A stretch of DNA of 64,000 nucleotides from Thermodesulfobacteriota bacterium. Its GTDB lineage: Bacteria > Desulfobacterota > Binatia > Bin18. Location of the stretch: assembly GCA_964291405.2 (NCBI GenBank), contig OZ219926.1, positions 608,001 through 672,000 on the forward strand, written 5' to 3'. Of the stretch, positions 1 to 64,000 are shown piece after piece. Within the stretch, counting starts at the first letter, position 1; the number at the start of each line of letters is the position of its first letter. The notes beneath the pieces were generated by a model. That model was not told where the DNA came from and did no database searches. It was given only the letters and a program-made list of their open reading frames with translations. The translations under genes and the position numbers were made by a program.

Positions 1-221
1 GCTTTTCTACCCTGCGACCGACCAACGCGCCGATGTTTGCCGATATATTGAATAGTCCGCACTTGCTTAACTTTCACATCAAAAAGCGTCTCAACTGCGT
101 TTTTAATACTTACCTTATTGGCCTGCGGGTGTACACGAAAGACGACCTGATTGCCAACCTCACTTGCCAAGGTTGATTTCTCAGTGATCAATGGCGCGAC
201 AAGGACAGAATAGACATCCAT
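1..221 (-). CDS. rplW: 50S ribosomal protein L23 (3' end runs off the window)
   Basis: Manual translation from ATG at 221: MDVYSVLVAPLITEKSTLASEVGNQVVFRVHPQANKVSIKNAVETLFDVKV...; directly downstream of rplD. Confidence 0.95.
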   Translation of the reverse strand, partial: MDVYSVLVAPLITEKSTLASEVGNQVVFRVHPQANKVSIKNAVETLFDVKVKQVRTIQYIGKHRRVGRSQGRK

Positions 222-222
222 A

Positions 223-864
223 TTACTCCCCACCTAGTCGCTCACTGATCTGTTGCATCGCCGCTTGTGTCACTAATATCTTTCGGTAGCGAAGCAGGTC
301 ATATACATTCAGCCCTTGACTCAGTAGGACTTTTACCCCAGGCAAATTACGCGCGGATTTCTGGACGTTTACGTCTGCATCCGCCAAGACAAGCAAAACG
401 CTATCGCCCATCTCAAGTTGTGCGAGCAGGGTGACCATCTGCTTTGTTTTTGGCTCATCAAACTGAAGGGCGTCGATGACAACCACCTCGTCTTGGCGCA
501 GTTTCTGCGCGAGGGCGGCACGCAGGGCAGTCTTCCGGGCCGATCGCGGCATACGGTAGGCATACGAACGTGGCTGGGGGCCAAACACGGTTGCACCACC
601 GACCCACACCGGAGATCGGTTACTACCTGCCCGCGCCCGTCCCGTTCCTTTTTGTCGCCACGGTTTTCTTCCTCCACCACGCACATGCGCCCGCGTCTTT
701 GTTGCCGCCGTCCCAGAGCGACGATTGGCCAACTGCATTCTCACCGTTTCGAACAAGAGGTGCTCCCGCTGTGGCTGCTCAGAGATCACAGCGGGAAGAG
801 AAATCTCTCCAACCTTCTCGCGTTGATCAGAGAGAACGCTAATAGACGTTTCCTGGGCTGCCAT
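223..864 (-). CDS. rplD: 50S ribosomal protein L4
   Basis: TKTRAHVRGGGRKPWRQKGTGRARAGS motif; S10 operon order. Confidence 0.98.
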   Translation of the reverse strand: MAAQETSISVLSDQREKVGEISLPAVISEQPQREHLLFETVRMQLANRRSGTAATKTRAHVRGGGRKPWRQKGTGRARAGSNRSPVWVGGATVFGPQPRSYAYRMPRSARKTALRAALAQKLRQDEVVVIDALQFDEPKTKQMVTLLAQLEMGDSVLLVLADADVNVQKSARNLPGVKVLLSQGLNVYDLLRYRKILVTQAAMQQISERLGGE

Positions 865-867
865 TGG

Positions 868-1494
868 TTATCCTTGCTTATGGATGAGGACAACTTGTCC
901 CCTCGCACCCGGTATAGACCCACACAGGAAGAGCAGATTTTCATCTGGCTGGACGTCAACTACTTGCAGATTCAGTGCCTTCATCCGATCATTCCCGTAA
1001 TGACCTGCCATTCTCTTCCCTTTGAAAATTTTTCCAGGGTAGGAGCGGTTTCCGATAGCCCCACCATGGCGGAAGTACTCATGCGTTCCATGACTCTTCG
1101 GGAATCCGCCCATGCCGTGTCGTTTCATCACTCCGGCATAGCCCCGACCTTTTGTCCGACCGACAACGTTAACCCGATCTCCAGACTGGAAGACTTGTGC
1201 AACTGTAATTTCACCGCCGACCTCGTAGCCATCGGTGTCATCTATCCGAAACTCGCGGAGGACAGCGAAGGGACCGGCACCAGCCTTCTGAGTATGTCCT
1301 AAAACAGGCTGGGAGACACGTTGTGGTTTTTGACTTCCAAATCCCAGTTGGAGCGCAGTGTAACCATCTCTCTGCTGAGTTTTCTTTTGCACAACGGTAC
1401 ATGGTCCAGCCTGTATCACCGTAACTGGAACGAGGTCCCCCTCAGCGGAGAAAACCTGAGTCATGCCGAGCTTCTTTCCTATTAACCCTTGCAT
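868..1494 (-). CDS. rplC: 50S ribosomal protein L3
   Basis: GLIGKKLGMTQVF, GKRMAGHYG motifs. Confidence 0.98.
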   Translation of the reverse strand: MQGLIGKKLGMTQVFSAEGDLVPVTVIQAGPCTVVQKKTQQRDGYTALQLGFGSQKPQRVSQPVLGHTQKAGAGPFAVLREFRIDDTDGYEVGGEITVAQVFQSGDRVNVVGRTKGRGYAGVMKRHGMGGFPKSHGTHEYFRHGGAIGNRSYPGKIFKGKRMAGHYGNDRMKALNLQVVDVQPDENLLFLCGSIPGARGQVVLIHKQG

Positions 1495-1508
1495 TGTCTC
1501 CTCTCCCG

Positions 1509-1829
1509 CTACTCCAGCTTGATCTCAACATCGACTCCGGCGGCCAATTCCAGTTTCCCAAGCGCATCAATGGTTTGCTGAGTCGGGTCAAGGATATCAA
1601 GCAAGCGCTTGTGGGTTCGTATCTCAAACTGTTCCCGCGACTTTTTATCAACATGAGGTGAACGGTTCACCGTGAACCGTTCGATCCGCGTCGGGAGCGG
1701 GATAGGGCCAGCGACCCGCCCCCCGGTCCGCCTCACTGTTTCGACAATCTCTCTGACCGATTGATCGAGTACCCGATGGTCATAGGCTTTGAGGCGGATA
1801 CGGATCTTTTCATTCATAATAGTGGTCAT
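1509..1829 (-). CDS. rpsJ: 30S ribosomal protein S10
   Basis: [32 protein letters not shown]; start could be the later ATG at 1817. Confidence 0.98.
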
Positions 1830-1835
1830 AGGACC

Positions 1836-3020
1836 CTACTCCAGAATTTTGGTGACGACCCCGGCCCCTACCGTGCGGCCCCCCTCCCGAATCGCAAACC
1901 GTAACCCCTCATCCATCGCAATCGGCGTCAGTAACGCCACCGTCATCTGCGTGTTGTCCCCCGGCATCACCATCTCCGTCCCCTCTTGTAACGTCACCGA
2001 CCCCGTCACGTCCGTCGTCCGAAAATAAAACTGCGGCCGATACCCATTGAAAAACGGCGTGTGGCGCCCCCCCTCATCCTTCGTCAACACATACACCTCG
2101 GCCTCATACTTCGTGTGCGGCGTGATACTCCCCGGCTTGGCCAACACCTGCCCCCGCTCAATCTCCTCCCGCTTGATCCCCCGTAGTAAACACCCCACGT
2201 TGTCCCCCGCGACCCCTTCGTCTAAGAGCTTGCGGAACATCTCAACACCGGTCACCGTCGTCTTCTGCGTCTCCCGAATCCCGACGATCTCCACCTCTTC
2301 CCCCACTTTGATCCGCCCGCGCTCCACGCGCCCCGTCGCCACCGTCCCGCGTCCCGAAATCGTAAACACGTCTTCGACGGACATTAAAAACTCTTGGTCC
2401 ACATCCCGCGCCGGCTCGGGAATAAAACTGTCCACCGCGGCCATCAACTCCAGTACTTGCGCCTCCCCGTCGGCCTCCCCTTCCAGTGCCCGCAACGCAC
2501 TCCCCCGAATGATCGGTGTGTCATCACCCGGAAAGTCATACTTCGACAGCAACTCCCGCATCTCTAACTCGACTAAGTCCAACAACTCCTCGTCATCCAC
2601 CATGTCCACCTTGTTCATAAACACTACGATCGCGGGGACTCCCACTTGCCGGGCCAGTAAAATATGCTCCCGGGTCTGCGGCATCGGCCCGTCCGAGGCC
2701 GCCACCACCAATATCGCTCCGTCCATCTGCGCCGCCCCGGTGATCATGTTCTTGATATAGTCCGCATGCCCCGGACAATCCACGTGCGCATAGTGCCGCT
2801 GCTCGGTCTCATATTCCACGTGCGCCGTGTTGATCGTGATCCCCCGCTCCTTCTCCTCCGGCGCTTTGTCAATCTCATCAAACGCCACCGCCTCGGCCAT
2901 CGCCCGCTCGGCTAAGACCTTCGTGATCGCTGCCGTCAGCGTCGTCTTCCCATGGTCAATATGCCCAATCGTCCCCACATTCATGTGCGGCTTCGTCCGC
3001 TCAAACCGCTCCTTCGCCAT
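1836..3020 (-). CDS. tuf: Elongation factor Tu (copy 1)
   Basis: [21 protein letters not shown] GTPase motifs; 394 aa. Confidence 0.99.
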
Positions 3021-3044
3021 CGCTCTCCCTTTCTGCGTAATGCG
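1837..3044. repeat. Direct repeat copy A (tuf plus 24 nt upstream), matching 15766..16973
   Basis: Identical proteins and identical shadow ORFs at offset 13929; shared upstream CGCATTACGCAGAAAGGGAGAGCG; stop codons differ (TAG vs TAA). Confidence 0.93.
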
Positions 3045-3155
3045 ATAAAAGTATTCGTACGAACGGAGGGGGCCTGTACGACCCCCTCATCGTTGGAACT
3101 CGTCTTCGGAGAAGCGTATCAGAACCTGGTACGCTTCCTTATTCTGAAGTTCGCA

Positions 3156-3183
3156 ATTCTAAATGCTATTTCAGAAGAGTCAA
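3156..3183 (-). promoter_or_regulatory. Putative sigma70 promoter for tuf-S10 operon
   Basis: TTGACT-N16-TAGAAT on - strand, about 135 nt upstream of the tuf ATG. Confidence 0.55.
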
Positions 3184-3330
3184 CCGCCTACGGCAGTAGA
3201 TATTTAGGACCGTTCCCCTCTACTCTTCCCTCGTCTTTTCTTCAGGTCACACGAGACACCAGGAGTGTTCACATGTAGTCGAAATATGAAAAAGAAATCC
3301 GTTATCCGTCCGATGTCATAGGTAGCTTTA

Positions 3331-3801
3331 TTACCAACGATAATGGGCAAATGCTTTATTCGCTTCCGCCATGCGGTGCGTATCTTCACGTTTCTTCACG
3401 GCACCCCCTCGATTCTGAGACGCCTCAAAGAGTTCGCCGGCCAGCTTCTCTTCCATGCTCTTTTCCGAGCGCTGCCTGGAAGATTGGACAAGCCAGCGCA
3501 TCGCCAGGGAGTTTCGCCGGACTTGGCGTACTTCAACTGGCACCTGGTAGGTCGCACCACCAACTCTACGTGAGCGGACCTCAACAAGCGGTTTGACATT
3601 TTCTAATGCACGCTTAAAAACCTCGAGTGCTCCCTCCCCCGTTCTCTGCTGGATCAGGTCCATTGCGCCGTAGATGATCTTCTCGACTTTTCCCTTTTCT
3701 CCGTCGAGCATCATCATATTGGCGAATTTTGATACACTCATATCGTGGTATTTCGGGTCCGGTAGGATTTCGCGTCGCGCGGCAGGTCCCTTACGTGGCA
3801 T
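3331..3801 (-). CDS. rpsG: 30S ribosomal protein S7
   Basis: MPRKG start, [26 protein letters not shown]. Confidence 0.99.
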
Positions 3802-3816
3802 ACTTTTTCCTCTCGT

Positions 3817-4188
3817 TCACTTGGGCTTCTTTGCGCCATATTTTGAGCGGCCCTGCTTTCGCTCCTGGACACCGATGGAGTCAAGCGTGCCACGGATAAT
3901 ATGATATCGGACGCCGGGTAAATCCTTGACTCGACCGCCACGGATAAGCACAACGGAGTGTTCCTGCAGATTGTGTCCGATTCCGGGGATATACGCTGTC
4001 ACCTCAATACCATTGGTCAGTCGAACACGGGCGACTTTTCTTAAGGCCGAGTTCGGCTTTTTCGGAGTCGTCGTATAGACCCGGGTACACACCCCACGCC
4101 GTTGAGGACAGGATTGCAAAGCTGGAGCGGTCAATTTTCTGCGTTGTTGCACTCTTCCTTTTCGTACGAGTTGCTGAACCGTAGGCAT
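3817..4188 (-). CDS. rpsL: 30S ribosomal protein S12
   Basis: [24 protein letters not shown]. Confidence 0.99.
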
Positions 4189-4275
4189 TCATCCTCCTTG
4201 CGACTCTCGGCCTGCCGTTCTCAAAGAGGGAACGTGTCCTCCAATACATGATGCTGCTGGACACGTTCCCTCTTT

Positions 4276-7200
4276 CTATGCTTCGAGTATTTGGGCAATG
4301 GGCAAAGGTTCTTCTTCCTCGAGCAAAACTTCCGGGCTTCCGGCAGTGAGCTGCGTATAACTCGGGGTACCGGTTCCGGCAGGAATGAGCCGTCCCATGA
4401 TGACATTCTCTTTGAGCCCCAACAGGTGATCAACCTTGCCATTAATAGCCGCTTCCGTTAGCACCTTAGTCGTTTCTTGGAACGAAGCGGCTGAGATGAA
4501 ACTGTCTGTCGAGAGACTCGCTTTTGTAATTCCCATCAGGAGCGATTTCGCTTCTGGGGGGGTTCCTCCATCAGCCAGCACACGTTCTGTCTCTTCTTGG
4601 AAGCGCCACTTCTCGACTTGCTCGCCAACCAAGAAATCAGAATCTCCAACCTCGGTCACGAGCACACGCCGCATCATTTGTCTCACAATCACTTCGATGT
4701 GCTTATCATGGATACGCACCCCCTGGAGGCGGTAGATTTCCTGAATTGCGTCCACCAAGGACTTTGCGAGTTCGCGCTCTCCGAGAACACCAAGGATGTC
4801 ATGCGGATTTGAGGACCCATCCATCAGCGGCTCTCCCGGCCGGACGTAATCGCCTTCTCGTACGCTGATATGTTTTCCCCGAGGAATGAGATACTCCCGC
4901 GCTTCGCCCACTTCAGGGGTAATCAACACCTTCCTTTTTCCTTTGGTATCTTTCCCAAAAGAAACCGTCCCCTCAATTTCGCTGATAACGGCGAACTCTT
5001 TCGGCTTTCGCGCCTCAAAGAGCTCGGCAACCCGAGGCAGCCCACCAGTAATATCTTTCGTTTTGGTAGTTTCTCGTGGGATCTTTGCCAGCACATCCCC
5101 TGCCTCAACCCGTTGGCCCGCGCTCACATTAATATTGGAGCCAACCGGCAGCAGATAGCGGGCGTCCAATCCATTCGACAGCTTCGCCGTTTTACCGCTG
5201 TCATCTTTGATTGATACCCGTGGGCGCATATTTGGATCACGGAATTCGATAATGACCCGTGTAGATAGACCCGTCCGCTCATCTACCTTTTCTTGCATGG
5301 TCCTATCGTCGATATCACCGAATTTTACCTCACCGCTGACCTCAGTCAGGATGGGGACGGTGTAGGGGTCCCATTCCGCGATTAAATCGTTGGTTTTGAC
5401 CTTGGCCCCGTCTTTCTTTTTCAGCTTTGCACCATAGACGATCTGATACCGTTCTCTTTCACGCTCCCGTCCTGGCTCGAGAACCTCAGTCACAGCAACC
5501 TCTCCGTTGCGGTTCATTACAACGAGATTGCCATCCCGGTCGACCACGGTCTTGAGATTGATGTAGCGGAGTACGCCCTCATGCCGAACCGTTAGTGTCG
5601 TCTGCTCGGCCAGCCGGCTGGCCGTCCCACCAATGTGGAACGTCCGCATTGTCAGTTGGGTGCCTGGCTCGCCAATTGACTGCGCAGCAATGATGCCGAC
5701 CGCTTCACCTAAATGTACCATCCGCCCACGGGCAAGGTCCCGGCCGTAGCACCGTGCACATATGCCTCGCCTGGTCGTACAGGTCAGCGCAGACCGTATC
5801 CATACACGCTCAATCCCGGCTTCTTCTATGCGTACGACGCGGTCTTCGTCAATTTCTTCGTTTGCGCGAACAACAACCTCTTGGGTAAAAGGATCACGAA
5901 TATCATCGAGGGCAACACGTCCTAAGACACGCTCCCCAAGGCCTTCTATTATTTCCCCGCCCTCAACCAGTGGAGTCATCTCTATACCATCAATCGTACC
6001 GCAGTCCTCTTCGCTCACGATCGAGTCCTGAGCGACATCAACAAGCCGTCGGGTCAGATAACCAGAATTCGCTGTCTTGAGAGCGGTATCAGCTAACCCC
6101 TTCCGCGCCCCGTGGGTTGAAATAAAGTATTGGAGCACGGAGAGTCCTTCACGGAAGTTAGCCGTAATCGGTGTTTCGATGATTTCCCCCGATGGCTTTG
6201 CCATGAGACCGCGCATACCCGCGAGCTGGCGAATCTGCTGCGCACTGCCGCGCGATCCAGAGTCTGCCATCATATAGATGGGGCTAAACCCGGCTTTGTC
6301 TTCCTGAAGTCCTCTGAACATCTCATTGGCCGCTTCATCGGTGACCGAGGCCCAGGTATCAACAACCTTATTGTGCCGCTCACCGTCTGTAATCAGACCT
6401 TTTGTATATTGGTCCTGAATCTCTTGCAGACTCTTTTGCGCTTGATCCAAGAGATGGCCCTTTTCTTGCGGAATCACCATGTCTTTGATGCCGATTGAAA
6501 TACCGGCCCGCGTGGCATATTCGAAGCCAAGATCTTTCAAACGGTCCGCGAAAATCACGGTGGCCTTGTTGCCTGCTCTCAAAAAGGCAGCATCAATCAA
6601 GGTGCCAAGTTCTTTTTTCTTCATCACTCGGTTGATATCCGAGAAAGGAATCTCCGGCGGTACAATTTCCGCCAGCAAGACCCGACCCACCGTTGTTTCG
6701 ACCCGTTCACCATCCAGGCGCACTGTGATCTTCGCCTGCAAGTCAACCGTGCCCTGGTCGTAGGCAACCCGGACCTCACCCGGACTGCTGAAAACTTTTC
6801 CCTCACCGAGCGCACCGGAGCGCTCACGGGTCGCGTTATACAGTCCAAGGACAACGTCTTGGGTGGGGGCGATGACCGCCTTGCCGTGAGCAGGTGAGAG
6901 AATATTATTGGTTGACATCATCAAGCTACGAGCCTCAACCTGGGCCTCAACCGACAGCGGGACATGCACAGCCATTTGGTCGCCGTCAAAGTCGGCATTA
7001 TAGGCCATACAGACGAGGGGATGCAGTTGAATAGCCTTACCTTCAATCAGGATGGGTTCAAAGGCCTGGATGCCGAGTCGGTGCAAGGTTGGGGCGCGGT
7101 TGAGTAGAACCGGATGTTCCTTGATCACCTCGTCCAGGATATCCCAGACTTCAGGCCGTTCCTTCTCCACCATCTTCTTGGCACTCTTGATCGTGGTCGT

Positions 7201-8373
7201 ATACCCCCGTTCCTCAAGCTTGTTGTAGATGAACGGTTTGAACAATTCCAAAGCCATATACTTCGGCAGACCGCATTGGTGGAGGCGTAATTCCGGTCCG
7301 ACGACAATGACCGAACGGCCTGAATAATCGACGCGCTTTCCGAGGAGATTTTGGCGAAAACGTCCACTTTTGCCTTTCAGCATGTCGGACAAAGACTTGA
7401 GAGGACGTTTGTTTGGGCCAGTCAACGGACGGCCACGACGGCCGTTATCAAAGAGGGCGTCGACCGCCTCTTGGAGCATGCGCTTCTCGTTTCGAATAAT
7501 GATATCCGGTGCGCTCAGCTCCATAAGCCGTTTGAGCCGGTTGTTGCGATTAATCACTCGACGATACAGGTCATTCAGATCTGAAGTCGCAAAGCGCCCC
7601 CCATCGAGCGGGACGAGGGGACGAAGGTCTGGTGGAATGACGGGGATGACTTCCAGAATCATCTCTTCCGGACTGTTGCCAGACTGCCGAAAGGCATTGA
7701 CGACCTTGAGACGTTTCGCGGTTTTCTTCCGTCGGGCTTCGCTCGATGTCTCGACCATTTCAACCCGAAGCTCCCGTGCTAACTGTTCCAGGTCAAAGTC
7801 TTGTAATAGTTCGCGGACCGCCTCCGCACCCATCCCTGCTCGGAAGCTCCCCGGACCAAATTCCTCAACAGCTTTCCGGTACTGGGTTTCACTCAGCAGC
7901 CCTTTTTGCTCGAGTGGCGTTTCGCCTGGATCAAGAATGATATAGGACTCGAAGTACAGTACGCGCTCAAGTTCTTTGAGCGTCATATCCATGAGTGTCC
8001 CGATCCGGCTGGGAAGGCTCTTCAAAAACCAGATGTGTGCCACCGGGCTGGCAAGGTCAATATGGCCCATTCGTTCACGACGGACTTTCGACTGAATGAC
8101 CTCGACCCCGCACTTCTCGCAGACAACGCCTCGATGACGCATCCGTTTGTATTTGCCACAATTACACTCGTAGTCTTTGGTTGGTCCAAATATTTTTGCG
8201 CAAAAAAGCCCGTCACGCTCAGGCTTAAACGTGCGATAATTGATGGTTTCAGGTTTCTTGACCTCGCCATGGGACCAAGAGCAAACCATCTCTTTGGACG
8301 CCAACGAGACCTGGATGGCATTAAAACGGAGCGGATTTTGGGGTTTTTCAAAAAGACCCAGAAAATCTTCCAT
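4276..8373 (-). CDS. rpoC: RNA polymerase beta' subunit
   Basis: Catalytic NADFDGD motif, N-terminal zinc-finger cysteines, 1365 aa. Confidence 0.99.
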
Positions 8374-8390
8374 TTCGTCCTCACCTCACC

Positions 8391-11300
8391 TTATTGATTT
8401 TCTTCAAGCAACTCGACATTGAGTGCCAGGCTCTGGAGCTCGCGAATCATCACATTAAATGACTCGGGCAGACCAGGTTCCAGAACATTTTCACCTTTGA
8501 CAATCGCTTCATACATCCGCGTCCGGCCGGCAACATCGTCCGATTTTACCGTGAGCATCTCTTGCAGGCTGTACGCAGCACCATAGGCTTCCAGTGCCCA
8601 CACTTCCATTTCGCCAAGCCGTTGTCCCCCAAATTGCGCTTTGCCACCGAGAGGCTGTTGCGTCACCAGAGAATACGGCCCGGTTGAGCGCGCATGAATC
8701 TTATCTTCAACAAGATGATGCAATTTCAGGATATACATTACACCAACGGTCACTGGCTGGCTGAATGGTTCCCCTGTTCGCCCATCGTAGAGCCTTGTCT
8801 GTCCGTCTACCTTACCAGTAACGGGATTGAACAGGTCGGCCTGCTCAAGCAAAGAGAAAATTTCTGTCTCCGGGGCGCCATCAAAGACCGGAGTTGCAAC
8901 GTGAGAGCCGTGTTTCGAGCGACTGGCCAACTCTTTGACCTCGGCCTCCGGGAGCTCATCAATCAGCTGAGAAACCTCTGTTGAACGAGCAAAGTCCTTA
9001 AGCCGCGCACGAAGACTGTCGGTCGCGGCCTCCCCCTTTTCCTCCGCATCATTCCCAACCTGTTTGCCAAGGGACTGCACCGCCCAACCGAGATGGGTTT
9101 CCAGGATTTGTCCGACATTCATACGAGAGGGTACGCCGAGGGGATTCAGGACAACATCGACCGGAGTACCATCCTCAAGATACGGCATATCCTCTTCTGG
9201 AAGAATTCGGGACAGCACCCCCTTGTTTCCGTGTCTTCCAGCCATCTTGTCACCAACCTGGAGGCGACGTTTGATGGCGATAAAGACCTTCACCATCTTG
9301 ATAATTCCTGGGGGCAGTTCGTCTCCACTCTTCAGTCTCTCAACTTTTCTTTCGCATTCCTCACGGATGGCGCCAACATGGTCGGCAAGGGAATCTGCTG
9401 TCTTCCGTATCTCCTCTTCTATTGTCTCATCTCCTACTCGGACCCTGCGCCACAACTGCTCTGGCAGCGACTCCAGAAGCTCTTCCGTAATCTCCTGCCC
9501 TTTGGCGATCACTACGCGCCGAGACTCATCTTCACTGACCCGCATCGTTGCCGCCTTCCCAACCAACAGTTGCGTGATCTTGCCACGCGTACTGTCTCGG
9601 ATAATATGAATCTCCTCGTCTCGATCTTGTTGCAGCCGTTGGACCTCGGCCTCTTCGAGATCCTGACTACGCTCGTCCTTGGTCTCACCTTTCCGTGAGA
9701 ATACACGGACATCAATCACCGTACCTTCAACTCCAGGGGGAACACGGAGCGAGGTATCCCGAACCTCTCCGGCTTTTTCACCAAAAATTGCTCGGAGTAA
9801 TTTCTCTTCTGGAGAAAGTTGCGTCTCGCCTTTGGGGGTTATTTTTCCAACGAGGATATCACCCGGCCGTACTTCAGCACCGATTCTGACGATCCCACTC
9901 TCGTCAAGATCCTTGAGTGCCTCTTCTCCAACATTCGGAATATCTTGAGTGATTTCCTCTGGTCCGAGTTTTGTGTCCCGAGCGACGCACTCAAATTCCT
10001 CGATATGGACCGATGTAAAGACGTCGTCGCGAATAAGTCGCTCACTCACCAGGATGGAATCCTCGAAGTTATAGCCCCCCCAAATCATAAAGGCGACCAG
10101 GACGTTCCTCCCCAGCGCAAGTTCTCCCATCTCTGTGGCTGGGCCATCGGCGATAACGTCTCCCACCTTAACCCGATCGCCAATTTGAACGATAGGGCGC
10201 TGGTTAATACACGTATTTTGGTTAGAGCGCTGGTATTTCGTGAGGCTATAGATATCAACACCAACGTCTCCCCGTGTGGTCTGTGATTCAGCTTTGATCA
10301 CGACCCGAGTGGAATCCACACTCTCGACAATTCCATCGCGCTGAGCGACAAGGGCAGCCCCAGAGTCCCGAGCCACGACCTGCTCCATTCCAGTGCCAAC
10401 AAGCGGCGCTTCCGTCCGTAGCAGGGGTACCGCCTGCCGCTGCATATTAGATCCCATCAATGCCCGGTTAGCATCATCATGCTCTAAGAAAGGAATCAGT
10501 GCGGCAGCCACACTCACCAGCTGCGTCGGAGAGACATCCATGAGCTGAACCTGATCGGGAGGCACCATCACAAACTCTCCACCCAGTCGAGCAGAAACCA
10601 ATGTATTGACAAAAGCACCTGTGGTATCAACAGGCGCGTTCGCTTGCGCGATAGTCTGACTCTCCTCCTCTAGGGCAGATAAATAGCGGACATCCTCAGT
10701 CACTCGCCCACTCTCTACTGCCCGATAGGGCGTCTCAATGAATCCAAACTCATTGACCCGAGCATAGGTCGAAAGACTCGAAATCAGCCCAATATTGGGC
10801 CCTTCCGGCGTTTCAATCGGACAGACGCGACCATAGTGAGTGGGATGAACGTCACGCACCTCAAAGCCGGCACGTTCCCGGGTCAGCCCACCAGGCCCCA
10901 GCGCGGACAGTCGTCGTTTATGCGTGACCTCCGACAGCGGATTCGTTTGGTCCATGAACTGAGAGAGCTGGCTCGATCCGAAAAACTCCTTGAGCGCCGC
11001 TGAAACCGGCTTATAATTGACCAATTCTTGCGGCATTAAGGTCTCAACATCCTGGAGACTCATCCGCTCTTTTACGGCCCGCTCCATCCGGACTAAGCCA
11101 ATACGAAACTGGTTTTCGACGAGCTCGCCGACCGCGCGAACGCGACGATTGCCTAAATGGTCGATATCGTCCACGACGCCATTGCCGTTTTTGAGTTCGA
11201 CGAGATACCGGACGGTCTCTAAGATATCTTCATGACGGAGGGTCCCTTGATCCAGCGGAGCGGTGAGTCCGAGCTTATGGTTGAGCTTCAGACGCCCCAC

Positions 11301-12539
11301 TCGAGAGAGATTGTAACGCTCGGGATTAAAGAACAGGTTCTGAAAAAACGACGTGGCCGCCTCGTTGGTCGGCGGATCGCCGGGGCGGAGACGGCGATAA
11401 ATCTCAATCATTGCCTCGGCCGGAGAGGCGATCTTGTCCTGGAGGAGCGTATTGCGAAACGAAGAGCCGATATGCGTATCGTCAATAAACAAGACTTCAA
11501 ACTGGGACACGCCACGCTCAATGAGGAGGTCGAGATATTCCTGCGTCACCTCCTCATTACACTGCACGAGGATTTCTTGGTTCGCGGGATCGATGATATC
11601 GTGGGCCGCCACCCGTCCAAGCAGTTCCCCTGGCGAGATGGGTATCTGCTCAAGACCAGCCGCCTCTAACTGTCTCAGTGCCCCGCGGGTAAACTTTCGG
11701 CCTTCCTTTACTAACACATCACCGGTTTCAGGGTTACGAATGTCCTGCGTTGCCCGCAGACCGAGGAGATGGTCTGGCAGAAAAGCTTGTGCTGGTATTT
11801 GTTCCCCTGCGTTGTTGAGAAAGATCGTATCCCTACGATAGAAATAATTCAGTAGCTCCTCGGTCGACATCCCCAACGCTCGCAAGAGCACGGTTGCGTG
11901 AAACTTGCGGCGGCGGTCAATCCGGACATAGAGAATATCTTTTGGATCAAACTCAAAATCAATCCATGATCCACGGTATGGAATGACACGCGCAGAGTAG
12001 AGTAATTTCCCACTCGCATGCGTTTTCCCTTTGTCATGATCGAAAAAGGCTCCGGGGGATCGGTGGAGTTGACTCACAATCACCCGCTCAGTCCCATTGA
12101 CCATAAAGGTGCCATGATTGGTCATTAACGGCACCTCGCCAAAATAGACTTCCTGCTCTTTGACGTTTTTGATCGTCCGCGCACCGCTCCTGGCATCAAC
12201 ATCCCATAGGACGAGTTGAATAGTGACTTTGAGGGGAGCGGCATAGGTCATCCCTCTTTGGTGGCATTCTTCGACTGAGTATTTCGGCTCGCCAAGCGTA
12301 TAATTCACAAACTCCAGGGACGCTGTCTCGTTGAAGTCTTTGATCGGGAAAACGGACCGAAAAACCCCTTGGAGCCCGGCATCAGTCCTCTGGTCAGCAG
12401 GTAGTAACCGTTGGAGAAATTCGTCGTAGGAGTGGCGCTGAATTTCCAACAGATGCGGGAATTCGATAATTTTTTCGATATGACCAAAGGACCGTCGGAT
12501 ACGGAAATTATGCGCTAATTTACCAGCCATATCAGCCAT
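8391..12539 (-). CDS. rpoB: RNA polymerase beta subunit
   Basis: [34 protein letters not shown]. Confidence 0.99.
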
Positions 12540-12563
12540 ACATGCCCTCCTACCACTCCGTTT

Positions 12564-12959
12564 CTACTGCAGCTCGACCGACCCTCCAGCCTCTTCTAGC
12601 TTGTTTTTGACCTCTTCCGCTTCCGCCTTGGATGCGCCTTCTTTGACCGCTTTGGGCGCACTATCGACGAGCTCTTTGGCTTCTTTGAGCCCAAGCCCGG
12701 TCAACTCACGGACGACCTTAATGACTTGGATCTTTTTCTCTCCGGGACCGGTCAGCACGACGTTGAATTCATCCTTCTCCGCTGCCGCAGCAGGCTCAGC
12801 ATCACCCCCAGCGGCTCCTCCCCCCGCAACGACCACAGGAGCCGCGGCGCTGACTCCCCATTTGTCTTCGAGCTTCTTGACTAAATCCGAAGCCTCAAGA
12901 ATCGTGAGGTCAGACAGCGTGGTAATGAGTTCGTCCATCTTCTCTTCTGTCAAAGCCAT
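12564..12959 (-). CDS. rplL: 50S ribosomal protein L7/L12
   Basis: Ala/Gly hinge, [20 protein letters not shown]. Confidence 0.98.
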
Positions 12960-12989
12960 ACATTCCTCCTTCAGGAAAGTAATTTTCAG

Positions 12990-13511
12990 TTAGTCTGCGT
13001 TCAGTTGGGACATGCGTTCATTGAGTAATCGGGCGAGTTGGCTCCCAGGAGCGGATAACGCCCCGACCAAGCGGGTAGCAGGTTGAGTGAGCGTCCCGAG
13101 CAATTGCGCGCGGAGGGCCTCGGCACTTGGCAGGGTCGCTAATTTCTCTATGCCCGCAGTCTCCAGGAATTGCCCCTCTGTGACTCCTCCCTTAATCGTG
13201 AACTTCTCGTTTTCAGAGGCATAGCGAGCAACAACCTTTGTGAGTCCAACGACATCACCATATCCAAGGACCAAGCCATTCTGGCCGGCAAGGAGTTCCT
13301 TCAAGGACAGGTACGGAGTACCATCAACGGCGAGCGCGACCAGCGTATTCTTTGCGACGCGATATTCTCCAGACACTTCACGCAGTTCGCGGCGTAGCAC
13401 ATTGAGCTCTTCGACTGCTAACCCTTTGTATTCGGTCACCACTGCCGCCGTCGCACTGGCAAATCGATTCTGCAAATCGATAACCGTTTCTTCCTTTTTT
13501 TGTCGGTCCAT
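12990..13511 (-). CDS. rplJ: 50S ribosomal protein L10
   Basis: YKGL...LRRELR...VAKNTL; position between rplA and rplL. Confidence 0.96.
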   Translation of the reverse strand: MDRQKKEETVIDLQNRFASATAAVVTEYKGLAVEELNVLRRELREVSGEYRVAKNTLVALAVDGTPYLSLKELLAGQNGLVLGYGDVVGLTKVVARYASENEKFTIKGGVTEGQFLETAGIEKLATLPSAEALRAQLLGTLTQPATRLVGALSAPGSQLARLLNERMSQLNAD

Positions 13512-13559
13512 TATTTCTCTTTCGTATCGCCACGAGGAATGGCGTCGCTCTTCCTCGCC

Positions 13560-14258
13560 TTAACGGAAGGAGCCAGTTGGGTCGACGCGGACTCCTGGCC
13601 CCATGCTGGTACTCACCGTAATACTCTTGAGATAGGTGCCTTTTGCCGAGGCAGGCTTCGCACGCACCAAGCTCTCAAGAAGAGACTGGGCATTATCAAC
13701 GAGCTGCGTTTTTTCAAAGGATGCTTTACCGATCGGCACATGCACATTGCCCGCTTTGTCAACCCGATATTCGACCTTGCCCCCTTTCAGGTCTTGAACC
13801 GCCTGGGCAATATCCGCGGTCACCGTCCCAACTTTCGGATTTGGCATGAGGCCTCGTGGTCCGAGAATTTTTCCGAGCCGCCCCACAACCCCCATCATAT
13901 CTGGGGTGGCAACAGCCTTATCAAACTCCAGCCATCCTTCATCACTGATGCGCTTTGCCAGGTCTTCACCGCCGACAACATCAGCACCCGCATCCTCTGC
14001 CTCTTGGGCCTTCTCCCCCTTGGCGAAAACAGCAACACACACGGATTTCCCAGTTCCGTGAGGAAGGAGCACTGTCCCCCGGATGTTTTGGTCAGCCTTC
14101 CTCGGGTCAACACCGAGTCGTACGGCAAGTTCGACACTCTCATCGAACTTGACGCGTTTCGTCTCGCTGGCAAGGACAAGCGCTTCCTCTAAGGGGTAGC
14201 GCTTGGTCCGGTCGACCTTCTCTTGGGCAGAACGATAGCTTTTGCTTTTTCGAGCCAT
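13560..14258 (-). CDS. rplA: 50S ribosomal protein L1
   Basis: [29 protein letters not shown]. Confidence 0.98.
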
Positions 14259-14259
14259 A

Positions 14260-14685
14260 TCAATTCACCACCTCAATTCCCATGCTGCGCGCCGTCCCGG
14301 CAATAATGCGCATTGCGCCCTCAAGGTCTTTCGCATTCAGGTCCGGCATCTTCGTCGTGGCAATCTCTTCAATCTGTTTTTGAGTTACGGAGCCCTTCAT
14401 CTCCCTCGCCGGTTCACTGGAAGCTTTTTCCAGTCCGGCAGCCTTTTTCAGGAGCGTAGAGGCAGGCGGCGTCTTGGTGATAAAGGAAAAAGAGCGGTCT
14501 ACATAAACGGTAATCACAACGGGAATCAGCAAACCTTGCTGGTCCTGCGTTTTCGCATTGAACGCTTTACAGAATTCCATGATATTGACCCCCCTTTGCC
14601 CAAGGGCAGGGCCAACGGGAGGGCTGGGGTTCGCTTGCCCAGCCGGAATCTGAAGCTTGATTGTTGTGTCTATTTTCTTTGCCAT
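14260..14685 (-). CDS. rplK: 50S ribosomal protein L11
   Basis: [19 protein letters not shown]. Confidence 0.98.
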
Positions 14686-14701
14686 CGATTCTCACCATTA
14701 C

Positions 14702-15241
14702 TTATGCTTTTTCAACCTGGACAAGATCAAGCTCAACCGGAGTGGCCCGGCCAAATATACTAATCAAGACGCGTAACTTCCCCTTATCCGGCTTCACTTC
14801 TTCAACAACGCCGGTAAAATCCTGAAAAGGGCCATCAACAACTTTCACGCCCTCTCCTGTCGCAAATGAGATTTTTGGCTTAGGCCGTATGGCCCCCTCT
14901 TCGACTTGCTGGTGAATCTCGGACACCTCGGCTTCTGACACTGCCGGAATAGTCTGAGGGTCGTTTGTTCCACCAACAAATCCGGTTACTTTGGGCGTTG
15001 ACCGGACAACATGCCAAGTCTCATCATTCATCTCCATCTGTACGAGGATGTAACCCGGAAAAAATTTTCGAGCCGATGTGCGCTTTTTACCTTTGACTAA
15101 CTCAACGACTTGCTCCTCTGGTACTAGCACGTCCCCGAACGCCTCCTGCTTCCCCAGAGTCCGAATACGTTCCTCTAAAGCGGCTTTCGCCTTTCGTTCG
15201 TACCCAGAATAGGTATGGACGATATACCATTGCTTGCCCAT
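14702..15241 (-). CDS. nusG: Transcription termination/antitermination factor NusG
   Basis: WYIVHTYSGYE, FFPGYILV, KOW motif VVDGPF; start trimmed to ATG 15241 behind GAGG SD. Confidence 0.96.
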   Translation of the reverse strand: MGKQWYIVHTYSGYERKAKAALEERIRTLGKQEAFGDVLVPEEQVVELVKGKKRTSARKFFPGYILVQMEMNDETWHVVRSTPKVTGFVGGTNDPQTIPAVSEAEVSEIHQQVEEGAIRPKPKISFATGEGVKVVDGPFQDFTGVVEEVKPDKGKLRVLISIFGRATPVELDLVQVEKA

Positions 15242-15267
15242 AACCTCAGGCCCCTTTATACCGATAG

Positions 15268-15462
15268 TTAATTTCCCAGGAACGAGCGAAACAGCCACGA
15301 CAGCACAGCATCGACCGAGAACAAGAACAATGCAACGATTGCAACAAGGAGGAGCACAACCAGCGTCGCCGAGCGAACCTCTTTGCGACTCGGCCAATGA
15401 ACCTTCTGGGTCTCTGCCCACGCCTCTTGGCAGTATGCCCGCGCTGTCTCAAACGCACCCAT
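15268..15462 (-). CDS. secE: Preprotein translocase subunit SecE
   Basis: ETQKVHWPSRKE plus one TM helix; between tRNA-Trp and nusG; start trimmed to ATG 15462. Confidence 0.93.
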   Translation of the reverse strand: MGAFETARAYCQEAWAETQKVHWPSRKEVRSATLVVLLLVAIVALFLFSVDAVLSWLFRSFLGN

Positions 15463-15511
15463 ATAGTACTGTCCTCGTCTCGCTAGAGGAAACGCACCTC
15501 CCCAAAGGGAA

Positions 15512-15586
15512 CGGGTCAGGCAGGACTCGAACCTGCAACCCCCGGATTTGGAGTCCGGTGCTCTATCCAATTCGAGCTACTGACCC
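15512..15586 (-). tRNA. tRNA-Trp (CCA)
   Basis: GGGTCAG acceptor, CCGGA-CTCCAAA-TCCGG anticodon arm, GGTTCGAGTCC T arm. Confidence 0.95.
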
Positions 15587-15593
15587 TCCTCTC

Positions 15594-15746
15594 TCACACC
15601 TTTACTTCTTTATGTGAGGTATGAGAGCGACAGATCGGGCAAAATTTCCGTCGAACAAGTTTATCGGGGGTGAGTTTCTTATTTTTGGTTGCGGTATAAT
15701 TTTTGTTTTTGCACCGCTCACAAGAAAGTCCAACAAGATCTCTCAT
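15594..15746 (-). CDS. rpmG: 50S ribosomal protein L33 (zinc-binding form)
   Basis: Manual translation MRDLVGLSCERCKNKNYTATKNKKLTPDKLVRRKFCPICRSHTSHKEVKV (50 aa, two CxxC); too short for the ORF track. Confidence 0.95.
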   Translation of the reverse strand: MRDLVGLSCERCKNKNYTATKNKKLTPDKLVRRKFCPICRSHTSHKEVKV

Positions 15747-15764
15747 AACGATTTCTCTCTTCTC

Positions 15765-16949
15765 TTACTCCAGAATTTTGGTGACGACCCCGGCCCCTAC
15801 CGTGCGGCCCCCCTCCCGAATCGCAAACCGTAACCCCTCATCCATCGCAATCGGCGTCAGTAACGCCACCGTCATCTGCGTGTTGTCCCCCGGCATCACC
15901 ATCTCCGTCCCCTCTTGTAACGTCACCGACCCCGTCACGTCCGTCGTCCGAAAATAAAACTGCGGCCGATACCCATTGAAAAACGGCGTGTGGCGCCCCC
16001 CCTCATCCTTCGTCAACACATACACCTCGGCCTCATACTTCGTGTGCGGCGTGATACTCCCCGGCTTGGCCAACACCTGCCCCCGCTCAATCTCCTCCCG
16101 CTTGATCCCCCGTAGTAAACACCCCACGTTGTCCCCCGCGACCCCTTCGTCTAAGAGCTTGCGGAACATCTCAACACCGGTCACCGTCGTCTTCTGCGTC
16201 TCCCGAATCCCGACGATCTCCACCTCTTCCCCCACTTTGATCCGCCCGCGCTCCACGCGCCCCGTCGCCACCGTCCCGCGTCCCGAAATCGTAAACACGT
16301 CTTCGACGGACATTAAAAACTCTTGGTCCACATCCCGCGCCGGCTCGGGAATAAAACTGTCCACCGCGGCCATCAACTCCAGTACTTGCGCCTCCCCGTC
16401 GGCCTCCCCTTCCAGTGCCCGCAACGCACTCCCCCGAATGATCGGTGTGTCATCACCCGGAAAGTCATACTTCGACAGCAACTCCCGCATCTCTAACTCG
16501 ACTAAGTCCAACAACTCCTCGTCATCCACCATGTCCACCTTGTTCATAAACACTACGATCGCGGGGACTCCCACTTGCCGGGCCAGTAAAATATGCTCCC
16601 GGGTCTGCGGCATCGGCCCGTCCGAGGCCGCCACCACCAATATCGCTCCGTCCATCTGCGCCGCCCCGGTGATCATGTTCTTGATATAGTCCGCATGCCC
16701 CGGACAATCCACGTGCGCATAGTGCCGCTGCTCGGTCTCATATTCCACGTGCGCCGTGTTGATCGTGATCCCCCGCTCCTTCTCCTCCGGCGCTTTGTCA
16801 ATCTCATCAAACGCCACCGCCTCGGCCATCGCCCGCTCGGCTAAGACCTTCGTGATCGCTGCCGTCAGCGTCGTCTTCCCATGGTCAATATGCCCAATCG
16901 TCCCCACATTCATGTGCGGCTTCGTCCGCTCAAACCGCTCCTTCGCCAT
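15765..16949 (-). CDS. tuf: Elongation factor Tu (copy 2)
   Basis: Protein identical to 1836..3020; downstream of the Thr-Tyr-Gly-Thr tRNA cluster (tufB-type context). Confidence 0.99.
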
Positions 16950-16973
16950 CGCTCTCCCTTTCTGCGTAATGCG
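15766..16973. repeat. Direct repeat copy B (tuf plus 24 nt upstream), matching 1837..3044
   Basis: Same sequence as copy A by inspection. Confidence 0.93.
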
Positions 16974-17051
16974 CCCAACACTGAGAAACTTGTCCCAACC
17001 TTCCCAACAGTCAAGCTTTTAATAACTAGTTTCTTTTGTGAAAATGGGACA

Positions 17052-17124
17052 AGCCCAGGAGCGGGCTTGAACCGCCGACCTCGTCCTTACCAAGGACGTG
17101 CTCTACCGACTGAGCTACCTGGGC
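17052..17124 (-). tRNA. tRNA-Thr (GGT)
   Basis: GCCCAGGTAGCTCAG...CGTCC-TTGGTAA-GGACG...GGTTCAAGCC. Confidence 0.95.
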
Positions 17125-17234
17125 ATTAGAGTCAATTTTCTCACTTTGTCATAACCTATAGATAGAATGCGGTGTCTGTCCTACAAGATGCTAGAAACAT
17201 TATTAAGGAAATATTGTTCCCTCTTGCAAAATAT

Positions 17235-17311
17235 TGGAGCGGGAAACGGGACTCGAACCCGCGACCCCGAGCTTGGAAGGCTCGCGCTCTAGCCAACTGA
17301 GCTATTCCCGC
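17235..17311 (-). tRNA. tRNA-Gly (TCC)
   Basis: GCGGGAATAGCTCAG...CGAGC-CTTCCAA-GCTCG...TCCCGCTCCA with encoded CCA. Confidence 0.96.
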
Positions 17312-17334
17312 CCAAAGTCTTCCCTGTTTTAGAG

Positions 17335-17417
17335 TGGAGAGGGAAGGATTCGAACCTTCGAAGGCATATGCCGGCAGATTTACAGTCTGCTCCCTTTGGC
17401 CGCTCGGGCACCTCTCC
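17335..17417 (-). tRNA. tRNA-Tyr (GTA)
   Basis: GCAGA-CTGTAAA-TCTGC anticodon arm with long variable arm. Confidence 0.95.
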
Positions 17418-17443
17418 ATGAGCACGGTTTTCATCTCGACGAA

Positions 17444-17515
17444 AGCTGGCGATAGGAATTGAACCTACAACCTACTGATTACAAATCAGTTGCTCTACCG
17501 TTGAGCTACGCCAGC
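17444..17515 (-). tRNA. tRNA-Thr (TGT)
   Basis: GCTGGCGTAGCTCAA...ACTGA-TTTGTAA-TCAGT...GGTTCAATTCC. Confidence 0.95.
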
Positions 17516-17535
17516 GTGACCGAGTATGATTTCCC

Positions 17536-17561
17536 GTAGCTCAATAATGTAGCTCAATAAT
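17536..17561. repeat. Perfect 13-bp tandem duplication GTAGCTCAATAAT x2
   Basis: Read directly: 17536-17548 and 17549-17561. Confidence 0.9.
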
Positions 17562-17619
17562 TATGTGGATTTCAGGGCCTTTTCAAACGAAACCTTGTTA
17601 TATCTCAGACGAGCAGCCC

Positions 17620-17648
17620 ATCCTACCCTAGCTCATTCCGGCAGTCAA
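17620..17648 (-). promoter_or_regulatory. Putative sigma70 promoter of the tRNA-tuf operon
   Basis: TTGACT-N17-TAGGAT followed by GC-rich discriminator GGGCTGC and AT-rich upstream DNA. Confidence 0.65.
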
Positions 17649-17777
17649 TAGCAATGAAATTTCTTAAGCTCTTTCCTCTTCGAAAAGAAAATTCCCTTCA
17701 ATTTCTATATCTTACGGATAACTAGCAAAAAAACAACCTGGCGGCAAGTAAGGACGCTCCCATGAGACTTTCTAGTA

Positions 17778-18530
17778 TTACGACGTACGAATCTGACGGA
17801 GCCGTTCATAGAGTACGACGGCACCGGCGACAGAAACATTCAGAGAGGAAATCTGCCCTTCCATCGGTATTGATACTAAGTAATCACAGGTATTCTGGAC
17901 GAGCGGGCGAATTCCTTTACCTTCGCCACCTAGGACGAGAGCGACTTTTCCATGCATATCGAGATCATACACGGTGGCGGTTGCCTGCGGATTGAGTCCG
18001 ACAAGCCAGAAATTTGCTTGTTTTAAGGCCATGAGGGCATGCTGCAAATTGCCAACTCGACATATAGGAAGATATGCTGTTGCCCCAGCGGCGGCTTTTT
18101 CAACACTTGCCGAGAGTTGCGCAGAACGTCGTTTCGTTAATATCACGCCTCCAACCTGCGCTGACTCCGCTGTTCTGAGCAGTGCTCCAAGATTCCGGGG
18201 GTCCACTATCTCATCGAGTACCAGAATACAGTCTACTGGGCTCTGTGTCAGCTCAGTTAGGGTAGCATACTGAAACGGATGCATCTGAGCGGCGACTCCT
18301 TGGTGATTTCCCTCGTGCGTGAAGGCATCAAGGAAAGCTGTGGATTGGTATTGAATGGGTATGTGAAGCTGTCGAGCATGTTGAATGATGCTCTCCGTTT
18401 TTTTCAATCGGAGAGCATAAATGGTCTCAATGGTTTCTGGCTGTGTCCGGAGGTACTCGTTGAGAGGGCGGAGTCCATATATGACACGCGATTTACAGTG
18501 CAACGTATTTCTTCTAGGATTTCGTCTCAT
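17778..18530 (-). CDS. rlmB: 23S rRNA (Gm2251) 2'-O-methyltransferase, SPOUT family
   Basis: NHQGV, DPRNLGALLR, LGGEGKG, IPMEG..SLNVSVA; start uncertain (ATG 18530 or TTG 18503). Confidence 0.92.
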   Translation of the reverse strand: MRRNPRRNTLHCKSRVIYGLRPLNEYLRTQPETIETIYALRLKKTESIIQHARQLHIPIQYQSTAFLDAFTHEGNHQGVAAQMHPFQYATLTELTQSPVDCILVLDEIVDPRNLGALLRTAESAQVGGVILTKRRSAQLSASVEKAAAGATAYLPICRVGNLQHALMALKQANFWLVGLNPQATATVYDLDMHGKVALVLGGEGKGIRPLVQNTCDYLVSIPMEGQISSLNVSVAGAVVLYERLRQIRTS

Positions 18531-19707
18531 GGGCAAAATTCTGACACGCTATATCTTCCTCGAAATTGCTCTGCCCTTCTGTCTCAGCTTGCTCATCTTT
18601 ACCTGCATTTTGTTCACGGCGCGTATCCTGGAACTCATTGATTTGGTCATCAGTCGGGGCGTATCAATCCTGCATATCAGTAAAATGCTGTTTTTCGTCC
18701 TTCCTTCTTTTCTCGAAGTGACGGTGCCGATGGCCTTCCTCCTTGCCATTCTGTGGGGATTTGGCCGACTCTCGACAGATAGAGAAATCATTGCGCTGAA
18801 AAGTTGTGGTATGAGTCTTTCTCAAATGGCCGTACCGCTTTCTCTGCTGGCAGTGGTCCTTTTAGGGATCTCTTTTTTCCTCACGCTCTCTGTCCGTCCG
18901 TGGAGTAACGCTGGACTCGATCGTGTGTTCTATGATGTTTCGAAAACACGGGCAACTGCGGGCTTAAGAGAGAAGACGTTCAATAGTGAATTTTCAGGTC
19001 TAGTTATCTATGCGGAAGAAATTGAACCACCAGGGACGGTCCTCAAGGGGATCATGATCGCTGATAGTCGGACTCCACATAGAAAAGATACCATTTTTGC
19101 TCACAATGGCCTCATTGTTCCGAGTGCTAAAGGAAATCTATTGACCCTCCGCTTAAACAAGGGGACTGTGCATAGCATGCAACAGGCAGAAAAGGGTCAT
19201 CAAACCACCCATTTCTCTGTCTATGATGTTACGTTGGATACTGCTGCACTGCTCGCTCACGTGAGCGAGCCGAACCATAGCCCCAAAGATATGACTATAG
19301 CGGAACTCCTCCACCGTTTGTCTCAGAGTCAAGAGGCGTCTTCACAACATAATAAAGCGCTTGTTGAATTCCATCGCCGCCTTGCCCTGCCGTTTGCATG
19401 TGTGGTCTTTAGTCTGATCGCTCTTCCCCTGAGTGTGCGAACGACTTGGGCCTTTCGGTCGGTCGGATTTGGTATAAGCCTCGGCATTATCCTGCTCTAC
19501 TATCTGCTGCTTACTGCCGGGGAGACGTTTGGAGAAAGGGGAGTGCTCTCTCCTGCTATTGCCCTGTGGATACCGAATGTCGTCTTAGGCGGTCTCGGTG
19601 TCTATCTCTTCTCTCGGGTGACGCAAGAAAAACCCCTTTTCCCTCTCCTGGCTTGGTTGTCACAGTGTTTTTCCAAGCGCCCATTGTCCTCTTTTGTCGT
19701 CCAATGA
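18529..19707 (+). CDS. lptF: LPS export ABC transporter permease LptF
   Basis: ILTRYIFLE start, GRLSTDREIIALKSCG, 3+3 TM layout, W-x-PN; ATG 18529 behind AGGA. Confidence 0.88.
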   Translation: MGKILTRYIFLEIALPFCLSLLIFTCILFTARILELIDLVISRGVSILHISKMLFFVLPSFLEVTVPMAFLLAILWGFGRLSTDREIIALKSCGMSLSQMAVPLSLLAVVLLGISFFLTLSVRPWSNAGLDRVFYDVSKTRATAGLREKTFNSEFSGLVIYAEEIEPPGTVLKGIMIADSRTPHRKDTIFAHNGLIVPSAKGNLLTLRLNKGTVHSMQQAEKGHQTTHFSVYDVTLDTAALLAHVSEPNHSPKDMTIAELLHRLSQSQEASSQHNKALVEFHRRLALPFACVVFSLIALPLSVRTTWAFRSVGFGISLGIILLYYLLLTAGETFGERGVLSPAIALWIPNVVLGGLGVYLFSRVTQEKPLFPLLAWLSQCFSKRPLSSFVVQ

Positions 19708-20816
19708 TTCCGATACGGGTTATGGATCAAACGGGCCTTCCTTTTCCTTCTCGACTCATCACAGTCTATCTGTGCAAAGAATTTATTCGTCTCTTTTTAC
19801 TCTGCCTTCTTCTCTTTCTCGGACTCTCACTACTGGTTGATTTCTTTGATCGCTTTAGTAGTTTCGTGAAATACAAAGCCCCCCTCTCCGCTGTAGGCAG
19901 CTATTTTCTTTTTAAATTACCCCTCTTTGTCACCCAGGCTGTCCCTGCCGCGGCACTCGCCGGGTCGCTGCTGAGCCTCGGAATGCTCTCCCGCCATAAG
20001 GAGCTCCAGGCACTCAAAGCCTGTGGTGTGAGCGCCTGGCAGATGGCCGTTCCCCTCCTCGTATCTGCCAGTGTATTAAGTCTTGGTGGATGGGTGTGGA
20101 ATGAGAATGTCGTTCCGTACGCCTTTCACAAGTCCCGATATATCAATACCGTGGAGATTAAAGGCAAGGCTTTTAAAGGTCTCTTTCAGACGCGAGGGTT
20201 CTGGTACCATGGAGCAAACAGCTTCTACCATATCGACCACTTTGATTCACGCCGGAATGTCCTTTCCGGCCTCACTATTTATACCCTCAGTGAGAATTTT
20301 CAGGTGCAGTTTTTAACGAAGATTACTCAAGCCTCTTGGCGAGACGGAAGATGGTATTTTGAAGGAGTCCAGGAGAGCATGCGGGAGCGAGGAGACACGC
20401 AGCATTCGCTCCCGCCATCTCTTCTACTCAAGGAAACACCAGAAGACTTCTCCCTTGTTGCTATGAAATCCGAAGAGTTTTCATCACAGGCGCTCAGGGC
20501 TTATATCGCAGATCTCCAACAAAAGGGCCTCGATACGACAGAATATCAAGTGGACCTCAAACTCAAGGGTGCAATCCCTTTTGCGGCATTCGTTATGACA
20601 CTGTTAGGGGCAGCACTTGCGATACCGGGCGCGAAGCAACTTACCGTGCCAACAGCACTCGCTGCGGCTCTGCTTGTTGGGTTTGGCTACTGGGTCTTTC
20701 TCGCCCTCACCGTTTCTCTCGGTAACGGCGGGCTCCTTCCCCCGACCCTCTCCGCTTGGCTCGCAAATGGGACGCTTAGCTTGGTTGGTATTTATTTCCT
20801 TCTCGGCATCGACTAG
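19704..20816 (+). CDS. lptG: LPS export ABC transporter permease LptG
   Basis: LptF/G paralog (ELQALKACGVS, LPPTLSAWLAN); ATGA overlap with lptF stop. Confidence 0.88.
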   Translation: MIPIRVMDQTGLPFPSRLITVYLCKEFIRLFLLCLLLFLGLSLLVDFFDRFSSFVKYKAPLSAVGSYFLFKLPLFVTQAVPAAALAGSLLSLGMLSRHKELQALKACGVSAWQMAVPLLVSASVLSLGGWVWNENVVPYAFHKSRYINTVEIKGKAFKGLFQTRGFWYHGANSFYHIDHFDSRRNVLSGLTIYTLSENFQVQFLTKITQASWRDGRWYFEGVQESMRERGDTQHSLPPSLLLKETPEDFSLVAMKSEEFSSQALRAYIADLQQKGLDTTEYQVDLKLKGAIPFAAFVMTLLGAALAIPGAKQLTVPTALAAALLVGFGYWVFLALTVSLGNGGLLPPTLSAWLANGTLSLVGIYFLLGID

Positions 20817-20831
20817 TTGGCCTATAAAATC

Positions 20832-21230
20832 TTACCGCTTTGAATACTGAGGGCGCTTCCGCGCTTTGTGCCTGCCATACTTCTTGCGCTCAACTTCTCG
20901 TGAGTCGCGAGTAATAAATCCTTCTTTTTTCAGGGGGGTCCGAAAGTCTGGGTTGGCTTTGAGAAGAGCACGGGTAATCCCATGACGAATAGCAGCAGCT
21001 TGGGCAGAGTTTCCGCCCCCTTGGACGTTGGCCTTGACATCGTATTGGTCTTCCGTTTGCGTCACAATGAGTGGCTGTCGCGCAATCATCCGGATTGCTT
21101 CACGGCCAAAATATTCGTCAAGGGCTTTTTTGTTGACGGTATACCGCCCTTCCCCAGGAAGCAGGCGAACTCTGGCAATCGCTGTTTTTCGTTTTCCAGT
21201 TCCCCAACATTCTGATTGATTCTCAGCCAT
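20832..21230 (-). CDS. rpsI: 30S ribosomal protein S9
   Basis: [23 protein letters not shown]. Confidence 0.98.
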
Positions 21231-21269
21231 ACAAAGCGCCTTCCTTCTCTCTTTCTCAGCCCCTACTCT

Positions 21270-21704
21270 TTATCGAGCGATGGGCATCTGAGCGGCGTGA
21301 GGGTGGGATGCGTCAGGATAGATTTTTAGTTTCTTTACCAACTTGCGTCCAAGAGCATTCTTCGGCAACATCCCAGCTACCGCCTTTTTCAGGATGTATT
21401 CAGGGGACGACTTGATCAGCTGTTCCGCAGACCGCTGTCGTATACCGCCCGGGTATCCCGTATGCCGGTAGTATTGTTTATCCTGGAGCTTCTTTCCCGT
21501 CAGTCTGACATGACGTGCATTAATAACGACAATAAAGTCTCCAGTGTCAGTATGAGGAGAAAAGGCTGGATTTCCCTTCCCTCGTAAGGCGCTCGCGATG
21601 TTACTTGCAAGACGCCCGACGACTTGGTCTTTCGCGTCGACCAGATACCAAGGGCGTGCGGGGAGCGCTTGTTCCTGGGGTAATGTTTGCGTTTCTTTCT
21701 TCAT
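21270..21704 (-). CDS. rplM: 50S ribosomal protein L13
   Basis: WYLVDA..VVGRLAS, YYRHTGYPGG, HPHAAQ. Confidence 0.98.
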   Translation of the reverse strand: MKKETQTLPQEQALPARPWYLVDAKDQVVGRLASNIASALRGKGNPAFSPHTDTGDFIVVINARHVRLTGKKLQDKQYYRHTGYPGGIRQRSAEQLIKSSPEYILKKAVAGMLPKNALGRKLVKKLKIYPDASHPHAAQMPIAR

Positions 21705-21738
21705 GGATCACAGCACCTTCATCGACAGGTATGAGGGA

Positions 21739-21816
21739 TGGCGGGGCCGACGAGACTCGAACTCGCGACCTCCGGCGTGACAGGCCGGCGTTCTAAACCA
21801 GCTGAACTACGACCCC
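21739..21816 (-). tRNA. tRNA-Asp (GTC)
   Basis: CCGGC-CTGTCAC-GCCGG anticodon arm; encoded CCA. Confidence 0.96.
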
Positions 21817-21822
21817 ACCATA

Positions 21823-21894
21823 TGGGCGGTATCCGATTTGAACGGATGGCCCTCGGCTTGTAAGGCCGATGCTCTTCCTCTGAGCTAACCGCCC
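21823..21894 (-). tRNA. tRNA-Val (TAC)
   Basis: GGGCGGT acceptor, TCGGC-CTTACAA-GCCGA, ATCCG-TTCAAAT-CGGAT. Confidence 0.92.
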
Positions 21895-21950
21895 TACATG
21901 CAAGGACGAAAGAGGCTAGCGAGCGCACCTTACCCTAAACGAGGCTCTGA

Positions 21951-21979
21951 GCTCTACCACTGCTCCCTTTCCTAGTCAA
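21951..21979 (-). promoter_or_regulatory. Possible promoter for tRNA-Val/Asp-rplM-rpsI
   Basis: TTGACT-N17-TAGAGC with TG extension; -10 imperfect. Confidence 0.4.
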
Positions 21980-21993
21980 TCCCCTCATGTTTC

Positions 21994-24402
21994 TTAATGG
22001 GTCACGATCTCGGTTGATTCAGTCGGGTCAGGTGCATCGGAAGAATAGAGAGGATCCTCATCAACCACGGTCTCTTTCTTTGCTAGGAATTCCTCGGGCT
22101 CGGCAAGGACGAGCGCATTGCGGAGCACTGCGTCAAGATGGTCAACAGGTTCGACATGGACGGCCCGCAAGATATTCGCTGGAACTTCCTGGAGGTCTTT
22201 TTCGTTTTCAATTGGGACGAGTATTCTTGTTATCCCTCCACGGTGGGCAGCGAGTATCTTCTCCTTAAGCCCACCAATGGGGAGCACACGACCACGCAGG
22301 GTAATTTCTCCGGTCATAGCCGTGTCATGTCGAACCGGGATCTTTGTCAGAGCTGAGACCAGGCAGGTTGCCATTGTCACGCCGGCCGATGGGCCATCTT
22401 TCGGGATCGCTCCTTCTGGAATGTGGATATGCACATCAATGTTCTGGTAAAAATCCTTATCGAGCCCTAACTCATCGGCCCGTGAGCGCACATAGCTCAT
22501 CGCCGCCTGGGCAGATTCTTGCATCACATCGCCAATTTTTCCAGTAATGGTTAACTTCCCTTTACCAGGTACAATGGTCACCTCAGTCGCAAGCAGCTCA
22601 CCTCCCATATCCGTCCAAGCCAAACCCGTCACGACACCAATTTTGTCTTCCTGCTCCGTCTTACTTACCCGATAGCGGACAGGCCCTAAATATTTTTCGA
22701 GGCGTTTCTGATTTAACCGCACATGCGTATCTTTACCCTTTTTGACAACTTCTACTGCAACCTTTCGACACAGCGTCGCAATTTCCCGTTCGAGATTTCT
22801 GACTCCAGATTCTCGAGTATAGGAGCGTACCACGGTAGACAGAATCCGGTCAGAGCACGTGATATTCTGCTCAGTCAGACCGTTTGCTTCACGTTGCTTT
22901 TTAAACAAAAAATGCTTCGCAATATTTAGTTTTTCCCACTCGGTGTAACCAGGGATTCTGATGATCTCCATGCGGTCCTGGAGGGGACGGGGAATCCGCT
23001 CAAGATTATTGGCCGTACAGATAAAAAGAATTTTTGACAGATCGTAATCTACATCAAGGTAATGGTCGTTGAAGGTCGTATTCTGTTCTGGATCAAGGAC
23101 TTCCATCAACGCGGCGGACGGATCCCCCCGAAAATCGGTTGACATCTTGTCGATCTCATCAAGAAGAAAGACCGGGTTCCCTGACCCCGCTTTTTTCATT
23201 CCCTGGATTATTTTCCCAGGCATTGCTCCGATATAGGTCCGTCGGTGCCCCCGAATTTCTGCCTCGTCGCGTACTCCACCGAGGGAGACTCGAACAAACT
23301 CTCGGTCCGTCGAGCGGGCAATGGATTTTCCCAGGGACGTTTTCCCCACCCCCGGAGGACCAACAAAACAGAGAATCGGCCCTTTTAACTCGCCGACAAG
23401 ACTTTGGACGGCAAGATATTCTAGGATACGTTCTTTGACCTTTTCCAGACCGTAGTGGTCCTCGTCTAAAATCTTTTCTGCATCTTGAATGTCCAGCTTA
23501 TCTTCCGTGTATTCATACCAGGGCAGGACGAGCAACCAGTCAATATAGTTTCGCACAACGGTCGCCTCGGCAGACATCGGCGACATCATCTTCAGCTTCT
23601 TGAGTTCCTTTTCTACTTTGTCCCGGGCCTCTTGAGACAGCTTCTTTTGTCGGATTTTTTCTTCGAGCTCTTGCAACTCATTCTTGAATTCGTCTTTTTC
23701 TCCGAGCTCTTTTTGAATGGCCCGCATTTGCTCGTTGAGATAGTACTCCTTCTGGGTCTTTTCCATTTGTTTTTTGACCCGGTTGCGTATCCTCCGCTCC
23801 ACCTCAAGTATCTCAATCTCGGAACGCGTAAAGCTCAATACTTTCTCCAGTCGTTCAGCGGGATCGATCGTTTCAAGCAGGGTCTGTTTATCCTCCAATT
23901 TAATACCAAGGTGGGCAATAATAGTATCGGCGAGTCGAGACGGATCATCAAGCGCCGAGACCGACATAATCATCTCTGGAGGAATCTTCTTATTCAGACG
24001 AACATAGTTCTCAAATGCCGTATTCACGCTTTTCACCAACGCATCGATTTCGGCTTGTCGTTGTGACGTCTCTTCAACCTCCTCCACGTCAGCCCAGAAG
24101 AAGTCATTCTGCTCCACGTATTGGACGACCTGTCCGCGCTGTTTCCCCTCAACCAGCACCTTCACGGTCCCGTCTGGCAACCGGAGGAGTTGCACAACAT
24201 GCCCAATGGTACCCATGGAATAAATGTCATTGGCAATCGGATCATTGACTTTCGCATCACGCTGCGTTGCAAGAAAAATCAGTTTATCGCCGGCAACCGA
24301 CTCTTCGAGCGCCTTAATCGACTTTTGCCGTCCCACAAAGAGGGGAACGACCATGTGAGGAAAAACAATAATATCTCGTAACGGTAAAAGCGGTAGACGC
24401 AC
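21994..24402 (-). CDS. lon: ATP-dependent protease La (Lon)
   Basis: LPLLPLRD start, GPPGVGKTS Walker A, PKDGPSAG catalytic Ser, IGGLKEK; start set at GTG 24402 behind AAGGAGG (see finding). Confidence 0.97.
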
Positions 24403-24475
24403 GGCCCCTCCTTTTTCCGATCTCTCTTTATTAGTCTTTCTGGAACAACATGCCGCTGCTTTCCGAATCAGGTCG

Positions 24476-25729
24476 TCAGGCACTCTCAGCCGTTGCCTTT
24501 TGGTACATCACAATAGGCTGCACATTGCGTGACACCACTTCTTCGGAAATAAGGACTTCTTTGATATTCGGCTGTGAAGGGATATCGTACATGATATCCA
24601 GCATGATGTTTTCCATAATAGCACGCAGCCCGCGAGCCCCGGTTTTTCTGGCTAATGCCTCACGAGCGATCGCAGTTAGCGCGCCTTCCGTAAAGCGCAG
24701 GTGAACATTCTCCAATTCAAAGAGCTTTTGGTATTGACGAACGAGCGCATTTTTTGGCTCACGCAAAATTCGGACTAACGCCTGATCGTCCAGTTCCTTG
24801 AGCGTCGCTAAAACGGGAAGACGGCCGATAAATTCCGGTATCATGCCAAATTTCAGCAGGTCTTCTGGTTGCACTTCTGTGAGCAGACTGCTCCCCTTCA
24901 GGTTGGTGCTTCGGACATCTGCCCCAAACCCAAGACTCTTCCCCCCAATCCGTCGTTGAATAACATCTTCCAGACCGACAAACGCGCCGCCACAGATAAA
25001 GAGGATATTCGTCGTATCCACCTGGACGAACTCTTGCTGCGGGTGTTTCCGTCCTCCTTTTGGGGGTACGCTCGCAACTGTCCCTTCAATAATCTTGAGC
25101 AACGCTTGTTGGACACCCTCACCGGAAACATCTCGCGTAATCGAAGGATTATCACCTTTTCGGGCGATCTTGTCGATTTCATCGATATAGACGATTCCCT
25201 TCTGACATTTCTCGACGTCATAGTCAGCATTTTGTAATAAGCTTAAGACAATATTCTCGACATCCTCCCCAACATATCCCGCCTCGGTCAGACTTGTTGC
25301 ATCACCGATCGTAAAAGGCACCTGGAGGAAACGAGCCAAAGTTTGGGCCAGGAGAGTTTTCCCTGACCCCGTTGGACCAAGAAGGAGAATATTAGACTTT
25401 TGGAGTTCTACCTCACTTGTCATTAATTGCGAGTCAACGCGTTTGTAGTGATTGTGGACGGCGACGGAGAGAATTTTCTTTGCTTGCTCCTGTCCGATGA
25501 CGTATTGGTCCAAAACACGCTTTATCTCTGCCGGCTTTGGGACGGTCGAGGATGCTGCCAGCGAGTCTTCCTGGTCACACTCCTCTGCGATAATGTCATT
25601 ACACAGATCGATACATTCGTCACAGATATAGACCGTAGGGCCCGCAATCAGTTTGCGAACTTCATCCTGACTCTTGCCACAAAAAGAGCAAACCAAATTT
25701 CCGGGACGATCATCGCCATTTCTGGGCAT
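24476..25729 (-). CDS. clpX: ATP-dependent Clp protease ATPase subunit ClpX
   Basis: C4 zinc finger CSFC...[19 protein letters not shown] loop, LGF ClpP-docking loop. Confidence 0.98.
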
Positions 25730-25940
25730 AGCTACTCCTTGGATCGTTTTCAGACCGCACGGTATAGGGATATGTGCTCCGGGTTAGCGTGGTGTCCCTC
25801 CGCTCGGAAGAAAAAACAGTATCCATACTCACTTACCAGTCCGTACTGGATAGCCATCAGATACATAGTGTCGCAGAGAGAAGCTTTCATCTTTCAGCCC
25901 AATCACACGGGGTGGAAGAGTTCTTCACCAAGGATCCATA

Positions 25941-27263
25941 CTAATCGTTTTCCTCGACACCAGCAACGTCTTCTTGGACCACTCGAACATGGGCCTTTCC
26001 CACAACCGCCTGAAGTGCCTTTTCTCTGCACAGTCGCCCTTGCAGCATCTGACGATTCCTCGGATCAGCGTAGAATGTCTCAATCTGCTGTTGCTGTTCG
26101 ACACTCGCCGCTCCAAAATCTTCAATCTTTAGATCAACCTCTTCCTTCGTGCTTGTGATACCGAGTTGCTCTACCAGTGCATCAAGGAGCAGTGTCGTCT
26201 CAATCTGTCGCTTTGCCCGCTGGGAAAAATCCTCGCGTATGGCCTCAGGAATAGTCGGGTCATCAAAGCTGACATTACTCTGTCCCTGCATGCCCGACTC
26301 AACGAACAACTGTTGCGCTTGTTCACGAATAAGGCCAGGGGGGACCTCAAAGGGATTTTTGTTGAGGATTTGGCTCAGTACAGCGTCATGCATCTGCCCT
26401 TCGGCTGTCCGCTCCGCCATCTGTTCCATATTCTCCCGAATCTTGGCGCGTAACTCTTCAAGGGTATCACACTCTCCGTGGTCTTTCGCAAACTCATCGT
26501 CTAAAAGCGGGACTTCCTTTTGGGCAATATCGTGTATGGTGACGTGAAAGGTAGCAGTAGGCATAGCTTCCTGCTGATCGGATTCTGTCTCTTGAGGTCC
26601 CTGAGGCAATGGCAATGAAAATTCAACAGCCTGTCCTTTCTTGACACCAGTGAGCTGCTCTTGAAACCCAGGCAGGAGCGACTCTTTGCCCAACTCAACC
26701 AATCGGCCCTTTCCTTCGAGCCCCGGAATGGCTCGCCCGTGCTGTACGGCCCGGTAATCCAGGGTGACAACGTCTCCCGACTCAACCTGCTCTCGATCCG
26801 TTACGGGGTGAAGCTGAGCAAAAGATTCGGCAAGTCGCGCTAAGGACTTGTCGACCTCCTGCTCCGCTACTGACGAGATCACTTTGTCAACCGCTATCCC
26901 CTCGTAATCAACGTTCTTGACCTCAGGCTTCGTCTCAACCGTCGCTGAATAACAGAAAGGGTTTCCTGCGACCAAGCGCTCAGTCACAATCTGAGGCTTT
27001 GTCACAATAGCAAGTTCGTGCTCCTCTATTGCTTTGGTAAGAGACTCCTCAACCAGAGAGGAACTCACTTCTGCAGCGATCTCTTCTCCAAAGCGACGTT
27101 CGAGCACCTGCCTTGGCACTCGCCCAGCACGAAAGCCTTTCAGTTGAACGCGGTTTTGATAGGTTCGATACACCTTGTCCAGTCCGGCTTGGACTTGATC
27201 TGCAGGAATCTCGAAAGCAATTTTTTGCTGGACCGAACTCAGCCTCTCAATCGAAATCTTCAT
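25941..27263 (-). CDS. tig: Trigger factor
   Basis: GFRAGRVP ribosome-binding motif, FKBP-like middle domain, LDDEFAK; start trimmed to ATG 27263. Confidence 0.93.
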   Translation of the reverse strand: MKISIERLSSVQQKIAFEIPADQVQAGLDKVYRTYQNRVQLKGFRAGRVPRQVLERRFGEEIAAEVSSSLVEESLTKAIEEHELAIVTKPQIVTERLVAGNPFCYSATVETKPEVKNVDYEGIAVDKVISSVAEQEVDKSLARLAESFAQLHPVTDREQVESGDVVTLDYRAVQHGRAIPGLEGKGRLVELGKESLLPGFQEQLTGVKKGQAVEFSLPLPQGPQETESDQQEAMPTATFHVTIHDIAQKEVPLLDDEFAKDHGECDTLEELRAKIRENMEQMAERTAEGQMHDAVLSQILNKNPFEVPPGLIREQAQQLFVESGMQGQSNVSFDDPTIPEAIREDFSQRAKRQIETTLLLDALVEQLGITSTKEEVDLKIEDFGAASVEQQQQIETFYADPRNRQMLQGRLCREKALQAVVGKAHVRVVQEDVAGVEEND

Positions 27264-27324
27264 ACAGCAACAACCTATTGCGAATATCAACAGAGTTCTT
27301 CATACCACTCGGACAAGACATGCG

Positions 27325-27409
27325 TGCGAGAGGGGGGACTTGAACCCCCATCCGCTTCAAGCGGACTAGATCCTAAGTCTAGCGCGTCTGCCAATTTCGC
27401 CACTCTCGC
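27325..27409 (-). tRNA. tRNA-Leu (TAG)
   Basis: CTAGA-CTTAGGA-TCTAG plus long variable arm. Confidence 0.95.
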
Positions 27410-27430
27410 ATATGTCCTCGCCGAGGGTGA

Positions 27431-27503
<73 letters not shown>

Positions 27504-27595
27504 ACGGGCACCATAACTACTATTCTTAGCCATGGCAACCGGAGCCGTGGCCGTGCATGTCAGTAGAATATCAGGCGATGGAGTGAAGGGGATAA

Positions 27596-27669
27596 GGTGG
27601 GTGAAGGGACTTGAACCCTCGACTCCTGGGACCACAACCCAGTGCTCTACCAACTGAGCTACACCCACC
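27596..27669 (-). tRNA. tRNA-His (GTG)
   Basis: CTGGG-TTGTGGT-CCCAG; G-1:C73 identity pair present. Confidence 0.95.
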
Positions 27670-27672
27670 CTA

Positions 27673-27746
<74 letters not shown>

Positions 27747-27759
27747 CCTCAAGGTCTAG

Positions 27760-27794
27760 ACTGTCAGGAGCGTTGACCTATTCCTCCTGACAGT
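27760..27794. repeat. 11-bp perfect inverted repeat between tRNA-Pro and tRNA-Arg
   Basis: ACTGTCAGGAG-N13-CTCCTGACAGT. Confidence 0.85.
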
Positions 27795-27803
27795 AAAATC
27801 GTA

Positions 27804-27877
27804 TCGGGGCGAGCCGATTTGAACGGCCGACCCCCTGCTCCCAAGGCAGGTGCGCTACCAGGCTGCGCTACGCCCCG
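27804..27877 (-). tRNA. tRNA-Pro (TGG)
   Basis: CGGGGCG acceptor, CCTGC-CTTGGGA-GCAGG. Confidence 0.95.
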
Positions 27878-27928
27878 ACATGGCTCAGTTCCCGTTCAAC
27901 GTGAGGGTTGCGACGTTCTCGCCTCCCT

Positions 27929-27957
27929 AGCCTAACATGCCGTCAAAGGCTGGACAA
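27929..27957 (-). promoter_or_regulatory. Possible promoter of tRNA Pro-Arg-His-Lys-Leu cluster
   Basis: TTGTCC-N17-TAGGCT with TG extension. Confidence 0.4.
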
Positions 27958-27994
27958 ATCGAGTCCTGTTCCCGTTCCAACGCCTACGTGTTCG

Positions 27995-29509
27995 CTAACT
28001 GCCTAAGAAAAAACGCGTCGAGCGGTCAGCAAAGTCGAAAACAGGTGCCCAATACACCCCGAGGACAACAGTCCCCACACTCAAAATTGCGAGTAAGGAC
28101 CCATTATGGGGGTCGAGCGCAACCTCACCTTCCGCGTCAGACGGCTCATCAAGGAACATCGTCTTAACAATGCGCGCATAATAATAGAGGGACACGACAC
28201 TGTTCAATATCCCAACCACCGCAAGCCAATAGAATTGGCCCTTCACCACCGCCGCAAAGAGATAGAATTTTCCAATAAAACCAGCGAGCGGAGGCAGACC
28301 CGTGAGCGAAAAGAGGAAAATTGCCATGGCTACCGCAGGCAAAGCGCCTCCTCTCCAGGCAAGCCCACGAAAGCCTTCTAAGTCTTCACGGCCCGTATTA
28401 TTCGCCACCACCATGACGACGATAAACGCCCCAAGGTTCATCAAGTAGTAGACGACGATGTAGAACAGCATGGCCCGCAGCCCCTCGTCGCTGAGCACGA
28501 CAAAGCCCATGAGGATGTAGCCGGCGTGGGCGATACTGGAATAGGCTAGGAGACGCTTCACATTAGACTGGTTCAGGGCGGCAAGGTTCCCAAGCGTCAT
28601 CGTCACCATCGCTACAATAAGCATGAGTTGTGGCCACTCGACACCGGGGACGAATTGCCACATGCCAGCGTCTCCACTTTGAGACAGTGCTGGATAGAAA
28701 AATCTCATCAGGAGAGCGAAGCCCGCCGCCTTTGAGCCGACCGAAAGAAAGGCGGTCACAGGAATGGGAGCCCCGTGGTAGACATCGGGGGCCCACATAT
28801 GGAAGGGAACCGCGGCAATTTTATAGCCGAATCCGGCCAACATAAGGACAAGGGCGATAAATAATGTGAGTTGATCTGGAGCATTTTGCAGCAGCGCCGC
28901 GTTAATTTCCGCATAATCCAGGCTTCCGGTCAAACCAAAGATCCAGCTCATGCCATAGATCATGGTCCCCGAGGCGACACCGCCATAAATGAGATATTTT
29001 AGCGCAGCTTCTCCAGATCTTCGATTTCGTGTCAAATATCCCGTAAGCACATAGGATGTCAGACTGACGAACTCTAAAGACAGATAGGCCAGGAGCAGAT
29101 TCGTTGCCGAGGCCATGAAAAACATACCGAGCCCGCTCGCCAGTAAAATTCCATAGTATTCACCCTGATTCGGGCCGTTAATCTCCCGCGAGCCAAGGGA
29201 CATCCAGACGACTCCTACTACGGATAAGGAAAGAATCACCTTAAAGAAAATGGCAAAACTATCCAGCGCAATCATGCGATGAAACAGCCATCCTTCCCCG
29301 GCTCCTTGTAGTCCTTCGATAAAACGGACGCCAAAGAAAGACAGGCCCGAAGTAAAGACCAGGGCCAGAGCGGCTCCAACCAGGGCAATATTGCCGAGCC
29401 GCTCCTTATCCTCCACACATAGGTCTACAAGAAAAATCGCCAGAATGGAGAGAACAAGAATCCCTTCAGGGTAGAGATATGCCAAGCTTTCAATACTGCC
29501 GAGGTTCAT
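27995..29509 (-). CDS. nuoN: NADH-quinone oxidoreductase subunit N
   Basis: EAALKY, YKIAAVPFHMWAPDVY, KRLLAYSSIAHAGY. Confidence 0.96.
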   Translation of the reverse strand: MNLGSIESLAYLYPEGILVLSILAIFLVDLCVEDKERLGNIALVGAALALVFTSGLSFFGVRFIEGLQGAGEGWLFHRMIALDSFAIFFKVILSLSVVGVVWMSLGSREINGPNQGEYYGILLASGLGMFFMASATNLLLAYLSLEFVSLTSYVLTGYLTRNRRSGEAALKYLIYGGVASGTMIYGMSWIFGLTGSLDYAEINAALLQNAPDQLTLFIALVLMLAGFGYKIAAVPFHMWAPDVYHGAPIPVTAFLSVGSKAAGFALLMRFFYPALSQSGDAGMWQFVPGVEWPQLMLIVAMVTMTLGNLAALNQSNVKRLLAYSSIAHAGYILMGFVVLSDEGLRAMLFYIVVYYLMNLGAFIVVMVVANNTGREDLEGFRGLAWRGGALPAVAMAIFLFSLTGLPPLAGFIGKFYLFAAVVKGQFYWLAVVGILNSVVSLYYYARIVKTMFLDEPSDAEGEVALDPHNGSLLAILSVGTVVLGVYWAPVFDFADRSTRFFLGS

Positions 29510-29536
29510 GGCATGCTTTCTCTCTCGTTCAACACG

Positions 29537-31108
29537 CTAGCGTAGCGCAACTGCCGCAGCATCAGGACTATTCGTGCTTGCAGACAGCACGACCTCGTTG
29601 AGCCCCTGGAGCGAGACATCGAGCAAGTCCAGAACGGCGTGCGGATAAAATCCCAGAATTACAACAATAGCCCCGAGCGGGACCAACATACACAGCTCTC
29701 TCGTATTGATTTCTGAGAGGTGCATGTCTGCATACTCCTCACGTGGTTTTCCGAGAAACATTTGTTGGATCGTCCACAGCAGATAACTCGCTGTAATAAT
29801 GACGGTCAGAGCGCCGAGTAAGGTGGGAATTTTATGCGTATGCCATGCACCGAGGAGGCACAGGACTTCAGAAATAAAGGCCGACAGACCAGGCAGGCCC
29901 ATAGCCGCGAAAAAAGCCAGACCCATCACGCCAGTATAGACCGGCATCACAGAAGCTAAGCCACCAAATCCATCAATGCGCCGGTGGTGGGCCCGATCAT
30001 AGATCACTCCAACAATGAGGAAGAGCATGGCGGTAATCGTTCCATGATTGAACATCTGTAAGACCGCACCGTTGATCCCTTGCGGGGTAAACGATGCCAT
30101 CCCCAACATGACATATCCCATGTGGCTGATGCTGGAATAGGCCACGAGTTTTTTCAAATCCTTGGGCTCAGTAAAACACTGGGATAAGGCACAGAAGGCT
30201 CCATAGACGATGTTCCATGCACCTAAGGCGGCCAAGCAGTACGGTGCGAAAAAGAAGGTTTCTGCCGGAAGGAGAGGATAATTCACCCGTAAAATCCCAT
30301 ACGTTCCCATTTTCAGGAGAACCCCAGCCAGAATAACGGAGATTGCGGTGGGCGCTTCGACGTGTGCGTCAGGCAGCCATGTATGGAAGGGAAAGGCCGG
30401 AATTTTTACGGCAAAGTTCACAAAGAGCGCGAGCCACATGATTTGCGGCAAAGAGAAGCCAAACAGGAGCGGCTCGGTCTGAAAATGCTGCGCCACGGCC
30501 GGGAGTTGGGTCAAATCAAAAGTGTATCCAACGCCTTCGATGGCCCCGGCTTGAAAATAGAAGACCAGCATACAGACCAACATCAGCGCACTGCCAAGCA
30601 TCGTATACAGGAAAAATTTAATTGCAGCATATTCCCGCCGCGGCCCGCCCCAGATGCCAATCAGGAAATACATCGGCAGCAGCATCAATTCCCAGAAGAT
30701 GAAGAACAGGAAGAAGTCCATGGCGCAGAAAACACCCGTCATGGCCGTATCCAGCAGCAAGAAAAGGGCGAAATAACCCTTCTCAGCCCGCTCAATATTC
30801 CAAGAGGCCAGAATGCAAATCGGGCATAGAAAGGCAGTCAGCAAAACCATCGATATACTGACGCCGTCGACGCCGACAAAATAGCGAATATTGAATGACT
30901 CAATCCACGGGACGTTCACAACAAATTGGAGCGCGGTGGTCGTGGTATCAAAGTTCTGGTAGAGCCAGATGCCCAAAAAGAACGCCGGCAGGGTAAAAGC
31001 AAGCGCCGTCCATCGAATTAAATCTTTTGCTTGGCTCGGCAGGCAGAAGACAGCGACCATGCCCGCCAGAGGAAAGAAAATCATTAAGGTGAGAATAGAG
31101 GACTCCAT
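29537..31108 (-). CDS. nuoM: NADH-quinone oxidoreductase subunit M
   Basis: FWELMLLPMY, PFHTWLPDAHVEAPT, LLKMG. Confidence 0.96.
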   Translation of the reverse strand: MESSILTLMIFFPLAGMVAVFCLPSQAKDLIRWTALAFTLPAFFLGIWLYQNFDTTTTALQFVVNVPWIESFNIRYFVGVDGVSISMVLLTAFLCPICILASWNIERAEKGYFALFLLLDTAMTGVFCAMDFFLFFIFWELMLLPMYFLIGIWGGPRREYAAIKFFLYTMLGSALMLVCMLVFYFQAGAIEGVGYTFDLTQLPAVAQHFQTEPLLFGFSLPQIMWLALFVNFAVKIPAFPFHTWLPDAHVEAPTAISVILAGVLLKMGTYGILRVNYPLLPAETFFFAPYCLAALGAWNIVYGAFCALSQCFTEPKDLKKLVAYSSISHMGYVMLGMASFTPQGINGAVLQMFNHGTITAMLFLIVGVIYDRAHHRRIDGFGGLASVMPVYTGVMGLAFFAAMGLPGLSAFISEVLCLLGAWHTHKIPTLLGALTVIITASYLLWTIQQMFLGKPREEYADMHLSEINTRELCMLVPLGAIVVILGFYPHAVLDLLDVSLQGLNEVVLSASTNSPDAAAVALR

Positions 31109-31158
31109 AACGGCTCCTTACCGCACATCCACACAAGGGGCTTGATAAAAAGTCTGAT

Positions 31159-33342
31159 TCACCGGAGCTCCGAGACTCCCTCTTTTGTGAACATCAGACG
31201 CCACTGGATTCGTCTGGTGGAGAGCCACAGCGCTATTCCGACCACGATCACCAGGGAGAGAAATACCATCACGACAGGGAGTAATGTGTCCACTCCCACA
31301 CGCGGTAAGAATTGGGAGACGGCAATCGCACCAACAATGACATACAGATAAATACTGAGATTGCCGGTCTGGATTTGGCGTAGCCGATTGCCGATACCAA
31401 AAGTGACATCGGCCAGCCCATTCACCAGCCCATCAATGATGTAATGATCAAATCGACCAACCGCCCAGCCTACCACGCCGGTCACTTTGGCAACGCCATT
31501 CACGATAAAGTCAATGACATTCCGATCAAAGGCGGAGCATAACCAGCTGACCACCAGGGTCCCTCGGACGGCGGTCGCATGGTAGAGTTCGTCAACATAG
31601 TATTTGTTGAACACGGCTTGATACGGGACACCGCCTCCGACCGCAGTAAACGTGTCGGCGGATAGGGACTGCCGATAGTAAATCAGATACGCGAGGAATA
31701 TTCCGACGGCCGCAATGCCAACGGAAGCTACCATCAGGACATACTCGATCACCTCAATATGGTGATGAGCAGCATGGCCACCGCCATGACCACCGGCAAA
31801 GACGGGCTCTAACCAGTGCTCCAGGATATTGCTCCCGCCGAGAGCGGGGGGTACCCCAAGAAAACCGGCAAAGAGCGCACCCACGGCAAGAACAATTAAG
31901 GGGTAGGTCATCACTGGAGGGGATTCATGCAAATGCTCTTTGGTGTGCTCATCGGCACGATTCTCCCCAAAAAACACCATAAAAACCTGACGAAACATAT
32001 AAAATGCGGTCATCCCAGCAGCCGCAAGCCCGATCAGCCACAGGAACGGATGTCCACCGGAAAACGTCAGCCAGAGGATTTCGTCCTTTGAGAAAAATCC
32101 GGCCAGGGGCGGGATACCAGCGATAGCAATAGTTGAGATCAAAAAGGTCCAAAAGGTGAGCGGCATTTTCTCTCTGAGCCCACCCATCTTACGCATATCC
32201 TGCTCATCACCCATCGCATGGATGACGCTTCCCGAGCCCAGAAACAGGCAGGCCTTAAAAAATGCATGCGTCATCAGATGGAAGACAGCAGCGCCATACG
32301 CTCCAACACCGACACCCAGCACCATATAGCCGAGTTGACTGACGGTCGAATACGCGAGCACTTTCTTAATATCAAACTGGGCGAGGCCAATAGTTGCCGC
32401 AACGAGCGCAGTTAAGGCTCCGACCGTCGCCACCACACCGAGCGCAACCGGCGACAGAGAAAAGAGAAAGTGCATCCGAGCCATCATATACACGCCTGCG
32501 GTCACCATGGTCGCAGCATGGATCAGTGCACTCACCGGAGTCGGTCCGGCCATCGCATCCGGCAACCACACATAGAGTGGAATTTGCGCGGACTTCCCAG
32601 TCGCTCCGACGAAAAGACACAACGCTGCGAGCGTCGCCGCCGGGACGCCCCAGACCATCTGACCTTCCAGGTGATGAACCAGATGACTCAGGTCACGAAA
32701 GACCGCGGTCGTCCCGTGTCCCGCTTCAAAGAGACTCCAGAAAATAATAAAAATACCCAGTGTAAAGCCGGCGTCACCAATCCGGTTGACAATAAACGCC
32801 TTGTTTCCAGCAGTAGTATTCGCCTGTTCCTTATACCAAAATCCAATCAGTCCATAGGAGCACAGGCCAACACCTTCCCAGCCCACAAACATCAACACCA
32901 AGTTATCAGCCAGCACCAAGGTCAGCATCGCCGCGGTAAAAAGATTGAGATAGGCAAAAAAGCGCCAGTACGCTTCGTCATCATGCATATAGCCGATTGA
33001 ATACAGGTGAATCAGACCGCCAATACCAGTGACGATCAGGATCATCAGGCCGGAGAGGGGATCGACAGCGAACGCGATATCAACCTGAAGAGCACCGATA
33101 TGTATCCAGCGCAGGAGCGTATCGAGCAGGTAGCGTTCTTCAGGCACCAAACTGGTAAGCTGAAAAAAGGCCCGTAGCGAAAAGATAAAGGCTAGACCAA
33201 CAGCCGCGCAGGCAACAACGCTGATCCCGTTCTTCCCAAAACGCGCCTGGATCTTCGCCCCGAAAACACCATTGATAACGGCACCGAGCAGGGGAAAGAG
33301 AACGATCCAGCGCAGGTAGGAGACGAGAAGCGGGTGATCCAT
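31159..33342 (-). CDS. nuoL: NADH-quinone oxidoreductase subunit L
   Basis: GWEGVG, GKSAQIPL..WLPDAMAGPTPVSALIHAATMV. Confidence 0.97.
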   Translation of the reverse strand: MDHPLLVSYLRWIVLFPLLGAVINGVFGAKIQARFGKNGISVVACAAVGLAFIFSLRAFFQLTSLVPEERYLLDTLLRWIHIGALQVDIAFAVDPLSGLMILIVTGIGGLIHLYSIGYMHDDEAYWRFFAYLNLFTAAMLTLVLADNLVLMFVGWEGVGLCSYGLIGFWYKEQANTTAGNKAFIVNRIGDAGFTLGIFIIFWSLFEAGHGTTAVFRDLSHLVHHLEGQMVWGVPAATLAALCLFVGATGKSAQIPLYVWLPDAMAGPTPVSALIHAATMVTAGVYMMARMHFLFSLSPVALGVVATVGALTALVAATIGLAQFDIKKVLAYSTVSQLGYMVLGVGVGAYGAAVFHLMTHAFFKACLFLGSGSVIHAMGDEQDMRKMGGLREKMPLTFWTFLISTIAIAGIPPLAGFFSKDEILWLTFSGGHPFLWLIGLAAAGMTAFYMFRQVFMVFFGENRADEHTKEHLHESPPVMTYPLIVLAVGALFAGFLGVPPALGGSNILEHWLEPVFAGGHGGGHAAHHHIEVIEYVLMVASVGIAAVGIFLAYLIYYRQSLSADTFTAVGGGVPYQAVFNKYYVDELYHATAVRGTLVVSWLCSAFDRNVIDFIVNGVAKVTGVVGWAVGRFDHYIIDGLVNGLADVTFGIGNRLRQIQTGNLSIYLYVIVGAIAVSQFLPRVGVDTLLPVVMVFLSLVIVVGIALWLSTRRIQWRLMFTKEGVSELR

Positions 33343-33345
33343 AGA

Positions 33346-33675
33346 CTAGCCTTGCAAGCTATCGACTGCTTCGATGTCGATCGACGAAAAATTCTGATAA
33401 ATCCCGAGCACAATGGCCAAACCAATCACCGCTTCGGCAGCCGCTAGCATAATCACGAAAATCGCAAACACCTGGCCATCGTAATTACCGGAAGAAAAAT
33501 GTGAAAAGGCAATATAGTTAATGTTTGCGGAGTTCAGGATCAACTCTACGCCCAGAAGAATCCCGATGGCATTCTTCCGGGTGAGGACACAATAGAGGCC
33601 GAGCACAAAAACAATCAGACTGACAAACAGAAAATGTCGTAGCCCTATATCGAGCAGTAGTCCATCCATAATCAT
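33346..33675 (-). CDS. nuoK: NADH-quinone oxidoreductase subunit K
   Basis: GVELILN, AAAEAVIGLA; start may be ATG 33669. Confidence 0.95.
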   Translation of the reverse strand: MIMDGLLLDIGLRHFLFVSLIVFVLGLYCVLTRKNAIGILLGVELILNSANINYIAFSHFSSGNYDGQVFAIFVIMLAAAEAVIGLAIVLGIYQNFSSIDIEAVDSLQG

Positions 33676-33770
33676 TCGTAGCGTGTGGAGGGTCGTCCCG
33701 TCTTAAATGGGAGGAGGAAAAAAATCAAGGGAGGGCGTCGAGGGAGATCACCGAGCTTGGACTCGGCCAT
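33672..33770 (-). CDS. Candidate 32-aa micro-ORF bridging nuoJ and nuoK
   Basis: MAESKLGDLPRRPPLIFFLLPFKTGRPSTRYE; TAATG overlap with nuoJ stop and ATGA overlap with nuoK start. Confidence 0.3.
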   Translation of the reverse strand: MAESKLGDLPRRPPLIFFLLPFKTGRPSTRYE

Positions 33771-34285
33771 TATCCGTCGGCCATGGGCCCACGCAGTTCC
33801 TTACGTGACACAACAACTGCCCCAATCAGCGCAACGAGCAATACGACTGAAGCGAGCTCGAATGGCAAGATATACGGCCCAAGAAAAGCCTCTCCAATAC
33901 CAAATGTCGTCGGCTCGACCATAGGTTCAGCATGCTGCACCCATTCGGCCGCTCCAATACAGACCCCCATGATGGTCCCGACAACGCCAAGAATCAATGC
34001 AGCGGGAATACGTCCGACCGTCCGGTTCGAGACATCGACATCAGCGATCCGATGGGTGAGCATCACCGCAAAAAGGATGAGCACGAGAATACCACCAATG
34101 TAGAGCATGACCTGAATCACCGCGACAAAGTCGGCGGCTAACAGCGCGTACAAGCCGGCCACCCCCATGAATGTCCCCAACAGAGCAAAAGCAGAATAGA
34201 CCAAGTTATGAGAGAGCGCGACGATGAGAGCCGACCCTATGGTCAAAACGGCCAGCAGATAGAAAACCAACGCTTCCAAAGGCAT
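33770..34285 (-). CDS. nuoJ: NADH-quinone oxidoreductase subunit J
   Basis: QVMLYIGGILVLILFAVML, PFELASVVLL. Confidence 0.95.
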   Translation of the reverse strand: MPLEALVFYLLAVLTIGSALIVALSHNLVYSAFALLGTFMGVAGLYALLAADFVAVIQVMLYIGGILVLILFAVMLTHRIADVDVSNRTVGRIPAALILGVVGTIMGVCIGAAEWVQHAEPMVEPTTFGIGEAFLGPYILPFELASVVLLVALIGAVVVSRKELRGPMADG

Positions 34286-34308
34286 TGCCAGATCTCCTCA
34301 TCCGCAAC

Positions 34309-34890
34309 TTATGAGGCGGCCTCTTCCTGTTCTTTTGCATATTTCTTCATATCAACGGGCTCTGCCCATTCCGCCAAAAATTCCATGCCACGGTCCAAGA
34401 TCGGCGCAATCAACGGATCAGTCTCCTCCCCTTTCTTCGCCTTATACGCCAATACAGGGTCCTTTACGAAACGGCGGATCATACTTTCCAGTGAGTAATC
34501 CGCCCCTTCAAACTCGGTCGTATGATGGATCGATCCGGTGGGGCAAACCTCGCTGCACAGACCACAGTACATACATTTGGCGATATCGATATCAAAACGG
34601 CTCAGGAGCATCGCCCGCGTCGCTTTGTCCTTTGGCGCGTCAATCACAATACAGTCAATCGGACACGCTCGCTCGCACGCCAGACAGCCAGTACAAATCT
34701 CTAGGTCAACTTCAAGAATACCTCGATAGCGCAGGGGAAGCGTATCTTGGACGCGGACCGCAGTCCGGTCTGGATACTGAATAGTATATGGCTTGCGGAC
34801 GAAGTGAGACATAGTGACACTCATCCCTTCGAAAATCGTAGCTGCCGCATCTTTTGCGTGCTTCAGATATTGGCCAATACTATTCGCCAT
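34309..34890 (-). CDS. nuoI: NADH-quinone oxidoreductase subunit I
   Basis: Two CxxCxxCxxxCP [4Fe-4S] motifs; TIQYP. Confidence 0.95.
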   Translation of the reverse strand: MANSIGQYLKHAKDAAATIFEGMSVTMSHFVRKPYTIQYPDRTAVRVQDTLPLRYRGILEVDLEICTGCLACERACPIDCIVIDAPKDKATRAMLLSRFDIDIAKCMYCGLCSEVCPTGSIHHTTEFEGADYSLESMIRRFVKDPVLAYKAKKGEETDPLIAPILDRGMEFLAEWAEPVDMKKYAKEQEEAAS

Positions 34891-34913
34891 AGAGCGTTCC
34901 CCTAGCAGTCACT

Positions 34914-36104
34914 TTAGATTGCCGGATTAAAATAGAGTTCCGGCTTCGCCCGACGTAAATGGTACAGGACACGTCGGAAGAAGATGACAATAAGAGCCAG
35001 CGTACCGACAACCATGAGATACGGCACGAACGCATTGCCATCCGGCCAAATCACCATCCAGACCGCAGTCCCAACCAAATTCACAAATCCAAGCGGCACC
35101 AAATACTTCCAACACAACGACATCATCTGATCCACCCGGATACGAGGCAGGGTGGCACGTATCCACATGGCCAGGAACACCCAAAAATACGCCTTGAGGA
35201 AGAAGACCGCGAGTTGCGCGATATTCAACACAACCGTGTTATTTGTCCATCCGGTCGGGATCTGCCAGCCACCCAGGAATAACACGGCCATAATGGCACC
35301 CGTGACGTACAAGCTGCCCCACTCTGCCAAGAAGAAGAGGGCGAACCGGAAACCACTATATTCGGTCGCAAATCCAGCCACCAATTCCGATTCCGCTTCT
35401 GGAATATCAAAAGGCGTCCGGTTGGTTTCCGCCAGGGCGGAAATGTAAAAAGCAAAGGCAGCAATGAACGTAAACGGGCTATGGAAGAGGAACCAGTCCC
35501 AGGGTGCCCAGCCTTGGGCTTGGATGATTCCTTGCGTGCTCAGGGTTCCGGTCAGGAGCACAACGGGCAGCAATGCCAGTCCAGCGGGAATTTCATAACT
35601 CACGACCTGAGCAGCTGATCGAATGCCTCCCAACAGGGACCATTTATTATTCGATGCCCAGCCCGCCATGAGGACACCGACGGCAGAAAGCGCAACAATG
35701 GCCACAATATAGAGGAGCCCCACATTGAGGTCAGCAATAACGAGCGCACTGCTGAACGGAATGACAACAAAGGTCGCTAGAAATCCCCAAACCAGCAGAT
35801 AGGGCGCAAACACAAACAGCGGGCGGTCTGCGGCATCAGGAACCACGTCTTCCTTCAGGATATTTTTCACCCCATCGGCCAACCCTTGCAGGACGCCTTG
35901 AGGCCCAACTCGATTCGGCCCGACCCGCGACTGAATGCGCGACCAGACCCGCCGCTCAAGCCAGATAGTGATCGTCACCAGGGGTAAGACAAAGCCAAAG
36001 ACAACCAGGGAAGCAAACAGAAACATCATGGCGGGGTAGACCGCCTCCGCAGGGAGCCCGCCAAATACGCCGCTGGCAATTAGACCGTCAATAAAGCTCT
36101 GCAT
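34914..36104 (-). CDS. nuoH: NADH-quinone oxidoreductase subunit H
   Basis: ERR..Q.R.GPN, AETNRTPFDIPEAESELVAG. Confidence 0.97.
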   Translation of the reverse strand: MQSFIDGLIASGVFGGLPAEAVYPAMMFLFASLVVFGFVLPLVTITIWLERRVWSRIQSRVGPNRVGPQGVLQGLADGVKNILKEDVVPDAADRPLFVFAPYLLVWGFLATFVVIPFSSALVIADLNVGLLYIVAIVALSAVGVLMAGWASNNKWSLLGGIRSAAQVVSYEIPAGLALLPVVLLTGTLSTQGIIQAQGWAPWDWFLFHSPFTFIAAFAFYISALAETNRTPFDIPEAESELVAGFATEYSGFRFALFFLAEWGSLYVTGAIMAVLFLGGWQIPTGWTNNTVVLNIAQLAVFFLKAYFWVFLAMWIRATLPRIRVDQMMSLCWKYLVPLGFVNLVGTAVWMVIWPDGNAFVPYLMVVGTLALIVIFFRRVLYHLRRAKPELYFNPAI

Positions 36105-36131
36105 AGCGCCGCACTCGTACCGTATTTCCCG

Positions 36132-37286
36132 TTACCGGTCAACTTCGGGAGCCACCACATCGAGGCTGGCAATCAGCGCAATTAAGTCAGCAATCATAAT
36201 CCCACGACTGAGTTTGTCCACTATGCTCATCGCGGAAAATGACCCGGTCCTGATTTTTGTTCGATAAGGAAACTCACTTCCGTCACTGACCACATACCAG
36301 CCCATATCCCCCCGAGAGGCTTCGACGCGGACGTGCGCATCACCAACCGGCGGTTTGAGCTTCTTGGCCACTCGCGCCAGGACCGGCCCGTCAGGAATTA
36401 TCTCTAGGCATTGGCGGACGATTTTGCAGGATTCTTTTAATTCTTTAATCCGTACCATATAGCGGTCAAAGCAATCGCCCAGGGTACCGACTTCGCCGGT
36501 CCCGACAGGCACTTCAAAATCTAATTCCGGGTAAATCGAATAGGGCTCATCCCGGCGCACATCATACTGAAAACCGCAGCCGCGCAGATTTGGTCCAACC
36601 AAGTTGTAGTTAATCGCCTCTTCTTTGCTGACCGCAGCAACATTGGCTAAGCGTTCGACATAAATCTTATTGTAGGAAATCAGGTCGTTGTATTCGTCAA
36701 TAAGGGGTTCGAACTGGTCCAGGAATGCAGTCACCTGTTCAGTGTATCCGGGCGGTAAATCCCAGGCCACGCCGCCAATACGCATATAGTTAAAAGTCAA
36801 CCGCGCACCGCACAGGTCTTCAAGCAGATTGTTCACCTTCTCCCGCTCCCGAATCGCGTGCGTAAATGGGGTCATACCACCAATATCCATGACCATGGTC
36901 CCAACCGAGAGCAGGTGACTGGCGATCCGGCCTAATTCGCAAGCAATGACCCGACAAAACTCTCCCCGCCGAGGAACTTCAATCCCGGCCGCGCGCTCAC
37001 AGACCATGGCCCAGCCTTGGTTACACTGCATGGCCGATACATAATCGACGCGATCCGTATAGGGCATAAAGCCGTGATAACCGACCTTCTCGGATATCTT
37101 TTCTATGGAGCGATGCAGATAACCAATATCAGGAAGTGCCGTCCGCATGATTTCGCCATCCGCCTTGACCACAAAACGCAACACCCCATGCGTACTCGGA
37201 TGCTGGGGACCCATATTCAGGGTCATCTCTTCTGTTGCGAGACCGTCATCACGTTGGACTTCAAACTCATACCCTGCCAGGCTCAT
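36132..37286 (-). CDS. nuoD: NADH-quinone oxidoreductase subunit D
   Basis: [20 protein letters not shown]-terminal EVDR; no NiFe CxxC motifs. Confidence 0.96.
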
Positions 37287-37361
37287 ATATGCCTCCCGCT
37301 TTGGGCTTGAAGAAAAAGGGCTAGAGAAACGACGAAGGTGGGGTAGAACACGGGTGTGAAC

Positions 37362-37856
37362 TTATTTCAGCAAGCTCTCTCGACGCGTGCTGATTCCATG
37401 GTACTCTTCAGGCTCGACAAAATCCTTGCGGAGCGGATGCCCGATCCAGTCTTCCGGCATTAATAAACGCCGCAAGTCCGGGTGTCCGGTGAAAACGACA
37501 CCAAGCAGGTCGTAGATCTCGCGTTCCAGCCAATTGGCAGCTTTCCAGATCGCTTCTACAGAAGGCATACTCGGCTCTTCGCGCGACACATTCACCTTGA
37601 TCACTATCGCGTGTCGATGGGAATAGGAATACAGGTGAAGAACCACTTGGATGTAGTCCTCTTTTAAGAAGTCCACACCAGACATATTCGTCAAACAGTC
37701 AAAGGCCAAATCCGGGTCGTCGTGAAGAAATCGACACACCTCCACGATGGAGTCCGGCTTGACGAGCATAAAAGGATCGAGGGCGTCAGCCGCAAAGGAT
37801 GTAACGGCGGCGGCGTACTGGTCTTGTAATCTTTGGTGTATCTCTGTGGGACTCAT
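37362..37856 (-). CDS. nuoC: NADH-quinone oxidoreductase subunit C
   Basis: ANWLEREIYDLLG..F.GHPDLRRLL, GHPLRKDF. Confidence 0.96.
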   Translation of the reverse strand: MSPTEIHQRLQDQYAAAVTSFAADALDPFMLVKPDSIVEVCRFLHDDPDLAFDCLTNMSGVDFLKEDYIQVVLHLYSYSHRHAIVIKVNVSREEPSMPSVEAIWKAANWLEREIYDLLGVVFTGHPDLRRLLMPEDWIGHPLRKDFVEPEEYHGISTRRESLLK

Positions 37857-37908
37857 AGTTCACACACTGCCGTGCTCTTCCTGATGTACCACTTGTCGTC
37901 CAGAGCCT

Positions 37909-38409
37909 TTAGGCTGCGGCTTGCGCAGAAGAGCCCTTCACCAACCAGCGCTCCTGCATCATTTTTTCTTGGAGTTTGAGCAGCCCCTCAGTCAGGGCTT
38001 CGGGACGAGGCGGGCAGCCGGGAACATAGACGTCAACGGGAATCACCTTATCGACACCATCGCAGACCGAGTACGCTAGCTGAAATAGCCCACCACAATT
38101 TGAGCAACTCCCCATAGAAATCACATATTTAGGATCGGGCATTTGATCGTAAAGGACTTTCGTCCGCAGCGCCATCTTCAATGTGAGCGTCCCGGCAATA
38201 ATCATCATATCGGACTGACGCGGGGTAGCCCGAGGAGCCGCCCCGAAACGCTCCAAATCCGCTCGGGGACCGCCGGTTTGCATCAGCTCAATAGCACAGC
38301 ACGCCAGACCGAAGAGCATGTACCATACAGATGATTTCCGCGTCCAATTGAGAACCTCATCAAGCTTGGTGGTAATCACCATCTCCGGCACACTATTGAT
38401 CAATGACAT
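37909..38409 (-). CDS. nuoB: NADH-quinone oxidoreductase subunit B (operon copy)
   Basis: [21 protein letters not shown]: four N2-cluster cysteines. Confidence 0.96.
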
Positions 38410-38418
38410 GCTTCCTCC

Positions 38419-38859
38419 TCAGGCGGCTTTCGGCAATTCGGATTCTTTCGCTGCGGTCTGAGCTTCGGCTGCGGCTGGTTGCAGTCGCTTGAGCCATTCA
38501 AGGTCACGCTTAGCCCAGACATAGACCAGCCCCACGACAAGAATGCCCAGAAAGATTAAGATCTCGACGAGAGCAAAGAGCCCTTGCCCATTGAGCAACC
38601 AGTCACGAAAAGCCACGGCAACCGGGAAAATAAAGGCAACCTCGATTTCAAATATTACAAACACGAGGGCGATCAGGTAGAAACGAATATTAAAATTAAT
38701 CCAGGCACCCCCGGTAGGCGGCTCTCCACATTCATACGTGGTCAGCTTCTTTGCTTCTGGATTGTGCGGACGCAGCAGCTTTCCCAGCGCGAGATGGACG
38801 GCACAGAACGCAATGGCAAGAATGGAAAAAACGAGAACATTCCCAAGATTAAACAGCAC
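38419..38859 (-). CDS. nuoA: NADH-quinone oxidoreductase subunit A
   Basis: YECGE, FYLIALVFVIFEIE, three TM helices. Confidence 0.95.
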   Translation of the reverse strand: MLFNLGNVLVFSILAIAFCAVHLALGKLLRPHNPEAKKLTTYECGEPPTGGAWINFNIRFYLIALVFVIFEIEVAFIFPVAVAFRDWLLNGQGLFALVEILIFLGILVVGLVYVWAKRDLEWLKRLQPAAAEAQTAAKESELPKAA

Positions 38860-38929
38860 CGTACAAGCTCCTTCTATTCAACAGGCTTCTCCCAGGTTTC
38901 CATTCTCCCGTTTGGAAAGTAGGCCACCT

Positions 38930-39418
38930 TCAGAGCGATGGCTCAACAATATGATGACGAGCAGATTCTGTATACTCTCCCTGCCCGCGATGAGCAAGCT
39001 CTTCTCGCAACCCCACCCTGTGTGCGATTTGTCCAATGGAGACATTGGCCAGATACGACCCTAGCAATCGTTGAGCCTCCCCCCACACAGAAATCTGGTT
39101 ACACACCGGATGATAGCAGCAGGCATTCCCGTCTTCGTCGAGACATTCCATCAGTAATAGCGGTCCCTCCAAACACTCATATACCGCTCGCAAGCTGATG
39201 TCAGACGCGGGCTTCTTAAGCGTAAACCCGCCACGAGCCCCCATATAGGACTCGACCAATCCTCCAGTCGCAAGCTGTTTCATGATCTTCGACAGAAAGT
39301 GTGCAGGAATATCTTGTTTTGTCTGGATCTCCCGCCTTGGGACAATCCTGTCCTGAGGCTGGGCGGCAAGATAGGTCAGCGCACGCACGGCGTAGTCCAC
39401 CCGCCGTCCGATATTCAT
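38930..39418 (-). CDS. Rrf2-family (IscR/NsrR-like) Fe-S transcriptional regulator
   Basis: RVDYAVRAL start, wHTH with GARGGFTL wing, C-terminal C-x7-CC-x4-C; start trimmed to ATG 39418. Confidence 0.92.
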   Translation of the reverse strand: MNIGRRVDYAVRALTYLAAQPQDRIVPRREIQTKQDIPAHFLSKIMKQLATGGLVESYMGARGGFTLKKPASDISLRAVYECLEGPLLLMECLDEDGNACCYHPVCNQISVWGEAQRLLGSYLANVSIGQIAHRVGLREELAHRGQGEYTESARHHIVEPSL

Positions 39419-39494
39419 AAGAGAGCTACGCTCGGTTGATTTTGAAGGTGCTCCGGCACCCAGACGAGAGACCATAACTATTATTCCGTGACCT

Positions 39495-40025
39495 CTACAG
39501 TTCGGCTCCGCGGAATTTCTGCTTTTGGCTTTGAATTTTTCGCTGCAAAGCCATGAGGGCGTCCAAGACATTCTCAGGACGGGGCGGACAGCCCGGCACA
39601 TACACGTCAACAGGCACAATATGGTCGATACCCGCGACGGTGGTGTAGTTATCGTAAAATCCGCCGGTCGAAGCACAAGCCCCAAAAGCCATCACCCAAT
39701 TCGGCTCTGCCATCTGCTCGTATACACGTTTCAGGATGGGAGCCTGGCGGCATGTCACCGTTCCGATCACCATCAGTAAATCAGCTTGTCTAGGACTAAA
39801 CCGGGGCAGTAAAGCCCCAAAACGATCGATATCATACGGCGTCATCGACAGCGCCATATACTCCATGGCACAACACGCGGTTGCAAATGGATAAGGAAAA
39901 ATCGAATACTTCCGAGCCCAACCAATGGCTTTATCTAACTGGGTCAGAACAACCGCATCGCCCAGCAAGGCTTCTTCTCCGCCCTGGAGCCGTGTGGCTG
40001 TTACTTGCGTTGCGTTGTTTTCCAT
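39495..40025 (-). CDS. nuoB: NADH-quinone oxidoreductase subunit B, second paralog
   Basis: [26 protein letters not shown]. Confidence 0.93.
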   Translation of the reverse strand: MENNATQVTATRLQGGEEALLGDAVVLTQLDKAIGWARKYSIFPYPFATACCAMEYMALSMTPYDIDRFGALLPRFSPRQADLLMVIGTVTCRQAPILKRVYEQMAEPNWVMAFGACASTGGFYDNYTTVAGIDHIVPVDVYVPGCPPRPENVLDALMALQRKIQSQKQKFRGAEL

Positions 40026-40064
40026 ATCTTCCCCGTCTCGGTCCCGGTCTCGTTGCGCCCTTGT

Positions 40065-40466
40065 CTAGGCGGCATCCTTCTTGGTGGCGCCCTGGCCCCG
40101 CCAGTCCGCCACCGCTGCCTTGATCGCATCCTCCGCTAACACCGAACAGTGTATCTTCACCGGCGGTAACGCCAACTCCTCTACGATCTGGGTGTTCTTG
40201 ATCTCCCCTGCCTCCGCCACGGTCTTCCCCTTCACCAACTCCGTCACATAACTCGATGACGCGATCGCCGACCCACACCCAAAGGTCTTGAACTTCGCAT
40301 CTTCGATCACTTCGGTCTGCGGGTTGATCTTCAACTGCAACTTCATCACGTCCCCGCACTCCGGGGCGCCGACCACGCCGGTGCCCACGTTCGCTTCCTC
40401 GGCCTCGAAACTCCCCACGTTCCGCGGCCGCTCGTAATGCTCTATCACTCGCTCGGTGTATGCCAT
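40065..40466 (-). CDS. iscU: Fe-S cluster scaffold IscU
   Basis: GAPECGD, KTFGCGSAIASS, LPPVKIHCS (HscA-binding motif). Confidence 0.97.
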   Translation of the reverse strand: MAYTERVIEHYERPRNVGSFEAEEANVGTGVVGAPECGDVMKLQLKINPQTEVIEDAKFKTFGCGSAIASSSYVTELVKGKTVAEAGEIKNTQIVEELALPPVKIHCSVLAEDAIKAAVADWRGQGATKKDAA

Positions 40467-40531
40467 CGCTCGCTTCTCCTTGTAAATAAAAAGCCGTTAT
40501 ACAGGAAGTCTCTCGATCATTGGTCGCCCTG

Positions 40532-40561
40532 ATGATAGAGTTCTAGAGTCCAACTTGTCAA
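40532..40561 (-). promoter_or_regulatory. Promoter upstream of iscU with embedded putative Rrf2 operator
   Basis: TTGACA-AGTTGGACTCTAGAACTC-TATCAT; spacer aligns with the operator at 44322. Confidence 0.65.
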
Positions 40562-40624
40562 CCGTTCCGCTGTGAGAAGAATGCCGTACAGCTTCTTTTC
40601 CGACAATAGCTCAATGCCATGGCT

Positions 40625-41344
40625 CTACCATTTTTCATATTTCACCGCCTGACGCTCGTATCCGGCTCCACGGAGGAGGTCTCTCAATAGCAGAACGGGC
40701 CGCCCTATCCCGCAGATATAAAACCGTCGGCTGTACTGTCTCACCTCTTTTACAAAATGCTGCTCGACGTAAGGCAAAAGCCCCTTCTCTATTGAATACT
40801 CCTCCGGTTCACATGCGGCGACGAGCGGCCGAAAGGAAAAATGAGCGCACTGGCGCTCCCACCCGTGCCACTCGGCAGCGTACAGCAAGTCTCCTGCCCG
40901 TGGCGCAGCATACAGCAAGCGGGCGGTGAGCTTCCCCCTCGCAGTCAGGAGGCGGGTAATCATAGGCCGAAAAGGCACGACGCCAACCCGGTCGGCAATA
41001 AAAATGTATTCGGCGTCCGTTGGCTGGTCGAGGACAAAGTTTCCCCATGGGCCGGTAAAGCAAAGGACGTCAGCTTCTTTCCGGCTGAAGAGATAGGATG
41101 AACCGGGACCACCATCAATCTGATTCAAACAAATCTCAAAACATTCCTCTTCCTCTGGCAGGGAAGCAATCGTGTATGCCCGGGTGAGCGTCTCGCCACC
41201 GACCGGGAGCAAAAACGAGAGGAATTGGCCCGGCAGAAATGAGAGTTTCTGGCCACTCGCAACCCGGAGAAAAAAAGAGCGAGTGTCCGGGGTTCGTTCA
41301 ATAATCTTTTCGATAGTTGCGGTAAGGGTCGGCGAGGAAGACAT
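40625..41344 (-). CDS. FAD-binding oxidoreductase, ferredoxin-NADP+ reductase-like
   Basis: PGQF, RAYTIAS, GPGSSYL, GPWGNF, YICG, aromatic C-terminus YEKW. Confidence 0.85.
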   Translation of the reverse strand: MSSSPTLTATIEKIIERTPDTRSFFLRVASGQKLSFLPGQFLSFLLPVGGETLTRAYTIASLPEEEECFEICLNQIDGGPGSSYLFSRKEADVLCFTGPWGNFVLDQPTDAEYIFIADRVGVVPFRPMITRLLTARGKLTARLLYAAPRAGDLLYAAEWHGWERQCAHFSFRPLVAACEPEEYSIEKGLLPYVEQHFVKEVRQYSRRFYICGIGRPVLLLRDLLRGAGYERQAVKYEKW

Positions 41345-41362
41345 GCGCGCGGCTACTCTCCA

Positions 41363-41716
41363 TTAGACCTGTTGGTTAATGGTGTGGCGAGGAATACGGA
41401 TTTTCACTTCACCTTCAGTCATAACCGCTTGGCAGCCTAGCCGCGACGTTGACACCAAACCAGGCGCCTTGTCGAGCATATCGTCTTCTTCCTCTTCGTT
41501 CTCAGTCAAATGTGCCATACCTTGGGTGACAATCACATGGCAGGTTGTGCAGGCACAATTACCGCCGCAGGCGTGTTCGAGTTCAACACCATGGCCGAGT
41601 AAGATATCGAGGATGGAACCCGGCTCTCCGTCGTGGTGAAAAGGCGCCTGAGACGGATCAAACTCAATCACCTGTTCGGGATTCCCGTTTTCAAACGAGA
41701 CGTATAGCTTTGCCAT
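41363..41716 (-). CDS. fdx: [2Fe-2S] ferredoxin, ISC/adrenodoxin type
   Basis: HACGGNCACTTCHV...SRLGCQ. Confidence 0.92.
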   Translation of the reverse strand: MAKLYVSFENGNPEQVIEFDPSQAPFHHDGEPGSILDILLGHGVELEHACGGNCACTTCHVIVTQGMAHLTENEEEEDDMLDKAPGLVSTSRLGCQAVMTEGEVKIRIPRHTINQQV

Positions 41717-41736
41717 ACCGATGGACGGAGATTGCC

Positions 41737-42804
41737 CTATTGGAGAGTCTCAGGGCGGACCGACGGGGTTTCGACTTGCTTCAGCACCTGTTGGGCAATC
41801 TCAAGAAAAGTCTGACTTTGCGGGTGGCCAGGCTGGGCGATCACCAGCGGTATGCCCGCATCTCCTCCGGCAACAATCTCGTGGACGAGAGGAACCTGGC
41901 CGAGGAAGGGCAGGTGAAACCGTTCGGCCATTTTCACTCCGCTGCCGTGAGAAAAAATATGCGCTTCGTGCCCACAGGAACGGCAAATCAGGTAGCTCAT
42001 ATTCTCGATCACGCCTAAGACTGGAACGGAGACTTCCTCGAACATCTTGATACCGCGCCGCGCATCAAGCAGCGCCACATCCTGGGGCGTTGTCACGATA
42101 ACCCCGCCGGAGAGCGGGACCTTTTGCACCATGGTCAACTGGGCATCACCGGTGCCGGGCGGCAGGTCAACAACCAGCACGTCCAATTCTCCCCACTCGA
42201 CCTTAGTGATAAACTCGGTCAGCAGCTTGTCGATCATCGGTCCGCGCCAAATGACAGCGTGACCATCTGGAATCAGGAAGCCCATAGACATGATCTGCAT
42301 GTCGTATTTGGCAACTGGGATCAATCGTTTATCTTCCGTACTCTTGGGCTTCTCGGTAATGCCCAGCATGAGTGGGATACTCGGTCCATAAACGTCGGCG
42401 TCCATCACTCCAACCCGCTGGCCTGTTCGCGCCAGCGCGGTTGCCAGGTTCACCGAAACCGTTGATTTTCCAACCCCACCCTTGCCGCTGGCCACCGCGA
42501 TCACATGCCGCACCCCTGGGATCCCAGGCTTGGACTGGGGCGTGGGTTGTGGGGCGGCCGGCTGCTGGATGGAAATCTCTACAGGCAGTTGAACGAGCGG
42601 GCTCAGCGTTTCAATCACCCGCTGTCGAATGTTTGCGATGACCTCCGCATTGCCGGTTGAAGGGGCGAGCTCTACCGTTACCGCCGCGCCGCCGACTGCA
42701 ATGTCCTTGACCACGCCGAAGGCGACAATATCCCGGCTAAAGCCGGGATATTTGACCTGTTTGAGCGCTTCTAATAATTCCTGGGGTGTTGGTGGTGTTG
42801 ACAT
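41737..42804 (-). CDS. Mrp/ApbC/NBP35 Fe-S carrier ATPase (paralog 2)
   Basis: N-terminal DUF59-like domain, SGKGGVGKS, DADVYGPS, WRGP, DLPPGTGD, CRSC. Confidence 0.94.
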   Translation of the reverse strand: MSTPPTPQELLEALKQVKYPGFSRDIVAFGVVKDIAVGGAAVTVELAPSTGNAEVIANIRQRVIETLSPLVQLPVEISIQQPAAPQPTPQSKPGIPGVRHVIAVASGKGGVGKSTVSVNLATALARTGQRVGVMDADVYGPSIPLMLGITEKPKSTEDKRLIPVAKYDMQIMSMGFLIPDGHAVIWRGPMIDKLLTEFITKVEWGELDVLVVDLPPGTGDAQLTMVQKVPLSGGVIVTTPQDVALLDARRGIKMFEEVSVPVLGVIENMSYLICRSCGHEAHIFSHGSGVKMAERFHLPFLGQVPLVHEIVAGGDAGIPLVIAQPGHPQSQTFLEIAQQVLKQVETPSVRPETLQ

Positions 42805-42814
42805 AGCTGCGCCT

Positions 42815-43141
42815 TTAGGGTGTCCCCTCGGGGTTGTTGTGGCTGTGCGGATTGTCTTGGCTCTCGCCTAAACTCCGCAGGTAGGCGAAGGTGTAAATGC
42901 CCGTTTCGTGGCCATCGCCCCAGGTCGGATTCACGGCATAGTTGCCGACCATATCGATACTCACGAGTTGGGGATTTTCCACCTCAATAAAGTGGCGTTC
43001 GCCACCATGACCCTGGCAGACCGCGCACGGACACCAGCCCCGCAGATAGGCGAAGGGATAGTCGTTCAGGGTATCGTCATCCCACAGCACCCGCAGGAGC
43101 CGATCTTCCGGGATGGGCGTTAGGAGCAGGGGAGTCGGCAT
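42815..43141 (-). CDS. DUF971 (GBBH-like N-terminal) protein
   Basis: LRGWCPCAVC, VGNYA...W.DGH.TGIY motifs. Confidence 0.88.
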   Translation of the reverse strand: MPTPLLLTPIPEDRLLRVLWDDDTLNDYPFAYLRGWCPCAVCQGHGGERHFIEVENPQLVSIDMVGNYAVNPTWGDGHETGIYTFAYLRSLGESQDNPHSHNNPEGTP

Positions 43142-43160
43142 AGCGTTACATCCTCGTTAT

Positions 43161-44249
43161 TTAGTGGATCAACTGGGGCAGTTGCATTTCCTCTGCCGCG
43201 ACGACCTGTCGTGCAATCCCAAAAAACTCCTGGGCAACCGGATGATCGGGAGCCGAGACAACCACCGGCTTGCCGGCGTCGGCACCAGCGCGGACTTCTT
43301 CAACCAGGGGAACCTCGCCCAGAACCTTCAGACCCGTTTTCCGTGCGCCGCCATGGCCGAAGATTTCTTCTTTTTCGTGGCAGACAGGACACTCGTAAAA
43401 ACTCATGTTCTCGATAACCCCGAGAAGCGGCACGTTGACCTGTTTGAACATGCTGATCCCACGCTGGACATCAAGCAGGGCGACATCTTGCGGCGTCGTC
43501 ACGACAACACCCCCATGCAGGGGCACTTCCTGAGCCAAGGTGAGGGCGATATCCCCCGTGCCAGGCGGTAGGTCCACAACTAAGTAGTCCAATTCACTCC
43601 AGATAACGTCCCGCAGAAACTGGCGGATAATGCTCATCACAATGGGTCCACGCCAGATCACCGGAGATTGGTCATCCAGAAAAAAGCCCATTGAGATGAG
43701 GCTGACCCCATACTTTTCAACCGGGTAGATCTTTTTGTCCTGCCCGGCCCGTGGCGTGGCCTCGGTCCCCATCATCAGCGGCACACTAGGCCCATAAATA
43801 TCGGCATCAAGCAGCCCAACTCTATGTCCTAACGACGCCAGTGCCAGGGTGAGGTTGACCGCAACCGTAGATTTCCCGACCCCACCTTTGCCGCTGGCCA
43901 CGGCCAGAATACGCCGCACACCAGGAATATCCGCTCGCTCTCGCACGGCTTGATTGCCCGCTTTGCCGCCCTGGTCTGGTTGCCCGGTTTGAGCGGGGAA
44001 TGCATGGATATGGACGTGCACGATCTCGGGTAAGGTCGTCAATTCTTGCGTTATGCGCCCACGCAGGTGCCGAAGCACATCTTCTTTGATACTGCTTGCC
44101 CGAATATGCACCACCGCACTGTCTGCCTGAACTTGGACCTTGCCAACGAGTCCTAACGTCACAATATCCCGCTGCGAGCCTGGATATTGAATCTGACTGA
44201 GACGCTCAGTGATACGAGTGTGGATGTCAGGGGTGTTGTGTTCGTCCAC
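43161..44249 (-). CDS. Mrp/ApbC/NBP35 Fe-S carrier ATPase (paralog 1)
   Basis: SGKGGVGKS, DADIYGPS, WRGP, DLPPGTGD, ENMS..CPVC. Confidence 0.94.
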   Translation of the reverse strand: MDEHNTPDIHTRITERLSQIQYPGSQRDIVTLGLVGKVQVQADSAVVHIRASSIKEDVLRHLRGRITQELTTLPEIVHVHIHAFPAQTGQPDQGGKAGNQAVRERADIPGVRRILAVASGKGGVGKSTVAVNLTLALASLGHRVGLLDADIYGPSVPLMMGTEATPRAGQDKKIYPVEKYGVSLISMGFFLDDQSPVIWRGPIVMSIIRQFLRDVIWSELDYLVVDLPPGTGDIALTLAQEVPLHGGVVVTTPQDVALLDVQRGISMFKQVNVPLLGVIENMSFYECPVCHEKEEIFGHGGARKTGLKVLGEVPLVEEVRAGADAGKPVVVSAPDHPVAQEFFGIARQVVAAEEMQLPQLIH

Positions 44250-44321
44250 TCGGTCCTCTCTTTAGCATCAAATCTGCTATCGATTTCTTCTTAATACATT
44301 GGCGACGGCAAAATACGTGCA

Positions 44322-44351
44322 AATGTAGACTTGTAAAGTCTACATTATCAA
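44322..44351 (-). promoter_or_regulatory. Perfect 11-3-11 palindrome (putative Rrf2 operator) overlapping a putative promoter
   Basis: AATGTAGACTT-GTA-AAGTCTACATT at 44322-44346; on - strand TTGATA-N18-TACATT. Confidence 0.75.
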
Positions 44352-44388
44352 GCCCAGGTGATCCATTCAAGAATGGTCGTGTTGCGCT

Positions 44389-44712
44389 TTAGAAAGGCCA
44401 CGCATACGGAATGCAAATCATTGACACAAGGAACAGCAGGACCTTGAGGGGAATAACGATCTTCACAAAATCCAGGAAACGATATCCACCCGCTCCATAG
44501 ACCATAAGGTTGGTTTGGTGCCCAAGTGGAGATGCAAAGCTCGACGACGCGGCGACAGTCACAGCAATCGCAAAGGGTCTGGCATCAACCCGAGACCGGA
44601 GTGCAGCTTCGCAGGCAGTGGGAAAGACGAGTGCGACATTCGACATATCACCCGCCCTGACGGTCGAACGAGCCGGCGATGAAGACGGCTCCGCTGAAGA
44701 GGTCAACGCCAA
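44389..44712 (-). pseudogene. C-terminal fragment of an SLC13/DASS-family permease
   Basis: AASSSFASPLGHQTNLMVYGAGGYRFLDFVK...WPF matches the family C-terminus; only about 85 aa present and no room for the rest. Confidence 0.75.
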
Positions 44713-44733
44713 TAGCAGACGCGCCGAGCCTTT

Positions 44734-45267
44734 TCAGTTGGCGTCTTCTTTTTCTTCTTTCCTTTGGGGTGGCAGAGTGGGCGTCTCCGGGGGGGTGGCT
44801 GAAACGCTCCTGAGTAAAATATACGGATCGCCACCAATACCCATTCCCCGCGTAATACCCATCGTCCCGTACTGATAGCCGATCAACGTCCCGGTAAACC
44901 AGTACGACTCGCCCTTGAGAGGGATATCTTTCACAAGAGCCCGGTCCGCATAAAACAGGAGTATCCGGTCCATGATACTCGCCTTCATGGAAACGACACC
45001 ATTACCGACAACCAAGGTCGGAAGCATCGTCATCCCATAGTATTCCACGTACTCAACCTCACCCGTCTGCCTATCTCGGATAAAATAGCGTCGTTTGTCT
45101 CGATCAGGGAAACGTCGGAAGCCACCTGTCACCGTGATCTCTTGCCCGACTTTTTGGTTTGCGAAAAAGCGTACAAATGCATCCGCCCACACCTCCGCAC
45201 TGGGGTAGAAGAACACCATTCCAAGGAAGAGAGGGAGCCAAAGCGTCGCCGTGCGACATCCCCTCAT
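44734..45267 (-). CDS. Hypothetical exported protein
   Basis: ATG 45267 behind GAGGAG; signal-peptide-like N-terminus ending AEVWA; beta-rich body. Confidence 0.65.
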   Translation of the reverse strand: MRGCRTATLWLPLFLGMVFFYPSAEVWADAFVRFFANQKVGQEITVTGGFRRFPDRDKRRYFIRDRQTGEVEYVEYYGMTMLPTLVVGNGVVSMKASIMDRILLFYADRALVKDIPLKGESYWFTGTLIGYQYGTMGITRGMGIGGDPYILLRSVSATPPETPTLPPQRKEEKEDAN

Positions 45268-45407
45268 CGTCTTCTCCTCTTGCCAGAAGCTTACCGCCCG
45301 CAGTCTATGTAATTTCCAGACAAAAGAAAAGGATTGCTGCCCTTGCCGCTCTCTTGCCGTCCCGCTCCTTTCAGGCCACAATAAGTGAGGATGTGCAGGA
45401 GGGTGTA

Positions 45408-46004
45408 ATGCGGCGAAACTGGCGTGCAAAACTGACTCCTTTTCAGCAGCGAATCTTTGATCGGAGCACTGCGGTCACAACGATTGAATTTGATCCGACC
45501 TCACAACTTCGAGCAGCGATCAAAGCCCTGCCCGCCGCGCTTGAGGCAGAAGAGCAAGCCCGTGTCGCAGCGCTCTCCCAAACCATTGTCAATCACATCT
45601 GCCGGCAGCTCAGGGTCCGCACGGTCCAGGTCCGCGTACACGGCACCCGTCCTTCAAACCAACAGGGGGAACTCCACGGGCTCTATACGCAATACAGCGG
45701 AGGCAGTAAAAATGATTCGATCCAAGTCTGGATGCGAACGGCAAAACGAAAACAAACCGTTGCGTTCCGAACCTTTCTTAGAACCCTGTTACATGAGGTC
45801 TGCCATCATTTAGACTATACCTACTTCCACTTCCGAGAATCCTATCATACTGAGGGGTTCTTTCAGCGCGAATCCAGCCTCTTTCACCGCTTAATGTCTC
45901 CAACGACACAACCGTCGCAGGCGGCTCAGAAGCCGTCCCAGTCCTTATCCTCTCTGGCACAGGAATTCCTCCCAAGTCAGAGGCAGACTCAGCCGGAACG
46001 CTAG
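45408..46004 (+). CDS. Hypothetical zincin-like metalloprotein (HExxH)
   Basis: ATG 45408 behind AGGAGG; TLLHEVCHH...YHTEGF. Confidence 0.7.
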
Positions 46005-46063
46005 CGACCACTAACCAGAACTCTTGGACATCCGACTCGGCCTCATGTCTTCCTCTTCCTTTG

Positions 46064-46072
46064 TGCTATAGT
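46064..46072 (+). promoter_or_regulatory. Possible extended -10 promoter of asnS
   Basis: TGCTATAGT about 40 nt upstream of the start. Confidence 0.4.
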
Positions 46073-46114
46073 GCTCTTCTAAAAAACGTTCGGCAATCCA
46101 GGAAGGAAATGCCT

Positions 46115-47410
46115 ATGCCTGAGTGGGTTTATGTCAAGGATATTGCCCAATACGAAGGGCAAGAAGTCGAGCTCCGCGGCTGGTTGTACAACAAGCGCTC
46201 CAGCGGAAAGCTGCACTTTCTTCAAGTGCGCGACGGCACCGGCACGATCCAGTGTGTGGTATTCAAGGGTGACGTCTCAGCCGAGGCCTTTGCCTTAGGA
46301 CAGGATCTCACCCAGGAGTCGTCCGTTATTGTCCGGGGCACAGTCCGGGCTGATAGGCGCTCGTCGATTGGCTTCGAACTCGGCGTGAGCGGCGTACACC
46401 TCACCCAGCAGGCCCACGCCTACCCGATTACCCCCAAAGAGCATGGGGTTGCCTTTCTGCTCGACCACCGCCACCTGTGGCTTCGCTCCTCACGCCAGCA
46501 GGCGCTCTTGCGTATTCGCAGTGAAGTCATAAAAGCGTGTCGAGACTACTTCGATACGCATGGTTTTACCCTGCTCGATGCCCCGATCTTCACCCCGGCC
46601 GCCTGTGAAGGAACAACCACCCTTTTCCCGGTCGACTATTTCGATGACACCGTCTATCTCACCCAGAGCGGTCAGCTCTATATGGAAGCCGGCGCCATGG
46701 CGTTCGGCAAAGTCTACTGCTGCGGCCCGACCTTTCGTGCTGAGAAATCCAAAACGCGACGCCATCTGACTGAATTTTGGATGATTGAGCCCGAAGTGGC
46801 CTACTGCGACCTATATGGTGACATGGACTTGGCTGAAGATTTTCTGGAGGCTGTTGTCCAGCGCGTCCTGACCAACCGACAAGCGGAACTCCAGACGCTT
46901 GAGCGTGATATCGCAAAACTCACTCAGGTAAGAAAGCCGTTTCCGCGTATCAGCTACAGCGAGGCTATAGAACGCCTGCAAGCTAAGGGCGTTGATATTC
47001 AATGGGGAGACGACTTTGGCGGGGATGACGAAACCGTTTTATCCGAACAATTCGACCGTCCGGTTATCGTCCATCGCTATCCGATAAACAACAAAGCCTT
47101 CTATATGAAGACCGACCCGCAGGACGCCACCGTTGCCCTCTGCATGGACGTCTTAGCGCCAGAAGGCTATGGCGAGATCATCGGGGGCGGGCAGCGAGAA
47201 GACGACCTCGCCGTCTTACGAGGGAAGCTGGAGGCGCATGACCTGTCTGAAGAAGCCTTCTCTTGGTATCTTGACCTGAGACGCTACGGCTCCGTTCCCC
47301 ATGCAGGTTTTGGCATGGGCATTGAGCGCATGGTCACTTGGTTGTGCGGTCTGCACCACGTCCGAGAATCAATTCCATTTCCCAGAATGTTAGAACGGGT
47401 AACACCCTAA
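46115..47410 (+). CDS. asnS: Asparagine--tRNA ligase
   Basis: OB-fold N-terminus, [41 protein letters not shown]. Confidence 0.96.
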
Positions 47411-47414
47411 CAGA

Positions 47415-48725
47415 TCACTGGAGAGCAGAGGCGGTCTTTGGCGCGGTCTCCGGCACGCGCGGAGCTTGCTCTTCTCGGATTGCTCGCAGCAAGGCAACAT
47501 TGTCCCCATGTCCCGTCCGGTAGGCAGTCACTTTGCCGCGGATAGGTTGGCCTAAGAGGTAGAGGTCGCCAAGCAGGTCAAGAATCTTGTGGCGGACAAG
47601 TTCATCCTCAAAGCGGAGTGGCGGATTGATAATCCCTTGCTCGCCAATTACGAGGCAGTTATTCAGCCGGCCGCCATTGGCAAGACCCATCTCTTCAAGT
47701 GCTTCAATCTCCTTGAGAAAGCCGAAGGTCCGTGCCGGCGCGATCGTCCCACGATAGCTGTCCGCATCACGCTGGACGTAGTGAAACTCCTGTCTGCCAA
47801 CTGGCTCTGGATACTCTAGACAATAGTCGATCTCAAGCTGCTCCGAGGGCTCAATGCGGAGGAACTTACCCGCACTATGGTCACCGACCTGATAGGTCCG
47901 GTCTACGCTCAACGCCTCTATCTCTTCGTCTTGTTCAACGATTCCAGCACTGTCGAGCAACTGACAAAATTCCAGCGCCGATCCATCGAGAATAGGAACC
48001 TCCCCCTGCATTTTAATGAGCAGATTGGTGATGTTATAGCCGTGCAGCGCCGAGAGCAGATGTTCAACCGTTTTCACTCCCGTCCCCTCCCGATACAAGC
48101 TGGTTGCGTAGCCGGTCGATTGAACATACTCGACCGTAGCTGGAATCAGGACGTCTGAGGACAAGGGACCGAAAACAATGCCGCTGCCCGGCGGTAAAGG
48201 GTGTAAAATAATCCCCGTGCGCACCCCCGAGTGAAGCCCCCGACCATGCACGACCACACTCTGGCGAATGGTCCGGGCCGGGATTTTCTGCGTCATGTGT
48301 GCGGCGGGAAAGTCCGTATCAGCCGTAGCGGCGGCTATTTGGGCAGTGGTGGGGTGACTCGGCTCTGTTCCCAGGGCACGGTGGACCGAACGGAGTAAGG
48401 TATCCAGCGAGAAGGGCTTTTCAAGGAAATCGGCGGCTCCGAGTTTTGTGGCGCGGACGGCTGTTTCGATCGTTCCGTGACCGGAAATCACAATAATCGG
48501 CAGTTCAGGCTCCCGAGACTGGAGTTGTTCGAGCAGAGTGATCCCATCGACGTGCGGCATCCAGATGTCGAGGAGAACCAGACACGGTTGCCACGTAGCG
48601 ACCAAGTCAAGAACGTTTTCACCCGAGTCCGCCTCAAACGTACGGAACCCTTCATCTTGCAAAACGCCCCGTAACATCGTCCGGATTTTTTCTTCGTCAT
48701 CCACAATTAAGATCGGCGCTTCCAT
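47415..48725 (-). CDS. lpxC: Fusion: NtrX-type receiver domain + UDP-3-O-acyl-GlcNAc deacetylase LpxC
   Basis: REC: VDDE, LLDIWMP, ISGHG, FLEKP; LpxC: RT.....G.GLHSG, TVEHLLSAL, PILDGSA, APARTFGF, RHKILDLLGDL, GH; one uninterrupted ORF. Confidence 0.93.
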   Translation of the reverse strand: MEAPILIVDDEEKIRTMLRGVLQDEGFRTFEADSGENVLDLVATWQPCLVLLDIWMPHVDGITLLEQLQSREPELPIIVISGHGTIETAVRATKLGAADFLEKPFSLDTLLRSVHRALGTEPSHPTTAQIAAATADTDFPAAHMTQKIPARTIRQSVVVHGRGLHSGVRTGIILHPLPPGSGIVFGPLSSDVLIPATVEYVQSTGYATSLYREGTGVKTVEHLLSALHGYNITNLLIKMQGEVPILDGSALEFCQLLDSAGIVEQDEEIEALSVDRTYQVGDHSAGKFLRIEPSEQLEIDYCLEYPEPVGRQEFHYVQRDADSYRGTIAPARTFGFLKEIEALEEMGLANGGRLNNCLVIGEQGIINPPLRFEDELVRHKILDLLGDLYLLGQPIRGKVTAYRTGHGDNVALLRAIREEQAPRVPETAPKTASALQ

Positions 48726-48742
48726 AGACGTCCCCCCCTGCC

Positions 48743-51022
48743 TCACGCTGCGTCTTCAATGGACGGCGACGAAGGCTTCTCACGCAGCATCTCTGTCTGA
48801 CGAGTACTGCTGCGCACAGGCATCTCAATAATGAACCGGCTGCCTCGTGGCGTATTGTCTCGTACACGGATAAAGGCCTGATGGTCCGCCACCACGGTGG
48901 CAACAATGGCCAGCCCGAGCCCGGTCCCGTCCTTTTTGGTTGAAAAATACGGCTCAAACAACCGCTCCTTTATGTCTGGCGGGATCCCACAGCCATTATC
49001 AGCGACTTCGATACGCGCAATGCCAAGCGAGCGCATATATCGAGTCGTGACTTCGATACGGCCCGGAGGTTCCTCCGGCCCTTCTCGGCAGGCGACAACA
49101 GCATTGTCTAGCAGATTACGCAGGACGCGGCGCATCCCCTCGCGGTCAAGCTCGAACAACGGTAGGGAGTGGTCCGGCATAAAGACAATGTCCAGGTCGC
49201 GGTAGGCTTCGGCGATCAGAACAATTGTCTCCTGCGCCAACGCGTTCAGGTCATGTAGACTATGCTTTCCAGCCGACAGACGGGCAAACGTGGAGAATTC
49301 GTTGACAAGTTTTTTAATCGCGTCGACTTCATGCGCAATGCTCTGCACACACTCGTCAAACACTTCGTTCCCGTCCGTAATCTGGGGACCAAACCGGCGC
49401 TGGAGGCGCTGCGCCGCAAGCTGAATCGGGGTCAGCGGATTTTTTATTTCATGCGCAATCCGACGGGCAACCTCGCGCCAGGCTTCCATACGTTCGACCT
49501 GGACGATCTGCGTTACATCCTCAAAAAAGCATAACACCCCGAGCGCATGACCACGGTCGTCAGGCAGAGAGGTGCCCGTTATTAAGAGGGAGTGGATGTG
49601 TCCATCGCGATCCAGACGGAGCTGTCCTTTCTGTTCTTGACCGGCATCGTTCCCGTTGCCGTTTTGCCCAAGAAGGAGTTCCTGAACGATGCGCTGCACT
49701 TCCTGGAACTCATTTGCGGAGAATATATCCCGATAGTCCTGTCCAATAACGCTATCGGCGTGTAAATCCAGCAATTGCTCCACCGCCCGGTTCAGGGTGG
49801 AGAGCCGGCCATCCCGATCAAACGAGACGACGCCAGCATTGATATTCCCGAGTAAGATCTCCATATAGCGACGCCGGGCCTCCAGTTCCTGGTGACTCTG
49901 CTGGAGGTCGACGGTCATCCGATTGAAGGCGGAAACGAGCGTTCCGATCTCATCCTCACCCTCTCCCTCAATCCGGTGCGCCCAGTGACCCTGAGCGACC
50001 TCCCGGGTGGCGGCCGATAATTGTTGGAGGGGAACGGTAATTTTTTTCGCCAGATAGACACCCACCCAGATCGCCGAGAAGATGACGACCAGGGTGACCA
50101 GGACCATCGTAATCACATAATTGTTTTTGATTGGCTGCTTCAATATCCTGAGCTGGCGATACTCACCCAACGCCTCAACCACCTGCAACCCTTGTCTGAC
50201 GACGTTCACGGGAACCTGGGTGCCGGCTACAACAACACCGGTCAGGTGTTCTCCAACGATGACGGGAACACCTCCGTACACCAACTCGACCTGCTCCAGC
50301 GTCACGATTTGCTGGACCTCTTCGGTTGCAGACCGGACTCGTTCCAAGAGAGTCTCGCTGAGTTGGGGAGCCGCCAGCGCTCCGCTCGTCTCCGGCGCAT
50401 TGGCCACAAGGGTGAGCGCCGCGGAGTACACGACGAGTTGGGTCAGGCCACGTTCGTGCTGCTCGCTGTTCATGCGGGATTGCAACCGCTCGTAGTGCGT
50501 CGGCTCAAGGAGTTCTTGGGCGATAATCGTCTGAGCGATTGCCCGCGCGTGCGCCAGAGTCTCATCAGCAAGACGGGCATAGACACCGTCAACGACCTCA
50601 AGCGAGCTGCTTAACGAGCGCTCAACACGCAGGGCAAACCAATTCTCGATCGATTTCGTCAGAAAACCGACCCCGATAAAGAACAAGAGTACTGCCGGGA
50701 AAAGAGAAATACCTAAAAAAGCGAGGACGAGTCGAGAGCGGAGGTGTGCACCGGGCAGCTTCCGACGGCGCTCGTAAAACAGCTTCAGCAGGTTCCGACC
50801 AACCAGGAAGACCAGCAAAACAAGCAGGATGATATTGAGATTGATCAACAGAATGAAGATAATGTTGCTGATCAGACTTTCGCCGTCGCTGAGTTGTGGC
50901 GAGCGGCTCTGAAGAAAGGCAAACAAAAAGACGCCCAGCGCTGCCGCGATGATGACAACGATCTCCCAGAACTGGCGACGTTTGTGCTCCTCCAAGCGAT
51001 TTTCGTGGACTGGGGCTTCCAT
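48743..51022 (-). CDS. ntrY: NtrY-family membrane sensor histidine kinase (TM-HAMP-PAS-HisKA-HATPase)
   Basis: AWREVARRIAHEIKNPLTPIQL H-box, NLLDNA, DNGCG, FEPYFSTK, GTGLGL; HAMP DEIGTLVSAFNRM. Confidence 0.88.
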   Translation of the reverse strand: MEAPVHENRLEEHKRRQFWEIVVIIAAALGVFLFAFLQSRSPQLSDGESLISNIIFILLINLNIILLVLLVFLVGRNLLKLFYERRRKLPGAHLRSRLVLAFLGISLFPAVLLFFIGVGFLTKSIENWFALRVERSLSSSLEVVDGVYARLADETLAHARAIAQTIIAQELLEPTHYERLQSRMNSEQHERGLTQLVVYSAALTLVANAPETSGALAAPQLSETLLERVRSATEEVQQIVTLEQVELVYGGVPVIVGEHLTGVVVAGTQVPVNVVRQGLQVVEALGEYRQLRILKQPIKNNYVITMVLVTLVVIFSAIWVGVYLAKKITVPLQQLSAATREVAQGHWAHRIEGEGEDEIGTLVSAFNRMTVDLQQSHQELEARRRYMEILLGNINAGVVSFDRDGRLSTLNRAVEQLLDLHADSVIGQDYRDIFSANEFQEVQRIVQELLLGQNGNGNDAGQEQKGQLRLDRDGHIHSLLITGTSLPDDRGHALGVLCFFEDVTQIVQVERMEAWREVARRIAHEIKNPLTPIQLAAQRLQRRFGPQITDGNEVFDECVQSIAHEVDAIKKLVNEFSTFARLSAGKHSLHDLNALAQETIVLIAEAYRDLDIVFMPDHSLPLFELDREGMRRVLRNLLDNAVVACREGPEEPPGRIEVTTRYMRSLGIARIEVADNGCGIPPDIKERLFEPYFSTKKDGTGLGLAIVATVVADHQAFIRVRDNTPRGSRFIIEMPVRSSTRQTEMLREKPSSPSIEDAA

Positions 51023-51113
51023 ACTCCCTCGCCCTGCTCATATCAGCAGCAAAGACAGTGAAGATATACCATCATAATCAGAGTTCCACCATTATCCATT
51101 TGGATCGCTTTCG

Positions 51114-52241
51114 CTAGAACAAATCGCCCTGCTCTTTTTTACCAGGGTGGTCGATATGCAAATGCTGGTAGGCCTTGAGGGTGGCCAACCGCCCCCGTGG
51201 TGTGCGCTGCAAAAACCCCTCCTGCAAGAGATAGGGCTCGTATACGTCTTCGATGGTGCTCTTCTCTTCGCCAATGGCCGCGGCTATGGTCTCGACACCG
51301 ACTGGTCCACCGTTAAACTTCTCGATAATCGTTCGCAGAATCGCCAGGTCCATTTTGTCGAATCCGGCCTCATCTACTTCAACCAGCGTTAGGGCGGCAT
51401 GGGCCACTGCTTGCGTCACAACCGGCTCTTTCTTCACTTGGACATAGTCGCGTACCCGTCGGAGTAAGCGATTGGCAATCCGAGGGGTTCCCCGTGAGCG
51501 ACGCGCGATTTCTGCGGTTCCGCCCGTATCAGTCTCAATCTCAAGAATTGAAGCCGACCGACGAATGATCTGTTCCAACTCGGACACCTGGTAAAAATCC
51601 AGGCGAAAGGTTGACCCAAAACGGTCTCGGAGCGGTGAGGTCAACAGTCCAGCACGGGTGGTGGCACCAACTAGGGTGAAGTGCTTCAGGGGCAGCTTGA
51701 CCGTTCGTGCCGACGGTCCTTGGCCGACAACGAGGTCCAGTTCAAAGTCCTCCATTGCCGGATACAAAAACTCCTCAACCACGTGATTGAGTCGATGGAT
51801 CTCGTCAATGAAGAGCACGTCGCCTTCTTCCAGGTTGGTCAGAATAGCGGCCAAGTCGCCGGGCCGCTCAATTACCGGGCCGGTAGTGGCCCGAATCGTG
51901 ACATCCATTTCACGTGCGATAATATGCGCCAGGGACGTTTTTCCTAATCCGGGTGGACCACAGAAGAGCAGGTGGTCAAGAACGTCAGCCCGTTGCTTGG
52001 CCGCCTCAATGGCGATCGCAAGATTCTGCTTCGTGCCTTCCTGTCCGATATACTCTTCAAGACTGCGCGGGCGGAGCGACCCCCCGAAACGTGGCTCGTC
52101 AGGCCAGTCAGCCCCACCGTCCGACGGAGCGTCCAGCGTCGACAGATGGGGATTCAGCACGTCGCGCCCTAGACTATCCGAATTTTCGTATATTTCTTTT
52201 GGCATGTCTTTCGCGGCACGGCTCATGTACTGAGCCTCCAT
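51114..52241 (-). CDS. ruvB: Holliday junction branch migration ATPase RuvB
   Basis: [35 protein letters not shown]; exact start uncertain. Confidence 0.97.
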
Positions 52242-52810
52242 AACGATTCTCGGATCACATCGGCAATAGTCGTGTGTCCATCCCGAACAACCGCGCGCAC
52301 CATCTTCTCGGCTTGCGCCTGTCGATAGCCCAGATTCACCAGAGCAGAGGTCGCTTCGGTCGAGAGTGGACTGGGCGTTGCCGTCGGAGTTCCATTCTGT
52401 ACTTCACTTGCGCCAACTTTCTCCTGGAGTTCGACAACCAAACGTTCCGCCGTCTTTTTTCCAACGCCTGGAGTCGCAACCAAGCGTGTTACATCACGCG
52501 TATGCAGCGCATTCTCCAGCTCATCAACCGGAATACCCGACAGAATATTTAAGGCCAGGCGCGGGCCGATGCCGCTCACGCCGCGAAGCAGCAGAAAATA
52601 CGACTTCTCCTTTTCTTCCAGAAAGCCGAATAGCTGGAGGGCATCTTCTCGTGCATGGGTATGGATGAGCAAGCTGACCGGCTCCCCGACTCCCGGCAGA
52701 TGATAGAAGGTTTGCAACGACACCAATACCTGATAGCCGACTCCACCAACGTCGACAATGAGCTGCTCAGGGGTCTTTTCGTGAAGCACTCCGTGGAGGC
52801 GCGCAATCAT
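52223..52810 (-). CDS. ruvA: Holliday junction DNA-binding protein RuvA
   Basis: VGGVGY, REDA..LFGF, two HhH motifs ([12 protein letters not shown]), ALVNLGY. Confidence 0.97.
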
Positions 52811-52831
52811 AGAAGTTGCCGTGCGAGCGTG

Positions 52832-53476
52832 TTAATCGTGCTTTTTCTGGTCTGCGGCGAGCATCTGGGCTACCGTCTGTTCCGTAAAGACATCGCGTAG
52901 AGAGCGGGCCTTCCTGCCCCCAGCACGCCGCGGCTGAGCGCCAACTTGGTGGAGCAGATCGGGCAGGCGGGCAGCGCTACAGTGACAAATGGCTGCCGCC
53001 AGCGCATCCGTCGCATCCTGGCTTGACGGAAAGACCCCCGCCTTTCCGTCTGGATGGTGCAGTTGGGAAAAGACCGCTTTTTGGACCTGCATTTTCCCTG
53101 CCCGGCCATATCCGGTCACCGCCGTCTTAATTTCCGTTGGATTATACTCGGCAATCCGTAGACCGGCTTGGGCCGCGGCTAGGAGCACGACGCCCCGCGC
53201 CTCGCCGAGGCGTAGAGCGCTCTGGACGTTATGTGCCACAAAGGCTTTTTCAAGACTCAAGGCATGAGGAGCCCAGCGGTCAATCACCGTCACAAGCTCT
53301 TCGTAGATGAGACGCAGGCGTTCAGGCAGGGAGCGGAAGCCTTTGACAGAGACGACATCTCCGGCACAAAAGGTCAACGTCCGGCGCGTCTTCTCAATGA
53401 CACCCCATCCGGTCCGTAGCGTGCCAGGGTCTATCCCCAACACGCGCAGTGGAGTCTGAGCGTTGCGAGCGTTGAT
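52832..53476 (-). CDS. ruvC: Crossover junction endodeoxyribonuclease RuvC
   Basis: LGIDPG, LGEARG, DATDALAAA; start uncertain (ATC 53476 behind SD, or GTG 53443). Confidence 0.94.
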   Translation of the reverse strand: MNARNAQTPLRVLGIDPGTLRTGWGVIEKTRRTLTFCAGDVVSVKGFRSLPERLRLIYEELVTVIDRWAPHALSLEKAFVAHNVQSALRLGEARGVVLLAAAQAGLRIAEYNPTEIKTAVTGYGRAGKMQVQKAVFSQLHHPDGKAGVFPSSQDATDALAAAICHCSAARLPDLLHQVGAQPRRAGGRKARSLRDVFTEQTVAQMLAADQKKHD

Positions 53477-53490
53477 GGTCTTTCCCTCCC

Positions 53491-54243
53491 TTAGGCCGCA
53501 CTGAGTCGTTCCATCTCCTCTTCAGCAATTTCTACATTCGCGGAAACGGTTTGGACATCGTCAAGCTCCTGGAGGGCATCGAGCAGACGTAGGGTTTGTT
53601 CGGCTTCCTTGCCGGAGAGGCTGACCGTGTTTTGGGGCACCATCGTCGCCTCAACGGACATCGTCCCAATATTGGCATTTTCGAGCGCCTGCCGCACGTC
53701 TTCGAGGGCATCGGGAGCTGTCACAATCTCAAACATATCATCGCCCGTTGTGACATCTTCCGCCCCGGCGTCAAGGGCAATCTCCATGAGTTGATCTTCC
53801 TCAGCCTGGTCTTTTTCTATGGTAATAATGCCCTTGTGGGTGAACATCCACGCAACGGAGTTAGGCTGGCCTAAGCTCCCACCACTTTTGGTGAACAGAT
53901 GACGCACTTCGGAAACTGTCCGATTTTTATTGTCCGTCAGCGTCTGCAGCATAATGGCCGCTCCGCCTGGCGCATGCCCCTCGTAGGTCACCTCTTCATA
54001 GCTGACGCCCTCAAGCTCTCCAGCGCCTTTTTTCACCGCCCGGTCTATAGTATCGCCTGGCATACTGGCCGCCTTTGCCGCGGCTATGGCCGTGCGTAGG
54101 CGTGGATTTGCGGACGGATCGCTCCCGCCCATCCGGGCCGCAATCGAGAGGTCTTTAATCAATTTTGTGAACATCTTGCCCCGACGGGCATCCTTGACTG
54201 CCTTCTTATGCTTAATGGTGCTCCATTTGGAATGGCCGGACAT
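53491..54243 (-). CDS. yebC: YebC/PmpR family protein
   Basis: MSGHSKWSTIKHKK, TDNKNRT, DDVQ; canonical yebC-ruvCAB order. Confidence 0.96.
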   Translation of the reverse strand: MSGHSKWSTIKHKKAVKDARRGKMFTKLIKDLSIAARMGGSDPSANPRLRTAIAAAKAASMPGDTIDRAVKKGAGELEGVSYEEVTYEGHAPGGAAIMLQTLTDNKNRTVSEVRHLFTKSGGSLGQPNSVAWMFTHKGIITIEKDQAEEDQLMEIALDAGAEDVTTGDDMFEIVTAPDALEDVRQALENANIGTMSVEATMVPQNTVSLSGKEAEQTLRLLDALQELDDVQTVSANVEIAEEEMERLSAA

Positions 54244-54395
54244 GACCGTCTCCTCCCGGCGTAAGACTTGCGGTCATGGGTAACATACTTCTAGGGGAGA
54301 GTAAACGCACGAGCGCCCTGTTGGGACATCTGTTCCGATACAGTAAAGTCCTGCAATAACTGGGTTTTCGGCTTCTCCCACGCTAGCCGGACTCC

Positions 54396-54965
54396 ATGAG
54401 GGGAGTGGCCGGGGACGAAAAAACACGATACATCCGAGCCTCGCGGAGACTTACTCCCCTTGGGGAAAGGACATTCCGAGTGCGACTCATTACCATTCTT
54501 GCTCATACCGGGGTTGTCACCGGACTCGCAGGCTTGTTCTTTGGCGGCCTCGCCTGGATGTATAATTCTCCGTTTGGAGCCGTCATGGTTCTCGGCAGTC
54601 TCGTCCTTCTTTTCGTCAGCGGCCTGTTGGGCTGGTATTACGGTTTTAGTCCAATGTGGCGACCGTCCGGGTGGGAAGAGCAGGTCACCCACGACGATCA
54701 TCATTATGTGGTGTCAACGCAGCGCTACCCGCCCTATCTCGTTCGCCAGGCGAAGAGGCAGGGCGGTATGCAGTTTGGAACGGCCGTGTATGCCATACAC
54801 GCAGCGGACCAGGAAGTGGCCGAGGAAGCACAGGCCGTATACGGACTGCAATGGCGGGAACACCAAGAGGCACAAGAAGGGCATCAGTGGGTTGTGCACA
54901 TCTTGCGACAGGGCCGCCTGTCCGAACTGGAAGGGTTTCGGCCAGTGTCAGAGGACATGATCTAA
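54396..54965 (+). CDS. Hypothetical membrane protein (two TM helices)
   Basis: Longest ORF filling the yebC/deacylase gap; two hydrophobic stretches; start could be GTG 54405. Confidence 0.6.
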   Translation: MRGVAGDEKTRYIRASRRLTPLGERTFRVRLITILAHTGVVTGLAGLFFGGLAWMYNSPFGAVMVLGSLVLLFVSGLLGWYYGFSPMWRPSGWEEQVTHDDHHYVVSTQRYPPYLVRQAKRQGGMQFGTAVYAIHAADQEVAEEAQAVYGLQWREHQEAQEGHQWVVHILRQGRLSELEGFRPVSEDMI

Positions 54966-54992
54966 AGACACCCTGGTTCTACACTTTCGTTT

Positions 54993-56483
54993 TCAAACGC
55001 CGGCATCATGCTGCCGGAGGAGGCGTCCGTTGCAGGTCCCGCGGTGGCGTCCCTGCTCTATGGTGACTGTCCCGTTCACAATAACCGAGTGAATGCCGGA
55101 AGGATGACGGCGCGGCTCTTGATAGGTCCCAACATCGGCAACCGTCTGGGGATCAAAGATGACAAGGTCAGCATAGGAACCGTCACAAATGAGGCCACGG
55201 TCTCGAAGACGGAATTTTTGTGCGGGTAAGCCAGTCATCCGATGAACCGCCTCTTCTAGGGTCAGCAGCCGTGCGTCCCGGACGTATTTCCCCAGGACAC
55301 GGGCAAACGTGCCGTACAGACGAGGGTGCGGCTTACCCGCAACAGACGGAATACCATCGGAGCCGATCATGGTTGTGGGATGCGCTAGTACGCGACGGAC
55401 ATCTGCCTCATCCATCCCAAAAATAACAGCGACCGTACTTTCTCCTTCTCCGGCAATAAGCTCGGCCACAGTTTGCTGGAGGGACTTCCCAGTCAGTTGG
55501 TAAATGTCTTCTAAGGTCTTGCCTTCATACTCATGCTTGACGGGCGTTGAGGCAATCAAGACATCGCTCGGAGCAGCGCGTTCAATCACACCACCCTGGA
55601 CAAGCGCCGCCAGCGTAGTACTGCCTGCGGTATACGGATAGGCGTCAGAGGAAATATCGAGACCGCGCGCCCGCGCCTGTTCAACCAGGGCCAGAGAGTC
55701 CCGCACTTTGCCCCAATTCTTTCGGCCCATAGCTTTGTGATGGGAGATTTGGACCCCCGCGCCTGACTCTTCACCAATGCGGATCGTTTCCTGAATGGAG
55801 TCGAGCAGGTGATCAGCTTCATCGCGCATATGCGTCGCATAGACACCATTGTATTCGGCCACGACTTTTGCCAAGGCAATCACTTCTTCTGTCTGAGCAT
55901 AACGGCCGGGCGCGTAGAATAGTCCGGTTGACATGCCAGCCGCCCCGGCTTCCATCCCTTCTTGGACAAGGGCCTGCATGCGCTCGATATCCTGAGCGGC
56001 AGGCTCCCGCTCTTCACCAGATAGCACTCCGTACCGAACGGCGGCGTGAGGGATGAGACAGGCCACATTTACGGCGGCTGGTCGGGATTCGAGCGCGTGA
56101 TAAAACTCAGCCGTTGTCTCCCACGAAAAGTCGCCCATCGGACCGAACAAGAGCGGCCCAAAGCTCAGTAAGAAGTTGCGATAGGCATCATTTGCCGGGG
56201 CCGCCCCAAAGCCGCAGTTGCCTATGACCTCAGTCGTGACACCCTGCAGAATCTTGAAATCGCATAGCGGACGATCAAGCAGAGCAAAGTCATCGTGGGA
56301 GTGGACATCGATAAAACCAGGGGCAACCACATGGTCCGTTGCGTCAATCGCCTGGCCCGCATCACCACTCAGGCTGCCAACAGCGGCGATCCGATCGCCC
56401 TGGACCCCTATGTCTGCCTGCATGCCGGGTTGCCCAGTACCATCGATAATCGTTCCGTTCCGAATCACGATGTCGTAGTGCAT
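54993..56483 (-). CDS. N-acyl-D-amino-acid deacylase (amidohydrolase superfamily)
   Basis: PGFIDVHSH, GNCG, THMRDE, SHHK, GSDG, HPRLYGTF. Confidence 0.9.
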   Translation of the reverse strand: MHYDIVIRNGTIIDGTGQPGMQADIGVQGDRIAAVGSLSGDAGQAIDATDHVVAPGFIDVHSHDDFALLDRPLCDFKILQGVTTEVIGNCGFGAAPANDAYRNFLLSFGPLLFGPMGDFSWETTAEFYHALESRPAAVNVACLIPHAAVRYGVLSGEEREPAAQDIERMQALVQEGMEAGAAGMSTGLFYAPGRYAQTEEVIALAKVVAEYNGVYATHMRDEADHLLDSIQETIRIGEESGAGVQISHHKAMGRKNWGKVRDSLALVEQARARGLDISSDAYPYTAGSTTLAALVQGGVIERAAPSDVLIASTPVKHEYEGKTLEDIYQLTGKSLQQTVAELIAGEGESTVAVIFGMDEADVRRVLAHPTTMIGSDGIPSVAGKPHPRLYGTFARVLGKYVRDARLLTLEEAVHRMTGLPAQKFRLRDRGLICDGSYADLVIFDPQTVADVGTYQEPRRHPSGIHSVIVNGTVTIEQGRHRGTCNGRLLRQHDAGV

Positions 56484-56498
56484 GCGCGACCTCTACAC

Positions 56499-56915
56499 TT
56501 ATGCCAGGACCGGTCGGAACTTCAGCACCGCTATGTCCTCGGACCAGTCTTCAAAAACACTTTCAACCGGCATCCCAATCGCCACCTGCTCAGGGTCACA
56601 CTCGATAATATTACTCATTAGCTGCGGACCTTCCTCCAGGGCGACAAGCGCCACGACGTAGGGCACATCCTCGGCGAACGCTTTGGTCACCGGACGATAG
56701 ACAACGGTAAACGATAGGATCGTTCCACGGCCGGACGCCCGCACCCACTCGACTTGCTCGCTCATGCAGGCCGTGCAATAGAGACGCGGGTAGAACTGGT
56801 AGTGGCCACAGACGCTACACTGCTGGATGTGCAATTCATGATTCCGACAGCCCTCCCAGAACGGTTGCGTTTCGCCAGTCGGAGCGGGTAGGGCTTTTTC
56901 TAGTGGCGTTGTCAT
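56499..56915 (-). CDS. DUF35-type zinc-ribbon/OB-fold protein
   Basis: PFWEG, CSVC...CTAC, ASGRGT..SFTV, LEEGP.LM.N; TAATG overlap with the thiolase gene. Confidence 0.9.
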   Translation of the reverse strand: MTTPLEKALPAPTGETQPFWEGCRNHELHIQQCSVCGHYQFYPRLYCTACMSEQVEWVRASGRGTILSFTVVYRPVTKAFAEDVPYVVALVALEEGPQLMSNIIECDPEQVAIGMPVESVFEDWSEDIAVLKFRPVLA

Positions 56916-58084
56916 TACACGGCCTCCTTTCCAAGAATCATGGAGCAGTGAGTGGACATGATCCCCCCCTGCGCGTGGACAAAGGCAATGTTGGCATCTT
57001 TGACCTGACGCGGTCCGCATGTGCCGCGCAGTTGGAAGACCGCTTCCGTTACCGAAAACATCGAGCCGGGATGCCCAGGGTGACAGTGCGACATCAGCCC
57101 GCCATGCGTATTCACCGGGAGCTCACCCCCTAACTCAATCCGGCCGCCCTCAACAAAACGCCCCCCTTCCCCCTTGGGACAAAAGCCCAAATCTTCCAGC
57201 TCAATGACCACGACCGGGGTAAAGCAGTCGTACAGCTCAGCCACATCAATATCTTTGGGCCCCAGCCCGGCCATGGCATAGGCACGTTCACCAGCCTCTT
57301 TTGCCGCCGAGGTAGTGAGGTTGCGGGCTTGACTGATGTGTTCGTGCGAATGCCCCTCCCCGACCCCCAGCATATAGACGGGAGGATGAGGGAAATCCTT
57401 GGCCCGTTCGGCTGAGGTAAGAAGCAGAGCCGCTCCACCGTCGGACACCAGCGAGCAGTCCAGAAGGTGTAAGGGCGAGGCAATCATCTTTGAGTTGATA
57501 ACATCGTCAACCGTAATCGGGTCGCGCATCTGCGCGGCCGGATTCATCGAGGCGTGTCTCCGACAGGCTACCGCCACCGCGGCCAATTGCTCGCTGGTGG
57601 TTCCATAGGCGTGCATATGCGCCTGGGCAATCAGCGCATAAAACGCCGGGATGGGAGGCCCGTAGGGTCGTTCAAACTGGGCGTGCCCGGCCGTTGACAT
57701 GGCTTCAATCGCCCGGTCCCGGGAGAGGCCAGACAGCATATTGTCCGCCATAGTAACGAGTACTGTGTGGCATATGCCACTGGCAATAGCCGCGGCGGCG
57801 TGATGCAAAATCGCCAGGGTCGTTCCACCTCCCGTGGCAACGTTGAGACAGTAGCGCGGGAAGATCTGCATATACTCGGCGATCATTTCCGCGTGATACA
57901 TATACGGCTCAACAAACGAATTGCAGGTGATCAACCCATCGACCTCATCCTTTGTGATGCCCGCGTCTTCCAGCGCAGACTTGGCTGCCTTGACGTAGAG
58001 TTGAGTGGCACTCAGATGCGGGACGACACCAACCTCAGTATCGGCTACCCCCACAATGGCGACTTTTCCTCGGAGCGATTCCAT
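56915..58084 (-). CDS. Thiolase-family (SCP-x/Ltp-like) protein lacking the nucleophilic Cys
   Basis: AIVG, NPAAQ, DCSLVSDG, ELYDCF, PVNTHGGL; ATG 58084 behind GGAGG. Confidence 0.88.
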   Translation of the reverse strand: MESLRGKVAIVGVADTEVGVVPHLSATQLYVKAAKSALEDAGITKDEVDGLITCNSFVEPYMYHAEMIAEYMQIFPRYCLNVATGGGTTLAILHHAAAAIASGICHTVLVTMADNMLSGLSRDRAIEAMSTAGHAQFERPYGPPIPAFYALIAQAHMHAYGTTSEQLAAVAVACRRHASMNPAAQMRDPITVDDVINSKMIASPLHLLDCSLVSDGGAALLLTSAERAKDFPHPPVYMLGVGEGHSHEHISQARNLTTSAAKEAGERAYAMAGLGPKDIDVAELYDCFTPVVVIELEDLGFCPKGEGGRFVEGGRIELGGELPVNTHGGLMSHCHPGHPGSMFSVTEAVFQLRGTCGPRQVKDANIAFVHAQGGIMSTHCSMILGKEAV

Positions 58085-58186
58085 AGCTCTCCTCCGCATG
58101 CATCTGTTTTCATCGTTCTCTTTACTTGGCATTATCTCGACCCGCAAACAAGGTACTGGGCAGGCTGCTGGGCCGGCACGCCATGT

Positions 58187-58912
58187 TTACAAATCAGGCA
58201 GGGGTTCAACCAGATCAATCCCAGGCGGCAACTCGAACTTGAAGAGATCGTCCCCCAGCGCCGTTTCCCGTTCGATATTCGTAAAGGATACCCGCGTGGT
58301 ATTGCCCAGCGGGTCAGTAATCAGAGCTTGGAGGATGTCGAACGTCTCTTTACTCACTTCAATGTCCAACAGACCGATGGCCTCAGCCGCCCGCCTGGGC
58401 GTGAGACGGAGTTGATACACGCGGCTGGTCTCCCCTTGAGGCAGGACGGAGAAATCTTCCTCCAGGCGGCCGACTCCGGTAAGAAACGATACCGGCGTCT
58501 GCGAGCTGAAAGCATGTTGAAAAGGCGTCTTCACCACTTGTCGCTCTGAGGGTTGATACAGCCAGAGTGCGCTTCCATCGGCGATCAGAAGCTGCTGCGG
58601 TTCCATAAATTCCCAACGCATCCGGCCCGGTTTCTTAAAGAACACCTGCCCACGAGACCTGAGCGTCTGTCCCAGTGTGGCCGAGGTGACCTCCTGGATA
58701 AAGTCGGCTCGGAAACCATCGGTTTCGTCGTAACGTGCTTGGAGACGGGCCACAATCGTTTCCCGCGCAGGTGTCTCGTTCGGCACTTTCGTGCCGGCAG
58801 ATCGACCCTGGAAATCCTCAGCTGGAGGAGCGGCAAAGAGAGGACCTTCAGGCAAGACGAGCAGGAGGAATAGCAGGCTGATCCTAAAAAAACGCAGAGG
58901 CCATCTTCGCAC
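58187..58912 (-). CDS. lolA: Outer-membrane lipoprotein carrier LolA
   Basis: ADFIQ, KKPGRMRWE..P..Q..IADG..LW.Y, FKFELPPG; follows ftsK; start uncertain. Confidence 0.88.
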   Translation of the reverse strand: MRRWPLRFFRISLLFLLLVLPEGPLFAAPPAEDFQGRSAGTKVPNETPARETIVARLQARYDETDGFRADFIQEVTSATLGQTLRSRGQVFFKKPGRMRWEFMEPQQLLIADGSALWLYQPSERQVVKTPFQHAFSSQTPVSFLTGVGRLEEDFSVLPQGETSRVYQLRLTPRRAAEAIGLLDIEVSKETFDILQALITDPLGNTTRVSFTNIERETALGDDLFKFELPPGIDLVEPLPDL

Positions 58913-58937
58913 AGTGTAAGAATAAAACACGGCCGAC

Positions 58938-61397
58938 CTACTCAGCCTCAGCCTGGACCTGCACCAGGACCTCACGCGGTTTCCCGGCTTCACCGGCAGG
59001 CGCGATGAGACCTTCGCGCTCCATCCGTTCGATCATGCGCGCAGCCCGGTTATAGCCAACGCGCAAGCGACGTTGCAGCCAGGAGATAGAGGCCTGGCGA
59101 CTTTCCATCACCAGGTCACGCGCCTGCTCATACATTTCATCGTAATCCTCTTCTTCGTGCGGACCGGCCCCCTTCTGCGTTCGCGCCGATTCGAGCGCAA
59201 CGACCAACTCCTCGTCGAAAACCGGCTTGCCTTGCTTCTTAATCGCCACGGCGAACTTTCTGATCTCGGGTTCTGAGACAAAGGCACCATGGATACGTTG
59301 GGGTTTGGCGCTGCCCGGCGGAAGGAACAGCATATCGCCATCGCCCAGCAGACGCTCGGCACCAACGGCGTCCAGGATCGTCCGGGAGTCGATACGAGAG
59401 GAGACCTGAAAGGAAACACGGGCGGGAAAGTTGGCTTTAATCAACCCCGTAATCACATCAACCGACGGTCGCTGGGTTGCCAGAATCAGATGAATCCCGG
59501 CCGCTCGCCCCATCTGGGCCAACCGAGTAATCGGCTCCTCGATTTCCCGACCGACCGTCAGCATCAGATCGGCGAGTTCATCTACCAGGACAATCAAATA
59601 GGGTAAGCGTTGATGGTTGAGTTCAAGTCGGGCCTTGGACTGCAGTTGCGCGGCAGTCAGCTCGTCCTCATCGTCGTGAACGACCTCTGTCAGCTTGATA
59701 ATGCCGCTGGTGTCCGTTTCCCCGGTTTCGAGGACGCGGTTATAGGCCCCGATATTCCGCACACCTTTATCCTTGAGCAGCTTATAGCGGTATTCCATTC
59801 GCCGCACGACTTCCTGAAGGGCAACACCGGCCTCCTTGGGGTTGGTAATGACATGCGACAGCTGGTGCGGCAGACCCTCATATAAGGAGAGTTCCAGCAT
59901 TTTCGGATCAATCATAATAAAGCGCACGTCACGCGGCGTCGCCCGGGCCAGAATACTCATAATCATCACATTGAGTGATACCGACTTACCGGTCCCGGTT
60001 GCCCCCGCCACCAGCAGGTGGGGCATCCGCGCCAGGTCTGTCACTACGGGATTGCCAACCGTATCCTTACCTAAGGCCAGGGCCAGGGGCGACTCGGTCT
60101 GGTGACAGGCACCGCTGTCCAGAATCTCACGCAGACACACCTTCTCGCGCTTGGAATTAGAGACCTCAATCCCTACGACGGCTTTGCCCGGAATAGGGGC
60201 CAGGATGCGGACAGACACAGTACGTAAGGCCATTTGCAGATCATCTGCTAATGACACGACGCGATTGACCTTGACACCCGGCGCCGGTTCAAACTCATAG
60301 GTCGTAATGACCGGGCCGGGCCGCACGGCGACCACGCTGCCGGAAACACCAAAATCACTCAGCTTGTTTTCCAATATCTGAGAGCTGGCGTGCAGTGCTT
60401 CTTCATCGACCTTGACCGCTAAACGGACGGGCGGATCAAGCAGGGCCAGGGTGGGTAAGGCATACGGTCTATTGTCCGCGCCACCGGTCGGGCTTGGAGG
60501 ATGCGCTGGAGGGGCAGGCTTGTCCGCATCCGTCGCTGCGGGTGGCCGACTAATAATAATAGGCGGCTTACTCTCCTCCGATTCATCAAGAGCGGCTGGC
60601 TGCTCGGATTCAGGTGCCGGTTGGCGCATTTTCTTCTTTGGTTGCGGATTGGGCGGCGGCTCTTTTTTGAGCGTATAGACTTCGGCGGCCTCCTCTTCAC
60701 AGAAAAGCGGTTCGGATGGAGGGGCTTGTCGCTCTGTCCGCCGGGCCGTCCAACGCGTTACGAGCCGTTCGAGCCAACCTGATATCTGACCCAAAACCTG
60801 GCCGGAGAGAGCTCGCAGTCGGGACCAACCGAATCGCCCTATTACGCAACCGACTGCAACCAGCCCACTCCCCAGTTTCACCAGTGAGAGCTGCGTTGCA
60901 CCCATAAACGAGACCAGCAAGACGGGAAACAAGAGCAAGTAGGCACCGACAAGATTCCCGGCTTGGCGCAGATGGAGAGCCAAGAAGCTCCCGACCCAGC
61001 CTCCGGCTTGGAAGACCGGCCATCCATCGAACCAGAGAGCCAGAAAGGCTGAAGCCGCCAGGGTAAAGACAACAAACGAGATGCTCTGGACGAATGGGGC
61101 GGCGCACCGCAGCCAGTGAAAGCGGAGTGCCATAGCGTACAGCAAGATGACTGGAAATAGATACGCCGTCAGGCCGAGTGCTCGGCACAGAACGTGGGCA
61201 ATCAAATATCCGACCCGACCGACCTGATTACTGTCCGCAGCGTCAGGTTGATACGAAAAAAAGGCGAGTCCCAAAAAGATGATGAGCGTCACGCACAGAA
61301 CACCAATCCCCTCGCCCAGGGTGGAGCGTTCCTGAGAAACGGAGCGTTCCTGTTCGGCATCTTTGTCTTGCCGGCGTAAGTTTTTCCTGACTGCCAT
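58938..61397 (-). CDS. ftsK: DNA translocase FtsK
   Basis: N-terminal TM domain, Pro-rich linker, AGATGTGKS, DELADLM, ATQRPSVD, gamma domain SISWLQRRLRVGYNRA. Confidence 0.97.
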   Translation of the reverse strand: MAVRKNLRRQDKDAEQERSVSQERSTLGEGIGVLCVTLIIFLGLAFFSYQPDAADSNQVGRVGYLIAHVLCRALGLTAYLFPVILLYAMALRFHWLRCAAPFVQSISFVVFTLAASAFLALWFDGWPVFQAGGWVGSFLALHLRQAGNLVGAYLLLFPVLLVSFMGATQLSLVKLGSGLVAVGCVIGRFGWSRLRALSGQVLGQISGWLERLVTRWTARRTERQAPPSEPLFCEEEAAEVYTLKKEPPPNPQPKKKMRQPAPESEQPAALDESEESKPPIIISRPPAATDADKPAPPAHPPSPTGGADNRPYALPTLALLDPPVRLAVKVDEEALHASSQILENKLSDFGVSGSVVAVRPGPVITTYEFEPAPGVKVNRVVSLADDLQMALRTVSVRILAPIPGKAVVGIEVSNSKREKVCLREILDSGACHQTESPLALALGKDTVGNPVVTDLARMPHLLVAGATGTGKSVSLNVMIMSILARATPRDVRFIMIDPKMLELSLYEGLPHQLSHVITNPKEAGVALQEVVRRMEYRYKLLKDKGVRNIGAYNRVLETGETDTSGIIKLTEVVHDDEDELTAAQLQSKARLELNHQRLPYLIVLVDELADLMLTVGREIEEPITRLAQMGRAAGIHLILATQRPSVDVITGLIKANFPARVSFQVSSRIDSRTILDAVGAERLLGDGDMLFLPPGSAKPQRIHGAFVSEPEIRKFAVAIKKQGKPVFDEELVVALESARTQKGAGPHEEEDYDEMYEQARDLVMESRQASISWLQRRLRVGYNRAARMIERMEREGLIAPAGEAGKPREVLVQVQAEAE

Positions 61398-61413
61398 TCC
61401 ACCCTCCCCACAT

Positions 61414-63081
61414 CTACATCTCCATGACAAACGGCAAGACAACAGGCCGTCGCCCAAGTGTCTTGCGAAAATAACGCCGTAAGGCCAGCCGAACCTGCTC
61501 CTTCACGACACCACTATCAGTCCGAGACTCGGCCGGTAGCTCATCAAGCATGGCGCGGACCACCTCTTTGGCGGCTGCATAGCCGTCTCCGTTCGTTGAC
61601 GGCAGAAAGCCACGCGAGAGTAGATCGGGTCCGCTCAAGAGTGCTCCGGTCTGTTGTTCCAGGCCGACGATGGCGACCACCAGGCCGTCCTCAGCCACGT
61701 GTCGTCGGTCACGCAGGACTTCTTCTTCGATCCCGGCCAACCCATCAACAAACACCCGGCCGGCGGGAACCGACCCGGTCAGACGAGCTTCCTCGGCATG
61801 TATCTCCAATACCTGTCCATCTTCGAGCAGAAAGACATTATTGGGATCAACACCCACCTCTCGGGCCAGCTCACAATGACGCGCCAGGAAACGATATTCT
61901 CCGTGTATGGGAACAAAATATTGAGGGCGCACCAGGTTGAGCATCAAGCGCAATTCGTCCTGGGCCGCATGACCAGACACATGCACACAGGCAATGGCCT
62001 CATAATACACCTCGGCTCCCCGTCGGGAGAGATGATCAATCAGCCGCGCAATGGTCCGCTCGTTGCCTGGAATAACCCGTGACGAGAGGATAACGGTATC
62101 CTTAGCCCCTAGCTGTATTCGCTTGTGATCTCCGACCGCAATCTGGGATAGGGCCGACAGGGGCTCACCTTGTGATCCGGTGGTGAGCAAGGTCACGGTG
62201 TGCGGAGCGCGGTCCGAGACCCTCGCAACATCGATCAGCGCCTCCTGGGGCAGCGGGAGGTGCCCGGTCTCCTCAGCAATGCCAATATTGCTCACCAGCC
62301 GTCTGCCCACAACGCCGACTTGGCGACCCTGTTTGACCGACAGATCAACAACTTGGCGTATGCGGTGAATATGCGAGGCAAAGGTTGCCACCAGAACCTT
62401 GCCCTGCGCGTGGGCAATAATATCCTCAAGCGGTCGGGTGATCGTTCGTTCGGACGGGGTGGAGCCGGCGCGCTCAACATTGGTCGAGTCGGACATCAAG
62501 AGTAGCACCCCTTGCTCTCCCCATTCGGCAAAACGATTCAGGTCGGATTGGCGCCCATCTATCGGCGTCTGATCGAACCGAAAGTCTCCGGTATGAATGA
62601 TGGTCCCGAGTGGTGTGGTAATAGCCAGAGCCGAGGCATCGACAATACTGTGCGTGACATGAATCCCTTCAAGACAAAAAGGGCCAATCTCCCAGGCTTC
62701 CCGAGGCTGGAATTCGTTCAGTTGAACCTCATCGTCAAGGTGATGTTCATGAAGTTTGTCACGCACTAAGCCAAGGGTGAACGGCGTTCCATAGACCGGC
62801 ACCTGAAATTCTTTGAGCAGATGCGGCAGAGCGCCGATATGATCCTCGTGTCCGTGTGTCAATACCACAGCCTGTAGATGGTGCTGCTCGCGCAGATAGC
62901 TCAGGTCGGGGATGACGATATCTATCCCCAACATCTCCTGTTCTGGAAACATCAGCCCACAGTCTATGGCGATCGCGACGGTTTCCGCAGAGCTGGCCGG
63001 ACAGTACTCAATCAACATCAGATTAAGCCCAATCTCGCCCAGGCCGCCCAGTGGCACAATACGCAGGCGACCCTCACTCAT
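61414..63081 (-). CDS. rnj: Ribonuclease J
   Basis: PLGGLGEIG, THGHEDHIG, HTGDF, GSQGEP, HVSGH, PIHGE. Confidence 0.96.
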   Translation of the reverse strand: MSEGRLRIVPLGGLGEIGLNLMLIEYCPASSAETVAIAIDCGLMFPEQEMLGIDIVIPDLSYLREQHHLQAVVLTHGHEDHIGALPHLLKEFQVPVYGTPFTLGLVRDKLHEHHLDDEVQLNEFQPREAWEIGPFCLEGIHVTHSIVDASALAITTPLGTIIHTGDFRFDQTPIDGRQSDLNRFAEWGEQGVLLLMSDSTNVERAGSTPSERTITRPLEDIIAHAQGKVLVATFASHIHRIRQVVDLSVKQGRQVGVVGRRLVSNIGIAEETGHLPLPQEALIDVARVSDRAPHTVTLLTTGSQGEPLSALSQIAVGDHKRIQLGAKDTVILSSRVIPGNERTIARLIDHLSRRGAEVYYEAIACVHVSGHAAQDELRLMLNLVRPQYFVPIHGEYRFLARHCELAREVGVDPNNVFLLEDGQVLEIHAEEARLTGSVPAGRVFVDGLAGIEEEVLRDRRHVAEDGLVVAIVGLEQQTGALLSGPDLLSRGFLPSTNGDGYAAAKEVVRAMLDELPAESRTDSGVVKEQVRLALRRYFRKTLGRRPVVLPFVMEM

Positions 63082-63902
63082 GGTGTGGCCCTATATTCGG
63101 TCTCACGGCCGTCTTGTTCACCCAGACGTTCCGGTTGTACGACTTGTGGTAGGGATGACGTCTGCTCGGCATACGTCGGTGAGGACTCGGCGGTTTTCAA
63201 CTGAGCGGCGATTGCCGCCTCAACCTGCGCCAGCAGGGCGCTACGGGCCGCCTTTCGCGGGCCGTCTCGACGAATCGGAATGGGTGTCCCAAAGATAATC
63301 TCAATTTCTCCAGAACGGACTTTCCAGTCTCCAGGAGGGAGAATCAATCGGCTGCCGTTAATCGTGATGGGGACGACCGGTACTCCCGCCTCTACCGCAG
63401 CCATAAAACCGCCAGGCTTAAACGGCAAGAGACGACCGTTCTCCCCACGCGTCCCTTCTGGGAAAAACAGGACGGAGATATGAGCACCAAGCAGCTCCTT
63501 GACTTTACGCAATGTAGCAACCGCCTGGGTCCGGCTGCCCCGGTCGACTAATATTTGATGGGTCCGATACATACACGCGCCCAAAATGGGCACTTTCCGC
63601 AGCTCGTGCTTTGCCACCCAACGCAAGGGGAAATCTTCGAGTGCGACCATCAGAGCCAGGATGTCAAACTGGCTCTGATGATTAGACATAAAAATATAGG
63701 CCGAGTGAGGATTCAGTTGACTCAGACCCTGTACACGGACGGACACGCCGCACGCCCACAGATTTCCTTTTGCCCAGAACCGGATGAGACGGGCCGCGCG
63801 CTCGGCATATGGATCAAAAAAAGAGAGGAGATAGATTGGGCCGCCCCAGAACACGGTATGCAGGACAATAAATGCCATGCGTAGTGTGGCAAGAATGATC
63901 AA
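63078..63902 (-). CDS. plsC: 1-acyl-sn-glycerol-3-phosphate acyltransferase
   Basis: NHQSQFD (HxxxxD), FFPEGTR, PVVP; TTG start behind AGGAG. Confidence 0.92.
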   Translation of the reverse strand: MIILATLRMAFIVLHTVFWGGPIYLLSFFDPYAERAARLIRFWAKGNLWACGVSVRVQGLSQLNPHSAYIFMSNHQSQFDILALMVALEDFPLRWVAKHELRKVPILGACMYRTHQILVDRGSRTQAVATLRKVKELLGAHISVLFFPEGTRGENGRLLPFKPGGFMAAVEAGVPVVPITINGSRLILPPGDWKVRSGEIEIIFGTPIPIRRDGPRKAARSALLAQVEAAIAAQLKTAESSPTYAEQTSSLPQVVQPERLGEQDGRETEYRATP

Positions 63903-64000
63903 AGACCGCTCCTCTTTACCCGCTCCCTCGTCTCATTCTTATTATAGTTTCTTCTCCAACTGGCCGTCAACGCAGTTGATTTTTCTCCACCTGGGCATAC

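Follow-up and report, generated by a model that had tools for sequence, protein, structure and literature searches.

A receiver domain fused to the only LpxC of an uncultured Binatia bacterium suggests direct two-component control of outer-membrane lipid synthesis

Results

The sole LpxC of a Binatia genome carries a receiver domain

In an uncultured Binatia bacterium, the only LpxC, the enzyme of the committed step to lipid A, is fused to a response-regulator receiver domain (REC) and encoded behind a sensor kinase. This arrangement suggests that a two-component signal directly switches the synthesis of outer-membrane lipid. Judging from the sequence, we consider it reasonably likely that the kinase phosphorylates residue D53 of the receiver and thereby controls LpxC after translation. 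The phosphotransfer, the effect on catalysis, and the direction of that effect are what we infer, as set out below. The system is compact, comprising two genes, the kinase and the fusion (Table 1). Databases label the fused proteins plain LpxC or NtrX, so that their architecture is hidden from view.

Within the window (the entire 64,000-nucleotide stretch of DNA that was analyzed), the list of open reading frames gives a minus-strand frame open over 47415..48746, which would encode 443 aa if started at GTG; the ATG at 48725, a start position shared by the homologues, yields the 436-aa product. The original prediction had described a single 436-aa frame holding a receiver, a linker of roughly 30 residues, and a complete LpxC. 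This description was borne out by Pfam domains and motifs, and the motifs it named all fall at the residues assigned to them when the protein is aligned; the prediction lacked a strand, and nothing else in it called for correction. The linker is disordered at residues 123-142 (AlphaFold2 pLDDT <50), positions 118-149 are unconserved among 49 non-redundant short (REC-LpxC) members, and a Pfam search of the 436-aa protein returned nothing within residues 119-149; the linker is compatible with a simple tether. Residues 423-436 of the C-terminal tail also have pLDDT <50 and lack conservation in the family alignment.

Table 1. Features of the REC-LpxC locus, in window coordinates
Feature	Coordinates	Strand	Details
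REC-LpxC gene	47415..48725	-	436 aa plus stop; genome's only LpxC
Receiver (REC) domain, residues 1-118	48372..48725	-	Response_reg; D9/D10, D53, S81, F100, K103
Ala/Thr/Pro-rich linker, residues 119-149	48279..48371	-	Low pLDDT, unconserved, no Pfam match
LpxC deacetylase domain, residues 150-420	47466..48278	-	E221, H222, T333, H379, K380, D383, D387, H406
C-terminal tail, residues 421-436, and stop codon	47415..47465	-	Unconserved
NtrY-type sensor histidine kinase, 759 aa	48743..51022	-	Pfam, hydropathy
Kinase-fusion spacer, 17 nt	48726..48742	-	G-rich Shine-Dalgarno-like run at 48732-48738
Sigma-70-like promoter match, ruvB-kinase gap	51071..51098	-	9/12 consensus positions, weak evidence

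Pfam assigns residues 151-416 to LpxC (PF03331) at 289.3 bits (cut-off 27), and TIGR00325 (lpxC) also matches the protein, at 266.2 bits (cut-off 187.25). LpxC of Aquifex aeolicus aligns to residues 151-420 (E 1.4e-56), and its corresponding residues line up with E221, H222, H379, D383, and H406. The catalytic motifs are TVEH (from residue 219; E221, H222), RHKILD (from 378; H379, K380, D383), and RTGHG (from 403; H406), in which we take the His of TVEH and the His and Asp of HKxxD to be the zinc ligands, E221 the catalytic Glu, and H406 the distal His. E221, H222, T333, H379, K380, D383, D387, and H406 each occur in 161-162 of the 162 family members. When the genome, which is 97.5% complete, was searched by profile for a second lpxC, none was present, the fusion being the single LpxC match; other genomes with the fusion likewise have one LpxC (5/5). 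Two LpxA-type matches and one LpxB match were also found in the genome. On these counts, REC-LpxC qualifies as the cell's putative deacetylase in the Raetz pathway.

AlphaFold2 models REC-LpxC with a mean pLDDT of 88.1 and a pTM of 0.87, and a 47%-identical member reaches a pTM of 0.90. Compared with solved Aquifex LpxC chains by Foldseek, the LpxC part gives a target-normalized TM of 0.93-0.96 (rmsd 1.5-1.8 Å), while the query-normalized TM from the LpxC part alone is only 0.56-0.60. Taken with the high pTM, the latter values suggest that the receiver and LpxC may be packed in a defined arrangement. A two-chain complex prediction of receiver residues 1-120 with LpxC residues 145-422, run without controls, scored 0.00 and is neutral with regard to docking. 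Only 11 positions separate fused from free LpxC domains, including K238, C254, and Y389, and they do not suggest an obvious docking surface.

The fused frame recurs across the phylum

The receiver-LpxC junction is crossed without gaps by contigs assembled from three DNA runs, each of a different study. One contig, of run X4 (10,465 nt), covers 47300-48900 and differs by 11 substitutions but no gaps; contigs of X7 and X2 likewise cross 48275-48370, and neither joints nor indels occur there. The same fused frame is present in 25 other Binatia assemblies, complete chromosomes included, and fused LpxC was found in about 76 of the 301 genomes of the phylum, which excludes a misassembly or a peculiarity of one strain, the alternatives raised with the original prediction. 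Among the matches listed, both Pfam domains were present in all homologues (120/120), and the best 150 representatives, clustered at 50% identity, give 36 or more clusters of full-length sequences.

The fusion arose once, as the fused LpxCs form one clade in the LpxC tree. Architectures within the family span REC-AAA+-HTH-LpxC, REC-HTH-LpxC, and REC-LpxC, with REC and LpxC alone always kept; the phospho-acceptor and catalytic residues persist in at least 160 of the 162 members, down to 38% identity. Full REC-AAA+-HTH_8-LpxC proteins exist, REC-HTH_8-LpxC is represented by P0281 and P0285, and REC-AAA+-lid-LpxC, which lacks HTH_8, by P0286. None of the 14 long forms retains the Walker B Asp-Glu pair or GAFTGA, and four of them lack the HTH; a search of eight short forms for an AAA+/HTH remnant yielded none (0/8). 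In the separate orthologous regulators, Walker A, Walker B, and GAFTGA/GSFTGA were intact in 4/4. The transcription-factor modules have decayed in the family, and selection is on REC and LpxC only.

Five changes are needed on the LpxC tree, one of which is forced by well-supported branches, and its early branches are short Binatia forms. The tree does not settle whether the ancestral form was long or short, and the direction from long to short is argued from motif decay. The original prediction had suggested that the fusion may have arisen by in-frame deletion in an ntrY-ntrX-lpxC operon; the existence of REC-AAA+-HTH_8-LpxC proteins and of intermediates supports an origin by deletion from an ntrX-lpxC arrangement. 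An unfused operon in the order ntrY-ntrX-lpxC was not seen; the unfused relative (G033) has adjacent lpxC, ntrY-like, and ntrX-like genes on one strand, in the order lpxC-ntrY-ntrX. Living genomes keep a stepwise record (unfused, fused with decayed AAA+, HTH-only, and receiver-only) of a transcription factor becoming a post-translational regulator of its own target, which is of general interest for the evolution of regulatory circuits.

The receiver is a derivative of an NtrX-like regulator

Response_reg (PF00072) matches residues 5-114 at 108 bits (cut-off 30.2). The receiver motifs are DDEE (from residue 9; D9, D10), LLDIW (from 51; D53, the phospho-acceptor, with its codon at 48567-48569), ISGHG (from 80; S81), and LEKP (from 101; K103). 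The protein has the full receiver residue set of D9, D10, D53, S81, and K103, each kept in at least 160 of the 162 family members: D9 is found in 161 and D10 in 160, while D53, S/T81, F/Y100, and K103 are found in all 162. In a wider set, the acceptor Asp was present in 106 of 107 short forms.

The best NCBIfam model for the receiver is NtrX (NF051870), which matches the receiver part only, at 131.4 bits against a cut-off of 600 bits, the protein lacking AAA+ and HTH. The same model scores 295.6 bits on a long relative (L062) and 500-520 bits on unfused orthologues, all below the 600-bit cut-off. REC-LpxC is a derivative of an NtrX-like regulator and not a member of NtrX. Among solved structures, the receiver is closest to 4d6x, a chain of 148 residues entered as 'Fis family protein', and to 5m7n, a chain of 454 residues entered as 'nitrogen assimilation regulatory protein', both of which we take to be Brucella NtrX. 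These relatives, the top-scoring model, and the DIW and SGHG marks uphold the earlier claim of an NtrX-like receiver. An NtrX profile search found no separate ntrX above cut-off in the genome.

GAFTGA is retained by the unfused orthologues of this phylum, which therefore resemble sigma-54 activators, as alphaproteobacterial NtrX is not known to do. The fused receiver would formerly have been part of an NtrX-like, sigma-54-type response regulator.

The fusion is partnered with an NtrY-type kinase

The kinase consists of four hydrophobic segments followed by HAMP, PAS, HisKA (H524 in HEIKNPL), and HATPase domains, and by hydropathy some 180 residues of loop separate the third hydrophobic segment from the fourth. 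The HAMP, PAS, HisKA, and HATPase matches are all clear, and the NtrY_N match, the only one in the genome, is marginal (23.4 bits against a cut-off of 23.2); together, these five domains constitute an NtrY-type architecture. The ATG of the fusion follows the TGA stop codon of the kinase (48743-48745) at a distance of 18 nt, and from the short spacer with its Shine-Dalgarno-like run we infer that the two genes form an operon. The promoter match upstream of the kinase comes from a consensus-only scan, which found six sites where 2.4 were expected from shuffles. An RNA-library run (X16) gave just two short contigs over the window, 47636-47871 and 48714-48900, which do not by themselves show transcription. 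DUF4390 precedes the kinase in two relatives; a DUF4390 profile search gave no match in this genome, nor any in control genomes.

The kinase is directly upstream of the fusion in all 25 close Binatia loci. Among the fetched loci, the kinase adjoins the fusion in 8 of 28 short forms and in five of nine long forms, with another locus of each kind too short to judge. Of the short-form loci from other classes that could be assessed (27), 19 lack an adjacent kinase, and the pairing in these is drawn from orthology only. Genomes with an unlinked fusion have exactly one full-length kinase orthologue (5/5), which stands without an adjacent regulator in the three assessable loci (3/3). In genomes with free LpxC, the kinase is followed by a separate regulator (5/5), and the receivers of these regulators find the fusion receiver as their best match in this genome (4/4; 119-136 bits versus 80-95 for the runner-up). 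The receiver of the separate sigma-54 regulator in free-LpxC relatives is the orthologue of the fused receiver. That kinase and fusion are partners is shown by the order of the genes, by complementary distribution, and by reciprocal best match, and phosphotransfer between them is predicted.

Very long frames at the fusion in three genomes (G110, G143, and G076) were considered as kinase fusions and rejected, as the kinase lies in another frame.

Proposed control of LpxC and alternative explanations

In the mechanism that we propose, the NtrY-type kinase would sense an extracytoplasmic cue through its loop of about 180 residues and phosphorylate D53 of the receiver, and the phosphorylation state would alter the packing of the receiver against the LpxC domain, or the release of that domain. 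Against such gating by the receiver, LpxC is to our knowledge a monomeric enzyme with no known requirement for a partner domain. Phosphorylation may lower LpxC activity, a guess that is scarcely better than a coin toss and is made by analogy to NtrYX, which represses lpxC in alphaproteobacteria. A more ambitious proposal, which we hold only tentatively and with the balance against it, is that the kinase reads the outer membrane or periplasmic LPS and throttles LpxC. The pair would then be a two-protein closed-loop lipid A homeostat that fills the role of FtsH-LapB-YejM without proteolysis. It would have evolved from a transcriptional circuit in which a kinase acted through a sigma-54 regulator on the lpxC promoter; the regulator would have become fused to its own target and its AAA+ and DNA-binding modules would then have been lost repeatedly.

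The foremost competing explanation, itself improbable, is that the receiver sets the amount of LpxC and not its rate, its phosphorylation state exposing or hiding a degron or recruiting a protease; the fusion would then be the covalent equivalent of FtsH/LapB control in E. coli. Phospho-dependent protease recruitment has precedents in RssB and CpdR, and the receiver residues would be conserved equally if proteolysis were the output. A search of the genome for the LapB zinc ribbon (PF18073) gave no match, which we count in favor of this explanation, the 28-position model being unspecific in that it also matches Gram-positive controls. Set against these points, the C-terminal tail, which carries the degron in E. 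coli LpxC, is unconserved in REC-LpxC, no protease or adaptor gene is linked to the fusion, and the high pTM favors domains packed in a fixed arrangement over a signal that is exposed. Proteolysis is the characterized mode of LpxC control (PMC12444477, PMC6339880).

Somewhat less probable again is that phosphorylation drives receiver dimerization through the alpha4-beta5-alpha5 face and affects LpxC indirectly, by clustering, membrane association, or binding of another pathway enzyme. Many NtrC/NtrX-type receivers dimerize through this face, the receiver is NtrX/NtrC-like, and an ancestral long form would oligomerize via REC and AAA+; LpxC, however, is not known to need an oligomer for catalysis. 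We think it quite unlikely that the receiver is a relic of a fusion that merely tied the expression of LpxC to that of the former regulator. Regulator-target fusions can be neutral, and the AAA+ and HTH parts have decayed here, yet at least 160 of 162 members retain the five positions of receiver phospho-chemistry, whereas within these proteins, at equal divergence, the neighboring modules decay or disappear, and the kinase orthologue is retained in 5/5 unlinked cases, without an adjacent regulator in the three assessable loci.

Signaling in the reverse direction, with LpxC sensing its substrate or product and modulating the receiver as a phosphate sink or as feedback to the kinase, is very unlikely: the enzyme domain could serve as the sensor of a transcription factor in long forms that have an HTH, but short forms have no output besides LpxC, and a sole LpxC that keeps all catalytic residues must be a working enzyme. 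Finally, an artefact of assembly or gene calling that joined two genes is virtually precluded by the gap-free contigs and the recurring frame described above.

Comparison with known systems

Our literature search found no description of LpxC as the output of a receiver or of phospho-control of LpxC, in keeping with the original prediction, which had presented this as a route not known to be described. The balance of LpxC and LPS is understood mainly for enterobacteria, where control is proteolytic, and a 2025 review, in the portion bearing on this question, treats other lineages as largely open.

Two related systems act on transcription. In R. sphaeroides and Caulobacter, NtrYX is a repressor of lpxC transcription and is reported to reduce LPS along with lpxC transcripts (PMC12444477, section 10; PMC7240162). 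The NtrY/NtrX pairs of alphaproteobacteria (R. sphaeroides, Caulobacter, and Brucella) resemble the present system in the NtrY_N-HAMP-PAS-HisKA-HATPase kinase and in the DIW and SGHG marks of the receiver. Their control is transcriptional and indirect, with a large regulon, whereas here a covalent bond links the receiver to LpxC, and neither AAA+ nor a DNA-binding module is left. The D. vulgaris regulator DVU2934, which shares an operon with the kinase DVU2931, has been mapped to one target, lpxC (Rajeev et al. 2011, PMC3333781, in the passages on this regulator). The same passages place lpxC of S. fumaroxidans next to the orthologous operon (PMC3333781), an adjacency that parallels the lpxC-ntrY-ntrX cluster of G033. 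Compared by description, DVU2931/DVU2934 differs in that a DNA-binding regulator acts on the lpxC promoter; its operon also holds an HD-GYP regulator, and none was seen here.

Among systems that act after translation, FtsH-LapB-YejM/PbgA of enterobacteria targets the same committed step and presumably serves the same need to balance LPS with phospholipid, but it is proteolytic and works through a C-terminal degron and membrane adaptors, with no phosphorylation. Phosphorylation releases or activates an enzyme domain in CheB (REC-methylesterase), PleD/WspR (REC-GGDEF), and RpfG (REC-HD-GYP). REC-LpxC is built like these proteins, with a receiver at the N-terminus and an enzyme at the C-terminus on either side of a flexible linker, and probably shares their logic; their outputs are signaling enzymes, whereas that of REC-LpxC is a housekeeping biosynthetic enzyme in its sole, presumably essential copy. 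A single-domain response regulator is reported to activate the phosphoglycosyl transferase that initiates exopolysaccharide synthesis (PMC12802240). As proposed here, a receiver there acts directly, without transcription, on the enzyme at the committed entry to an envelope glycan pathway, but the two proteins are separate, and the pathway and enzyme differ.

LpxC is also found fused in the bifunctional LpxC/FabZ, whose NCBIfam model (NF009667) matches the LpxC part of REC-LpxC at 207.9 bits, below its cut-off of 465. In LpxC/FabZ, the partner is a C-terminal enzyme of the pathway, whereas in REC-LpxC it is an N-terminal signaling domain.

A receiver domain fused to a complete LpxC

The 436-aa product encoded on the minus strand (see the table) gave two Pfam matches, to a receiver (REC) domain over residues 5-114 (108 bits) and to LpxC over residues 151-416 (289 bits), and passed the curated lpxC equivalog TIGR00325 (266 vs 187 bits). 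All motifs that the original prediction named in the two domains were found where it had placed them. The LpxC part could be aligned to Aquifex aeolicus LpxC (E 1.4e-56), and the AlphaFold2 model of the fusion (pLDDT 88.1) superposed on solved Aquifex LpxC with a TM of 0.94-0.96; residues 123-142 and the 14 C-terminal residues were disordered in the model and unconserved across the family. The start codon lies 18 nt past the TGA of the upstream gene, directly behind a seven-G run (48732-48738).

The fusion is real and not an assembly artefact. The stretch 47300-48900 was present in 20 public runs from 14 studies, four of which were compared with the window. A 10,465-nt contig of run X4 covered the entire stretch gap-free and with 11 substitutions, and the linker was bridged by contigs of X4, X7 (48051-48900) and X2 (48204-48519); no joints or indels were reported in the contigs of the four runs over this stretch. 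Judging by their labels (X4-X6, X11-X13 and X15), many of the runs containing this stretch derive from sponges and one from a coral, so that the lineage may live in association with marine invertebrates.

Features of the window locus and of two loci from genomes of the same phylum (L099 = G033:C1:238500-247500; L097 = G199:C232:1-7500)
Sequence	Feature	Position	Strand	Remarks
Window	Fusion open frame	47415..48746	minus	open-frame listing
Window	REC-LpxC gene start (ATG)	48725	minus	436-aa product
Window	Histidine kinase, 759 aa	48743-51022	minus	same strand as fusion, upstream of it; Pfam
Window	281-aa open frame	45159-46004	plus	HEVCHH (HExxH-like) motif
Window	449-aa open frame	46061-47410	plus	convergent with fusion
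Window	Four open frames (375, 195, 203, 250 aa)	51114-54243	minus	375-aa frame at 51114-52241
Window	Weak sigma-70-like match	51071-51098		between 375-aa frame and kinase gene
L099	Free lpxC	1385-2314	plus	
L099	NtrY-type kinase	2636-4882	plus	
L099	Separate NtrX-like sigma-54 regulator	4922-6334	plus	with GAFTGA
L097	Free lpxC	4610-5467	minus	
L097	DUF4390 gene	3719-4303	minus	
L097	NtrY-type kinase	1459-3690	minus	

In this genome (97.5% complete), the only LpxC match was the fusion gene; there were also two LpxA-type matches and one LpxB match, and no regulator scored above the NtrX cut-off; the expectation that neither another lpxC nor an ntrX would be present elsewhere was thus borne out. 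The fused gene was likewise the sole LpxC in five of five further genomes with a fusion. An exception was G199, a sampled genome of the same phylum, which has an additional free LpxC besides its fusion (locus L072), making two.

A widespread and strongly conserved family

Among the matches listed, all 120 close homologues (65-100% identity, 407-449 aa) contained both domains. Their sources name them simply LpxC, under organism labels including Candidatus Binatia, "Deltaproteobacteria bacterium" and Methylomirabilota. Species-representative genomes, mostly titled Candidatus Binatia, held the full-length gene at 25 loci (72-95% identity), with the kinase immediately upstream in 25/25. Three MAG records with kinase and fusion at 72-78% identity to the window locus (L019, L020, L026) are titled "uncultured Enterobacteriaceae bacterium", a label that is probably wrong.

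Of 301 genomes drawn from this GTDB phylum, approximately 76 had a fused LpxC, as a whole-protein match in 38 and as a match of the LpxC part inside open frames of 450-497 aa in 13 and of 554-837 aa in 25. All 37 loci retrieved out of the ~76 had receiver and LpxC in one frame, and the rest of the 301 genomes had free LpxCs (~40% identity). A wider search covered 1.84 billion cluster representatives, and its best 150 matches comprised 21 short and 15 long full-length fusions (the long forms retaining further modules between the two domains), 18 fragments that combine the receiver with a partial LpxC, 7 LpxCs carrying an AAA+ remnant cut at the N-terminus, 79 free LpxCs and 10 other fragments. 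In one protein, P0161 (769 aa; source name propionyl-CoA synthetase), an AMP-binding enzyme domain follows a partial LpxC (profile positions 65-218); this may represent a further LpxC fusion or a chimera created by gene calling.

The family alignment took in 148 short and 14 long forms, 162 members in all, with identities as low as 38%. D53, S/T81, F/Y100 and K103 of the receiver were retained in all 162, D9 in 161 and D10 in 160; in LpxC, E221, H222, H379, K380, D383 and D387 were retained in all 162, and T333 and H406 in 161. The acceptor Asp was also present in 106/107 of a wider short-form set. The receiver's phospho-chemistry is thus as constrained as the active site of the enzyme, whereas decay was tolerated in the modules that lay between receiver and LpxC.

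A probable single origin from a separate regulator

The long forms (P0121-P0125 and the products of L059-L067; 685-788 aa) consist of a receiver, a sigma-54-type AAA+ domain with its lid, in some an HTH_8, and LpxC; the cluster of P0123 includes one member labelled Nitrospinota. Walker A was retained in 14/14; none of the 14 had a GAFTGA loop or the Asp-Glu pair of Walker B, and four lacked the HTH segment. P0281 (491 aa) and P0285 (505 aa), with REC-HTH_8-LpxC and no AAA+, are intermediate between long and short fusions, and P0286 is REC-AAA+-lid-LpxC without HTH_8. No remnant was detected between the receiver and LpxC in the eight short forms tested.

Maximum-likelihood analysis of 84 LpxC-domain rows (19 free and 65 non-redundant fused) gathered all fused LpxCs in one clade (SH-aLRT 100), making a single fusion event likely. 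Long and short forms were interspersed, requiring five changes, only one of them forced by well-supported branches, and this tree gave no answer on their order.

The unfused relatives were informative on that order. In 5/5 free-LpxC genomes, a single full-length kinase orthologue (39-41% identity) was directly followed by a separate 452-470-aa regulator, whose best NCBIfam model was NtrX (500-520 bits, under the cut-off of 600). The lpxC-kinase-regulator cluster of one sampled genome, G033, is an unfused counterpart of the window locus. Walker A, Walker B and GAFTGA/GSFTGA were intact in 4/4 separate regulators, and for 4/4 receivers of such regulators the fusion receiver was the top hit in this genome (48-57% identity, 119-136 bits; runner-up 80-95 bits). 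Since these modules are intact in the unfused orthologues and decayed or missing in the fusions, we argue for an order from separate regulator to long fusion to short fusion.

LpxC as the output of an NtrY-type system

Pfam assigned the adjacent kinase a marginal NtrY_N module (23.4 vs a cut-off of 23.2 bits), the only NtrY_N match in the genome, followed by HAMP, PAS, HisKA and HATPase. Of its four hydrophobic segments, the last two are separated by a loop of ~180 residues; its H-box lies at H524. The kinase did not adjoin the fusion at 19/27 assessable short loci, from other classes, and at 3/8 assessable long loci. Exactly one full-length kinase orthologue was nevertheless found in 5/5 tested genomes with an unlinked fusion, the next-best kinase matches being weaker than E 1e-38. 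The unlinked kinase had no regulator beside it in 3/3 assessable loci, where its neighbours were DUF4390, SmpB, a ParB-like gene and NAD kinase. In free-LpxC genomes a regulator stands beside the kinase; the fused protein thus replaces it. In G199 the free lpxC is followed by the DUF4390 gene and the kinase, so this kinase family is tied to lpxC even when the fusion lies at another locus.

The fusions thus form a genuine and conserved family of single origin, whose sole LpxC serves as output for a two-component system of the NtrY type. Comparative evidence strongly suggests phospho-control of LpxC. Most simply, the kinase would phosphorylate D53 of the receiver and thereby alter LpxC output after translation; control of LpxC stability, oligomeric state or localisation are all live alternatives. 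CheB works through a fixed packing of receiver and enzyme. AlphaFold2 hints at a similar arrangement here, as pTM reached 0.87 for the window fusion and 0.90 for an unlinked member 47% identical to it, while the LpxC domain alone gives a query-normalised TM of only ~0.6.

No description of a receiver-LpxC or NtrX-LpxC protein was found in full-text searches that took in only a minority of subscription journals. The accessible text of a 2025 JBC review on lipid A regulation contains no "fusion", "fused" or "response regulator", and presents NtrYX and ChvGI solely as transcriptional regulators of lpxC (PMC12444477). Lemmer et al. 2020 (PMC7240162) reported that lpxC mRNA was 8.8-fold higher in an ntrYX deletion strain and that the region upstream of lpxC lacks an NtrX binding site; in Rajeev et al. 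2011 (PMC3333781), lpxC was the single target of the D. vulgaris regulator DVU2934.

Genomic neighbourhood

The convergent 449-aa frame, whose translation resembles an asparaginyl-tRNA synthetase by eye, has its end 4 nt away from the fusion stop codon, indicating that the kinase-fusion operon ends there. The 281-aa frame lies where GC skew is strongly negative and other long frames overlap it. Directly upstream of the kinase, the 375-aa frame resembles ruvB by eye, and a yebC-ruvC-ruvA-ruvB-like run is our guess for the four same-strand frames.
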